A stretch of 32,406 nt of DNA from Candidatus Kaiserbacteria bacterium RIFOXYD1_FULL_42_15 (lineage in GTDB: Bacteria; Patescibacteriota; Minisyncoccia; Phycocordibacterales; UBA918): positions 1 through 32,406 of the forward strand of contig MFMT01000040.1 in the NCBI GenBank assembly GCA_001783565.1, given 5' to 3'. The translations under genes were made by a program, and so were the position numbers. The notes beneath the pieces are model-generated. The model did no database searches. It was not told where the DNA came from and saw nothing but the letters and a program-made list of their open reading frames with translations. Positions 1 to 32,406 of the stretch are shown in pieces. Within the stretch, counting starts at the first letter, position 1. Each line of letters begins with the position of its first letter.

Positions 1-156
1 CTTAAAGTGGCGTGTGTTAAAATTAAAAAATCCACCAGAGTGGTGGTGCAAAATTATTAGGTGAGGTGTTCGGTTATTGGGGTTAATGTGGGAGCCCTCA
101 TCATTTATGATAATAGCACATTTAACGCAAAAAGTCAATAATTTAACTAAAATTGG

Positions 157-184
157 TTGCAAAAGGCTAATATTCTTGTATACT
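157..184 (+). promoter_or_regulatory. sigma70-like promoter candidate upstream of rplK
   Basis: TTGCAA (157-162), 16-nt spacer, TATACT (179-184), preceded by TG. Lies about 110 nt upstream of the rplK ATG. Confidence 0.3.
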
Positions 185-295
185 GCGGAGGCTTCTAGGG
201 AGGTTTGGTATGGACCCAGACTTACCCGCAAATGTTTAAATCAGACACTAATTACCAATACTTAAGGACTAATGGCTAACAGCTAATAACTAACC

Positions 296-718
296 ATGGC
301 AAAGAAACTCGTAAAGAAAATCAAAGTGCAAGCAACGGGTGGTAAAGCTACTCCAGCTCCACCACTTGGCCCCGTCTTGGGACAGGCCGGTATCAATATC
401 GGCGAATTCGTTAATCAATTCAACGAACAAACTCGTGAGCGCATGGGCGAAGTGGTACCAGTAGAGATCTCAGTTTTTGATGACCGAACTTTTACATTCT
501 TCACCAAGACTTCTCCTGCTTCCCGTCTGATTCTAAAGAAAATAGGAAAGGATAAAGGTTCAGGGAAAAACCTCACTTCAAAAGCCGGAACTATTACCAA
601 AGCCCAAATACGCGAAATCGCCGAAGAAAAAATGCCCAACCTCAATGCTTCATCAATTGAGACTGCCATGAAGAGTATCGAAGGCACCGCTAGGAGCATG
701 GGCGTGGAAGTGATCTAA
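296..718 (+). CDS. rplK: 50S ribosomal protein L11
   Basis: 140-aa [37 protein letters not shown] is the canonical L11 N-terminal domain. Confidence 0.97.
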
Positions 719-873
719 TATCACTTCCACGAAGCTTTTGAGATATATTTAAAGCTTTGCTTTAGAATATATCCAAAAGGTATACAGCTTCTGTAAGAAG
801 TGGAAGTGATCTAATATCACTTCCACGAAGCTTTTGAGATAGTTTTGACTGGAAGGAAAAAATATCCAAAAGG
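704..873. repeat. two tandem ~96-bp units duplicating the rplK 3' end and its stop-codon hairpin
   Basis: The 42-bp block at 704-745 is identical to 800-841. ATATCCAAAAGG occurs at 769-780 and 862-873. Each unit begins with an 11-bp-stem hairpin, GTGGAAGTGAT/ATCACTTCCAC. Confidence 0.9.
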
Positions 874-1007
874 CTGAAATAACATGGGATGTTATTTCAG
901 GAGGTTGCCAGCTACGTAGTAGCGACAACCTGTACTGAATTCGTAGAATTTACTGTTCCTGTAAGGAATGATTATTTTTGACTAGATATTTAAAGATAGT
1001 AAATAAT

Positions 1008-1039
1008 AACAAAAGCGTGCCCTTGGGCGCGCTTTTGTT
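1008..1039 (+). terminator. hairpin, probable bidirectional intrinsic terminator ending the rplK transcript
   Basis: AACAAAAGCG..GCC-CTT-GGC..CGCTTTTGTT stem with an A-rich 5' flank and a T-rich 3' flank. Confidence 0.5.
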
Positions 1040-1183
1040 ATTAATCCCTCTAGAATCACCATAAAAGGATAGATTTTTCATCATTAGGGCTATTTTTGTA
1101 AGAAAAGTCATTTTCATGCGTCAAAGGATTTAGAATAGTACAACGTGTCTGAATGGCACTAAAACAGAAGGGAAGGTTCATCC

Positions 1184-1627
1184 ATGGAGAAAAAAGTAGT
1201 CGGTCTCGAAATACTGAAATTCAATTTTTTTGGTTTGAAATGGAACCAAGCTGATCACTTGGTTTTGATGGTTTTTGATTCCACATCTCACACCTTCGCT
1301 GTCTTTGGCCAAAGACAGCTAGATAGGGGAATGGAGGGTATCTGGTTTGGAAATCCAAAAGCCAGAGCCAAAAAAATCCTGAAGAATTTTTCGCCAAGCA
1401 AGGGACAAATTTTGTCTGTGGCGTATCAAGGATCAGTGGCCTTGAAATGCCAACGTCGCCACTATGTTTTGGTTGAGATGGATTATTGCTCTTTTTCACC
1501 ACAAACTGGCTACAAAACTCTCAATCCTCGGGCGGATTTAGTGGCAGCTCTAGGAGAGATTAACGCGAAAAATATCGCCAAAATCTTGGCGAAAAAATTT
1601 CCTGACCTGTTTCAAATAGCTGCTTAA
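1184..1627 (+). CDS. hypothetical protein (147 aa), no recognisable family
   Basis: Longest ORF in the interval. GGAAGG lies upstream of the ATG and a terminator hairpin follows. No motif recognised. Confidence 0.5.
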   Translation: MEKKVVGLEILKFNFFGLKWNQADHLVLMVFDSTSHTFAVFGQRQLDRGMEGIWFGNPKARAKKILKNFSPSKGQILSVAYQGSVALKCQRRHYVLVEMDYCSFSPQTGYKTLNPRADLVAALGEINAKNIAKILAKKFPDLFQIAA

Positions 1628-1653
1628 GACTCCTGCGACATGATGGTCGCCCT

Positions 1654-1686
1654 GACGACGCCTTTACTAATTAGGCGTCGTTTTTA
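1654..1686 (+). terminator. intrinsic terminator after the 147-aa ORF
   Basis: CGACGCC (1656-1662) pairs with GGCGTCG (1674-1680), followed by TTTTT. Confidence 0.6.
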
Positions 1687-1818
1687 CATATTAAAGTTTT
1701 GACTTAATTTAAGTATATTTACCAACATGAACATTAATATTAAATTATTTTAATGCAGACAATAGAAACAAAAAAATTTATTTTTCATTTCAGCGTTTTG
1801 GCTGGTATACTAGCCAAT

Positions 1819-2925
1819 ATGCAATTATCTCATTTTGGGGCACTTCCCGACCAACTTATTGAAGGGTTAATTAATGGTGGGTCTATTATTGGCGCCGATA
1901 AAAACCATATTTCTCCTGCCTCACTTGACTTAACGATTACTGATGAAATCTACACTATTCGTGGGCTGATGTTACCGAAGCCCGGGGAGAAAATACGCGA
2001 CCTGTTGACTTTGATGGAGGCCAAGCGAGCATCCCTGTCTGAGCCACTTGCCTGCGGAGGATTATATCTCGCTAAATTAAATGAATCTCTGGCGCTACCA
2101 AGAGAGGTCTATGGATACTGTAATCCAAAATCATCAACCGGTCGGCTTGATATGCACGTGAGAGTTTTGGCGGATGGTGTACCTCGTTTCGATTCGGTAA
2201 CACCAAAGGGATTCAGCGGGGAATTGTGGGTGGCCATTATTCCGCAATCATTTAGTGTACAAATACACGACAAGACTCCGCTTACTCAACTCCGTCTGTT
2301 TACAGCAGATACTAGATTTTCTAATTTAGATTTAGAAATTGCGATGAAGAACGGATTGGTGTTTGAATACAAAACTGAAAAGCAATTATCCTATAGCGAC
2401 CTTGTCACCAATGATCAGGACGGGACAGTAGTGTTGACTGCCTTGGTAGAGGAAGGATTATGTGGATATGAATGCATTGCCAAACCGGAGCAAGTTTTAG
2501 ATATAGCCAAGGTCGGCAGTTATGAGCCGGCAGATTTTTTCATGCCATTAACAATTGAAGATGGAGCTCTGCGATTACAACGCGATAAATTTTATATTCT
2601 TTCTGGTGCTGAATCTGTCCGTATTCCTCCAACATTAGCTTCAGAAATGGTGCCGATGGATGAACGCAGTGGTGACTTTCGTTCCCATTATGCAGGATTT
2701 CTTGATCCGGGCTGGGGGTATGGCCAAAATGGCGAAGGTAAGGGGCGGCCTTTCACACTCGAGGTAAGACCATTTGAAAATCTGGTGGTACGCAGTGGTC
2801 AACCAATTGCAAAGATTCGTTTTGAACGGATGAGCGAAATACCAGATATACACTATGATGTCAAACGGTCTAATTATTTAATCCAGTCAGGACCAAAATT
2901 AGGCAAGCAATTTAAACCCCTTTAA
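1819..2925 (+). CDS. dcd: 2'-deoxycytidine 5'-triphosphate deaminase, long (~360-aa) DCD family
   Basis: GALPDQLIEGLI, ISPASLDLT, CNPKSSTGRLDMHVRV and LTQLRLF fit the long dCTP deaminase family. I prefer ATG 1819 (MQLSHFGALPDQ) over the track start 1753. Confidence 0.82.
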   Translation: MQLSHFGALPDQLIEGLINGGSIIGADKNHISPASLDLTITDEIYTIRGLMLPKPGEKIRDLLTLMEAKRASLSEPLACGGLYLAKLNESLALPREVYGYCNPKSSTGRLDMHVRVLADGVPRFDSVTPKGFSGELWVAIIPQSFSVQIHDKTPLTQLRLFTADTRFSNLDLEIAMKNGLVFEYKTEKQLSYSDLVTNDQDGTVVLTALVEEGLCGYECIAKPEQVLDIAKVGSYEPADFFMPLTIEDGALRLQRDKFYILSGAESVRIPPTLASEMVPMDERSGDFRSHYAGFLDPGWGYGQNGEGKGRPFTLEVRPFENLVVRSGQPIAKIRFERMSEIPDIHYDVKRSNYLIQSGPKLGKQFKPL

Positions 2926-2953
2926 TCATTGCCCAGCATCTTTAGAGGGAAAT

Positions 2954-3207
2954 GTCTTTGCGAACGCCTTTAGCTACGAGCGGAGCGCGACAGGTAATAA
3001 TTCATGTAAGCCACCACCACTCTGGATCGCCACGCTCCGCTCGCGATGACTTTTCGCTTTTGTTTTTACGAGTCAGTGCGTAGTAGCAACCCACGCTGTT
3101 TCTTCATACTGGATTGCCACGTCACTCGCTTGCCAGCTCCCTCCTCACAAAGACGCAAACGGTCCCCACCACCGTCTTTGCGAGCCACGCGAAGCAATCC
3201 ACGTCGT
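2954..3207. repeat. REP/BIME-like nested palindromic repeat cluster A
   Basis: Units share the ends CGTCTTTGCGA(G/A) and GCAATCCA. They are: degenerate long unit 2954-2994 (+), 3021-3050 (-, variant), 3110-3155 (-), 3173-3203 (+). The cluster sits between the convergent 3' ends of dcd and thyX. Confidence 0.85.
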
Positions 3208-3263
3208 CACTAAACACATTCAGATATTCACTCAAGTTGAAAAATAAAAGTAGCATTTCATAT

Positions 3264-3291
3264 TTTATATCGCGATTAATCGCGATATAAA
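3264..3291. repeat. 28-bp perfect palindrome TTTATATCGCGATTAATCGCGATATAAA in an AT-rich spacer
   Basis: Checked base by base; the symmetry centre lies between 3277 and 3278. Confidence 0.9.
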
Positions 3292-3373
3292 TGTTTATTA
3301 ATTTGATGACAGTATTTCTAAATCCCATTTAGGGGCATTATATATTTTTATTTGGTTATTAAATTTTAGAAAT

Positions 3374-3399
3374 CGCCGCGAACCATAGGGTTCGCGGCG
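3374..3399 (-). terminator. intrinsic terminator downstream of thyX
   Basis: CGCCGCGAACC / GGTTCGCGGCG form an 11-bp GC-rich stem 8 nt past the thyX stop, with a T-rich tract on the minus strand. Confidence 0.7.
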
Positions 3400-3406
3400 C
3401 TTATTT

Positions 3407-4783
3407 TCAGTCCGGTCGCTTGACTATGTCGTGTTCACCACGCTTCACATTGAAGCGGCCGGGGTCGGGATCGAGATGAAACCGAAGACCGATGTCACCA
3501 TAGGTGTCGGCTAAGATACCAGCCATTTCCACCGCCCTCGAAGAGAGCGTTGGGTGTACCATGCTGGTGGCCCTAAGTTCAAGCAGATAGACCAGGGCGG
3601 GCAAATCCCCAGCGAGATAGTTACTGATGTTGTATCCCATCGGCAGATAGTATTGTCGCATGGCTGTATCATCAGTAAGACTGGCGGTGACATCAGCTTG
3701 CTCAGCGATGAGTTTCTCCGCCTCAACTCGTAGTGTCGGTGTCAGTTGCGACAGATACCACTCGTTGAAACCGAGCTCGGCTGTCAAAAGAGGCATCCGT
3801 TGCGTTACGGCTCGATGACGCTGGATGTCACGAAAAGAACCGAAGTCCAGTGTGAAAGCAAAAGCAGCTTCGCCATACACCCCAAGCCATTTTGGTAGTT
3901 CGGTTTTTGGTGGTCGGTTGGCAAGTAAATCGCGATAGGGAACAAGTGCCACCTTGTCTACACCGTCACGCACCAAGGCCATGTCGGGCGAGTCTGGGTT
4001 GTGGTAATAGTATCTCGCTATTGTTTCTTCTATGTAATAACGCTCTGTCGCTTCGTACCGTTTCTTTTCTTTATCGAAAGAATTCGGATAGGTGGCGATA
4101 AGGGCGTCTTCCAGGACGTTGGCAATGTCCTGCACTTCGGGCAAAGGATGGTGACGGAGTTGTTGAACCCGGTCAGCAAATTGCCGTAAGGTACCAGACC
4201 AAGCCAGATTAGTTGAGGCACCAGCTGGCAAAAAGCCACGGCAGATATCAAATGCTCGCGCCGCAATTGCCTTGTTGTAGGTCGCTTCTTTTTCTCCTTC
4301 TTGGATTGGATAGCGTGCCGGCAGGGCAGCTTTCATTTCTGTTACCGCTTTGAGATAGAAGGTACGCCAATGCTCGAGCACAGTTGTACCTTCAGTTGAA
4401 TCGAGTGGATTCAAAAACAGCTGGGCGGCAAAGTCGATGTAGCGAGTCGAGGCCTCTTGTCCATTGTAAAGCTTCGAGTCCTGAATCGCTTTGGCGGCCA
4501 GCATTGAGACCCCTTCGATAAAGACAACGGCAGTGCCACAATCGCCGATAGACTTGTGTCCGTAGCCGACATAGTGTGTCGACATGAATTTGTCGGCACC
4601 CTTTTCGGCCAAGACTTTGAGATGTTCGTCCACACCGCCGGTCGAGCGCGAGTGAAGGGCTTGGAGCATGGCTAATGCTTCAGCCGATAGAACAGCGCCT
4701 GGGTCGATGATAACGATTTTACCGCCCCCCTTAAGGGTACTGCGGTGGTGATTCAGGGTCTTGATGGTTTGCATGGTCTTCAT
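3407..4783 (-). CDS. thyX: flavin-dependent thymidylate synthase ThyX, long tandem-domain form (458 aa)
   Basis: Two ThyX-like halves. The N-half has GHKSIGD..QEASTRY..ARAFDICRGFLPAGASTN. The C-half has FRDIQRHRAVTQR..LELRAT..HP. Confidence 0.72.
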   Translation of the reverse strand: MKTMQTIKTLNHHRSTLKGGGKIVIIDPGAVLSAEALAMLQALHSRSTGGVDEHLKVLAEKGADKFMSTHYVGYGHKSIGDCGTAVVFIEGVSMLAAKAIQDSKLYNGQEASTRYIDFAAQLFLNPLDSTEGTTVLEHWRTFYLKAVTEMKAALPARYPIQEGEKEATYNKAIAARAFDICRGFLPAGASTNLAWSGTLRQFADRVQQLRHHPLPEVQDIANVLEDALIATYPNSFDKEKKRYEATERYYIEETIARYYYHNPDSPDMALVRDGVDKVALVPYRDLLANRPPKTELPKWLGVYGEAAFAFTLDFGSFRDIQRHRAVTQRMPLLTAELGFNEWYLSQLTPTLRVEAEKLIAEQADVTASLTDDTAMRQYYLPMGYNISNYLAGDLPALVYLLELRATSMVHPTLSSRAVEMAGILADTYGDIGLRFHLDPDPGRFNVKRGEHDIVKRPD

Positions 4784-4964
4784 TGTAGCAACCTTTCTGG
4801 TGTCGAGGAACGGGTTTGGAACAAGTTCATTGTCAGCGTATCAGATTGGCGATGAGTCAAGGATTGACAGTGAAGATTACCTGTATAGCAATATAATTAA
4901 ATGCTAATTCTGTGATTAACTAACGGGTAGAAAAATAGAAACCATGATACAAGGAGGTATCCTT

Positions 4965-5605
4965 ATGTCTGCAAAACTTATTCTAATCGAGGGGGGGGTG
5001 ACGGTAGTGGTAAAAGCACCCTTGTCAGAAACCTCACAGAAGCCCTAAAAAAGGAGGGGCAGGATGTTATTGTAACGCGTGAACCGGGCGGTTCACCCAA
5101 GGCCGAAGAAATTCGTCGCCTTATCTTGCAACGAGAGACCGGCGACAACTTTTCGCCCGATGCCGAGATGTTGCTTTTCTACGCAGCCAGACTGCAACAT
5201 CTGTCCGATATTATCGTTCCAGCTTTGATCCGTGGAGAGATTGTGATTTGTGACCGTTTTGAAGTGTCAACCTACGCCTATCAAATTCACGCTCGTTCAG
5301 GTAACGAACCTCTCTTTGCCAAACTCCATCAAGAGGTAGTTCGTCTTCTTAAGCCGCTCAATGTCCATTGTGTCTATGCACATTGCGATATTGACCCTGA
5401 AATTGCCGCCAAACGCGTAGCGTCTGCTGGCAGACTATTACCAGATGTTTTTGACGCCCGCGAACACGCTTTTCATGCACGGGTACGAGAGGGTTATAAG
5501 GTTGCTTCAGGGCATCTCGATGTCATGTTCGAGCACGTTATACTTGATGCAGCCCAAACTCCCGAAGAAGTATTAGCAGAGCTTCGTCACAAACTCAATA
5601 TCTGA
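4965..5605 (+). pseudogene. tmk: thymidylate kinase with its reading frame broken at a G8 homopolymer (track ORF 5126..5605 is the 3' part)
   Basis: AAGGAGG (4951-4957) and ATG 4965 encode MSAKLILIEGG. After the G8 run (4991-4998) that frame stops at 5046-5048. The P-loop GDGSGKST..TREPGG and the rest of Tmk continue in the -1 frame. Confidence 0.85.
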
Positions 5606-5610
5606 GTCAT

Positions 5611-5640
5611 CCGGCGCGCAGTCCCAGTGACTGCGCGCCG
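5611..5640 (+). terminator. intrinsic terminator after tmk
   Basis: CGGCGCGCAGTC (5612-5623) pairs with GACTGCGCGCCG (5629-5640), a 12-bp GC stem. AATATAATTTTT follows. Confidence 0.65.
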
Positions 5641-5672
5641 AATATAATTTTTGTTATACTATAAATACAATT

Positions 5673-6095
5673 ATGCAACTCCCCGTTAAAAAACTTCACC
5701 CAGTCGCTACAATACCTCAGTATGCTCACCATAATGATGCAGGGATGGATTTGTTTTCTGTTTCCGAAATCACTATTCAACCCCAAGAACGAGTTTCTGT
5801 TCCTACTGGTATTGCGATGCAGATACCCGATGGATATGTTGGACTAATTTGGGATAAGAGCGGTATCTCACAGAAGTTTGGTTTAAAAACTCTTGGGGGC
5901 GTAGTAGATGCCGGTTACCGCGGTGAAATTTTTGTTGGGCTATATAATACTGGAGATAATCCTCATACTTTTGAAGCTGGTCAAAAACTAGCCCAAATTA
6001 TCATTCAGAAGATTGAACAGCCCGAAGTCATTGAGGTGTTAGAATTAGGTGATTCAATTCGAGGTGAAGGGGCCTTTGGAAGTACTGGTAAATAA
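5673..6095 (+). CDS. dut: dUTP diphosphatase
   Basis: AGMDL, GLIWDKSG, GGVVDAGYRGEI and RGEGAFGSTGK are the trimeric dUTPase motifs. Confidence 0.93.
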   Translation: MQLPVKKLHPVATIPQYAHHNDAGMDLFSVSEITIQPQERVSVPTGIAMQIPDGYVGLIWDKSGISQKFGLKTLGGVVDAGYRGEIFVGLYNTGDNPHTFEAGQKLAQIIIQKIEQPEVIEVLELGDSIRGEGAFGSTGK

Positions 6096-6155
6096 ATTAC
6101 ACATGATCTAGCGTAATAAACAACTTAGTTAATTATAAAAATAAACTTTTTCATT

Positions 6156-7424
6156 ATGCAAAAATACGAATTTATCAAAGCGCAGGATTCAGAGATATAC
6201 GCAACTTTAGTTGGTGAGGAAGCACGAGAGGCGCGAGGGATTGAATTGATTCCGAGTGAAAATTACGTCAGTAGGGCGGTACTTGAAGCGAATGGTTCAG
6301 TTTTTACCAACAAATATTCTGAAGGGTATCCGGGCAGACGTTACTATGGCGGTCAGGAGTTTACCGATATTGTAGAGACAATTGCTATAGAACGCGCCAA
6401 AAAACTTTTCAAGGCGAAGTTTGCCAACGTTCAACCACTCGGTGGAGCGGCAGCGAATGTGGCTATGTACTTTGCCTTGATGGAACCAGGCGACACTGTG
6501 CTTGGTATGGACCTCTCTCATGGTGGCCACCTTACTCATGGTCATCCAACAACTGCTATTAACAAAGTCTTCAACTTTGTGCGGTACAAGATGAAGGATG
6601 TTGATACAGGCGAAATTGATTTTGACGAATTACGCAAGGTTGCGCTCGAACACAAACCAAAGATTATCTTGGCTGGTTTCTCGGCCTACAGTCGCGAGCT
6701 TGATTATGCAAAGTTTGTTGAGATCGCGCACGAGGTTGGTGCGTACACGGTGGCTGACATGGCCCATATCGCTGGTTTGATTGCTGGTGGAGTGGTGAAG
6801 AATCCGTTTGACTTTGAATTTGATGTTATCACCACCACCACTCATAAGACCTTGCGCGGTCCACGTGGTGGAATGATTTTGGTACGTGAGAGTGAAGAAA
6901 TTGCTAAGAAAATAAATAAAGCCGTCTTTCCTGGAATGCAGGGTGGACCACACATGCATCAGATTGCCGCCAAGGCAGTTGCTTTTGGTGAAGCACTAAC
7001 TCCAGCTTTCAAAGTGTATGCAGCGCAGATTCTTAAAAACGCTAAAGCGATGGAGGCAGTTTTCAAAGCCGAGGGAATTAGATTGCTCTGTGGCGGTACC
7101 GACAATCACCTGCTATTAGCAGATGTCTTTGGTTCTCTTGGTGTGACGGGGGCAGAAGCCGAACGGGTTCTGGATGAAGTTGGCATTACTCTTAATAAAA
7201 ATATGATTGCCGACGAATCGCGTACCGCCATGGACCCATCTGGTATTCGTTTTGGTACGCCGGCCATGACGACACGTGGTATGAAGGAAGCGGAAGCCAC
7301 CAAACTAGCGGAACTAATGATTACCACCATGCGCGCCAAGGATGACAACAACAAAAAACAAGAATTACAGAAAGAAGTCCAAGCTCTCTGTGAAAGATTT
7401 CCAGTACCTGAGGTGATGGTATAA
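6156..7424 (+). CDS. glyA: serine hydroxymethyltransferase
   Basis: LIPSENY, YPGRRYYGG, and TTTTHKTLRGPRGG, which contains the PLP lysine. Confidence 0.97.
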   Translation: MQKYEFIKAQDSEIYATLVGEEAREARGIELIPSENYVSRAVLEANGSVFTNKYSEGYPGRRYYGGQEFTDIVETIAIERAKKLFKAKFANVQPLGGAAANVAMYFALMEPGDTVLGMDLSHGGHLTHGHPTTAINKVFNFVRYKMKDVDTGEIDFDELRKVALEHKPKIILAGFSAYSRELDYAKFVEIAHEVGAYTVADMAHIAGLIAGGVVKNPFDFEFDVITTTTHKTLRGPRGGMILVRESEEIAKKINKAVFPGMQGGPHMHQIAAKAVAFGEALTPAFKVYAAQILKNAKAMEAVFKAEGIRLLCGGTDNHLLLADVFGSLGVTGAEAERVLDEVGITLNKNMIADESRTAMDPSGIRFGTPAMTTRGMKEAEATKLAELMITTMRAKDDNNKKQELQKEVQALCERFPVPEVMV

Positions 7425-7601
7425 CAAACCCTAAACCACCTATTTCCCTAAAGTACAAGGTTTAACCTTGAACTCATGGCGTGGTAAAGGGTGTTGAATG
7501 CTAACATTGATTTAAAATTAAAGTCATGTTATTTTTGAAAATAGAAAAAGTGGGGAATTGGAGGACCCCCATGATTTTACTGCCCAGTCTGTTCCCAACT
7601 C

Positions 7602-7636
7602 AAGTTGCCTGTTGTTTATACAGGCAGCTTTTTTTA
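7602..7636 (+). terminator. intrinsic terminator after glyA
   Basis: The AAGTTGCCTG / CAGGCAGCTT stem is followed by a T run (7629-7636 is T-rich). Confidence 0.6.
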
Positions 7637-7669
7637 TTTATTCTCGTTCATTTGCGATATAATCATCTA

Positions 7670-8755
7670 ATGAAGATTAACTATCTCATTTATCGTGCCA
7701 GACATCATTGGCAGACAGTAGCGTTTCTCGGTGGTTTCGTGACCGATATTCTCTGGCTGAATAAAGTTGACAGTGTCCTCGATAATGCCACTTTACTTTT
7801 TTATGTTTTCTTGGCGACGATTTCCATCCTGTTTCTCTATGCTGGTATTGCCGTCCGTTTTGGTGAGAGGTGGTCTCTCCGCGCTCGCAATCTAGCACCG
7901 ATTATCATGCAGTATTCTTTTGGTGGTTTGTTTTCAGGGATACTTATTTTTTATGGACACAGTGGAGACATTTTAGCCAGCTGGCCATTTCTAATTCTTT
8001 TTGTGGCCGGCATGGTTGCTAACGAGGTATTGAAGAGGCGTGAAGAAAAATTAGTCTTTAATCTCACGGCTTATTTTATTGGCATCTTTTCTTATCTTGT
8101 TCTCGGTATTTCGGTACTGACTGGTCTAATGGGGCCACTAATATTTATTGGCAGCGGAATCATTGCTTTAACGCTGGTTTATTTTTTAGTCCAATTTTTG
8201 GAACGTCTTATTCCGCATTACCTGGAACTACAAAAGCGGGCTATTGTCTTTAGTGTCTTTAGCGCCTTTGTTGTTTTAAATACTCTCTATTTTACTAATG
8301 TTATTCCGCCTATACCCTTATCCTTAAAAGAGATTACCATCGCGCAGTCAGTGGTGCGTTTTGGAACTGGAGAATACAAAGTTACTTACGAAACATTTTC
8401 GTGGTGGAATGTACCAGCTCATCTGCACATGCACACCTTTTTTCATCCGAGCGAAGTAGGAGCGGTTTTCTGTTTTACCAAAGTCTTTGCCCCGACCAGA
8501 ATCAAGACAGATATTTTTCATGTTTGGGAATTCAAAGATCCGGCAACGGGTGACTGGAAAGAGCATTTCAAATTATCCTATCCGATTACCGGTGAGGCAG
8601 TAGATGGCTACCGTGGTTATACTTCTATTCAATCCTTCCAAGATGGAGTATGGCGTTGTAGTGTAAAGACGGCGCGTGGGCAGGTTTTGGGTAGAAAAGT
8701 ATTCACTATTGATTCTACCCAAAAACCAAAAGAAATTGAGACAAAGATTGAATAA
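7670..8755 (+). CDS. integral membrane protein (~6 TM) with a C-terminal soluble domain, possibly DUF2914-like
   Basis: ATG 7670 (MKINYLIYRARHH) is chosen because the track's upstream extension runs through the glyA terminator. The N-half is hydrophobic. The C-terminus reads WEFKDPATGDWKE..GYRGYTS..GVWRCSVKTARGQVLG. TATAAT at 7658-7663 sits just upstream. Confidence 0.7.
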   Translation: MKINYLIYRARHHWQTVAFLGGFVTDILWLNKVDSVLDNATLLFYVFLATISILFLYAGIAVRFGERWSLRARNLAPIIMQYSFGGLFSGILIFYGHSGDILASWPFLILFVAGMVANEVLKRREEKLVFNLTAYFIGIFSYLVLGISVLTGLMGPLIFIGSGIIALTLVYFLVQFLERLIPHYLELQKRAIVFSVFSAFVVLNTLYFTNVIPPIPLSLKEITIAQSVVRFGTGEYKVTYETFSWWNVPAHLHMHTFFHPSEVGAVFCFTKVFAPTRIKTDIFHVWEFKDPATGDWKEHFKLSYPITGEAVDGYRGYTSIQSFQDGVWRCSVKTARGQVLGRKVFTIDSTQKPKEIETKIE

Positions 8756-8803
8756 TTGAAATTACTGTAAAAGATAAGCAAATTTAGGAATATTTGCTAT
8801 AGT

Positions 8804-10495
8804 GTGTCCATGGAAGACGTTATAAAAACAGCTATTGAAGAAGCGCTAGCAGGGCTAGGAATTGAGCCAGTTGATTTTACTGTGGAGCATCCGAGTGATA
8901 TGAGTCATGGTGATTTCGCTTGTAATGTGGCGATGGTGGTAGCTAAGAAAGTGAGGCAATCGCCACGGGAGGTAGCGGAGCAATTGCATACCAAACTCAA
9001 GGGACAAATTGAATATGTGGAAAAAATTGAGGTGGCCGGTCCGGGTTTTCTGAATTTTTATCTAGCTCGCGATTTCTTCACGGTTGAGTTGATGCGAACA
9101 TCTGCTCTCGGTGAGAAGTGGGGACACAATCAATCTTGGTTGGGAAAGAGAGTGGTAGTTGAATACACAGACCCCAACCCATTCAAAGAATTTCATATTG
9201 GTCACCTTTTTACCAATGTTGTGGGTGAAAGTATTGCTCGCCTATTTATGATGGCTGATGCCGATGTAAAACGCGTCTGCTATCAAGGAGATGTTGGTCT
9301 GCATGTCGCTCATGCTATCTGGGGGATGCAAGAACTAGGTATAAAAGCCGAGAGTGATCTTACCTCCCGTGATCTTGGTCGCGCTTATGCGCATGGCGCC
9401 ACGGCCTATAAAAATAATGAGAACGCTAAGGTGGCTATTACTGCGCTCAATAAAATTATTTATGAACGAAGTGATGAAGCGATCAACGTTCTCTATGATG
9501 CTGGCAGGGCAATCTCATTAGCTTATTTTGAGACCATTTACAAATTAGTTGATACAAAATTTGACTGGTACTTTTTTGAGAGTGAGGCAGCCCCGCGTGG
9601 CAAGCAAATAGTGTTGGATAATCCCACCATTTTCGTACCAAGTGACGGAGCTTTTATATTTAAAGGTGAGGATTACGGACTTCACACTCGGGTATTTCTT
9701 AATAAAGCTGGTCTACCGACCTATGAGGCCAAAGAACTGTCCTTAGCAAAAATGAAAGAGGAAGCTCTGGGTATTTATGATCATTCTGTGGTTTCTACCG
9801 CCAAAGAAATTAATGAGTACTTTAAAGTTTTGCTTAAAGCCATGAGTTTTATTTATCCAGAATTAGCCGAAAAGACCGAACATATTGGGCACGGCATGGT
9901 TCGTCTTACTACTGGTAAAATGTCATCACGAACCGGTGAAGTGATTGCGGCAGTTGACTTTATTGCTGATGTAGCAAAAAGTGTCCATGAAAAAATCCTG
10001 ACTGCTGGGGCGATTGAACCAGACGAGATGCTTTGCAATAATGTTGCTCTGGCTGCCATCAAGTACACAACGCTTAAGGGTAGTATTTTTCAGGATACTA
10101 TTTTTGATAAAACCAAGGCCCTTTCCTTTGAAGGTGACTCTGGTCCATATCTACAATACACCCATGCTCGTATTTGTAGTGTGCTCGAGAAGGCGTCCGC
10201 AGTAGGAGTGACACCACAAACGAAAGTTATTCCTCTAGCTCCATATAAAGTAGAGAAAATCCTCGCCCGTTTTGAAGAGGTAGTCAAATCAGCTCTCGAT
10301 GAGAGGGCTCCACACAAGGTCATTACCTATCTAACTGAATTGGCTGGCGAATTCAATACTTTTTACGCCCACGAGAAAATTGCCGACAAGGACGACAAAT
10401 ACGCCCCCTACAAAGCCACCGTAGCCGACGCCGTCCGCCTCACCCTAAAAAACGGCCTTTGGGTTCTAGGCATCAAAGCTCCAGAGCGGATGTAA
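8804..10495 (+). CDS. argS: arginyl-tRNA synthetase
   Basis: N-terminal Arg-tRNA-binding domain, the HIGH-type motif NPFKEFHIGHL, and a C-terminal DALR anticodon-binding region ending in M. An alternative ATG lies at 8810. Confidence 0.95.
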   Translation: MSMEDVIKTAIEEALAGLGIEPVDFTVEHPSDMSHGDFACNVAMVVAKKVRQSPREVAEQLHTKLKGQIEYVEKIEVAGPGFLNFYLARDFFTVELMRTSALGEKWGHNQSWLGKRVVVEYTDPNPFKEFHIGHLFTNVVGESIARLFMMADADVKRVCYQGDVGLHVAHAIWGMQELGIKAESDLTSRDLGRAYAHGATAYKNNENAKVAITALNKIIYERSDEAINVLYDAGRAISLAYFETIYKLVDTKFDWYFFESEAAPRGKQIVLDNPTIFVPSDGAFIFKGEDYGLHTRVFLNKAGLPTYEAKELSLAKMKEEALGIYDHSVVSTAKEINEYFKVLLKAMSFIYPELAEKTEHIGHGMVRLTTGKMSSRTGEVIAAVDFIADVAKSVHEKILTAGAIEPDEMLCNNVALAAIKYTTLKGSIFQDTIFDKTKALSFEGDSGPYLQYTHARICSVLEKASAVGVTPQTKVIPLAPYKVEKILARFEEVVKSALDERAPHKVITYLTELAGEFNTFYAHEKIADKDDKYAPYKATVADAVRLTLKNGLWVLGIKAPERM

Positions 10496-10503
10496 AGCAA
10501 AAC

Positions 10504-10581
10504 AACGAGCGGAAGCGAGTATGATTTTGCTTTGTTCCAGCGATTTGCTCTACCGAGAGCAAATCGCTGGAACCAGAACTC
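10504..10581. repeat. hairpin-containing dispersed repeat (family 2), copy 1
   Basis: A perfect 18-bp stem, GTTCCAGCGATTTGCTCT / AGAGCAAATCGCTGGAAC (10534-10573). The flanks AACGAGCGGAAGCGA and AATCGCTGGAACCAGAACTC recur at 26805-26936. Confidence 0.8.
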
Positions 10582-10602
10582 TCAACAGCGAATCCATGCT
10601 TG

Positions 10603-10904
10603 TTACTGATTAAATCAGATTTATGATATTATCAAAACAGGGAGAGAAACCATGGGGAGGAGGAGTGACATGTTGGCATACTTCTGGTCGCTATTTATGG
10701 GTTTGTATCAACCACCTCCGGATTTGTCCATTAGACATATCCAACCAAACGCCAAGAAGGCGTATTGAGGTGGAATCATCGGCACGGCTTTCCATTTTGG
10801 GAAGCTGTGCCGAATCTGTTTCCAAACCGCAAAATGATGGTAATATACCTAAGCGCACCTGATATGTGCGTTTTAAAAATAATGTCTGATATACATTCAT
10901 ACCT
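10603..10904 (+). promoter_or_regulatory. long structured ileS leader: promoter plus two terminator-like hairpins, possibly a T-box
   Basis: TTACTG, 18-nt spacer, TGaTATTAT (10603-10632). AUC-A at 10707-10710 sits next to a helix. GAGGUGGAAUC (10767-10777) resembles the T-box core. Hairpins lie at 10780-10812 (14-bp stem) and 10853-10874 followed by UUUU. Confidence 0.4.
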
Positions 10905-13900
10905 ATGAACAAACAACATGGACGGGAAAATGATTCTGTCGCAGTAACGCCAGAAGTAGAAAAATCTGATGTGGCTTTGCGCGAAGAAGTTATTCAACAG
11001 TTTTGGAAAGATAACGATATTTTTAATAAAAGCTTGTCCAAACCGGCCGGCGCTGACCCTAAAGGAGACTTTGTATTTTACGACGGACCACCTTTTGCTA
11101 CTGGTACGCCACACTATGGTCATATTTTGGCCGGCACCATTAAGGACGCCATCCCGCGTTTTTGGACAATGCAGGGCTACCATGTCCCACGCAAGTGGGG
11201 CTGGGACTGCCATGGTCTGCCGTTGGAAAATCTGATTGAGAAAAAACTTGGTCTTGGTACCAAGCGTGATATTGAGGCCTTTGGAGTCAAAAACTTTAAC
11301 GAAACCGCCCGTTCGGCTGTTTTGGAATACGCGGATTACTGGGGCAAGGTAGTGCCTCGCATGGGACGTTGGGCTGATATGGAAAGTGATTACCGAACTA
11401 TGGATAGTACCTACACCGAAAGTGTTTGGTGGGTATTTAAGTCACTTCATGATAAAGGTTTGGTATTTGAGGGTTTTAAAAGCATGCACCTTTGTCCTCG
11501 TTGTGGTACAACGCTCAGTAATTTTGAAGTAAACCAAGGATACAAAGACATCAAGGACATTGCCGTGACGGTAAAGCTACCCCTTCTTGATGAACAGGGA
11601 AAGATTACTGACACAAGTTTGCTAGTATGGACAACCACTCCATGGACATTGCCGGGGAATATGGCTACCGCAGTTCACAATGACGTTGAATATACAAAAG
11701 TAAAAATACGGTCATCCGATGACCGTATTTTGGATGAGTGTGTAATTTTGGCAAAAGAACGCCTCGCTCAACTGGGTGACATACCGTACGAAGTTGTCGA
11801 AGAGTTTAAAGGGTCAGCCCTGGTTGGAAAATCATTCCAGCCGCCATTTGATTATTGGTTGAAACAAGATTTTGCTGGAAAAGAAAAGGCCTGGAAAATT
11901 TACCATGCTGATTATGTCGAAGTCGGTGCCGAGGGAACGGGTGCAGTGCATCTTGCTCCGGCCTATGGTGACGATGATATGACCTTGGCCAAAGTACACG
12001 GTGTCCCTATTGTGCATCACGTCAATCCTGATGGTCACTTTATGGACTTCGTAATAGATTTTGCTGGTCAATTGGTCAAGCCCAAGGATGATGAGGCATC
12101 GGAAGTATCACACCTTGATGCAGATATTGAAATTGTCAAAGCGCTTAACGCGAGTGGACGCCTATTCAAGAAAGAAAACATAACGCACAGCTATCCACAC
12201 TGTTGGCGGTGTGATACACCACTCCTCAATTACGCAACGACTTCGTGGTTTGTTAATGTTCCAAAAATCAAAGACGAATTGGTGACTGAGAATAACAAAG
12301 TAAACTGGGTACCAGAATATGTCGGCCGTGCTCGTTTTGGTAATTGGCTGGAAGGAGCTCGCGACTGGGCAGTTTCGCGCCAACGCTACTGGGGTGCACC
12401 ATTGCCAATTTGGAAAAACCCCACCACTGGAGAATATAAAGTCATCGGTTCGCTAGTTGACCTACAACAATATGTACCCAAGAGTGGCAACACCTACTTA
12501 CTCATGCGTCACGGTGAGACAGAGAGTAATGTTAAAGGTGTCATTAGTTCTCATCCTGACAGCCGTGATTCGCTTACACAAAAAGGGCAAGAACAAATCA
12601 AGGCATCCATCGCTGATATCGGTAAAATTGATTTAATCATTCACTCTGGTTTTGAACGCACTCGGCAGACGGCTGAACTGTTGTCGGAAAACCTCGGCGA
12701 AATAGACATAATTGCAGATCAGCGAATTGGTGAACTACAAGCGGGAGACATTCTTGAGGGTAAAACTTGGGACAAATATAACGAACAATTTCCTACTTGG
12801 AAAGACAGATATGAAATGGTTATCCCTAATACAGAAAATCGGCGCGATGTTCAGGTGCGTATGGGCAAATTCCTGTTTGAGTTAGAGCAGACATATAAGA
12901 ATAAAAGAATTTTGATTATTAGTCATGCCGGTCCACTCTTTGCCCTTGAATCAGCGGCTCGAGGTTTGAATCCCGAAGGAGCAAAAGATTATTATGATAC
13001 ATTAAAAAATATGTATTTTAATAATTCCGAAATTCGAGAATTGAACTTTACACCATTCCCTCACAACTATAACCTTGAACTCGACTATCATCGTCCGTAC
13101 ATTGATGAAATCGATTTATTTGACACTGACGGGACAAAGCTCGAGCGAGTGCCGGATGTTTTCGATTGTTGGTTTGAAAGTGGGTCAATGCCGTATGGTC
13201 AACATCATTACCCGTTTGAAAATAAAGAAGAATTTGAAAAAAATCTCTTCCCAGCTCAGTTTATTGCTGAAGGTTTGGATCAAACTCGGGGCTGGTTCTA
13301 TTCGCTGATTGTTCTTGGAACGGCGTTGTTTGGAAAATCCCCTTATCAAAATGTAATAGTAAACGGACTGGTCTTGGCGGAGGATGGTAAAAAGATGAGT
13401 AAATCACTCAAGAACTATCCAGACCCAATGGAGTTGGTTGACAGGATGGGGGCTGATGCCATGCGTCTATACTTGATGACGTCACCGGTAATCCGTGGTG
13501 AGGACTTGAACTTTTCTGAAAAAGAAGTTTTGGAATTACAACGAAAAAATATTGGACGGCTACACAATGTGTTGGCTATGTATGAGATGTTTGCTGATGG
13601 GACCGAGGCGCACAAAAATTCTACTCATATATTAGATAGATGGATTATGGCGCGGCTCAATGAATTGACCGCTTCGTCTACTGCCGGCTATAAGTCCTAT
13701 GAACTTGATAAAGCCACTCGGCCAATAATTGATTTTATTGATGATTTATCGGTTTGGTATCTACGCCGTTCACGAGATCGGTTTAAAGGTTCTGATGAAT
13801 CAGATAGAACGGCAGCCCTAGGTACTTTGCGTTATATTCTTCGTGAGTTAGCTAAAGTTATCGCTCCAGCGATGCCGTTTTATGCTGAATATTTGTGGTT

Positions 13901-14459
13901 GGTGGTGCGCAGTGAAAGTGAGCCAGAAAGTGTCCACCTAACCGCCTGGCCAGAGGGCGGGGAAGTTGACGAAATGCTATTAGAAGAAATGAAAAAAGCC
14001 CGTCAGATAGTTACTCTGGCCCTGGAAGCACGTGTCAAAGCCAATCTAAAAGTGCGTCAGCCACTCCAATCAATATCAGGACCAAAATTATCAGCTGAAA
14101 TTGTTGACACGGTATTGGGTGAGGTTAATGCTAAAGAATATAAAATAATAAATTCTCCATCCACTGAGGAATTTCTAGTTCAGATAGATACAGAAATTAC
14201 TCCAGCTCTCAAGGCCGAAGGTGACGCTCGGGAATTTATCCGCGCTATCCAAGAGCAACGTAAAGCTAGTGGATTCGCGCCACAGGATCGTATTATTCTC
14301 ACCGTTGAGGTGAATGAAGTTGGCGAGAGTCTTATCAAAAAATTCATGTCCGAAATCCAAAAGGTAACCGGAACCGAGGTTTTTATATTTGGCACAAACA
14401 AGGGCGTCAAGATATCTGCCGGTGAGTCCACATTTGTGGTGTTGCTCCAAAGAAAATAA
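10905..14459 (+). CDS. ileS: isoleucyl-tRNA synthetase (type 2-like) with an inserted histidine-phosphatase domain
   Basis: PHYGHIL (HIGH), TTTPWTLPGN (editing), RQRYWGAPLPIW, DCWFESGS and KKMSKSLKNYPDP. The insert at ~12489-13070 carries RHGE and SHAG motifs. Confidence 0.97.
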   Translation: MNKQHGRENDSVAVTPEVEKSDVALREEVIQQFWKDNDIFNKSLSKPAGADPKGDFVFYDGPPFATGTPHYGHILAGTIKDAIPRFWTMQGYHVPRKWGWDCHGLPLENLIEKKLGLGTKRDIEAFGVKNFNETARSAVLEYADYWGKVVPRMGRWADMESDYRTMDSTYTESVWWVFKSLHDKGLVFEGFKSMHLCPRCGTTLSNFEVNQGYKDIKDIAVTVKLPLLDEQGKITDTSLLVWTTTPWTLPGNMATAVHNDVEYTKVKIRSSDDRILDECVILAKERLAQLGDIPYEVVEEFKGSALVGKSFQPPFDYWLKQDFAGKEKAWKIYHADYVEVGAEGTGAVHLAPAYGDDDMTLAKVHGVPIVHHVNPDGHFMDFVIDFAGQLVKPKDDEASEVSHLDADIEIVKALNASGRLFKKENITHSYPHCWRCDTPLLNYATTSWFVNVPKIKDELVTENNKVNWVPEYVGRARFGNWLEGARDWAVSRQRYWGAPLPIWKNPTTGEYKVIGSLVDLQQYVPKSGNTYLLMRHGETESNVKGVISSHPDSRDSLTQKGQEQIKASIADIGKIDLIIHSGFERTRQTAELLSENLGEIDIIADQRIGELQAGDILEGKTWDKYNEQFPTWKDRYEMVIPNTENRRDVQVRMGKFLFELEQTYKNKRILIISHAGPLFALESAARGLNPEGAKDYYDTLKNMYFNNSEIRELNFTPFPHNYNLELDYHRPYIDEIDLFDTDGTKLERVPDVFDCWFESGSMPYGQHHYPFENKEEFEKNLFPAQFIAEGLDQTRGWFYSLIVLGTALFGKSPYQNVIVNGLVLAEDGKKMSKSLKNYPDPMELVDRMGADAMRLYLMTSPVIRGEDLNFSEKEVLELQRKNIGRLHNVLAMYEMFADGTEAHKNSTHILDRWIMARLNELTASSTAGYKSYELDKATRPIIDFIDDLSVWYLRRSRDRFKGSDESDRTAALGTLRYILRELAKVIAPAMPFYAEYLWLVVRSESEPESVHLTAWPEGGEVDEMLLEEMKKARQIVTLALEARVKANLKVRQPLQSISGPKLSAEIVDTVLGEVNAKEYKIINSPSTEEFLVQIDTEITPALKAEGDAREFIRAIQEQRKASGFAPQDRIILTVEVNEVGESLIKKFMSEIQKVTGTEVFIFGTNKGVKISAGESTFVVLLQRK

Positions 14460-15040
14460 TGTCTTATCAGACCTATACAACCGAAGCCATGGTTTGCGGT
14501 AGTTATGCTAATAATACGGCCGACAAGTCATTTCTCCTGTTTACCAAACGGGCTGGCATGATTTATGCTACGGCGCGCAGTGTACGTGAAGAACGGAGTC
14601 GCCAGCGTTACGCCCTGCAAGATTTTTCCCTTGTTTCAGTTTCTTTGGTGCACGGCAAGAGTGGATGGCGGATTGGTAGTGTTGAGGCCCGCGGAAATAT
14701 TTTTTCTATCGCTACCACTAGGTCAGAGAGGGGAAGTATCGTCCGTTTGGTAAAAATGCTTCGGCGTTTTGTTCAAGGAGAGGAACCTCATCCAGAATTA
14801 TACGAAGAATTCCTACATAGTCTCGATTACTTATCAATCATTCCAGATACGGAACGACCAACCTTAGAAAAATTATTGATGGTGCGATTACTATATCTAT
14901 TAGGATATATTGCACCCCCTGCAGAAATTAAGCTGTTATTAGAGCACTCTCTTGAATCACTGGATATTTTAACCATAAAATCACAGATAAATTCTATTGA
15001 ACGGTTACTAGAAAACGCTCAGACAGTCAGTCATCTATAG
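14459..15040 (+). CDS. recO: DNA repair protein RecO, short form (193 aa)
   Basis: N-terminal OB-like pattern TEAMVCGS..DKSFLLFTKRAGMIYATARSVREERSRQRYALQDFS, then LRLLYLLGYIAP. The start overlaps the ileS stop (ATAATG). Confidence 0.6.
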   Translation: MSYQTYTTEAMVCGSYANNTADKSFLLFTKRAGMIYATARSVREERSRQRYALQDFSLVSVSLVHGKSGWRIGSVEARGNIFSIATTRSERGSIVRLVKMLRRFVQGEEPHPELYEEFLHSLDYLSIIPDTERPTLEKLLMVRLLYLLGYIAPPAEIKLLLEHSLESLDILTIKSQINSIERLLENAQTVSHL

Positions 15041-15135
15041 TTTATGTTGAAAATGAAGTCTCGGTTCATCTCCGTTTTTGACGGGTGTGACTTGAAAGAC
15101 GAATTATCATATAAAATGATATACTGTTGACTAAT

Positions 15136-17112
15136 ATGCCACCGCTTAAAAATCAAGCTCAGATTGAAGACATGCGTCGCCGGCTCTATGAACGGGGTAT
15201 TAACATTACCCCCAAAAAACGACACGAATTATCTGACAATCCTCAAAAGGTGGCTGATTCTTGGCAATACGATAGACCCGCAGTTTCTAGCCCAACTGCA
15301 TCAATTGGGGATTCTGACCCCAGACCGGCCACATTAACCAAACCAAAGCTTGAAGTGTTAACACCTACCACAGAAACCAAGAAGAGGTGGTTTCATAATT
15401 ATCGAACTATTATTCTCATGGTGACTTTAGTGTCATTCTTAGTGGTTCTTGGTGGTACAAGTATCTACTTATTTTTTGGGTCAAATCAAATATCAAACAA
15501 AAATATTGATATTAATATTAGCGGTTCCTTAACCACTGGCGGAGGCGAAATCATGTCTCTTCAGGTTACGGTTGCTAATCTCAATAAAGTATCTATTGAA
15601 TCAGCAGTCCTGATTGTTAATTATCCCTCGGGCACCAAATCGGCTGATGATACTGCCAAAGATCTTTTTGAGGATAGAATTCAGTTAAATAGCATCAATG
15701 CTGGAGAGACAATAAATGTTCCGGTCAAAGCAGTTATGTACGGGGAAGAAAATCAGGAAGGAGAAATCAAGGCCACGATTGAATATCGTTTAGTTGATTC
15801 TAATGGCACTTTTTATAAAGATGCCACTCCATTGGTTTTTAGAATAACCTCCTCTCCTTTAGTTATCCGGGTTGATTCTGTTAGTAAAGTGTCGGCTGGA
15901 CAAGAGGTGGATGTTACCTTAACCATTCAGTCCAATGCCTCAACGCCTCTAAAAGATATTATTGTTTCGGCAGATTATCCCACCAACTTTGATTTTACTA
16001 GTTCTGAGCCGGCTCCAAGCTATCGAGAAAACTCTTGGTTGATTAAGGAAATAGCGCCAGAGGAATCAACTACCATCGTGCTTAAGGGGTTGATTGTCGG
16101 AAAGCAAAACGAAGAATTTCGAATTCAGTTTTTGGCTGGCACTCCACAGCAAAACAACCAATTTATAATTGGCTCAACTTTGGCTGAGGCCAGCGCAGAT
16201 TTTATTATTGAACAACCTTTTATTGATGTTGGACTCAGTATCAACGGCCTAAAAGGAGAAGTAGTTACCCTACAAACTGGTGAAGAAACAACCGTTGTCG
16301 TAGAGGTGCAAAATACTCTAGTTGACACCCTTTATAATATGTCTCTTGAGGTTGGGGTAGTTGGGAACAGCATCATCAAAGATCATGTTACAGTCCAAAA
16401 TGGTTATTATGATTCAGTAAAAAATGTTATCCGGTACCAGGTTTCAGGTGATTCCTCTCTGGCCCAGGTGGCTCCGGGGGCGACTAAGCGTTTCACCTTT
16501 TCAATTTTACCCAGTAATCAAAAACAAACTCCCTCATTTATGGTGACAGCCAATGCGTACGCTAGACGAGTTTCTGAGGATAGTGCCACCGAGCAACTGG
16601 TCGGTACAGCGAAATCGGAAGCCAAATTTGCTTCATCAGTCAGTATGGTTGGTAAAATCACTCACGGCTCTGGTGTGTTTACCGATATTGGCGCAATACC
16701 ACCGATAGCAGATACTAAAACAACCTACACCGTAACATTGACAGCTGGCGCAGGTGGCAATAATGTCTCAGGAGTGTCCGTGTCATCCTCTTTACCACAA
16801 TATGTTGGTTGGGAGAATAAAACCACCGGAGACGGTACAATAATTTTTAATCCGGTTTCCAATGAAATAACTTGGACGGTGGGAGATATTGTAGCTGGTA
16901 AAGAAAAGCAAATTAGTTTCCAAATTAGTTTGCTACCAAGTCAAAACCAAATCGGCACCACCCCAGCTCTACTCGGAGCCCAAAGACTGCGCGGTACTGA
17001 TTTATTTACTGGTACGGTGGTACGGGCAGAAGCGGTTCCATTGAGTGCGGAGCTGGACAAAAGTTTAGGTTTTGGAATAGATAACGGCGTTGTCGGAAGA
17101 ACAGCTGATTAA
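15136..17112 (+). CDS. membrane-anchored surface protein with tandem beta-sandwich (DUF11/CARDB-like) repeats
   Basis: One TM segment (IILMVTLVSFLVVLGGTSIYLFF) followed by four or more ~100-aa modules sharing the pattern G-E/Q-x-V-x-V-x-V-x-V-x-N. The track start TTG 15127 is an alternative. Confidence 0.75.
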   Translation: MPPLKNQAQIEDMRRRLYERGINITPKKRHELSDNPQKVADSWQYDRPAVSSPTASIGDSDPRPATLTKPKLEVLTPTTETKKRWFHNYRTIILMVTLVSFLVVLGGTSIYLFFGSNQISNKNIDINISGSLTTGGGEIMSLQVTVANLNKVSIESAVLIVNYPSGTKSADDTAKDLFEDRIQLNSINAGETINVPVKAVMYGEENQEGEIKATIEYRLVDSNGTFYKDATPLVFRITSSPLVIRVDSVSKVSAGQEVDVTLTIQSNASTPLKDIIVSADYPTNFDFTSSEPAPSYRENSWLIKEIAPEESTTIVLKGLIVGKQNEEFRIQFLAGTPQQNNQFIIGSTLAEASADFIIEQPFIDVGLSINGLKGEVVTLQTGEETTVVVEVQNTLVDTLYNMSLEVGVVGNSIIKDHVTVQNGYYDSVKNVIRYQVSGDSSLAQVAPGATKRFTFSILPSNQKQTPSFMVTANAYARRVSEDSATEQLVGTAKSEAKFASSVSMVGKITHGSGVFTDIGAIPPIADTKTTYTVTLTAGAGGNNVSGVSVSSSLPQYVGWENKTTGDGTIIFNPVSNEITWTVGDIVAGKEKQISFQISLLPSQNQIGTTPALLGAQRLRGTDLFTGTVVRAEAVPLSAELDKSLGFGIDNGVVGRTAD

Positions 17113-17134
17113 GTAGATCCAGATAATTAAATAC

Positions 17135-18544
17135 ATGACTGATAAAATTAAACAAAACAACGAGACGCAATCTGAAGCCAATTGCATGGAGAAAATAGTC
17201 GCTCTAGCCAAACGCCGTGGCTTTGTCTTTCAAGGCAGTGAAATCTATGGTGGTCTTAAGGGCACTTGGGATTATGGGCCACTCGGGGTGGCTTTGAATA
17301 ACAACATCAAGCGTGAGTGGTGGAAAATGTTTGTGGACAGTCGGGAGGATATGTATGGTTTAGACGCTTCTATTTTAATGAACGCCAAAGTCTGGGAGGC
17401 GAGTGGACACACGGCTACTTTTTTTGATCCATTAGTGGAGGACACCAAAACCGGCGAGCGCTTCAGGGTTGACCATCTTTTAAAGGAAGGTGGAATTGAT
17501 GTCGCTGGTATGACTTTGGCTGAAATGGATACTATTATCAAAGACCGAGAAATCAAGAGTCCGCAAGGTAATCCACTTTCGCCAGCCCGACAATTCAATA
17601 TGATGTTTGAGACCTCAGTCGGAGCTACTGCCGGTCTCGATAGCACTGTCTATCTCCGTCCCGAAACCGCTCAAGGTATTTTTGTGAATTTTAAAAATGT
17701 CGTGGATTCGATGTCGCCCAAAATACCGTTTGGTATTGCCCAGATAGGCAAGGCCTTTCGCAACGAGATTGCACCTCGCGAGTGGTTATTCCGTGTGCGT
17801 GAGTTTGAGCAAATGGAAATTGAGTATTTTGTGCGTGAAAGCGAATGGGAGAAACAGTTTGAGAAACTCCGCCTGGATATGCAAAAGTGGCATAAGCACA
17901 TCGGGCTGTCTGCTGAGAATATCCGCGAGTATGAGGTTCCAGCCAATGATCTCGCACACTACAGTAAACGCACGATTGACTTCGAGTATAATTTCCCTGG
18001 TAAAGGTTTTGATGAATTGGCCGGCTTTGCTTACCGCACTGATCACGATTTGAAAAAACACATGGAAGCTAGCGGAGTTTCAATGGAATACATTGAACCA
18101 GACGGTACCAGATTTATTCCGCATGTCCTTGAGCCATCCTTTGGTGTGGGGCGCACCTTCACGGCCATTTTATGTGAGGCGTACACCGAGGACGAAATGA
18201 ATGGGGAAGTTCGTACCTATTTAAAGCTTCCTGCCCACCTAGCACCATATCGTGTCGCCGTCTCTCCACTCTTACGCAATAAACCAGAGTTGGTAGAAAA
18301 AGCCCGGGCAGTTTTTTCAATGCTAAAGGCGGAATTTGGTAATGTGGCTTGGGATGACAATGGTAATGTAGGTAAGCGTTATCGTCGCCAAGACGAAATC
18401 GGTACTCCGGCCTGCATTGTGATAGATTTTGAAACCCTCGGACAAGAAAAACCCGAATTAAAAGATACCGTCACCGTCCGCAATAGAGATACTGGAGAGC
18501 AAGTCCGTGTTGTTATCAGTGATCTTATGTCCTACTTAAAATAA
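17135..18544 (+). CDS. glyQS: glycyl-tRNA synthetase (alpha2 class II type)
   Basis: RRGFVFQGSEIYGGLKGTWDYGPLG, YLRPETAQGIF, FRNEI.PR, and a C-terminal anticodon-binding domain. Confidence 0.95.
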   Translation: MTDKIKQNNETQSEANCMEKIVALAKRRGFVFQGSEIYGGLKGTWDYGPLGVALNNNIKREWWKMFVDSREDMYGLDASILMNAKVWEASGHTATFFDPLVEDTKTGERFRVDHLLKEGGIDVAGMTLAEMDTIIKDREIKSPQGNPLSPARQFNMMFETSVGATAGLDSTVYLRPETAQGIFVNFKNVVDSMSPKIPFGIAQIGKAFRNEIAPREWLFRVREFEQMEIEYFVRESEWEKQFEKLRLDMQKWHKHIGLSAENIREYEVPANDLAHYSKRTIDFEYNFPGKGFDELAGFAYRTDHDLKKHMEASGVSMEYIEPDGTRFIPHVLEPSFGVGRTFTAILCEAYTEDEMNGEVRTYLKLPAHLAPYRVAVSPLLRNKPELVEKARAVFSMLKAEFGNVAWDDNGNVGKRYRRQDEIGTPACIVIDFETLGQEKPELKDTVTVRNRDTGEQVRVVISDLMSYLK

Positions 18545-19131
18545 TGCTCCCAGAATATTTCGCACTAATCGGCGTAGGTATTGCTTCACTTGGTGGTTTT
18601 TATTATTTATACTGTACCTTACGTGGCACGGTCAGGCCTCACAAAATGACCTATTTCTTTTTTGGGCTTTTTTCATTAATAGCATTTGCATCGCAATTAT
18701 CCCAAGGCGTGGGGATGATTGCCTGGGCAACTTTTATTGCTGGTTTGACGCCGTTCATAATTTTAGTTGCTGCTTCTTTTAACTCCAACGCCTATTGGCA
18801 GATAAAACGAACAGATTATTTGTATGGGATTATTGCCGTTTTGGCTATGGTGATATGGTACATAACCAACGAACCAAATATCGCTTTAGCCCTTGCACTT
18901 ATTGCAGATTTTTTTGTCGCGATTCCAACGCTTATAAAAACCTATCAGTATCCAAAGACTGAAAGCTGGCAAGCGTATGGAATTAACGCGGTCGGATTTG
19001 GTGTAGGCATCTTCTCAATTCACACTTGGACGTTCGAGAATTATGCCTTCCTCGTATACTTATTCGTCGTCAACGTTTCAATAACGGCCCTCGCCCTAGC
19101 CCTAAGAAATGAAAGCCCTGTAGCGCAGTAA
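18544..19131 (+). CDS. integral membrane protein (~6 TM), function unknown
   Basis: Highly hydrophobic 195-aa ORF. The start overlaps the glyQS stop (TAATG). Confidence 0.7.
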   Translation: MLPEYFALIGVGIASLGGFYYLYCTLRGTVRPHKMTYFFFGLFSLIAFASQLSQGVGMIAWATFIAGLTPFIILVAASFNSNAYWQIKRTDYLYGIIAVLAMVIWYITNEPNIALALALIADFFVAIPTLIKTYQYPKTESWQAYGINAVGFGVGIFSIHTWTFENYAFLVYLFVVNVSITALALALRNESPVAQ

Positions 19132-19159
19132 TATCTTTTTGTGGTACTGTATTTGTATT

Positions 19160-20602
19160 ATGTCAGAGAAAAAACCCCGCTATATTACTACCACCTTGCC
19201 GTATGTAAACGCAGACCCACACATAGGGTTTGCTTACGAGTTATTGGTAGGGGACGCACTGGCTCGTTATTGGCGGCTTATGGGCCACGAAGTATTTTTC
19301 AATACCGGGACTGATGAACACGGGCAAAAAATCGCTGAAAAAGCCGACGAAGAGGGCACTCCTCGGCAAGAATACATTGACCACTATGCTAGTAAATTTG
19401 CCAGACTAAAAGAATCACTAAACCTTTCCTTCGATAATTTTATTCGTACCAGTGATTCAGGTCATCAAGTTGCTGCCCAGTCCATTTGGCAAAAATGTGA
19501 AGCCAAGGGTGATATTTATAAAAAGTCATACAAAGGACTCTATTGTGTGGGAGACGAAATGTTTTTACGCGATAGCGATTTAGTAGACGGGCGTTGCCCG
19601 AACCATCCCAACGTCGATCCGGTAGAAATAGAAGAGGAAAATTATTTTTTCAAACTTTCCAACTATCAAAAGCAACTTGAAGAATATTTATCAGACCCAA
19701 CTCGAACAATGTCAGAATCGTACCGCAAGTGGGCGCTTGATTTTGTCACTGCTGGTCTAGATGATTTGAGTATTTCCCGTAGCAAGGCACGTTTGGATTG
19801 GGGTATTCCGGTACCCGGAGATGATGAACAAGTAATGTATGTTTGGTTTGATGCCTTGACTAACTACATCTCTACACTTGGCTGGCCCACAGATACAAAA
19901 GGTGACTTCGATAAGTTTTGGGTAGGTGGAGAAACACTGCAACTTGCCGGTAAAGACCAGGTGCGTTTCCAATCAATCATTTGGCAGGCCATGCTTATGT
20001 CAGCCGATGTTAAACAAACTGACACTATTATTTATCACGGTTTCATCAATAGCGGGGGACAAAAGATGAGTAAGTCGCTCGGTAACGTCATTTCCCCGTA
20101 CGAATTGGTAGAAAAATATGGTACCGAAGCCACGCGCTATCTTCTGTTGCGACACGTCCATCCTTCTGATGACACCGATATTACCTGGGAGCGTCTCGAC
20201 GAATGGTACACCGCTAATCTAGTCAACGGCCTCGGCAACCTCGTCGCCCGCGTCATGAAGATGGCCGAAACACATCTCACTGAACCGGTAGCACGACCGG
20301 AAGCAATTGATTTCGCCGATGAATACGCGCATGCTTTTCAAAACTTTAACCCCCAACAAGCCACTGAGTATATTTGGTCACTAATTGGCATACTTGATGA
20401 ACGGATTACAACTGAAGAGCCATTTAAGTTGGTAAAAACGGATTTGGAAAAAGCTAAAGCTATTATCCGTGAACTGATGTTCGAAGTATACACTATTGCT
20501 CTCTTACTAAACCCCATCATGCACAAAACTTCTAAAATAATTAAAGAAGCCGTCCTCGCCAACAAAAAACCCAATAATCTTTTTAATCGTCTAGATGTTT
20601 AA
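19160..20602 (+). CDS. metG: methionyl-tRNA synthetase
   Basis: YITTTLPYVNADPHIGF (HIGH-type) and KMSKSLGN. I prefer ATG 19160 over the track's TTG 19139. Confidence 0.95.
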   Translation: MSEKKPRYITTTLPYVNADPHIGFAYELLVGDALARYWRLMGHEVFFNTGTDEHGQKIAEKADEEGTPRQEYIDHYASKFARLKESLNLSFDNFIRTSDSGHQVAAQSIWQKCEAKGDIYKKSYKGLYCVGDEMFLRDSDLVDGRCPNHPNVDPVEIEEENYFFKLSNYQKQLEEYLSDPTRTMSESYRKWALDFVTAGLDDLSISRSKARLDWGIPVPGDDEQVMYVWFDALTNYISTLGWPTDTKGDFDKFWVGGETLQLAGKDQVRFQSIIWQAMLMSADVKQTDTIIYHGFINSGGQKMSKSLGNVISPYELVEKYGTEATRYLLLRHVHPSDDTDITWERLDEWYTANLVNGLGNLVARVMKMAETHLTEPVARPEAIDFADEYAHAFQNFNPQQATEYIWSLIGILDERITTEEPFKLVKTDLEKAKAIIRELMFEVYTIALLLNPIMHKTSKIIKEAVLANKKPNNLFNRLDV

Positions 20603-21209
20603 TATGTCAAAACCGCAAATCATTCATATCCACGGTGGTGATTCGTTTGAAACTGATAAACAGTTTTATGAATTTCTCAAGGAACGCGAATATGACCCGT
20701 ATCTACCAGAAGTGCAAAAATGGAAAAACTGGATTAAAGAGTCGGTGGTCGATACATATGATTATATTGCACCCCAAATGCCAAATGCCCTTAATGCCGA
20801 CTACAATGCCTGGGTAATTTGGTTTGAGAAACTTTTCCCCTATCTGCGTGACAATCTAACGTTGATTGGATATTCCCTGGGTGGCGGTTTTTTACTTCGT
20901 TATTTATCAGAAAATAAGTTACCAGTTACGGTATCTAATGTACATCTAGTGGCTCCGGTGGTTGATGAAAAGGATTGTGAAGGAGTAGGAGATTTCAAGA
21001 TAAATTTAAACACCTGGTCTGGCTTTAAGACCGAACCCGTATCACTCCATATTTGGCAGTCAGTAGATGATCCGCTCGTGCCGACACATCACAGTGAGCG
21101 ATTTATAGAGAAATATCCTAAAGCAATCCTACATCGCTTCACTGACCGCGGTCACTTCTTCCAACCCGAATTCCCAGAACTCTTAGAAGAATTACAAAAC
21201 CCTAAATAA
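20595..21209 (+). CDS. alpha/beta serine hydrolase of the YdeN/RBBP9-like family
   Basis: IIHIHGG, the nucleophile elbow GYSLGGG, SVDDPLVP and DRGHFF. Overlaps the metG end by 8 nt. An alternative ATG lies at 20604. Confidence 0.8.
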   Translation: MFNMSKPQIIHIHGGDSFETDKQFYEFLKEREYDPYLPEVQKWKNWIKESVVDTYDYIAPQMPNALNADYNAWVIWFEKLFPYLRDNLTLIGYSLGGGFLLRYLSENKLPVTVSNVHLVAPVVDEKDCEGVGDFKINLNTWSGFKTEPVSLHIWQSVDDPLVPTHHSERFIEKYPKAILHRFTDRGHFFQPEFPELLEELQNPK

Positions 21210-21282
21210 AATTCTCAATTTTCCAACCGCCAGCTACTTTATAGTTGACTACTTTGCTACCGACATAATCAACAGCACGCTT

Positions 21283-21312
21283 AAAAACCTTTCGGTTAAC
21301 CGAAAGGTTTTT
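21283..21312. promoter_or_regulatory. palindrome copy 1 (core AACCTTTCGGTTAACCGAAAGGTT at 21286-21309), also a plausible bidirectional terminator
   Basis: 30-bp perfect palindrome, A5-CCTTTCGGTTAACCGAAAGG-T5(+1). Lies 74 nt after the hydrolase stop. Confidence 0.85.
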
Positions 21313-21427
21313 TCAAAACTATTACGTAGCATTTATCTCTTTAAACAAGAGAACAACCCCTAGGATTATTTTCTTGTTCATCTGGTTAGATGCTAGATGA
21401 CTGTAACCAAAAGACAATAGGGCGTCT

Positions 21428-21883
21428 TCAAACCTTTCGGTTAACCGAAAGGTTTTTGGATCTCTTTTCGCGGTCTTTTTGGTATGCTTCAGAAGCCTGC
21501 GTTTGCCCGTAATGGGGAAGTACCCCGCCCAAATGCAGAATTGAGTCAATTGTTTCAATCAGTTCAATATACCGCGCCTTTCGCTTTGCAATTGCTTCTA
21601 GAAGCAAATCATACCGACCTTCCTGGATACTCAACTTATAGTTTTTAGCAGTTGATGTACTTATCTTGAGAGCTGATGCCACCAAATAGAGTGATTGACC
21701 GTGAGTTAACATAATTATGGCAGCCAAACGCTTAGCCAACATAATCTTTTCTTCGGCTCCTAAAAAACTAGAAAGAAACAGTTCGGATTTCTTCGCGCCC
21801 AGTTGCCCAATCGTTCCGTTTAGTTGACCAAAAAGTGCATCCAATTCGGTTTGCTCTAATATCTCTTTTGATACATTAACCAT
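21428..21883 (-). CDS. TrpR/YerC-like helix-turn-helix DNA-binding protein (151 aa)
   Basis: EEKIMLAKRLAAIIMLTHGQSLYLVASALKISTSTAKNY resembles the Trp-repressor/YerC HTH core. The last 8 codons and the stop lie inside palindrome copy 2. Confidence 0.7.
   Translation of the reverse strand: MVNVSKEILEQTELDALFGQLNGTIGQLGAKKSELFLSSFLGAEEKIMLAKRLAAIIMLTHGQSLYLVASALKISTSTAKNYKLSIQEGRYDLLLEAIAKRKARYIELIETIDSILHLGGVLPHYGQTQASEAYQKDREKRSKNLSVNRKV
21430..21455. promoter_or_regulatory. palindrome copy 2 (core 21431-21454)
   Basis: 26-bp perfect palindrome overlapping the 3' end of the HTH gene. Confidence 0.85.
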
Positions 21884-21894
21884 TACTACTATGG

Positions 21895-21928
21895 TAACAA
21901 ACCTTTCGGTTAACCGAAAGGTTTGTTA
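21895..21928. promoter_or_regulatory. palindrome copy 3 (core 21900-21923), candidate operator of the HTH gene
   Basis: 34-bp perfect palindrome, TAACAAACCTTTCGGTTAACCGAAAGGTTTGTTA, 12 nt upstream of the HTH start codon. Confidence 0.85.
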
Positions 21929-21972
21929 ACAGCGGTTATGGGTTTGATTTGGCTGTTTAATATAAAAGAATA

Positions 21973-21996
21973 GCCGGCGCGTGGGGACGCGCCGGC
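21973..21996 (-). terminator. intrinsic terminator of the 39-aa ORF
   Basis: GCCGGCGCG / CGCGCCGGC form a 9-bp GC stem 6 nt past the stop. TATTCTTTT follows on the minus strand. Confidence 0.6.
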
Positions 21997-22001
21997 CGTT
22001 T

Positions 22002-22121
22002 TCAGAACATGAGCTGGACAATCCTGTCCAGAATGGCGCCGGCCAAAAGGGCTAGTACCAACGTGCTCCGCCGTTCCAAGAATGAAACGCGCACTGGTAC
22101 AGTTAAATCAAAATCATGCAT
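22002..22121 (-). CDS. small hydrophobic protein (39 aa), below the ORF-track cutoff
   Basis: AAGGAG lies 8 nt before the ATG. The peptide is MHDFDLTVPVRVSFLERRSTLVLALLAGAILDRIVQLMF. The minus strand has TATAAT (22154-22159) and TTGACT (22180-22185), though the spacer is long. It has its own terminator. Confidence 0.45.
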   Translation of the reverse strand: MHDFDLTVPVRVSFLERRSTLVLALLAGAILDRIVQLMF

Positions 22122-22185
22122 GCAAGGATCTCCTTTCAGTCATCCCCCTGGCAATTATAGTGTCCTTAAATAAAATTTAAGTCAA

Positions 22186-22215
22186 CAAAACCTTTCGGTT
22201 AACCGAAAGGTTTTG
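22186..22215. promoter_or_regulatory. palindrome copy 4 (core 22189-22212) in the divergent small-ORF/tatD control region
   Basis: 30-bp perfect palindrome, CAAAACCTTTCGGTTAACCGAAAGGTTTTG, 33 nt upstream of the tatD ATG and abutting the small-ORF -35. Confidence 0.85.
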
Positions 22216-22248
22216 GGGTAATAATTACCAGTGTGTTAATATTCATCC

Positions 22249-23073
22249 ATGAGTTTTAAATACATCGATACCCACGCGCATCTCAATTTGGCTCAATTCT
22301 CTGAGGATTCGGGGGTTATTATAAAACGTTGCCTTGAGGAAGAAGTGCGTATAATTAATATCGGCACTAATAAAGTCACTAGTCAGAGAGCTGTTTCTTT
22401 GGCAATAGAAAACGAAACACTTTTTGCTATGGTGGGTGTGCACCCCATAAATACGATTTCTGTTGACCCCGACGATATTGAAGCATTACCACCGGAAGAC
22501 ACTTTTGATTATGACTTTTATCGCACTTTAGCCACGAATGAAAAGGTGGTTGGTATTGGGGAATGTGGTTTTGATTATTTTCACAATAGCGATAGTACTT
22601 ACAAAGAACAACGCGAAGTTTTTCTAGCCCAAATTGCTTTAGCGAACGAATTGCAAAAACCGCTAATGCTTCATCTACGTAATAGTAAGGATGGACAGGG
22701 GAGGAATGCTTATGATGATGCCTTAGATATTCTGAAAGTAGAAGCTAAAGTTAGAGGTAATGCGCATTTTTATGCTGGCACTTATGAGCAAGCTCAACTT
22801 TTTTTTGAGCTTGGCTACACCGTTTCTTTTACAGGTGTGATTACTTTTGCTAAACCGTACGAAGAAATAATTCGTCAAGCTCCACTCGATATGATTCATG
22901 GTGAGACAGATTGCCCGTATGTCGCACCCATCCCTTATCGAGGTCAACGCTGTGAACCGTGGATGGTAAAAGAAGTCTATAAAAAGATCGCCGAGATTAA
23001 GGGTCTTGATGAAGAAATGGTGCGTGAGCAATTACTAAAAAACGCCCAAAAATTATATAAAATAATTATTTAA
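22249..23073 (+). CDS. tatD: TatD-family metal-dependent hydrolase/DNase
   Basis: IDTHAHLN, GECGFDY, MLHLR and ETDCPY motifs. Confidence 0.92.
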   Translation: MSFKYIDTHAHLNLAQFSEDSGVIIKRCLEEEVRIINIGTNKVTSQRAVSLAIENETLFAMVGVHPINTISVDPDDIEALPPEDTFDYDFYRTLATNEKVVGIGECGFDYFHNSDSTYKEQREVFLAQIALANELQKPLMLHLRNSKDGQGRNAYDDALDILKVEAKVRGNAHFYAGTYEQAQLFFELGYTVSFTGVITFAKPYEEIIRQAPLDMIHGETDCPYVAPIPYRGQRCEPWMVKEVYKKIAEIKGLDEEMVREQLLKNAQKLYKIII

Positions 23074-23102
23074 TAAAAATACCAGAACACACGAGATAAC
23101 TT

Positions 23103-24023
23103 TTAATCAAACAAACTGACAAGATACCCATCAATTTTTCGTTGGTCCCAGCTGTAGAAACTGGCGTTGGCGCGGTGGAGGTCTGTGGCTAGGTCAACTC
23201 CGACAAAACGCCAATGCCATGGTTCGAATATATAAAATGTATTGTCTTCAGGGTATGAAAGTCCAAAACCATATTTGTACGCGTTCTTTTGAAGCCAGGC
23301 GTATGCCTCTGTATCTTTGAAAGTGAGGAATGTACCAGCTACCGTGGGGTCAGTTAGGTCAACAGCTGTCCCCAATTGATGTTCAGAATAACCTTGGTCG
23401 GCTGAAAAAGTGTTGGCCCCAGTGCCATATACTTGCGAGTATTGCCCTTTGAGATCGCTCTGGGTTTCAAAAGAACGATAAGCGGAAATAATTTTCAAAT
23501 CTACTCCGGCCTTGGCAGCAGAGTCAATCATTCTGGTAAGAAATGTCAAAGCATTACCTTGAAAATATTGGTCTCCTTTATTAGACAAAATATATTTGTC
23601 ACTGATTTTTTTAATGTTAGCGGGAATGTAATTTTCATTAAGGAAATAAACCTTAGAATACTTTTGCAGTAGTTCAGGGTCTGTCTTAGCGACCTTATCA
23701 AGAATACCGACAGTTCCAGCCAGCTGACTAATTTGATCCTCAAAGTCATCGTTACGGTCGCGTTCAGCATTCAATCTGTCAACCGTTTCAGTCAGGATAG
23801 TTTCAGTTTGGTTGAGTTTTTCTGTCAAGACATCTTTGTCAGTTGTTAGTTGTAATATTGCTTCGGTGGTTGATGCTTGTTCAAGGATAAGTTGATTATG
23901 CAGAAAAACAATTTGTTGGTATTGTGACCATATCAAATATCCAGCACCGAGAAAAGTGAAGCCAAGGATAATCCAAAAAATATATAAAAAGTTATGGGAA
24001 GTTGTTTTTTGTGAACTATCCAT
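23103..24023 (-). CDS. D-alanyl-D-alanine carboxypeptidase (VanY / peptidase M15B) with an N-terminal TM segment and coiled coil
   Basis: SAYRSFETQ, SEHQLGTAVDL and EPWHWRFVG are the Zn-binding and catalytic motifs. Confidence 0.85.
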   Translation of the reverse strand: MDSSQKTTSHNFLYIFWIILGFTFLGAGYLIWSQYQQIVFLHNQLILEQASTTEAILQLTTDKDVLTEKLNQTETILTETVDRLNAERDRNDDFEDQISQLAGTVGILDKVAKTDPELLQKYSKVYFLNENYIPANIKKISDKYILSNKGDQYFQGNALTFLTRMIDSAAKAGVDLKIISAYRSFETQSDLKGQYSQVYGTGANTFSADQGYSEHQLGTAVDLTDPTVAGTFLTFKDTEAYAWLQKNAYKYGFGLSYPEDNTFYIFEPWHWRFVGVDLATDLHRANASFYSWDQRKIDGYLVSLFD

Positions 24024-24097
24024 GATGTCTATTCTAGCACGAAGCCGTCACTTGAATAGGGGTATAAAATGTGTTACTGTAGCGAAGTTATTAGAAG

Positions 24098-24137
24098 TGA
24101 GTGACAGTTTTTTGCCTAGGTAAAAAACTGTCACTCA
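24098..24137 (+). promoter_or_regulatory. perfect 16-bp-stem hairpin in the rpsF 5' leader
   Basis: TGAGTGACAGTTTTTT, loop GCCTAGGT, AAAAAACTGTCACTCA. Ends 16 nt before the rpsF ATG. No U tract follows. Confidence 0.4.
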
Positions 24138-24152
24138 TAACAAAAAATAAGC

Positions 24153-24692
24153 ATGTCAGAAACAACAATGCCAGCTACCGAGGTTGAGACAATAACTACT
24201 GAGCGTGAGCTTGCTAGTTACGAATTGGCCTACCACGTACTTCCAACGGTGGCTGAAGGGGAAGTGACAGGTGTGAGTGATGAACTCAAAAAACTTATTA
24301 CTACTGCCGGAGGTGAAATGTTCGATGAGGAGGATGCGAAACGTTTTGAGCTTGCCTACGAGATTGATAAATACCTTGAAGGTAAATATCGAAAGTTTAC
24401 CAGCGCCTATTTCGGTTGGATTCGTTTTCGTCTCGAGCCGGTCAAACTAGACGCTTTAACTAAGAGTTTTGATGAAAATAAGCAACTACTACGTTACTTA
24501 TTAGTCCGCCTGACAAAAGTTGAAGAAAATGCCCCATTCCGTTTTCATGAGGCGTTGGTTGATACCAATGTCCGGGTGATTGATACTGACGCTGATCCTG
24601 TATCAGGTGATGAAGAGATGGTCAGTGAGGCTGAGGTGGTGGACGAAGTGGAGGTGCCGGATACCGATGTTGTTGAAGAAGAAAAAGTGTAG
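24153..24692 (+). CDS. rpsF: 30S ribosomal protein S6 with N-terminal and acidic C-terminal extensions
   Basis: The S6 core is YELAYHVLP...FGWIRFRL...LLRYLLVRL. The position upstream of ssb-rpsR supports the call. Confidence 0.85.
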   Translation: MSETTMPATEVETITTERELASYELAYHVLPTVAEGEVTGVSDELKKLITTAGGEMFDEEDAKRFELAYEIDKYLEGKYRKFTSAYFGWIRFRLEPVKLDALTKSFDENKQLLRYLLVRLTKVEENAPFRFHEALVDTNVRVIDTDADPVSGDEEMVSEAEVVDEVEVPDTDVVEEEKV

Positions 24693-24716
24693 TTTATTCT
24701 CTAATATAAAACCACT

Positions 24717-25169
24717 ATGTACCTTAACAAAGCAATGGTGTACGGAAATCTCACCCGAGATCCCGAAAAGCGCGTCTTGCCTAACGGCAGTACTGTCTGC
24801 TCATTTTCAGTGGCCACTAATCGTACTTATAATGATAAAGACGGCAAGAAACAGGAACAGACTGAATATCATAATATTGTCGCTTTCGGTAAACTGGCTG
24901 ACATTTTGAGTCAATGGTTAAAAAAAGGACGTCCAGTTTTTATTGAAGGCAGAATGCAAACTAGTAGTTGGGAGAAAGATAATGTCAAACACTATCGGAC
25001 TGAGATTATCGCTGACAACTTCCAATTTGGCGACGGCGGTGGTAATAGTGGGGCTGGAGCATCAGCTACCCCTGCTAGTACAAGTAGCAAGACAGAAAAT
25101 AGCGGCGGAGCGCCGGTACTGCCAGACTACCCTCAGGAAGACATCAATCCCGAAGACATCCCTTTCTAA
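24717..25169 (+). CDS. ssb: single-stranded DNA-binding protein
   Basis: OB-fold N-terminus MYLNKAMVYGNLTRDPE, a Gly-rich linker, and the C-terminal tip EDIPF. Confidence 0.95.
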   Translation: MYLNKAMVYGNLTRDPEKRVLPNGSTVCSFSVATNRTYNDKDGKKQEQTEYHNIVAFGKLADILSQWLKKGRPVFIEGRMQTSSWEKDNVKHYRTEIIADNFQFGDGGGNSGAGASATPASTSSKTENSGGAPVLPDYPQEDINPEDIPF

Positions 25170-25182
25170 AAATAAAATCACT

Positions 25183-25269
25183 TCATCTGCTTCGTCAGAC
25201 TGCGGTAATTTTAGACTCACCGTACCGACGTACGGCTCGTCTAAAATTCCTTGTCTTCCTCGCATCTAA
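25183..25269 (+). repeat. 87-bp exact repeat, copy 1 (after ssb)
   Basis: Identical base for base to 25587-25673. Contains the hairpin AATTTTAGAC..CCGTAC-CGAC-GTACGG..GTCTAAAATT (25207-25248). Confidence 0.95.
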
Positions 25270-25362
25270 AGCAATTTTAATTTTAGAAAAATATACTCCG
25301 AAAACTTATCTCAAATCTCTAAAAATATCTGAAACTAGAAATTAAAATACTAAAAACTAATT

Positions 25363-25566
25363 ATGGAACAACACAACCTACATAAGAAAGCAACTGTACA
25401 ACACATTGATTACAAAGATATTACCCGTCTTGGTAATTACATCAATCCACACGCTCGCATGAACAGTCGCAAGCGCACTGGTTTTACCGCCAAAGCACAA
25501 CGCGACTTCGCCCAAGCAATCAAACGGGCTAGATTTATGGCCTTGATGCCGTACATCAGTAGATAA
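25363..25566 (+). CDS. rpsR: 30S ribosomal protein S18
   Basis: IDYKDITRLGNYI..RKRTGFTAKAQRDFAQAIKRARFMALMPY. Confidence 0.95.
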   Translation: MEQHNLHKKATVQHIDYKDITRLGNYINPHARMNSRKRTGFTAKAQRDFAQAIKRARFMALMPYISR

Positions 25567-25586
25567 TTTAAATTTCCCCCAATAAC

Positions 25587-25673
25587 TCATCTGCTTCGTC
25601 AGACTGCGGTAATTTTAGACTCACCGTACCGACGTACGGCTCGTCTAAAATTCCTTGTCTTCCTCGCATCTAA
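25587..25673 (+). repeat. 87-bp exact repeat, copy 2 (after rpsR)
   Basis: Identical to 25183-25269, at an offset of 404 bp. Confidence 0.95.
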
Positions 25674-25708
25674 GTCATTGGAAAAAATTTAAAAAATAAA
25701 CACCAACA

Positions 25709-25747
25709 ACACAAAACCCCCGCGGCTCTGCCGCGGGGGTTTTGTGT
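25709..25747 (+). terminator. strong intrinsic terminator of the rpsF-ssb-rpsR transcript
   Basis: ACACAAAACCCCCGCGG / CCGCGGGGGTTTTGTGT form a 17-bp stem with loop CTCTG. Confidence 0.75.
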
Positions 25748-25758
25748 CTCTAGCTTCT

Positions 25759-26133
25759 GTCTTCGCGAGTGAGAAAGCGTGGGTGAGAAAGTCCAGTGGA
25801 CTTTCGCAAGAGGTTGCCTGCTATTTTGAAAAAATAGCGACAAGGTGTACAGTCCCTGTAAGGGAGGCGAAGCAATCCACGTTTTCGTTGTCCGTCTTTG
25901 CGAGCCACAGCGCGGCAATCCACGTTCGCCACCATCATGGATTGCCACGTCGTTCGTCAACGCCGTCTTTGCGAGTCGCAACGAAGCAATCCACACCGTC
26001 AAACCACCCTGGATTGCCACGTCACTCGCCTGCGGGCTCCCTCCTCGCAAAGACGCTTCGCGTCCGTTCACCACCGTCCGTCTTTGCGAACATGCCTTTA
26101 GCTGCGAGCGAAGCGTGGCAGGAAGCAATCCAC
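25759..26133. repeat. REP/BIME-like nested palindromic repeat cluster B
   Basis: Units: 25759-25881 (+, with inserted hairpins), 25893-25924 (+), 25938-25952 (-, half unit), 25964-25994 (+), 26010-26055 (-), 26079-26133 (+, long variant). Lies between the convergent rpsR and efp. Confidence 0.9.
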
Positions 26134-26143
26134 TCCCATCCAA

Positions 26144-26178
26144 AAACAATGACGGTCATCGGATGACCGTCATTGTTT
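26144..26178 (-). terminator. bidirectional intrinsic terminator downstream of efp
   Basis: AAACAATGACGGTCATC / GATGACCGTCATTGTTT form a 17-bp stem with T runs on both strands. Confidence 0.75.
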
Positions 26179-26218
26179 GTTTTTATTCTCGACCATTTTC
26201 ACACCCCGCGCCATTCAC

Positions 26219-26794
26219 TTATGCCTTCTCCATTCGTTCTGAATAGTCGCCTGTTTCGGTGTTAACTGAAACGATGTCACCTTCGTTAATAAACATCGGT
26301 ACCATTGTTTTGACTCCTGTCTCAAGAGTTACTTCCTTGAGGGCGCTGTTGGAAGTATTACCTTTTACAGCCGGCATCGCTTCGGTGACCTTGAGGTCAA
26401 CTTTGATAGGGAATTTGATACCAATAATTTCGTTATCAAATACGAGTGCCTGGACTTCTGAATGGTCTTTTAGATATTTACCTTGGTCGCCAATGAAGTT
26501 TTCCTTGAGAGAAAAACGTTCGGCTGGTTTGCCAGCATTATGGAACCAATATTCACCCGGCTTGCGATAAATAAAAACCACCTGACGGTTTTCCAAATCG
26601 GCCTCCTCGGCTGTTTCGCTAACATGAAAAGTTTGTTCCAACATCCGACCAGATTTCAAACCTTTGAGTTTAGTAATATTTACCGGCTTGCGTTGTTGTT
26701 TACGAAAAATATGACAAGATAACACTAAGCACGGCTCATCATTAAAAATGATGACTTTTTTCTGGATAATTTCACTGTATGAGAGGACTGCCAT
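26219..26794 (-). CDS. efp: translation elongation factor P
   Basis: 191 aa with the three-domain EF-P pattern (…TKLKGLKSGR…, VKGNTSNSALKEVTLETG, VPMFINEGD). The loop replacing KPGKG is atypical. Confidence 0.9.
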   Translation of the reverse strand: MAVLSYSEIIQKKVIIFNDEPCLVLSCHIFRKQQRKPVNITKLKGLKSGRMLEQTFHVSETAEEADLENRQVVFIYRKPGEYWFHNAGKPAERFSLKENFIGDQGKYLKDHSEVQALVFDNEIIGIKFPIKVDLKVTEAMPAVKGNTSNSALKEVTLETGVKTMVPMFINEGDIVSVNTETGDYSERMEKA

Positions 26795-26804
26795 TAAATG
26801 AAGA

Positions 26805-26936
26805 AACGAGCGAAGCGACTATTCTGAATTTTACCACTAGGGCATACCCGTTTTTATGGTCGAGCAAAGCTCTTCCTAAAAACTAGATAAGTTCCCGATT
26901 CGACCTACCGAGGGAGAATCGCTGGAACCAGAACTC
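26805..26936. repeat. family-2 dispersed repeat, copy 2 (degenerate, with a ~55-bp insertion)
   Basis: AACGAGCGAAGCGA..TTCTGAATTTT and CTACCGAGGGAGAATCGCTGGAACCAGAACTC match 10504-10581. The last 20 bp are identical. Confidence 0.7.
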
Positions 26937-27060
26937 ATGATTATCGATAAGCTCTATTAAATATGAATAATAGGTATCAGTTATACCAAAGTTGCACATT
27001 AAAAGCAAAGTATGTACAGCAATATCAGTAAGGATTAAGTGTTATTATATATAAACTCAT

Positions 27061-27651
27061 ATGGAATGGTTTTCAATCACTACTGAAGATACGGCCGAAC
27101 TACCCGATGAGGTGATTTTGAGGCGTTCGCAGTCCAAACCTTGGTTATACGAGCTTTTAGTCAATCGTTACCAAGCAGCTTTTTTGCGTAAAGCCACCGG
27201 AATTATTCGCAATCCTGAAGATGCTGAGGAGATTGTCCAAGACACTTTCACTAAAATTTATGTTAATGCCGGCTCTTTTACTCCCCACGAAGGAGCCAAA
27301 TTTTCTTCTTGGGCTTATCGGATTTTACTAAATACCACCTACACCTATTATCAAAAACGTATCAAGCAGGGGCAGAGGTTTATGGTGTTTGACCCTGAGT
27401 TTGAACAACTGGTAGCTGATGAATCAACAGTAGATGAAGAAGAAACCCGTGATGGGGTAGAGCGGATTCTAAAACGTCTCCCTGGGCACTTTGCTTATGT
27501 ATTACGTCTTCATTATCTTGAACATTGGTCCCATAAAGATATTGCAGTGGAGACTGGGGAACAGGTCGGTACTATCAAGGCGCGTATTCACAGGGCCAAG
27601 CACGCCTTCAAAAAAGAAAGCACACCAGAAGAGGTTGAATTAATCCTGTAA
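27061..27651 (+). CDS. RNA polymerase sigma factor, ECF (group 4) type
   Basis: Region 2 is DAEEIVQDTFTKIY..FSSWAYRILLN. Region 4 is YVLRLHYLEHWSHKDIAVETGEQVGTIKARIHRAK. Confidence 0.88.
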   Translation: MEWFSITTEDTAELPDEVILRRSQSKPWLYELLVNRYQAAFLRKATGIIRNPEDAEEIVQDTFTKIYVNAGSFTPHEGAKFSSWAYRILLNTTYTYYQKRIKQGQRFMVFDPEFEQLVADESTVDEEETRDGVERILKRLPGHFAYVLRLHYLEHWSHKDIAVETGEQVGTIKARIHRAKHAFKKESTPEEVELIL

Positions 27652-27685
27652 CCTTATATACGTACCCTATGTTATATATCATGAT

Positions 27686-28024
27686 ATGAATAGTGTAACC
27701 GAAATAAAATTAAAGAGGATTGTCATGCGTCGCGTTTGGTACGGCTATACTATAAGCATTTTGGCTCATCGGGCTTTACTGCTTGGATTAGTGTTTGGTG
27801 TCAGTTCCATGTTATTTAAGGAATTAGTTTTTATTGAACGGATAGTGGACAATTTTCTACAAACTGAAGTGGGACAGTTGCCGATACAAGTCTGGCATAT
27901 TTTTATAGAAGCAGATACTCCCAGTCTTTTGGCTGGTGCTGTGATGGTGACATCAATCTTTTTATTTTTCCGTCTGATAATAGTCATGCCGGCATCAATC
28001 CCTTCTCGCCAAGTGTCAGTCTGA
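27686..28024 (+). CDS. small two-TM membrane protein, possible anti-sigma factor
   Basis: 112-aa ORF 35 nt downstream of the sigma gene with two hydrophobic segments. The function is guessed from position only. Confidence 0.55.
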   Translation: MNSVTEIKLKRIVMRRVWYGYTISILAHRALLLGLVFGVSSMLFKELVFIERIVDNFLQTEVGQLPIQVWHIFIEADTPSLLAGAVMVTSIFLFFRLIIVMPASIPSRQVSV

Positions 28025-28072
28025 TGTATCGAGTAGTACAGATAAATTAAAAACTCCCCGTCGCCATCATGT

Positions 28073-28386
28073 GTCTTTGCGAGTCGCAACGAAGCAATCC
28101 ACGTCGTCGTTCATGGATTGCCACGTCATTCCACTGCGGTGTAATGACTCGCAAAGACGCTTCGCACTCCGTCCGTCACGTCCCGTCTTCGCTATCCCGC
28201 CTTTAGTTGCGAGCGAAGCGTGGCAGGAAGCAATCCACGTCTGTTGTGTCTTCATGGCCTGCCTGCTGGCAGGCAGGCCACGTCATTCCGCTATCGCTCC
28301 ACTCCTCGCAAAGACGAAGTAAGTACTATTCACTAGTACCCTCCCATCTCCACCCGTCTTTGCGAACGATAGTGAAGCAATCCACG
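28073..28386. repeat. REP/BIME-like nested palindromic repeat cluster C
   Basis: Strictly alternating units: 28073-28103 (+), 28114-28159 (-), 28184-28239 (+, long variant), 28255-28316 (-, with inserted 11-bp-stem hairpin GGCCTGCCTGC/GCAGGCAGGCC), 28355-28386 (+). Confidence 0.9.
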
Positions 28387-28441
28387 TCGTCATGTATCAT
28401 GTCTGTCATTAAAACCTTCTAGCCCAAAATTATCCCCGTCT

Positions 28442-29521
28442 TTACTTACCAGCGTGCTCATCCTTCAATGCTTTTCGTATCAGTTTTAATATTTCGGTTT
28501 TTACTTTAGGATTTTCTCGTAAGTAAGTTCGGGCAGCATCATAGCCGCGACCAAGTTTAACTGTGGTTGATTCATCTCCACCGGGTGGGGTATAGCTATA
28601 TGAGGAGCCGGACTTAGTAATCAATTTGAATTTTTCACCAAGGGCCAGTAATTCTCCCTCGAGCGAAATACCTTCATTATAAATCAAATCAAATTCTGTA
28701 GTCTTGAAAGGCGCCGCCACTTTGTTTTTTACCACTTTAACGCGATGCCGACCACCAACTACTTCCTCACCTTTTTTAATTTGGGCAATTCGCCTAATAT
28801 CCAGACGAACCGAAGTATAGAATTTTAGTGCCTTACCTCCGGGGGTGGTTTCTGGGTTACCAAACATCACTCCAATCTGCATGCGGATTTGGTTGATAAA
28901 TATCACTACTGTTTTACTCTTGGCTACAATTGCGGTTAGTTTTCGCAGAGCTTGACTCATTAACCGCGCCTGTTTTCCCACATGATGCGCCCCCATTTCT
29001 CCTTCAATTTCGTCGCGGGGAGTTAAAGCGGCTACCGAGTCAATCACAATCACGTCAATTTTTCCGGTGCGCACCAAAGATTCAACAATCTCCAACGCCT
29101 GTTCGCCATTGTCTGGTTGTGAAATAAGTAATTCCTCTAGCTTGACTCCCAGATTTTTAGCATATTCTGGATCCATGGCATGTTCAGCATCAATGAAGGC
29201 ACAGATGCCGTTCATCTTCTGCGCTTCAGCAATGGCGTGTAGTGCTAGAGTAGTTTTACCAGATGATTCCGGTCCGTAAATCTCAATGATGCGTCCACGG
29301 GGAAAACCACCGATGCCGAGAGCATCATCTAATCCAATTGATCCGGTTGGTATGACATCAATATCCACCCGCCGGCTTTCGGATAAGGTCATGATGGCCT
29401 CATCGCCAAATTTAGTTTTGAGAGCGCGCAGAGTTTCAGCAATATCAGCCAACCCGCTTTCTTTTGAGGTGGCTGGTGCACCCAATACTTTGTCGGCTTT
29501 AGCTACTTTCTTTGGTTTCAT
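28442..29521 (-). CDS. recA: recombinase RecA
   Basis: [12 protein letters not shown] (Walker A), [10 protein letters not shown], and both L1/L2 loop regions. Confidence 0.98.
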
Positions 29522-29522
29522 A

Positions 29523-29909
29523 TTATTTAGTTATTATTGATGCGGGAATATAAACGAATGATCGCACTACCTGTGTCCGCCTCCCGTAACGGTCAACAGC
29601 GGCGATGGTGGTTATAGTATACCCGTTTTCCAACACCAGCGCCTCATCAAAATGCCCATACTCGTCAGTAAATATTTGTCGTCCATTTAGGGTAATTTCC
29701 GTGATATTTTTAGCGGTGCCAGAGAGGGTGATAATTCGCTCATTTTGCACTCGATTTGGTTCAGAATCTAGGGTTATCTGAGGACCTTCAATCATAAATC
29801 GTGCCTGGAAGGCAATATAGGAAAAAAGCGAACCTAGGACAATTATAACAAAACTATATTTTAATATTATCCTCAGGGTAAAACGGGAAGTGGTAATAAA
29901 GTCAACCAT
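29523..29909 (-). CDS. membrane-anchored small protein with a predicted beta-rich ectodomain
   Basis: 128-aa ORF packed tightly between ftsK and recA (1-nt and 17-nt gaps), with an N-terminal TM segment. Confidence 0.65.
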
Positions 29910-29926
29910 AATTAGTTGCCAGATAA

Positions 29927-32164
29927 TTAAAATCGTCTCTCGTCCTTTGGTTCATTAACCTGACCATCGTCGCTTTCTTCGTTTAATTGGTCATTTTCAT
30001 CGTCCAGGATTTTTCTCGGCTTGGCTCCATCGGCCGGACTAATAACTCCTCGTTCTTCAAGTAGGTCAACCAATCTAGCTGCTCGTGAATAACCAACTCG
30101 CAGTTTCCGTTGTATGTATGAAGTTGATGCTTTTCCGGCCTCAATCACTGCCTGCTTGGCGTCTTCGTACAATTCATCATCGTCACCACTGTCGTCACCA
30201 TCAATGAAGCCAATAAAACTGTCTCCGCTACCACCGGATTTTTCTTCCAAATTGATAGAATCTAGAGTTTGAGCTGAATCTTGCTTCTTTAGGTAAGTAA
30301 CTACATTCTTTATTTCTTCCTCAGACACAAAGGCAGACTGTAGCCGGATGGGGCGAGGGGAATCACTGGACTGGTAAAGCATGTCACCCCGACCGAGCAG
30401 TTTTTCTGCTCCCACTCCATCTAGAATAGTGCGCGAATCAATCTGCGAAGCGACATTAAACGCCAGTCGAGTAGGAATATTGGCTTTGATAGTACCAGTA
30501 ATGACATTAACCGATGGTCTTTGGGTGGCCAGAATTAAATGTATACCCACCGCTCGACTCATTTGGGCTAGCCGGACAATTGATGCTTCTAGTTCCCGGG
30601 GATAAGCATGCATCAGATCAGCCAATTCATCCATAATAATTACTATATACGGTAGTGGTTCGGGAATGCCCATTCGTTCTTCTTCAATTGAGCCGTTTTC
30701 TTCCCAATTTTCTTTGGCTGGTTTATAGACATTGGTATGATAAGTTTCTAGATTTTGGATTTTTTCGGTCTGGAGAATGTCGTAGCGTCGCTCCATTTCC
30801 TTGGTAGCCCACTTCAGCATCATCAAGGCCTTTTTTGCCTCGGTGATAACGGGAGCCAAGAGGTGAGGAATGCCCTCATAAAGAGTTAGTTCTACGCGCT
30901 TTGGATCCACCATTAGAAATCTTAGTTGGTCGGGTGAGTTTCTAAAGAGCAATGAGATGATAACGTTGTGCATCATGACTGACTTTCCGGAACCAGTAGT
31001 ACCAGCTACCAGAGCATGTGGCATCCGGGCGATATTAGTGAAATGGGCGTGTCCAGTCACATCCTTACCTAAGGCCACATAAAGCGGGTGAGGGGAGTCA
31101 GTATATTCTGGAGTTTTAAGCAATGACGCCAGCCCAATAGTGGAACGGGTTAAATTAGGGATTTCAATTCCCACCAATGATTTACCGGGAATCGGCGCCT
31201 CAATCCGCAGAGTTCCTGAGGATAAATTGAGTTGTAGTTCTTGTTGCAGTCCGACAATCCTGGCTATCTTTACCCCTTGAGCCGGCTTCAAAGCATAGCG
31301 GGTGATAGTTGGTCCAATCTCCACTGCATCCATCTCCACATTGATACCGAATTCCTTTAGGGTACGTTTGATAATATTGGCGTTAGCTTTAACATCACCG
31401 GTTTGGGGTTTGCCGACATCTTTCCTTAGCAGTGATAGTGGCGGATGCTCGTACGAGCCACTAAAAGTTGAAACCACAAAATCAGCCGATCGAGAAATAA
31501 ATTTATTGGATACCACTTTCATTAAATTTTGTTTCTCGGTCTCTTTGTCTGCCTCGCCAGCACTGTCGGCTTCGGTATCGTTACTGTCATCCTCAATGTC
31601 CTCCTTGGGAATAGTAAGGTTTTTAAGATCCTCATCCTCATCAACTTCTTTTGATTTAAATAAATGTGGCAGGCGTATCCCAGTATTGAAAATAAGGAAC
31701 ATGCTGATTAAGACAAATCCAGACAAAAATACCCCCGCCAAAGTACTCTCGACCAAGAACGATAAGGGGGAGAGAAGGGATTGACCGACCATACCACCAA
31801 GGTCATCCTGATAGAGTTCAAAGATACCAAGTACCGAAATAAACATGATGGCGATTCCGATAATTTTAGAAACACTAACCTCGTTGTTCTCCTTTGGGTT
31901 CAAAAAGGCAAACACATAAAAGATACATATTAGTGGTGCCAGATAAGCACCAGAACCAAATAGCCAAATCAAACCAATTTCTACATAGCCACCGACCAGC
32001 CCACCAAAGTCAAACAGAGCCGCCACAAAAAACACGCCGATGACCGACATCACTACCGCCCAGATTGCCTGACGTGCTTGTGGCGACAGGTCATCAAATA
32101 ATGATCCTGAAGACCTCACCACCTCTTTTTTATACTTACGTTTTGCCATAATTCCCGCATTCAA
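29927..32164 (-). CDS. ftsK: DNA translocase FtsK
   Basis: N-terminal TM segments, an acidic linker, the motor domain GTTGSGKSV (Walker A) and IVIIMDELADL, and a C-terminal winged-helix gamma domain SYIQRKLRVGYSRAARL. Confidence 0.95.
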   Translation of the reverse strand: MNAGIMAKRKYKKEVVRSSGSLFDDLSPQARQAIWAVVMSVIGVFFVAALFDFGGLVGGYVEIGLIWLFGSGAYLAPLICIFYVFAFLNPKENNEVSVSKIIGIAIMFISVLGIFELYQDDLGGMVGQSLLSPLSFLVESTLAGVFLSGFVLISMFLIFNTGIRLPHLFKSKEVDEDEDLKNLTIPKEDIEDDSNDTEADSAGEADKETEKQNLMKVVSNKFISRSADFVVSTFSGSYEHPPLSLLRKDVGKPQTGDVKANANIIKRTLKEFGINVEMDAVEIGPTITRYALKPAQGVKIARIVGLQQELQLNLSSGTLRIEAPIPGKSLVGIEIPNLTRSTIGLASLLKTPEYTDSPHPLYVALGKDVTGHAHFTNIARMPHALVAGTTGSGKSVMMHNVIISLLFRNSPDQLRFLMVDPKRVELTLYEGIPHLLAPVITEAKKALMMLKWATKEMERRYDILQTEKIQNLETYHTNVYKPAKENWEENGSIEEERMGIPEPLPYIVIIMDELADLMHAYPRELEASIVRLAQMSRAVGIHLILATQRPSVNVITGTIKANIPTRLAFNVASQIDSRTILDGVGAEKLLGRGDMLYQSSDSPRPIRLQSAFVSEEEIKNVVTYLKKQDSAQTLDSINLEEKSGGSGDSFIGFIDGDDSGDDDELYEDAKQAVIEAGKASTSYIQRKLRVGYSRAARLVDLLEERGVISPADGAKPRKILDDENDQLNEESDDGQVNEPKDERRF

Positions 32165-32275
32165 TAATGTTGTTCAACCAATAAATGTCCTCATATAATA
32201 ACATGCCCGTACATCTTTGTTTTCCACCGTTAGAAACATAATTTCTAAGCATTCATCACCCATCACCCGCCCATC

Positions 32276-32406
32276 CGTCTTTGCGAGCCACAGCGTGGCA
32301 ATCCACACCCGTCCCGTCCGTCACGCCGCCATCCGTCTTTGCCTGCCTGCGCATGCAGGCGAACCGCAGTGAAGCAATCCACGCCCACGGTCTTCGTGTC
32401 CGTCTT
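32276..32406. repeat. REP/BIME-like repeat cluster D, truncated by the window end
   Basis: Same-orientation units at 32276-32306, 32334-32383 (with inserted hairpin GCCTGC-GCAT-GCAGGC), and the start of a third at 32400-32406. Confidence 0.85.

Follow-up and report, generated by a model that had tools for sequence, protein, structure and literature searches.

A histidine phosphatase domain embedded in the isoleucyl-tRNA synthetases of Paceibacteria-type CPR bacteria

Few enzymes are as conserved or as well studied as the aminoacyl-tRNA synthetases (aaRSs), and we know of essentially no extra catalytic domains, editing domains aside, in the catalytic core of the bacterial ones. What, then, is a phosphatase doing inside an isoleucyl-tRNA synthetase (IleRS)? 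The question is raised by a stretch of 32,406 nucleotides from Candidatus Kaiserbacteria bacterium RIFOXYD1_FULL_42_15 (the window; all features below are on its + strand). A first-pass annotation made from the letters alone had placed a complete histidine phosphatase domain in-frame within the catalytic region of IleRS, at 12489-13070. These coordinates correspond to residues 529-722 of a continuous open reading frame of 1184 amino acids, and the claim is borne out by Pfam and NCBIfam, by residue conservation, and by AF2 models combined with a fold search. The motifs quoted there are all present (RHG at 535-537, R585, E610, H674, HYGH at 70, KMSKS at 830 and, in a motif scan, RQRYWG at 492).

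By profile and signature motifs, the host protein is a type-2 (eukaryote-like) isoleucyl-tRNA synthetase, encoded by ileS at 10905..14459. In an NCBIfam search it scores 858.9 bits against TIGR00392, above the equivalog cut-off of 621.4, and phmmer searches against solved IleRS give E-values down to 1e-206. Pfam finds tRNA-synt_1 in two pieces around His_Phos_1, followed by Anticodon_1 and DUF5915. The HIGH signature reads HYGH (residues 70-73, 11112..11123), with H70, G72 and H73 invariant in 120 homologues, and in the KMSKS signature (residues 830-834, 13392..13406) the same is true of K830, S832 and K833. The CP1 editing motifs (TTTPWT and GTGxVHxAP) are retained, again with invariant residues among the 120 (W242-T248, G344, G346, H349 and A353). 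The AF2 model superposes on Priestia megaterium IleRS2 (8c8v) and the yeast enzyme (8wnd) with a target-normalised TM of ∼0.8. With these two and with Thermus thermophilus IleRS (1ile), enzymes of the mupirocin-insensitive type, the window protein has its whole body in common, that is the HIGH/KMSKS Rossmann fold, the CP core, CP1 editing, CP2, CP3, the anticodon-binding domain and the DUF5915 C-terminal domain. Two special classes were rejected: the GNAT-bearing IleRS family NF040702 (327.7 bits vs a cut-off of 1999) and the MupA/MupB resistance IleRS (NF000257/8; 638 and 653 vs 1900). An Rfam search of the ileS leader for a T-box or other known RNA gave no match.

Where 8c8v, 1ile and 8wnd have a CP3 linker of about 7 residues and no second catalytic domain, the window protein carries a 200-aa phosphatase. 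The domain (residues 525-725, 12477..13079, identified by Pfam, AF2 and Foldseek) divides CP3, whose limits were taken from PMC7191050 and PMC7955072. The N-terminal half of CP3 (residues 498-524, 12396..12476) is the 5' flank of the insertion point, here called site A, and the C-terminal half together with the DCWFESGS strand (residues 726-767, 13080..13205) is the 3' flank, in which 120 homologues show no variation in LDYHRPYID and VFDCWFESG. Alignment with solved structures stops at residue 522 and picks up again at 727, past the insert; relative to human IleRS (9w01_B), the step from 522 to 727 corresponds to that from 490 to 498, with about 204 aa in place of about 7. Upstream lies the CP2-CP3 linker ARDWAVSRQRYWG (residues 485-497, 12357..12395), and the equivalent segment 453-465 of yeast IleRS lines the tRNA-CCA/reveromycin pocket (PMC7955072). 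Site A is 25 residues downstream of this linker (ARDWxxSRxRYWG), and the annotation's placement of the domain next to the aminoacylation site is thus correct in terms of the linear sequence (PMC7955072). CP3 itself is a structurally variable, peripheral subdomain (PMC7191050). Flanks without Zn-binding cysteines had also been described, and rightly so: since the only cysteines of the entire protein are at 102, 197, 200, 279, 433, 436 and 755, its CP3 lacks those of the Zn knuckle. The insert lies between the two halves of this knuckle, whose cysteines are gone in the window's subfamily. The idea that the insert took the place of the knuckle is rejected, as 46 of 92 site-A enzymes retain cysteines on both sides of it.

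An arrangement of this kind could in principle arise when an assembly chimera or a frameshift artefact joins a phosphatase gene to ileS. No evidence for this was found. The junctions are the same in hundreds of assemblies made independently and drawn from four data sources, no break interrupts the reading frame, the GC content of the insert is 0.40 vs 0.44 for the whole of ileS, and the full-length AF2 model has pLDDT above 90 at the junctions. An artefact is therefore refuted for practical purposes.

It remains to be asked what kind of phosphatase this is. A profile search and a fold prediction had both been proposed in the annotation. The former gives His_Phos_1 (PF00300) nested in split tRNA-synt_1, at residues 532-694, with E=4.8e-29 and 101.9 bits vs a cut-off of 21.7, and the insert modelled alone by AF2 reaches pLDDT 95.2 and pTM 0.91. 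Foldseek with this model finds as top matches an Rv2419c-type phosphatase, 9mmh, CobC, PspA and PhoE, and against solved histidine phosphatases it gives E=1e-12 and a TM of about 0.75, pointing to the alpha/beta/alpha fold of the superfamily. By profile, catalytic residues and predicted fold, the insert is a member of branch 1 of the histidine phosphatase superfamily. The earlier label "PGM-like" calls for a qualification: judged by cut-offs and nearest relatives, the sequence is of the PspA/PhoE/CobC-like phosphatase type and not a PGM mutase. Profiles for dPGM are far from reached (dPGM_arch 63.8 vs 225, GpmB 55.1 vs 261, PRK01295 35.8 vs 316), and solved dPGMs align to the N-terminal half of the insert alone, with ∼30 bits. 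Among the closest solved relatives is PspA (4ij5, E=1.4e-21). PspA (NF045917, 50.5 vs 350) and CobC (TIGR03162, 67.2 vs 162.9) are nearest relatives of the insert, but it is a member of neither family, and the insert reaches no NCBIfam equivalog cut-off. PspA (4ij5), PhoE (1h2e), CobC (6nru/6e4b), Rv2419c (4qih) and the riboflavin-pathway HFP (9mmh) share the fold (TM 0.68-0.76) and the catalytic residues with the insert and have a cap region about as large, at 20-28% identity; they are, however, free-standing proteins of ∼200 aa with known metabolite substrates, whereas the insert is nested in or beside an aaRS. Two observations suggest that the substrates of the domain are small: its nearest relatives in both sequence and structure are capped metabolite phosphatases, and it is acidic and without a consistent basic surface (median pI 5.2 in the window's subfamily, variable elsewhere).

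The residues required for catalysis are conserved to a striking extent. Arg535 and His536 of the RHG motif (12507..12512), the latter being the predicted phospho-accepting nucleophile, occur in 120/120 close homologues and in 106/106 divergent representatives. Arg585 (12657..12659), a predicted second phosphate-binding arginine, Glu610 (12732..12734), the predicted general acid, and His674 (12924..12926), the predicted second catalytic histidine, are likewise found in all 120 close homologues, and among 108 divergent domains in 107, 103 (plus three with Asp) and 108, respectively. In enzymes with two phosphatase copies, both active sites are intact in every case. As a whole, however, the domain diverges more quickly than the body of the synthetase, with 47% identity to the window protein vs 76% for the body, and a mean column entropy of 1.65 vs ∼0.5 bits. 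In the mechanism that is standard for this superfamily, His536 would attack a terminal phosphoryl group gripped by Arg535, Arg585 and His674, Glu610 would donate a proton to the leaving group, and the phospho-histidine would then be hydrolysed. Residues and models together thus suggest an active phosphatase. A different reading would be that the fold is kept without turnover, as a structural brace for CP3 or as a ligand-sensing regulatory domain. The position between the halves of a knuckle that has lost its cysteines in the window's subfamily would fit this, as would the junction residues N529 and P719-H720-N721, which are invariant in 120 homologues and confidently modelled by AF2. It is nevertheless very improbable: all catalytic residues are kept in ∼100 deeply divergent representatives while the remainder drifts, about half of the site-A enzymes still have the Zn knuckle, and the domain is equally present at two other sites and as a free-standing protein (see below).

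In the survey of orthologues that had been suggested, none of the 120 nearest clusters at 90% identity (NCBI, JGI, ENA and Logan) lacks the insert, and 80 or more GTDB species genomes (Paceibacteria/Parcubacteria) have it, with each of the 80 best species-representative loci spanning the entire flank-insert-flank query. A His_Phos domain is present in 103 of the 150 best representatives of clusters at 50% identity. Such an occurrence is far beyond chance, and the embedded phosphatase is an ancient, clade-wide trait of Paceibacteria-type CPR bacteria, which has been lost repeatedly among relatives. The annotation had been aware of no aaRS with this architecture. Literature searches on IleRS in connection with histidine phosphatase, PGM, GNAT or CPR domain architecture turned up no relevant paper, and the embedded phosphatase is apparently undescribed; the case is not a singular one, though, and since the trait is already visible in precomputed Pfam annotations it is widespread in the databases. 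Several of these proteins are labelled by NCBI merely as "class I tRNA ligase family protein".

What is new here is that the phosphatase occupies three alternative loops, sometimes in double copy and with companion inserts, that it has been lost repeatedly, and that a free-standing version adjoins ileS. Insertion gaps were measured between local HMM anchors. In addition to site A in CP3, the domain is found at site B (residues 897-908, 13593..13628) and site C (residues 768-783, 13206..13253), both of which are empty in the window, and some enzymes have two intact copies. Site B holds His_Phos in seven relatives. According to Pfam, site C is filled by a domain of the His_Phos, GNAT, Ser_hydrolase or P-loop kind in four relatives, of which one (P0205) is also among the seven. 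GNAT inserts were seen in three relatives of the window protein, and in one relative His_Phos is paired with a P-loop kinase-like domain. A comparison of phosphatase domains, made to see whether those at sites A, B and C were acquired separately, gives similar identities between sites (29-31%) and within sites (31-36%). A word-indexed homologue search with a site-B phosphatase domain as the query gave no matches. Given that the domain is also found in two other loops, the exact geometry is probably not critical, and the three loops and repeated losses show that the domain does not need an exact position and that some lineages can do without it. A stand-alone Ser_hydrolase ORF of the window was compared with the Ser_hydrolase insert of relative P0205; with 22% identity (E=6e-4) they share a superfamily, and the ORF is not an orthologue.

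The gene neighbourhood adds a further form of the same association. Across 80 related loci, the conserved neighbours of insert-bearing ileS are housekeeping genes only: argS, encoding ArgRS, lies upstream (8804..10495 in the window; 42/80), and a RecO-like gene downstream (14459..15040; 59/80), its start overlapping the ileS stop. A gene for SHMT is also part of the window's ileS block according to Pfam. In all four free-standing clusters examined, the phosphatase is encoded immediately upstream of an insert-less ileS, within the same ArgRS-IleRS-RecO block and again with ArgRS upstream. A HIT hydrolase gene was found to overlap a free-standing phosphatase gene. These free-standing phosphatases score 94-120 bits against an HMM of the embedded domains, where the remaining bacterial histidine phosphatases have a median of 57, and they nest among the embedded domains in a rooted tree, calculated by NJ on saturated data like all phosphatase trees here. 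Among seven insert-less relatives picked without regard to the phosphatase, only one has a free-standing copy nearby, and loci such as P0178, P0144 and L084-L086 keep the synteny with no phosphatase within 10 kb.

Because the lineage is either fused to ileS or adjoins it, the phosphatase most likely cooperates with IleRS, and the pattern speaks for a phosphomonoesterase that is dedicated to IleRS and of the small-metabolite type. The reading that we lean towards, if only by a little, is one of two enzymes working together in one polypeptide. The body would be a type-2 IleRS of the canonical kind, competent in editing and charging tRNA-Ile normally, and the CP3 loop would carry an autonomous, catalytically competent small-substrate phosphatase of the PspA/PhoE/CobC type, from a lineage that appears tied to ileS as an embedded domain or as a separate gene directly upstream. 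It may act as a local clearing module, taking the terminal phosphate off a small phosphorylated molecule that arises as product or by-product of aminoacylation or editing, or that inhibits them, conceivably an adenine-nucleotide-type compound or pyrophosphate, which would keep charging favourable in energy-poor, reduced cells. Ap4A, which had been suggested early on, lacks a terminal phosphate, and on chemical grounds it is an unlikely substrate for this superfamily.

It is possible, though rather unlikely, that the domain is a housekeeping metabolite phosphatase, for instance the phosphatase for phosphoserine, sugar phosphates or the riboflavin pathway that a reduced genome otherwise lacks, and that it rides on surface loops permissive to insertion, in a protein that is essential and constitutively expressed, with no mechanistic link to aminoacylation. 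Its closest solved relatives are such enzymes (PspA, riboflavin HFP, CobC, Rv2419c), CP3 is peripheral and variable, the domain uses alternative loops and is repeatedly lost, unrelated small enzymes (GNAT, Ser_hydrolase, P-loop) share those loops, and SHMT is in the gene block. A generic enzyme, however, gives no reason for an association with ileS, fused and unfused, across very deep divergence, nor for re-placement or duplication inside a single host protein, and among the four free-standing clusters the lineage was not found away from ileS. That it has moved between loops, been duplicated, or split off and yet stayed adjacent implies that the pairing of IleRS and phosphatase is selected.

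Less probable still is a phosphatase that acts on macromolecules and restores charging, either on tRNA-Ile carrying a 3'-phosphate or 3'-pyrophosphate left by toxic RelA/SpoT homologues, or on a KMSKS loop phosphorylated by a HipA-like kinase. The domain is tethered in cis to an enzyme that binds the CCA end, and site A is near the linker of that pocket. The superfamily includes the protein phosphatases Sts-1, PGAM5 and SixA, and in GltX/TrpS the KMSKS-type serine is the phosphorylation target of HipA/HipT toxins. The domain, however, resembles capped small-molecule phosphatases and not the open SixA type, it is acidic in the window's subfamily and variable elsewhere, the varying insertion site speaks against precise docking, none of the known toxins of these kinds is to our knowledge specific for IleRS, and no conserved kinase or toxin gene was found in the neighbourhoods. 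A broader claim, that the phosphatase is an obligate partner of IleRS and a new accessory activity of synthetases, either resetting phosphorylated enzyme or tRNA or destroying a phosphorylated product or inhibitor at the active site, is put forward tentatively and is on balance doubtful. A reset, if true, would be a regulatory switch or a counter-measure to kinase or pyrophosphokinase toxins.

Compared with known systems, the arrangement has partial precedents. The insertions of class Ia synthetases (CP1 editing, the leucine-specific domain of LeuRS, the CP3 Zn knuckle) are also modules in loops of the Rossmann region, but the known ones serve tRNA handling or editing or are small Zn knuckles, and we know of no phosphomonoesterase among them. 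The IleRS of NF040702, with its N-acetyltransferase domain, is a precedent for an extra enzymatic domain, of a different family than the window's phosphatase. Histidine phosphatases are fused to another enzyme in 6-phosphofructo-2-kinase/fructose-2,6-bisphosphatase and in the RNase H/acid phosphatase of the Rv2228c type (NF005567, which matches the insert at 61-65 bits in NCBIfam); these are end-to-end fusions with a known metabolic logic, whereas here the domain is inside the fold of a translation enzyme.

A genome-reduced, uncultivated radiation thus retains a phosphatase, intact by its residues, joined to IleRS. The identity of the substrate could reveal an unrecognised by-product of aminoacylation, a regulatory phosphorylation or an inhibitor, and could explain the economy of translation quality control in minimal cells. 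The three permissive loops mark where IleRS tolerates insertions of 200 aa, which may be of use in engineering. If the phosphatase is indeed an accessory activity, it would form, together with its GNAT, hydrolase, kinase-like and HIT companions, a modular "housecleaning toolkit" on the IleRS of CPR bacteria. It is worth noting that these companions (the HIT gene and the inserts of the GNAT, Ser_hydrolase and P-loop kinase-like types) have nucleotides or acyl groups as their targets, which favours a role coupled to IleRS.

The ileS gene of the window (10905-14459, + strand) is a single unbroken frame of 1184 aa. In Pfam its tRNA-synt_1 match falls into two pieces with His_Phos_1 (PF00300) between them at aa 532-694 (E=4.8e-29, 101.9 bits vs a cut-off of 21.7), and Anticodon_1 and then DUF5915 lie C-terminal of the split domain. 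The first-pass annotation had placed a complete, in-frame histidine-phosphatase domain at 12489-13070, which corresponds to aa 529-722; the nested profile match bears this out, and the motifs quoted with it are all found (RHG 535-537, R585, E610, H674, HYGH 70 and KMSKS 830). The synthetase body is canonical. It is ileS by the NCBIfam model TIGR00392 (858.9 bits vs a cut-off of 621.4), the full-length model superposes on the type-2 IleRS structures 8c8v, 8wnd and 1ile, and the 120 close homologues show no variation in HIGH, KMSKS, the CP1 editing motifs or the Zn cysteines of the CP core. The HIGH, KMSKS and editing motifs are intact, as claimed. Window residues 522 and 727 align with 490 and 498 of human cytoplasmic IleRS (9w01_B), leaving ~204 residues in the window where canonical type-2 IleRS has ~7. 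By published CP3 boundaries (yeast 459-526, Candida 473-534; PMC7191050, PMC7955072) the insertion point is within CP3, a peripheral subdomain whose structure varies among Candida, Thermus (Zn motif) and S. aureus (PMC7191050); the CP2-3 linker, which precedes CP3, lines the CCA/reveromycin pocket (PMC7955072). The flanks of the insert contain no cysteines here, in agreement with the earlier statement that Zn ligands are missing there. About half of the enzymes with a CP3 insert keep CxxC...CxxC around it, meaning that the phosphatase lies between the knuckle halves, and this rules out the insert as a replacement of the CP3 Zn knuckle.

The insert is neither an artefact nor rare. All of the best 120 clusters at 90% identity (64-73% identical, 1160-1226 aa; from NCBI, JGI, ENA and Logan) combine PF00300 with IleRS domains, and their named members are Patescibacteria, Paceibacterota and Kaiserbacteria. 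When a flank-insert-flank query was run over the GTDB species representatives, at least 593 candidates were confirmed by tblastn; each of the best 80 covers the whole query, and the names they carry are Paceibacterota, Nomura-, Kaiser-, Taylor-, Lloyd-, Zambryskii- and Yonathbacteria and Parcubacteria. In the 50%-identity library the domain is present in 103 of the 150 best representatives, down to ~37% overall identity. The GC content of the insert (0.40) is near that of the gene (0.44). One insert-bearing locus (L030, QYPD01000003.1) comes from a MAG with the label Spirochaetia, on a contig of 8.5 kb that is probably CPR sequence binned wrongly, and the Paceibacteria-type gene is also found in many CAY/CAZ TPA assemblies whose label 'uncultured Candidatus Saccharibacteria' looks generic. 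Full-text literature searches gave no description of this IleRS-phosphatase architecture, in line with the first reading, and the embedded phosphatase, though widespread in databases, is apparently uncharacterised.

The insert is less conserved than the body in the 120 close homologues (mean identity to the window 47% vs 76%; mean column entropy 1.65 bits vs ~0.5 in the Rossmann halves). Of its columns 12 are invariant, among them the full superfamily catalytic set (R535, H536, N542, R585, E610 and H674) and also E644 and R652, which are typical of the family. In the 108 domains taken from divergent representatives, R535/H536 are kept in 106/106, R585 in 107/108, H674 in 108/108 and E610 in 103/108, with 3 Asp; the active site is under strong purifying selection. 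The insert is the highest-confidence part of the full-length AlphaFold model (block pLDDT 92-97), and a model of the insert by itself has pLDDT 95.2 and pTM 0.91. Its Foldseek neighbours are capped small-metabolite phosphatases at TM ~0.7-0.75 (Rv2419c-type glucosyl-3-phosphoglycerate phosphatase, the riboflavin-pathway HFP 9mmh, CobC, PspA, PhoE and TIGAR), the best match of the insert profile is PspA 4ij5 (E=1.4e-21), and true dPGM mutases match over the N-terminal half only, at ~30 bits. The domain is therefore a His_Phos branch 1 member of phosphatase rather than mutase type; the superfamily named in the earlier label, histidine-phosphatase (PGM-like), stands. The insert reaches no NCBIfam equivalog cut-off. 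What is shown is a phosphatase that is intact and well folded and belongs to the capped small-substrate type.

A related phosphatase also occurs as a separate gene. In the locus of the insert-less enzyme P0146 (L083), a 186-aa free-standing His_Phos_1 gene lies between ArgRS and IleRS; it scores 103.9 bits against an HMM of the embedded domain and shares 40-44% identity with embedded domains. A search seeded with it yielded free-standing proteins of 186-223 aa in ~20 clusters. All three further clusters examined (P0281, P0280 and P0274) lie a short way upstream of an insert-less ileS (1013-1024 aa) and on its strand, and the ArgRS/RecO/DUF11-CLIPPER block around them is again the same. With the embedded-domain HMM the free-standing forms score 94-120 bits; the median is 122 for embedded representatives and 57 for other bacterial histidine phosphatases. 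In a neighbour-joining tree rooted on the last of these, embedded and free-standing forms make up one group, the free-standing clade being nested within it. The embedded or neighbouring state together with the shared lineage gives a fusion/neighbourhood (Rosetta-stone) signal of a functional link. The phosphatase is persistently, though not obligatorily, associated with ileS: among seven insert-less relatives chosen regardless of phosphatase, only L083 has a copy within 10 kb. In three loci (L089-L091) a HIT-family gene (L089:8558-9043, 161 aa, weakly HinT-like) overlaps the phosphatase stop by 13 nt, directly before ileS. Substrates of HIT hydrolases include aminoacyl-adenylates and dinucleoside polyphosphates. 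A conserved single-pass membrane peptide of 48-63 aa (...DE.L..F.VK.VG.V.L.F.I.A...D.Y...) is encoded right before the free-standing phosphatase in three independent lineages (L089:7833-7988, L092:7845-7991, L094:7650-7841), with no counterpart in the ArgRS-IleRS gap of the window.

The position of the embedded domain is flexible. By four HMM anchors, 89 of the 150 best representatives have it at the window's CP3 position only (site A), 5 only in the loop at aa 767/784, between DCWFESGSMPY and FIAEGLDQTRGWF (site C), and 4 only in the loop at aa 896/909, before the anticodon-binding domain (site B); two carry it at B and C, one each at A and B, at A and C, and in tandem at A, and 47 have none. 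Two-copy enzymes retain the catalytic residues in both copies in every case, and six B/C-type enzymes form a coherent subgroup (body identity 58-66%). The same loops house GNAT domains (P0190, P0236, P0251), a Ser_hydrolase domain (P0205, site C) and a P-loop small-molecule-kinase-like domain (P0171). For GNAT with IleRS the literature gave one match, about an unrelated biosynthetic cluster; NCBIfam has an IleRS-with-GNAT model, so domain-bearing IleRSs are already recognised as a kind. We infer that the phosphatase uses His536 for catalysis and cooperates with IleRS; the main rival explanation takes the domain for a passenger metabolic phosphatase housed in loops where insertion is permitted. 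In the window's subfamily the domain is acidic (median pI 5.2), and elsewhere its charge is inconsistent; together with the flexible position, this argues against a tRNA-end or KMSKS-loop phosphatase that docks precisely and favours a diffusible small substrate. The reading tentatively preferred is that the enzyme would locally clear a phosphorylated nucleotide-type product, by-product or inhibitor of the aminoacylation/editing cycle. Adenylates or aminoacyl esters would be conceivable targets of all the companions (HIT, kinase-like, GNAT and hydrolase).

IleRSs without the insert are intermixed with those that have it, and several of the former are nearest to insert-bearing enzymes: P0178 shares 70% identity with the site-A enzyme P0139 vs 58% with any insert-less enzyme. 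The insert-less P0144 is 62% identical to the window IleRS and, like the window's subfamily, is without CP3 cysteines, which fits a secondary deletion. Three loci (L084-L086) keep the window synteny SHMT-ArgRS-IleRS-RecO with the insert absent. In several lineages selfish-looking genes occur in or beside the phosphatase-ileS interval (L092:8946-10383, L094:10465-11025, L086:3899-4447, L094:3865-4110; 23S_rRNA_IVP four-helix proteins, Mrr_cat nuclease, Y1 transposase and GIY-YIG). Recombination may be frequent in this stretch, a possible hot spot, and could account for the shuffling of domains.

As for the surroundings, four synthetase genes (ArgRS, IleRS, GlyRS and MetRS) lie on one strand within 12 kb (8804-20602), with GlyRS at 17135-18544 (NF003211, 580.7 bits), and the order ArgRS-IleRS-RecO-DUF11 is kept in most related loci. 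The 409-nt ileS leader has a GC-rich 16-bp stem-loop (10779-10813, + strand) 92 nt before the start, and a second palindrome (around 10528-10581) is found just after argS; neither matches an Rfam family, which rules out a T-box. A stand-alone Ser_hydrolase ORF (PF06821; 20595-21209, + strand) overlaps the end of MetRS (19139-20602) by 8 nt and is only 22% identical to the inserted domain of P0205 (E=6e-4); a similar small hydrolase gene comes right after ileS in 3/80 related loci (e.g. L058:5118-5705). Three ORFs of 147-195 aa are without a Pfam match: 1184-1627 (+), 21428-21883 (-) and 18544-19131 (+), the last between GlyRS and MetRS and abutting the GlyRS stop. The thymidylate kinase ORF (5126-5605, + strand) matches profile positions 50-182 of 185 only; its N-terminal P-loop part seems to be absent as called, perhaps because the start was called wrongly or the ORF is frameshifted or truncated. 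Amid dCTP deaminase, Tmk, dUTPase and SHMT genes, the 458-aa ORF at 3407-4783 (- strand) is a divergent ThyX-like protein, with a weak and partial Pfam Thy1 match at aa 48-232 (TIGR02170, 24.7 vs 87.9 bits) and ~220 C-terminal aa outside the family match.

Follow-up and report, generated by a model that had tools for sequence, protein, structure and literature searches.

Perfect palindromes around a TrpR/HisR-like regulator gene of Patescibacteria as its most likely DNA-binding sites

Results and Discussion

Organization of the locus

The window (the whole 32,406-nt stretch of DNA analyzed in this study) contains a regulator gene that lies between a convergent Ser-hydrolase gene and a divergent tatD gene, with a short 39-aa peptide gene inserted on the tatD side (Table 1). 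An exact search of the window found the 24-mer AACCTTTCGGTTAACCGAAAGGTT four times with no mismatch, all within 930 bp around the regulator gene, as the earlier note had reported; no fifth copy was detected in the 32-kb window at a tolerance of up to 3 mismatches, and the chance expectation from 100 shuffles was 0 matches. Each copy extends to a longer perfect palindrome (30, 26, 34 and 30 bp for copies 1 to 4), which agrees with the previously given range of 26-34 bp. Neighboring copies are spaced by 145, 469 and 289 bp, and these spacings are unchanged in six other contigs (L001-L006) from the same or near-identical strains. The half-sites of the window copies are CCTTTC/GAAAGG at positions +/-5-10 around an 8-bp center.

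The placement of the copies relative to the genes was also largely as first described. Copy 1 follows the hydrolase gene, starting 77 nt past its stop codon (21209); copy 2 supplies the codons for the C-terminal NLSVNRKV of the regulator, with the stop codon immediately after; and the tatD ATG (22249) follows the end of the extended copy 4 at a distance of 33 nt. Copy 3 does lie upstream of the regulator ATG, spanning roughly -14 to -47 of its promoter, and the distance of 12 nt given in the earlier note is corrected here to 16 nt from the 24-mer or 11 nt from the 34-bp palindrome. Neither copy 3 nor copy 4 is at a gene 3' end. The window has further intergenic palindromes with A/T flanks, and tRNA and Rfam scans of both the window and the locus were negative.

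Table 1. Features of the regulator locus and their positions in the window.
Feature	Position	Strand	Description
Ser-hydrolase gene	20595-21209	+	alpha/beta fold; convergent with regulator gene
Copy 1	21283-21312		30-bp palindrome with A5/T6 flanks (24-mer at 21286-21309); between convergent hydrolase and regulator genes
Spacer, copy 1 to copy 2	21310-21430		121 nt; possible 19-aa hydrophobic ORF at 21322-21381 (-)
Regulator gene	21428-21883	-	151-aa TrpR/HisR-like HTH protein, from ORF, family profile and fold
Copy 2	21430-21455		26-bp palindrome (24-mer at 21431-21454); encodes final 8 codons of regulator gene
Extended -10, TGtTACCAT	21891-21899	-	7 nt 5' of regulator ATG
Copy 3	21895-21928		34-bp palindrome (24-mer at 21900-21923); candidate autoregulatory operator, center 28 nt 5' of regulator ATG
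Terminator of 39-aa gene	21972-21997		GC-rich
39-aa gene	22002-22121	-	hydrophobic-tailed peptide; on the 265-nt GC-rich insert that separates copies 3 and 4
Shine-Dalgarno of 39-aa gene	22130-22135		AAGGAG
-10 signal of 39-aa gene	22154-22159		TATAAT
Copy 4	22186-22215		30-bp palindrome (24-mer at 22189-22212); candidate operator in divergent control region of tatD (+) and 39-aa gene (-)
Extended -10, TGtTAATAT	22234-22242	+	6 nt 5' of tatD ATG
tatD	22249-23073	+	TatD/YchF-family metal-dependent nuclease (PF01026, E 6.5e-66); candidate target

The regulator protein and its family

Used as a single query, the 151-aa protein returned nothing from Pfam (including PF01371 at E<=0.1), NCBIfam or a phmmer search of the PDB, such that the 'TrpR/YerC-like' label of the earlier note drew no support from the single sequence and was sustained by the family and the fold. 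PF01371 was matched by 26 of 44 aligned homologs (E<=0.01; best 1.8e-9), some homologs are named 'YerC' by JGI, and the family profile matched the PDB entries 3g1c (7.5e-5), 3frw (3.2e-4) and 3kor (4.3e-4) over residues 7-99. The AF2 single-chain model of the protein (pLDDT 82.7) comprises 8 helices, and its ten best Foldseek matches in the PDB were all TrpR or TrpR-like, with probabilities of 0.91-0.99, target TM scores of 0.55-0.69 and weak E values of 0.15-0.8; the foremost of them reached probabilities of 0.96-0.99 at E values of 0.15-0.4. As modeled, the protein has the all-helical TrpR-like fold with a helix-turn-helix.

Clustered at 50% identity, the family falls into 1986 clusters with a threshold of E<=1e-3 and into 833 with E<=1e-10. 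Members of the subfamily are about 133-151 aa long and share a conserved C-terminal extension, IDSILHLGGxLPHY; the invariant residues in the homolog alignment include D113, H117, G119, G120 and H124. We considered a His-Me/HNH-like interpretation of this motif and abandoned it, as what follows PHY is short, variable and of low confidence in the model. No account of this regulator family was found in the literature. On its sequence relationships, the regulator is a member of an undescribed subfamily that is specific to the Patescibacteria (candidate phyla radiation, CPR) and spread across them, with HisR/YerC as the closest characterized relatives.

Paired palindromes in related loci

The comparison set comprised 65 distinct related loci, and the bracketing layout, usually with tatD adjoining, was found to recur across the Patescibacteria regulator family. 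Perfect palindromes flank the regulator gene on both sides in 48 of the 65 loci. In 40 of these, all 10 nt of the half-site agree between the upstream and the downstream palindrome, and in 45 at least 9 of the 10 do, compared with an up/down identity of only 5% for non-cognate pairs. The loci contain 26 distinct half-sites, and their perfect palindromes are 26-56 bp long with symmetric extensions that are copy-specific. Class-specific hexamers at +/-5-10 around an 8-bp center are present in the related loci as well, and TACTCCAATCGATTGGAGTA is an example of a family palindrome that is non-cognate to the window protein. The GTTAAC center, by which the earlier note had linked the window copies to TrpR, is indeed found in those copies; it is not a family feature because the center sequence differs between homologs, and only the +/-5-10 geometry with the 8-bp center is held in common.

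The half-site classes go with particular recognition helices: GAAAGG with S[TPS][SA]T[AVL], GGAGTA with S[QED][ST]T, GGAATA with SPTTTG, and GGAAGG with SP[TS]TA. Where the helix background is TTVGK, residue 76 and base +8 change in step. Half-site and recognition helix co-vary across the aligned loci, a co-variation that is confounded by phylogeny.

Copy 1 and its conserved flank correspond to the sole downstream copy of L044, a locus 85% identical to that of the window. Copy 2 and the next 121 nt have no counterpart in L044, which marks copy 2, by this comparison, as a lineage-specific extra and a recent duplicate. Gaps of 121-131 nt between adjacent duplicate palindromes occur in four loci, including the unrelated L035, L069 and L099; a comparison of the four spacers revealed no sequence similarity and no convincing common ORF.

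Promoters, tatD and the inserted 39-aa gene

In most homologous loci the regulator is preceded by TGnTAnnnT, followed after 6-8 nt by the ATG, with this box abutting the palindrome. The same extended -10/ATG promoter type is found in the window at tatD and vanY. With the extended -10 only 6-7 nt before the ATG, the regulator and tatD mRNAs are predicted to be probably leaderless. The upstream palindrome is positioned consistently, with 26-31 nt (mode 27) between its center and the ATG in 35 of 48 loci, and it abuts the extended -10 box as would be expected of an operator overlapping a promoter.

The tatD gene, which scores 208 bits against TIGR00010 (cutoff 206), is the divergently oriented neighbor of the regulator gene in 29 of 61 related loci, where one central palindrome is common to both genes. 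This upstream palindrome is placed between the extended -10 boxes of the divergent promoters and is apparently untranscribed. In the window and L044, a 265-nt insertion splits two copies; the insert is missing from L051 and most other loci. The 39-aa peptide that it encodes is identical to its L044 counterpart at 31 of 39 residues, and its 5' region has diverged. The center of copy 4 lies at about -48 relative to tatD, compared with -36 in other loci. Within the window lineage, the palindrome type at tatD is that of the regulator present, and in the MAG CAJXAG01 tatD bears the palindrome of a second, adjacent regulator paralog.

Proposed model

The regulator most likely binds DNA at the four palindromes among which it is encoded. 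The model as a whole, in which a TrpR-family dimeric HTH regulator has the 24-bp palindrome as its cognate site and exerts local autoregulation together with control of tatD, is considered probable; binding, repression, leaderless starts and the role of the downstream copy are the parts that we infer from sequence. The autoregulated TrpR-family repressor with local operators that the earlier note had proposed is favored by the bracketing of the gene, by half-sites that vary along with the recognition helix, by the promoter position, and by the confinement of extra cognate copies to within ~1 kb of the gene in 425 kb of flanking DNA.

The 24-bp palindrome would offer two CCTTTC/GAAAGG half-sites in TrpR-operator geometry. 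Protein bound to copy 3 would occlude RNA polymerase at the extended -10 and thereby repress its own gene, and copy 4 would act likewise on tatD and the inserted 39-aa gene. The ancestral state was probably a single palindrome common to the divergent tatD and regulator promoters, with the 265-nt insertion splitting this control region and one palindrome being retained per promoter. Copy 1 would represent the family-wide post-stop site, probably protein-bound as an auxiliary operator or roadblock, and through its A/T-run flanks it may also terminate both convergent genes. Points against the model are that perfect palindromes of 26-56 bp exceed what the footprint of a dimer needs, that the window protein by itself matches no PF01371 and has weak Foldseek E values, that copy 4 is centered at about -48 of tatD, that the co-variation is confounded by phylogeny, and that solo copies at gene ends (described below) are also found in genomes whose family member has another palindrome.

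TrpR is an intertwined homodimer with an amino-acid co-repressor. The comparison with TrpR covered the E. coli operators trpO, aroH and trpR. TrpR operators have half-sites at +/-5-9 around an 8-bp center (PMC9413887). The regulator resembles TrpR as a small all-helical PF01371-type HTH protein with a palindromic operator at its own promoter (its autoregulation being predicted), and the window copies share the GTTAAC center with trpO. It differs in its length of 133-151 aa with the C-terminal IDSILHLGGxLPHY, in having no trp genes nearby, in the identical second site after the regulator stop, in palindromes that are perfect over 26-56 bp, and in a center sequence that is variable among homologs.

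HisR (YerC in B. subtilis) controls histidine biosynthesis and uptake, with histidine as the co-repressor. HisR, the protein of 3g1c, is shorter than 100 aa and often autoregulated; it binds 20-bp palindromes of the motif cacTTTA-N6-TAAAgtg with a TTT/AAA core, has his genes in its regulon, and in about half of genomes one of its sites is located ahead of hisR (PMC9413887). The regulator is similar to HisR in that 3g1c, 3kor and 3frw are its best profile and fold matches and in the TTT/AAA core of its palindrome, here CCTTTC-N8-GAAAGG; it differs from HisR/YerC in length (133-151 aa), in having its own motif and a C-terminal extension, and in the downstream copy. Membership in the HisR/YerC orthologous group was rejected on length and motif and on the neighboring genes, which are tatD, metG and the Ser-hydrolase, with no his genes.

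The lac O1/O2, gal OE/OI and deo systems likewise combine a promoter operator with another site of equal or similar sequence some hundreds of bp downstream; here the second site falls exactly where the regulator gene ends. DNA looping, raised as a possibility in the earlier note, found no support, the helical-phasing signal being weak, period-dependent and confounded by related loci.

Downstream copies and gene ends

The hairpins of the four copies are stable (-15.6 to -25.3 kcal/mol, z-scores -3.8 to -7.6). That of copy 1 (-16.6 and -17.8 kcal/mol) is followed by 5-6 U on either strand, whereas copy 2 has only 3 U after the stem on the gene strand and 5 on the other; a consensus terminator scan of the window flagged none of the four. 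Copy 1 is plausibly a bidirectional intrinsic terminator between the convergent genes, in addition to its putative role as a second binding site. With an A-run, a GC-containing stem, a short loop, a T-run and convergent genes, copy 1 and the solo copies resemble known bidirectional intrinsic terminators; the family departs from these in that copies 3 and 4 occupy promoter regions, that other palindrome classes lack U-tracts, and that the sequence itself, beyond pairing, is conserved and co-varies with the protein. None of the RNA runs contains the locus; the metatranscriptomes of the same study lack it, and it was found in groundwater DNA runs only.

Solo copies of the 20-mer on further contigs of related MAGs lie at gene ends, in 13 convergent vs. 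2 divergent contexts, and have A5-6/T5-6 flanks like those of copy 1. None of these solo copies adjoined a -10 box with an ORF start in a scan that recovered the positive controls, and they were therefore left out of the promoter-operator count. The terminator alternative of the earlier note is partly right, given the solo copies at gene 3' ends and the flanks of copy 1, and fits poorly with copies 3 and 4, which are at promoters. Several MAGs carry 4-7 palindrome copies, with the exact 20-mer on up to 5-6 contigs per MAG, and in L018 and L036 the genome has solo copies, yet its known regulator-family member has another palindrome.

Alternatively, the main role could be at gene ends, with protein-bound palindromes marking or assisting bidirectional termination or insulation and the own-promoter copy titrating the protein level. 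This reading, whose roadblock logic is comparable to that of mTERF/Reb1, is favored by the convergent bias of the solo copies, by their number in several MAGs, by the fixed location of the downstream copy directly past the stop (center at +10 to +23 nt in 35 of 48 loci), by the convergent downstream neighbor in 51 of 65 loci (frequently a Ser-hydrolase), and by the GGAGTA- and GGAATA-class downstream copies, which have no T-run and are still conserved. It is nevertheless improbable: in 425 kb of flanking DNA every extra cognate copy lies within ~1 kb of the regulator gene, many of the solo copies, with their canonical A/T-run flanks, need no protein there, and we know of no case of protein-dependent termination for a TrpR-like fold.

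Repeat-like and hairpin-only alternatives

RAYTs are HUH/Y1 (IS200/IS605-like) transposase-like enzymes, and the REPs associated with them are imperfect, with tens to hundreds of them in a genome. The locus recalls REP/RAYT systems in that cognate palindromes flank the gene, paralogs differ in their palindromes, and solo copies occur at extragenic 3' ends, their dispersal being limited. The palindromes could accordingly be REP-like or recombination-site repeats with the HTH protein as a handling factor, the arrays of palindrome, segment and palindrome reflecting cassette insertion and not regulation. Duplicated palindromes bound the 265-nt insert (with the 39-aa gene) as well as the 121-nt insert; in L062, L064 and L066 both palindrome copies have the same asymmetric base, which suggests copying over independent selection; perfect palindromes reach 56 bp; and the family has weak matches to transposase or resolvase-type HTH models. 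This explanation is distinctly improbable. Pfam matches across the family were to HTH-type models only, and no catalytic domain (HUH, DDE, serine or tyrosine recombinase) was present in the Pfam/NCBIfam results for the protein or the family; with its TrpR-like fold, the protein was rejected as the HUH/Y1 transposase of a REPtron. Copies are few and mostly local, the upstream one is fixed relative to the -10 box and the ATG, and the synteny of the neighbors tatD and metG, conserved across classes of Patescibacteria, indicates vertical descent. Viral contigs contained neither a 20-mer copy nor a member of the regulator family, and a phage or mobile-element origin was rejected on this basis.

That the four copies are mere RNA/DNA hairpins (terminators or stabilizers) with no protein partner and a coincidental HTH neighbor is highly improbable: the stable stems, the A/T-run flanks of copy 1, the solo copies at gene ends and the other A/T-flanked intergenic palindromes in the window are in its favor, but copies 3 and 4 sit in a divergent promoter region with nothing to terminate, the flanking pair is identical in 40 of 48 loci despite 26 variants that track the recognition helix, entire classes of downstream copies lack a U-tract, and the terminator scan flagged 0 of 4 copies.

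Conclusions

To our knowledge almost nothing is known of transcription control in the candidate phyla radiation, whose organisms possess few regulators and have for the most part not been cultured. For the regulator family described here, the cognate site would be readable from the two flanks of each regulator gene, giving at least 26 natural protein/half-site pairs; these would constitute a data set from which the recognition code of TrpR-type HTH proteins could be worked out and orthogonal repressor/operator pairs drawn. The autoregulatory model further predicts a conserved control of tatD, and the promoters of the family provide sequence evidence for extended -10, leaderless promoters in Patescibacteria genomes.

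The findings also raise the question of sites that act as operator and terminator alike. One protein-bound palindrome could serve both as the operator of a leaderless promoter and as a gene-end terminator or insulator, or else as a recombination hot spot for cassette insertion; such dual use is speculative and has a small chance of being correct. If it were true, the protein would be more than a local repressor, and the 39-aa gene would be an example of an inserted cassette.

Palindromes surrounding the regulator gene

A scan of the window recovered the 24-mer AACCTTTCGGTTAACCGAAAGGTT in four mismatch-free copies, numbered by rising coordinate in the table, which confirms the exact palindromes that the earlier note had described around the gene for a 151-aa TrpR-like protein. 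None would be expected by chance, and no fifth copy was found in the 32.4-kb window with up to three mismatches allowed. The four copies recur at identical spacing in six further contigs, which come from the same strain or near-identical ones; the source organism's habitat is groundwater or an aquifer, and both its relatives and its gene order assign it to the Patescibacteria.

Palindrome copies, neighbouring features and other repeats of the window
Feature	Position	Strand	Context
Copy 1	start 21286		3' of alpha/beta-hydrolase gene; perfect over 30 bp
Possible 19-aa ORF	21322-21381	-	MNKKIILGVVLLFKEINAT; in spacer of copies 1 and 2
Regulator ORF, 151 aa	21428-21883	-	
Copy 2	start 21431		final eight codons of 151-aa ORF; perfect over 26 bp
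Predicted regulator promoter			TGtTACCAT, 7 nt, ATG
Copy 3	start 21900		immediately 5' of 151-aa ORF; perfect over 34 bp
Insert	21929-22185		between copies 3 and 4; carries 39-aa ORF
39-aa ORF	22002-22121	-	MHDFDLTVPVRVSFLERRSTLVLALLAGAILDRIVQLMF
Copy 4	start 22189		between 39-aa ORF and tatD; perfect over 30 bp
Predicted tatD promoter			TGtTAATAT, 6 nt, ATG
tatD	22249-23073	+	
47-nt direct repeat	704-750, 800-846		96% identical; just past ORF 296-718
GC-rich stretch	2940-3210		about 300 nt; adjoins 28-bp palindrome
28-bp perfect palindrome	3264-3291		TTTATATCGCGATTAATCGCGATATAAA; ATTAAT centre
ACGGTCATC-N-GATGACCGT	11708-11726, 26152-26170		one copy within IleRS ORF, other intergenic near efp 3' end
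87-nt perfect direct repeat	25183-25269, 25587-25673		spacing 404 nt; brackets rpsR

Several other repeats were seen in the window. The rpsR (S18) gene, a small gene downstream of ssb, is the second one bracketed by identical repeats, each copy containing an imperfect hairpin with 19-nt arms. The 28-bp palindrome is in the style of those of other family members; the adjoining GC-rich stretch gave no convincing ORF and no Rfam match, and the palindrome may be the target of a regulator whose gene lies elsewhere, or the flank of an RNA gene. Additionally, ACGGTCATC-N-GATGACCGT occurs twice where zero copies are expected, and each 47-nt repeat contains the palindrome GTGGAAGTGAT-N5-ATCACTTCCAC.

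A new subfamily of TrpR-like proteins

As a single query, the 151-aa protein matched nothing in Pfam, NCBIfam or the PDB sequences. Its homologues do match: PF01371 was detected in 26 of 44 aligned relatives, and the family profile reached the TrpR-like structures 3g1c, 3frw and 3kor over residues 7-99 (E 7.5e-5 to 4.3e-4). The AlphaFold model is all-helical (pLDDT 82.7), with TrpR or TrpR-like proteins as all ten of its best PDB structural matches, and the TrpR-like label was thereby upheld. The 3g1c structure is a HisR, the orthologue of B. subtilis YerC and a TrpR-family histidine repressor of <100 aa, which binds 20-bp palindromes often located before its own gene (PMC9413887). In contrast, members of the present family span 133-151 aa and carry an invariant C-terminal motif, IDSILHLGGxLPHY, that is absent from TrpR and HisR. 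Membership of the HisR orthologous group was rejected; the regulator represents a new subfamily with a new architecture inside the TrpR family. No catalytic domain was found by Pfam in the protein or in family members. Clustered at 50% identity, the family is large, with 1986 clusters at E<=1e-3, or 833 at the stricter E<=1e-10. MAGs labelled Nomurabacteria, Paceibacterota and Saccharibacteria contain members; a search of viral contigs yielded none, and no description of the family was found in the searchable literature.

Cognate palindromes and recognition helices

The comparison covered 80 metagenomic loci encoding relatives, together with loci from MAGs, and counted perfect palindromes with arms of at least 7 nt around 65 distinct proteins. 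Both flanks carried one in 48 of the 65; the upstream and downstream half-sites were the same over 10 nt in 40 of these 48 and matched at 9 or more of 10 positions in 45, whereas only 5% of non-cognate pairs were identical, within a set holding 26 different half-sites. In 35 of the 48 loci, 26-31 nt separate the upstream centre from the ATG (mode 27); the downstream centre is usually 10-23 nt past the stop.

Each class has a specific hexamer at +/-5-10, flanking an 8-bp centre, which is the geometry of TrpR operators (PMC9413887). The GTTAAC centre that the earlier note had likened to trpO proved to be no family trait, as centres vary (ATTAAT, ATCGAT, TTCGAA, ACCGGT, TTTAAA and ATATAT, among others). 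The hexamers pair with recognition helices: GAAAGG with S[TPS][SA]T[AVL], GGAGTA with S[QED][ST]T, GGAATA with SPTTTG and GGAAGG with SP[TS]TA, and residue 76 and base +8 vary together inside one helix background (TTVGK). This co-variation is confounded by phylogeny, yet it falls on residues equivalent to those recognition-helix residues with which TrpR contacts bases.

Predicted divergent promoters and the origin of the copies

In related loci the upstream palindrome is followed by TGnTAnnnT, 6-8 nt and the ATG, and the start of vanY in the window is preceded by the same type of arrangement. The regulator's version reads as an extended -10 promoter with a predicted leaderless mRNA; since the -10 box directly follows the palindrome, the latter would cover the spacer and -35 region and would not be transcribed with the gene. 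Of 61 loci, 43 have a divergent upstream neighbour, which is tatD in 29, with tatD's mirrored -10 box on the opposite side of the same palindrome, indicating an ancestral unit of one central palindrome amid compact divergent leaderless promoters of tatD and the regulator.

Comparison with the 85%-identical locus L044 and more distant loci indicated how the four copies arose. A GC-rich 265-nt insert, absent from most relatives, separates copies 3 and 4 in the formerly shared control region, so that one palindrome was kept per promoter. The 39-aa gene that it carries comes with a TATAAT box, an AAGGAG Shine-Dalgarno and a GC-rich terminator of its own, and the peptide (31/39 identical in L044) has a hydrophobic tail reminiscent of small membrane peptides or type I toxins. 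Copy 1 and its flank are the counterpart of L044's single downstream copy; copy 2 and the next 121 nt are confined to the window lineage, this spacer being absent in L044. The 19-aa ORF within it is hydrophobic and has no clear promoter or Shine-Dalgarno.

In MAG CAJXAG01, two regulator paralogues 2.3 kb apart (3267-3671 and 6001-6426 of locus L039) are each bracketed by their own palindrome, CCTTCCAATCGATTGGAAGG and AACCTTTCGGTTAACCGAAAGGTT, respectively. The first is divergent from tatD and the second from a 59-aa AbrB/MazE-like gene, and tatD carries the palindrome type of its adjoining paralogue. Likewise, tatD in the window bears the palindrome of the only family member there, the pattern that a functional operator would show.

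Probable terminators and less ordinary readings

A search with the 20-mer core in one genome per species gave 32 loci, almost all in Patescibacteria, and a single MAG can have it on as many as five or six contigs. Solo copies, away from a regulator gene, are all intergenic (13 convergent, 2 divergent, the remainder mostly closer to the 3' end of the gene upstream), are flanked by A5-6/T5-6 runs, carry stem extensions that differ from copy to copy, and showed no nearby -10 box or ORF start in a scan that recovered its positive controls. Copy 1 resembles them and its RNA hairpin is stable; therefore, some copies are probably bidirectional terminators, as the earlier note's alternative proposed.

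Several features lie outside a simple operator model. The perfect palindromes span 26-56 bp through symmetric, copy-specific extensions and exceed a dimer's need, and the same asymmetric base in both copies at three loci (L062, L064, L066) suggests copying between sites. Duplicated palindromes bound the inserted segments, and adjacent duplicates lie 121-131 nt apart in four unrelated loci (window copies 1-2, L035, L069, L099) whose spacers share no sequence similarity. Some genomes hold solo copies of AACCTTTCGG, yet the family member found there has a different palindrome. These features keep two readings alive: that the protein also acts at gene ends, and that the palindrome is a REP-like or recombination-site element, against which stand the protein's lack of a catalytic domain and a synteny that indicates vertical descent. 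A purely structural role as terminator hairpins is argued against because copies 3 and 4 sit where nothing needs terminating, GGAGTA and GGAATA downstream copies have no T-run and are still identical to their upstream partners, a consensus terminator scan flagged none of the four copies, and none of the extra cognate copies in 425 kb of flanking DNA is more than about 1 kb from the gene.

Composite sites resembling REP clusters occur in MAGs of Kaiserbacteria and Saccharibacteria (L019 5273, L023 7637, L032 7229, L013 3390): between convergent genes, a few nt separate AACCTTTCGG from a second palindrome, which belongs to a different family class (…CCAATCGATTGGAGTATT or GGAATAGTG). UmuD/LexA-like S24 peptidase genes (146-147 aa) adjoin AACCTTTCGG copies (L031 1250, L035 5812; two distant MAGs), and ThrRS genes lie downstream of copies in two further MAGs (L012, L036); synteny or a broader regulon could account for these neighbours.

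Conclusions

Strong comparative evidence supports the palindromes as predicted operators of the TrpR-family regulator that they bracket, in line with the autoregulated repressor with local operators first proposed and extending that proposal to the whole family. For the candidate phyla radiation, this would be a first readable system of regulator and operator, and its regulator/operator pairs would provide a natural data set for a recognition code.
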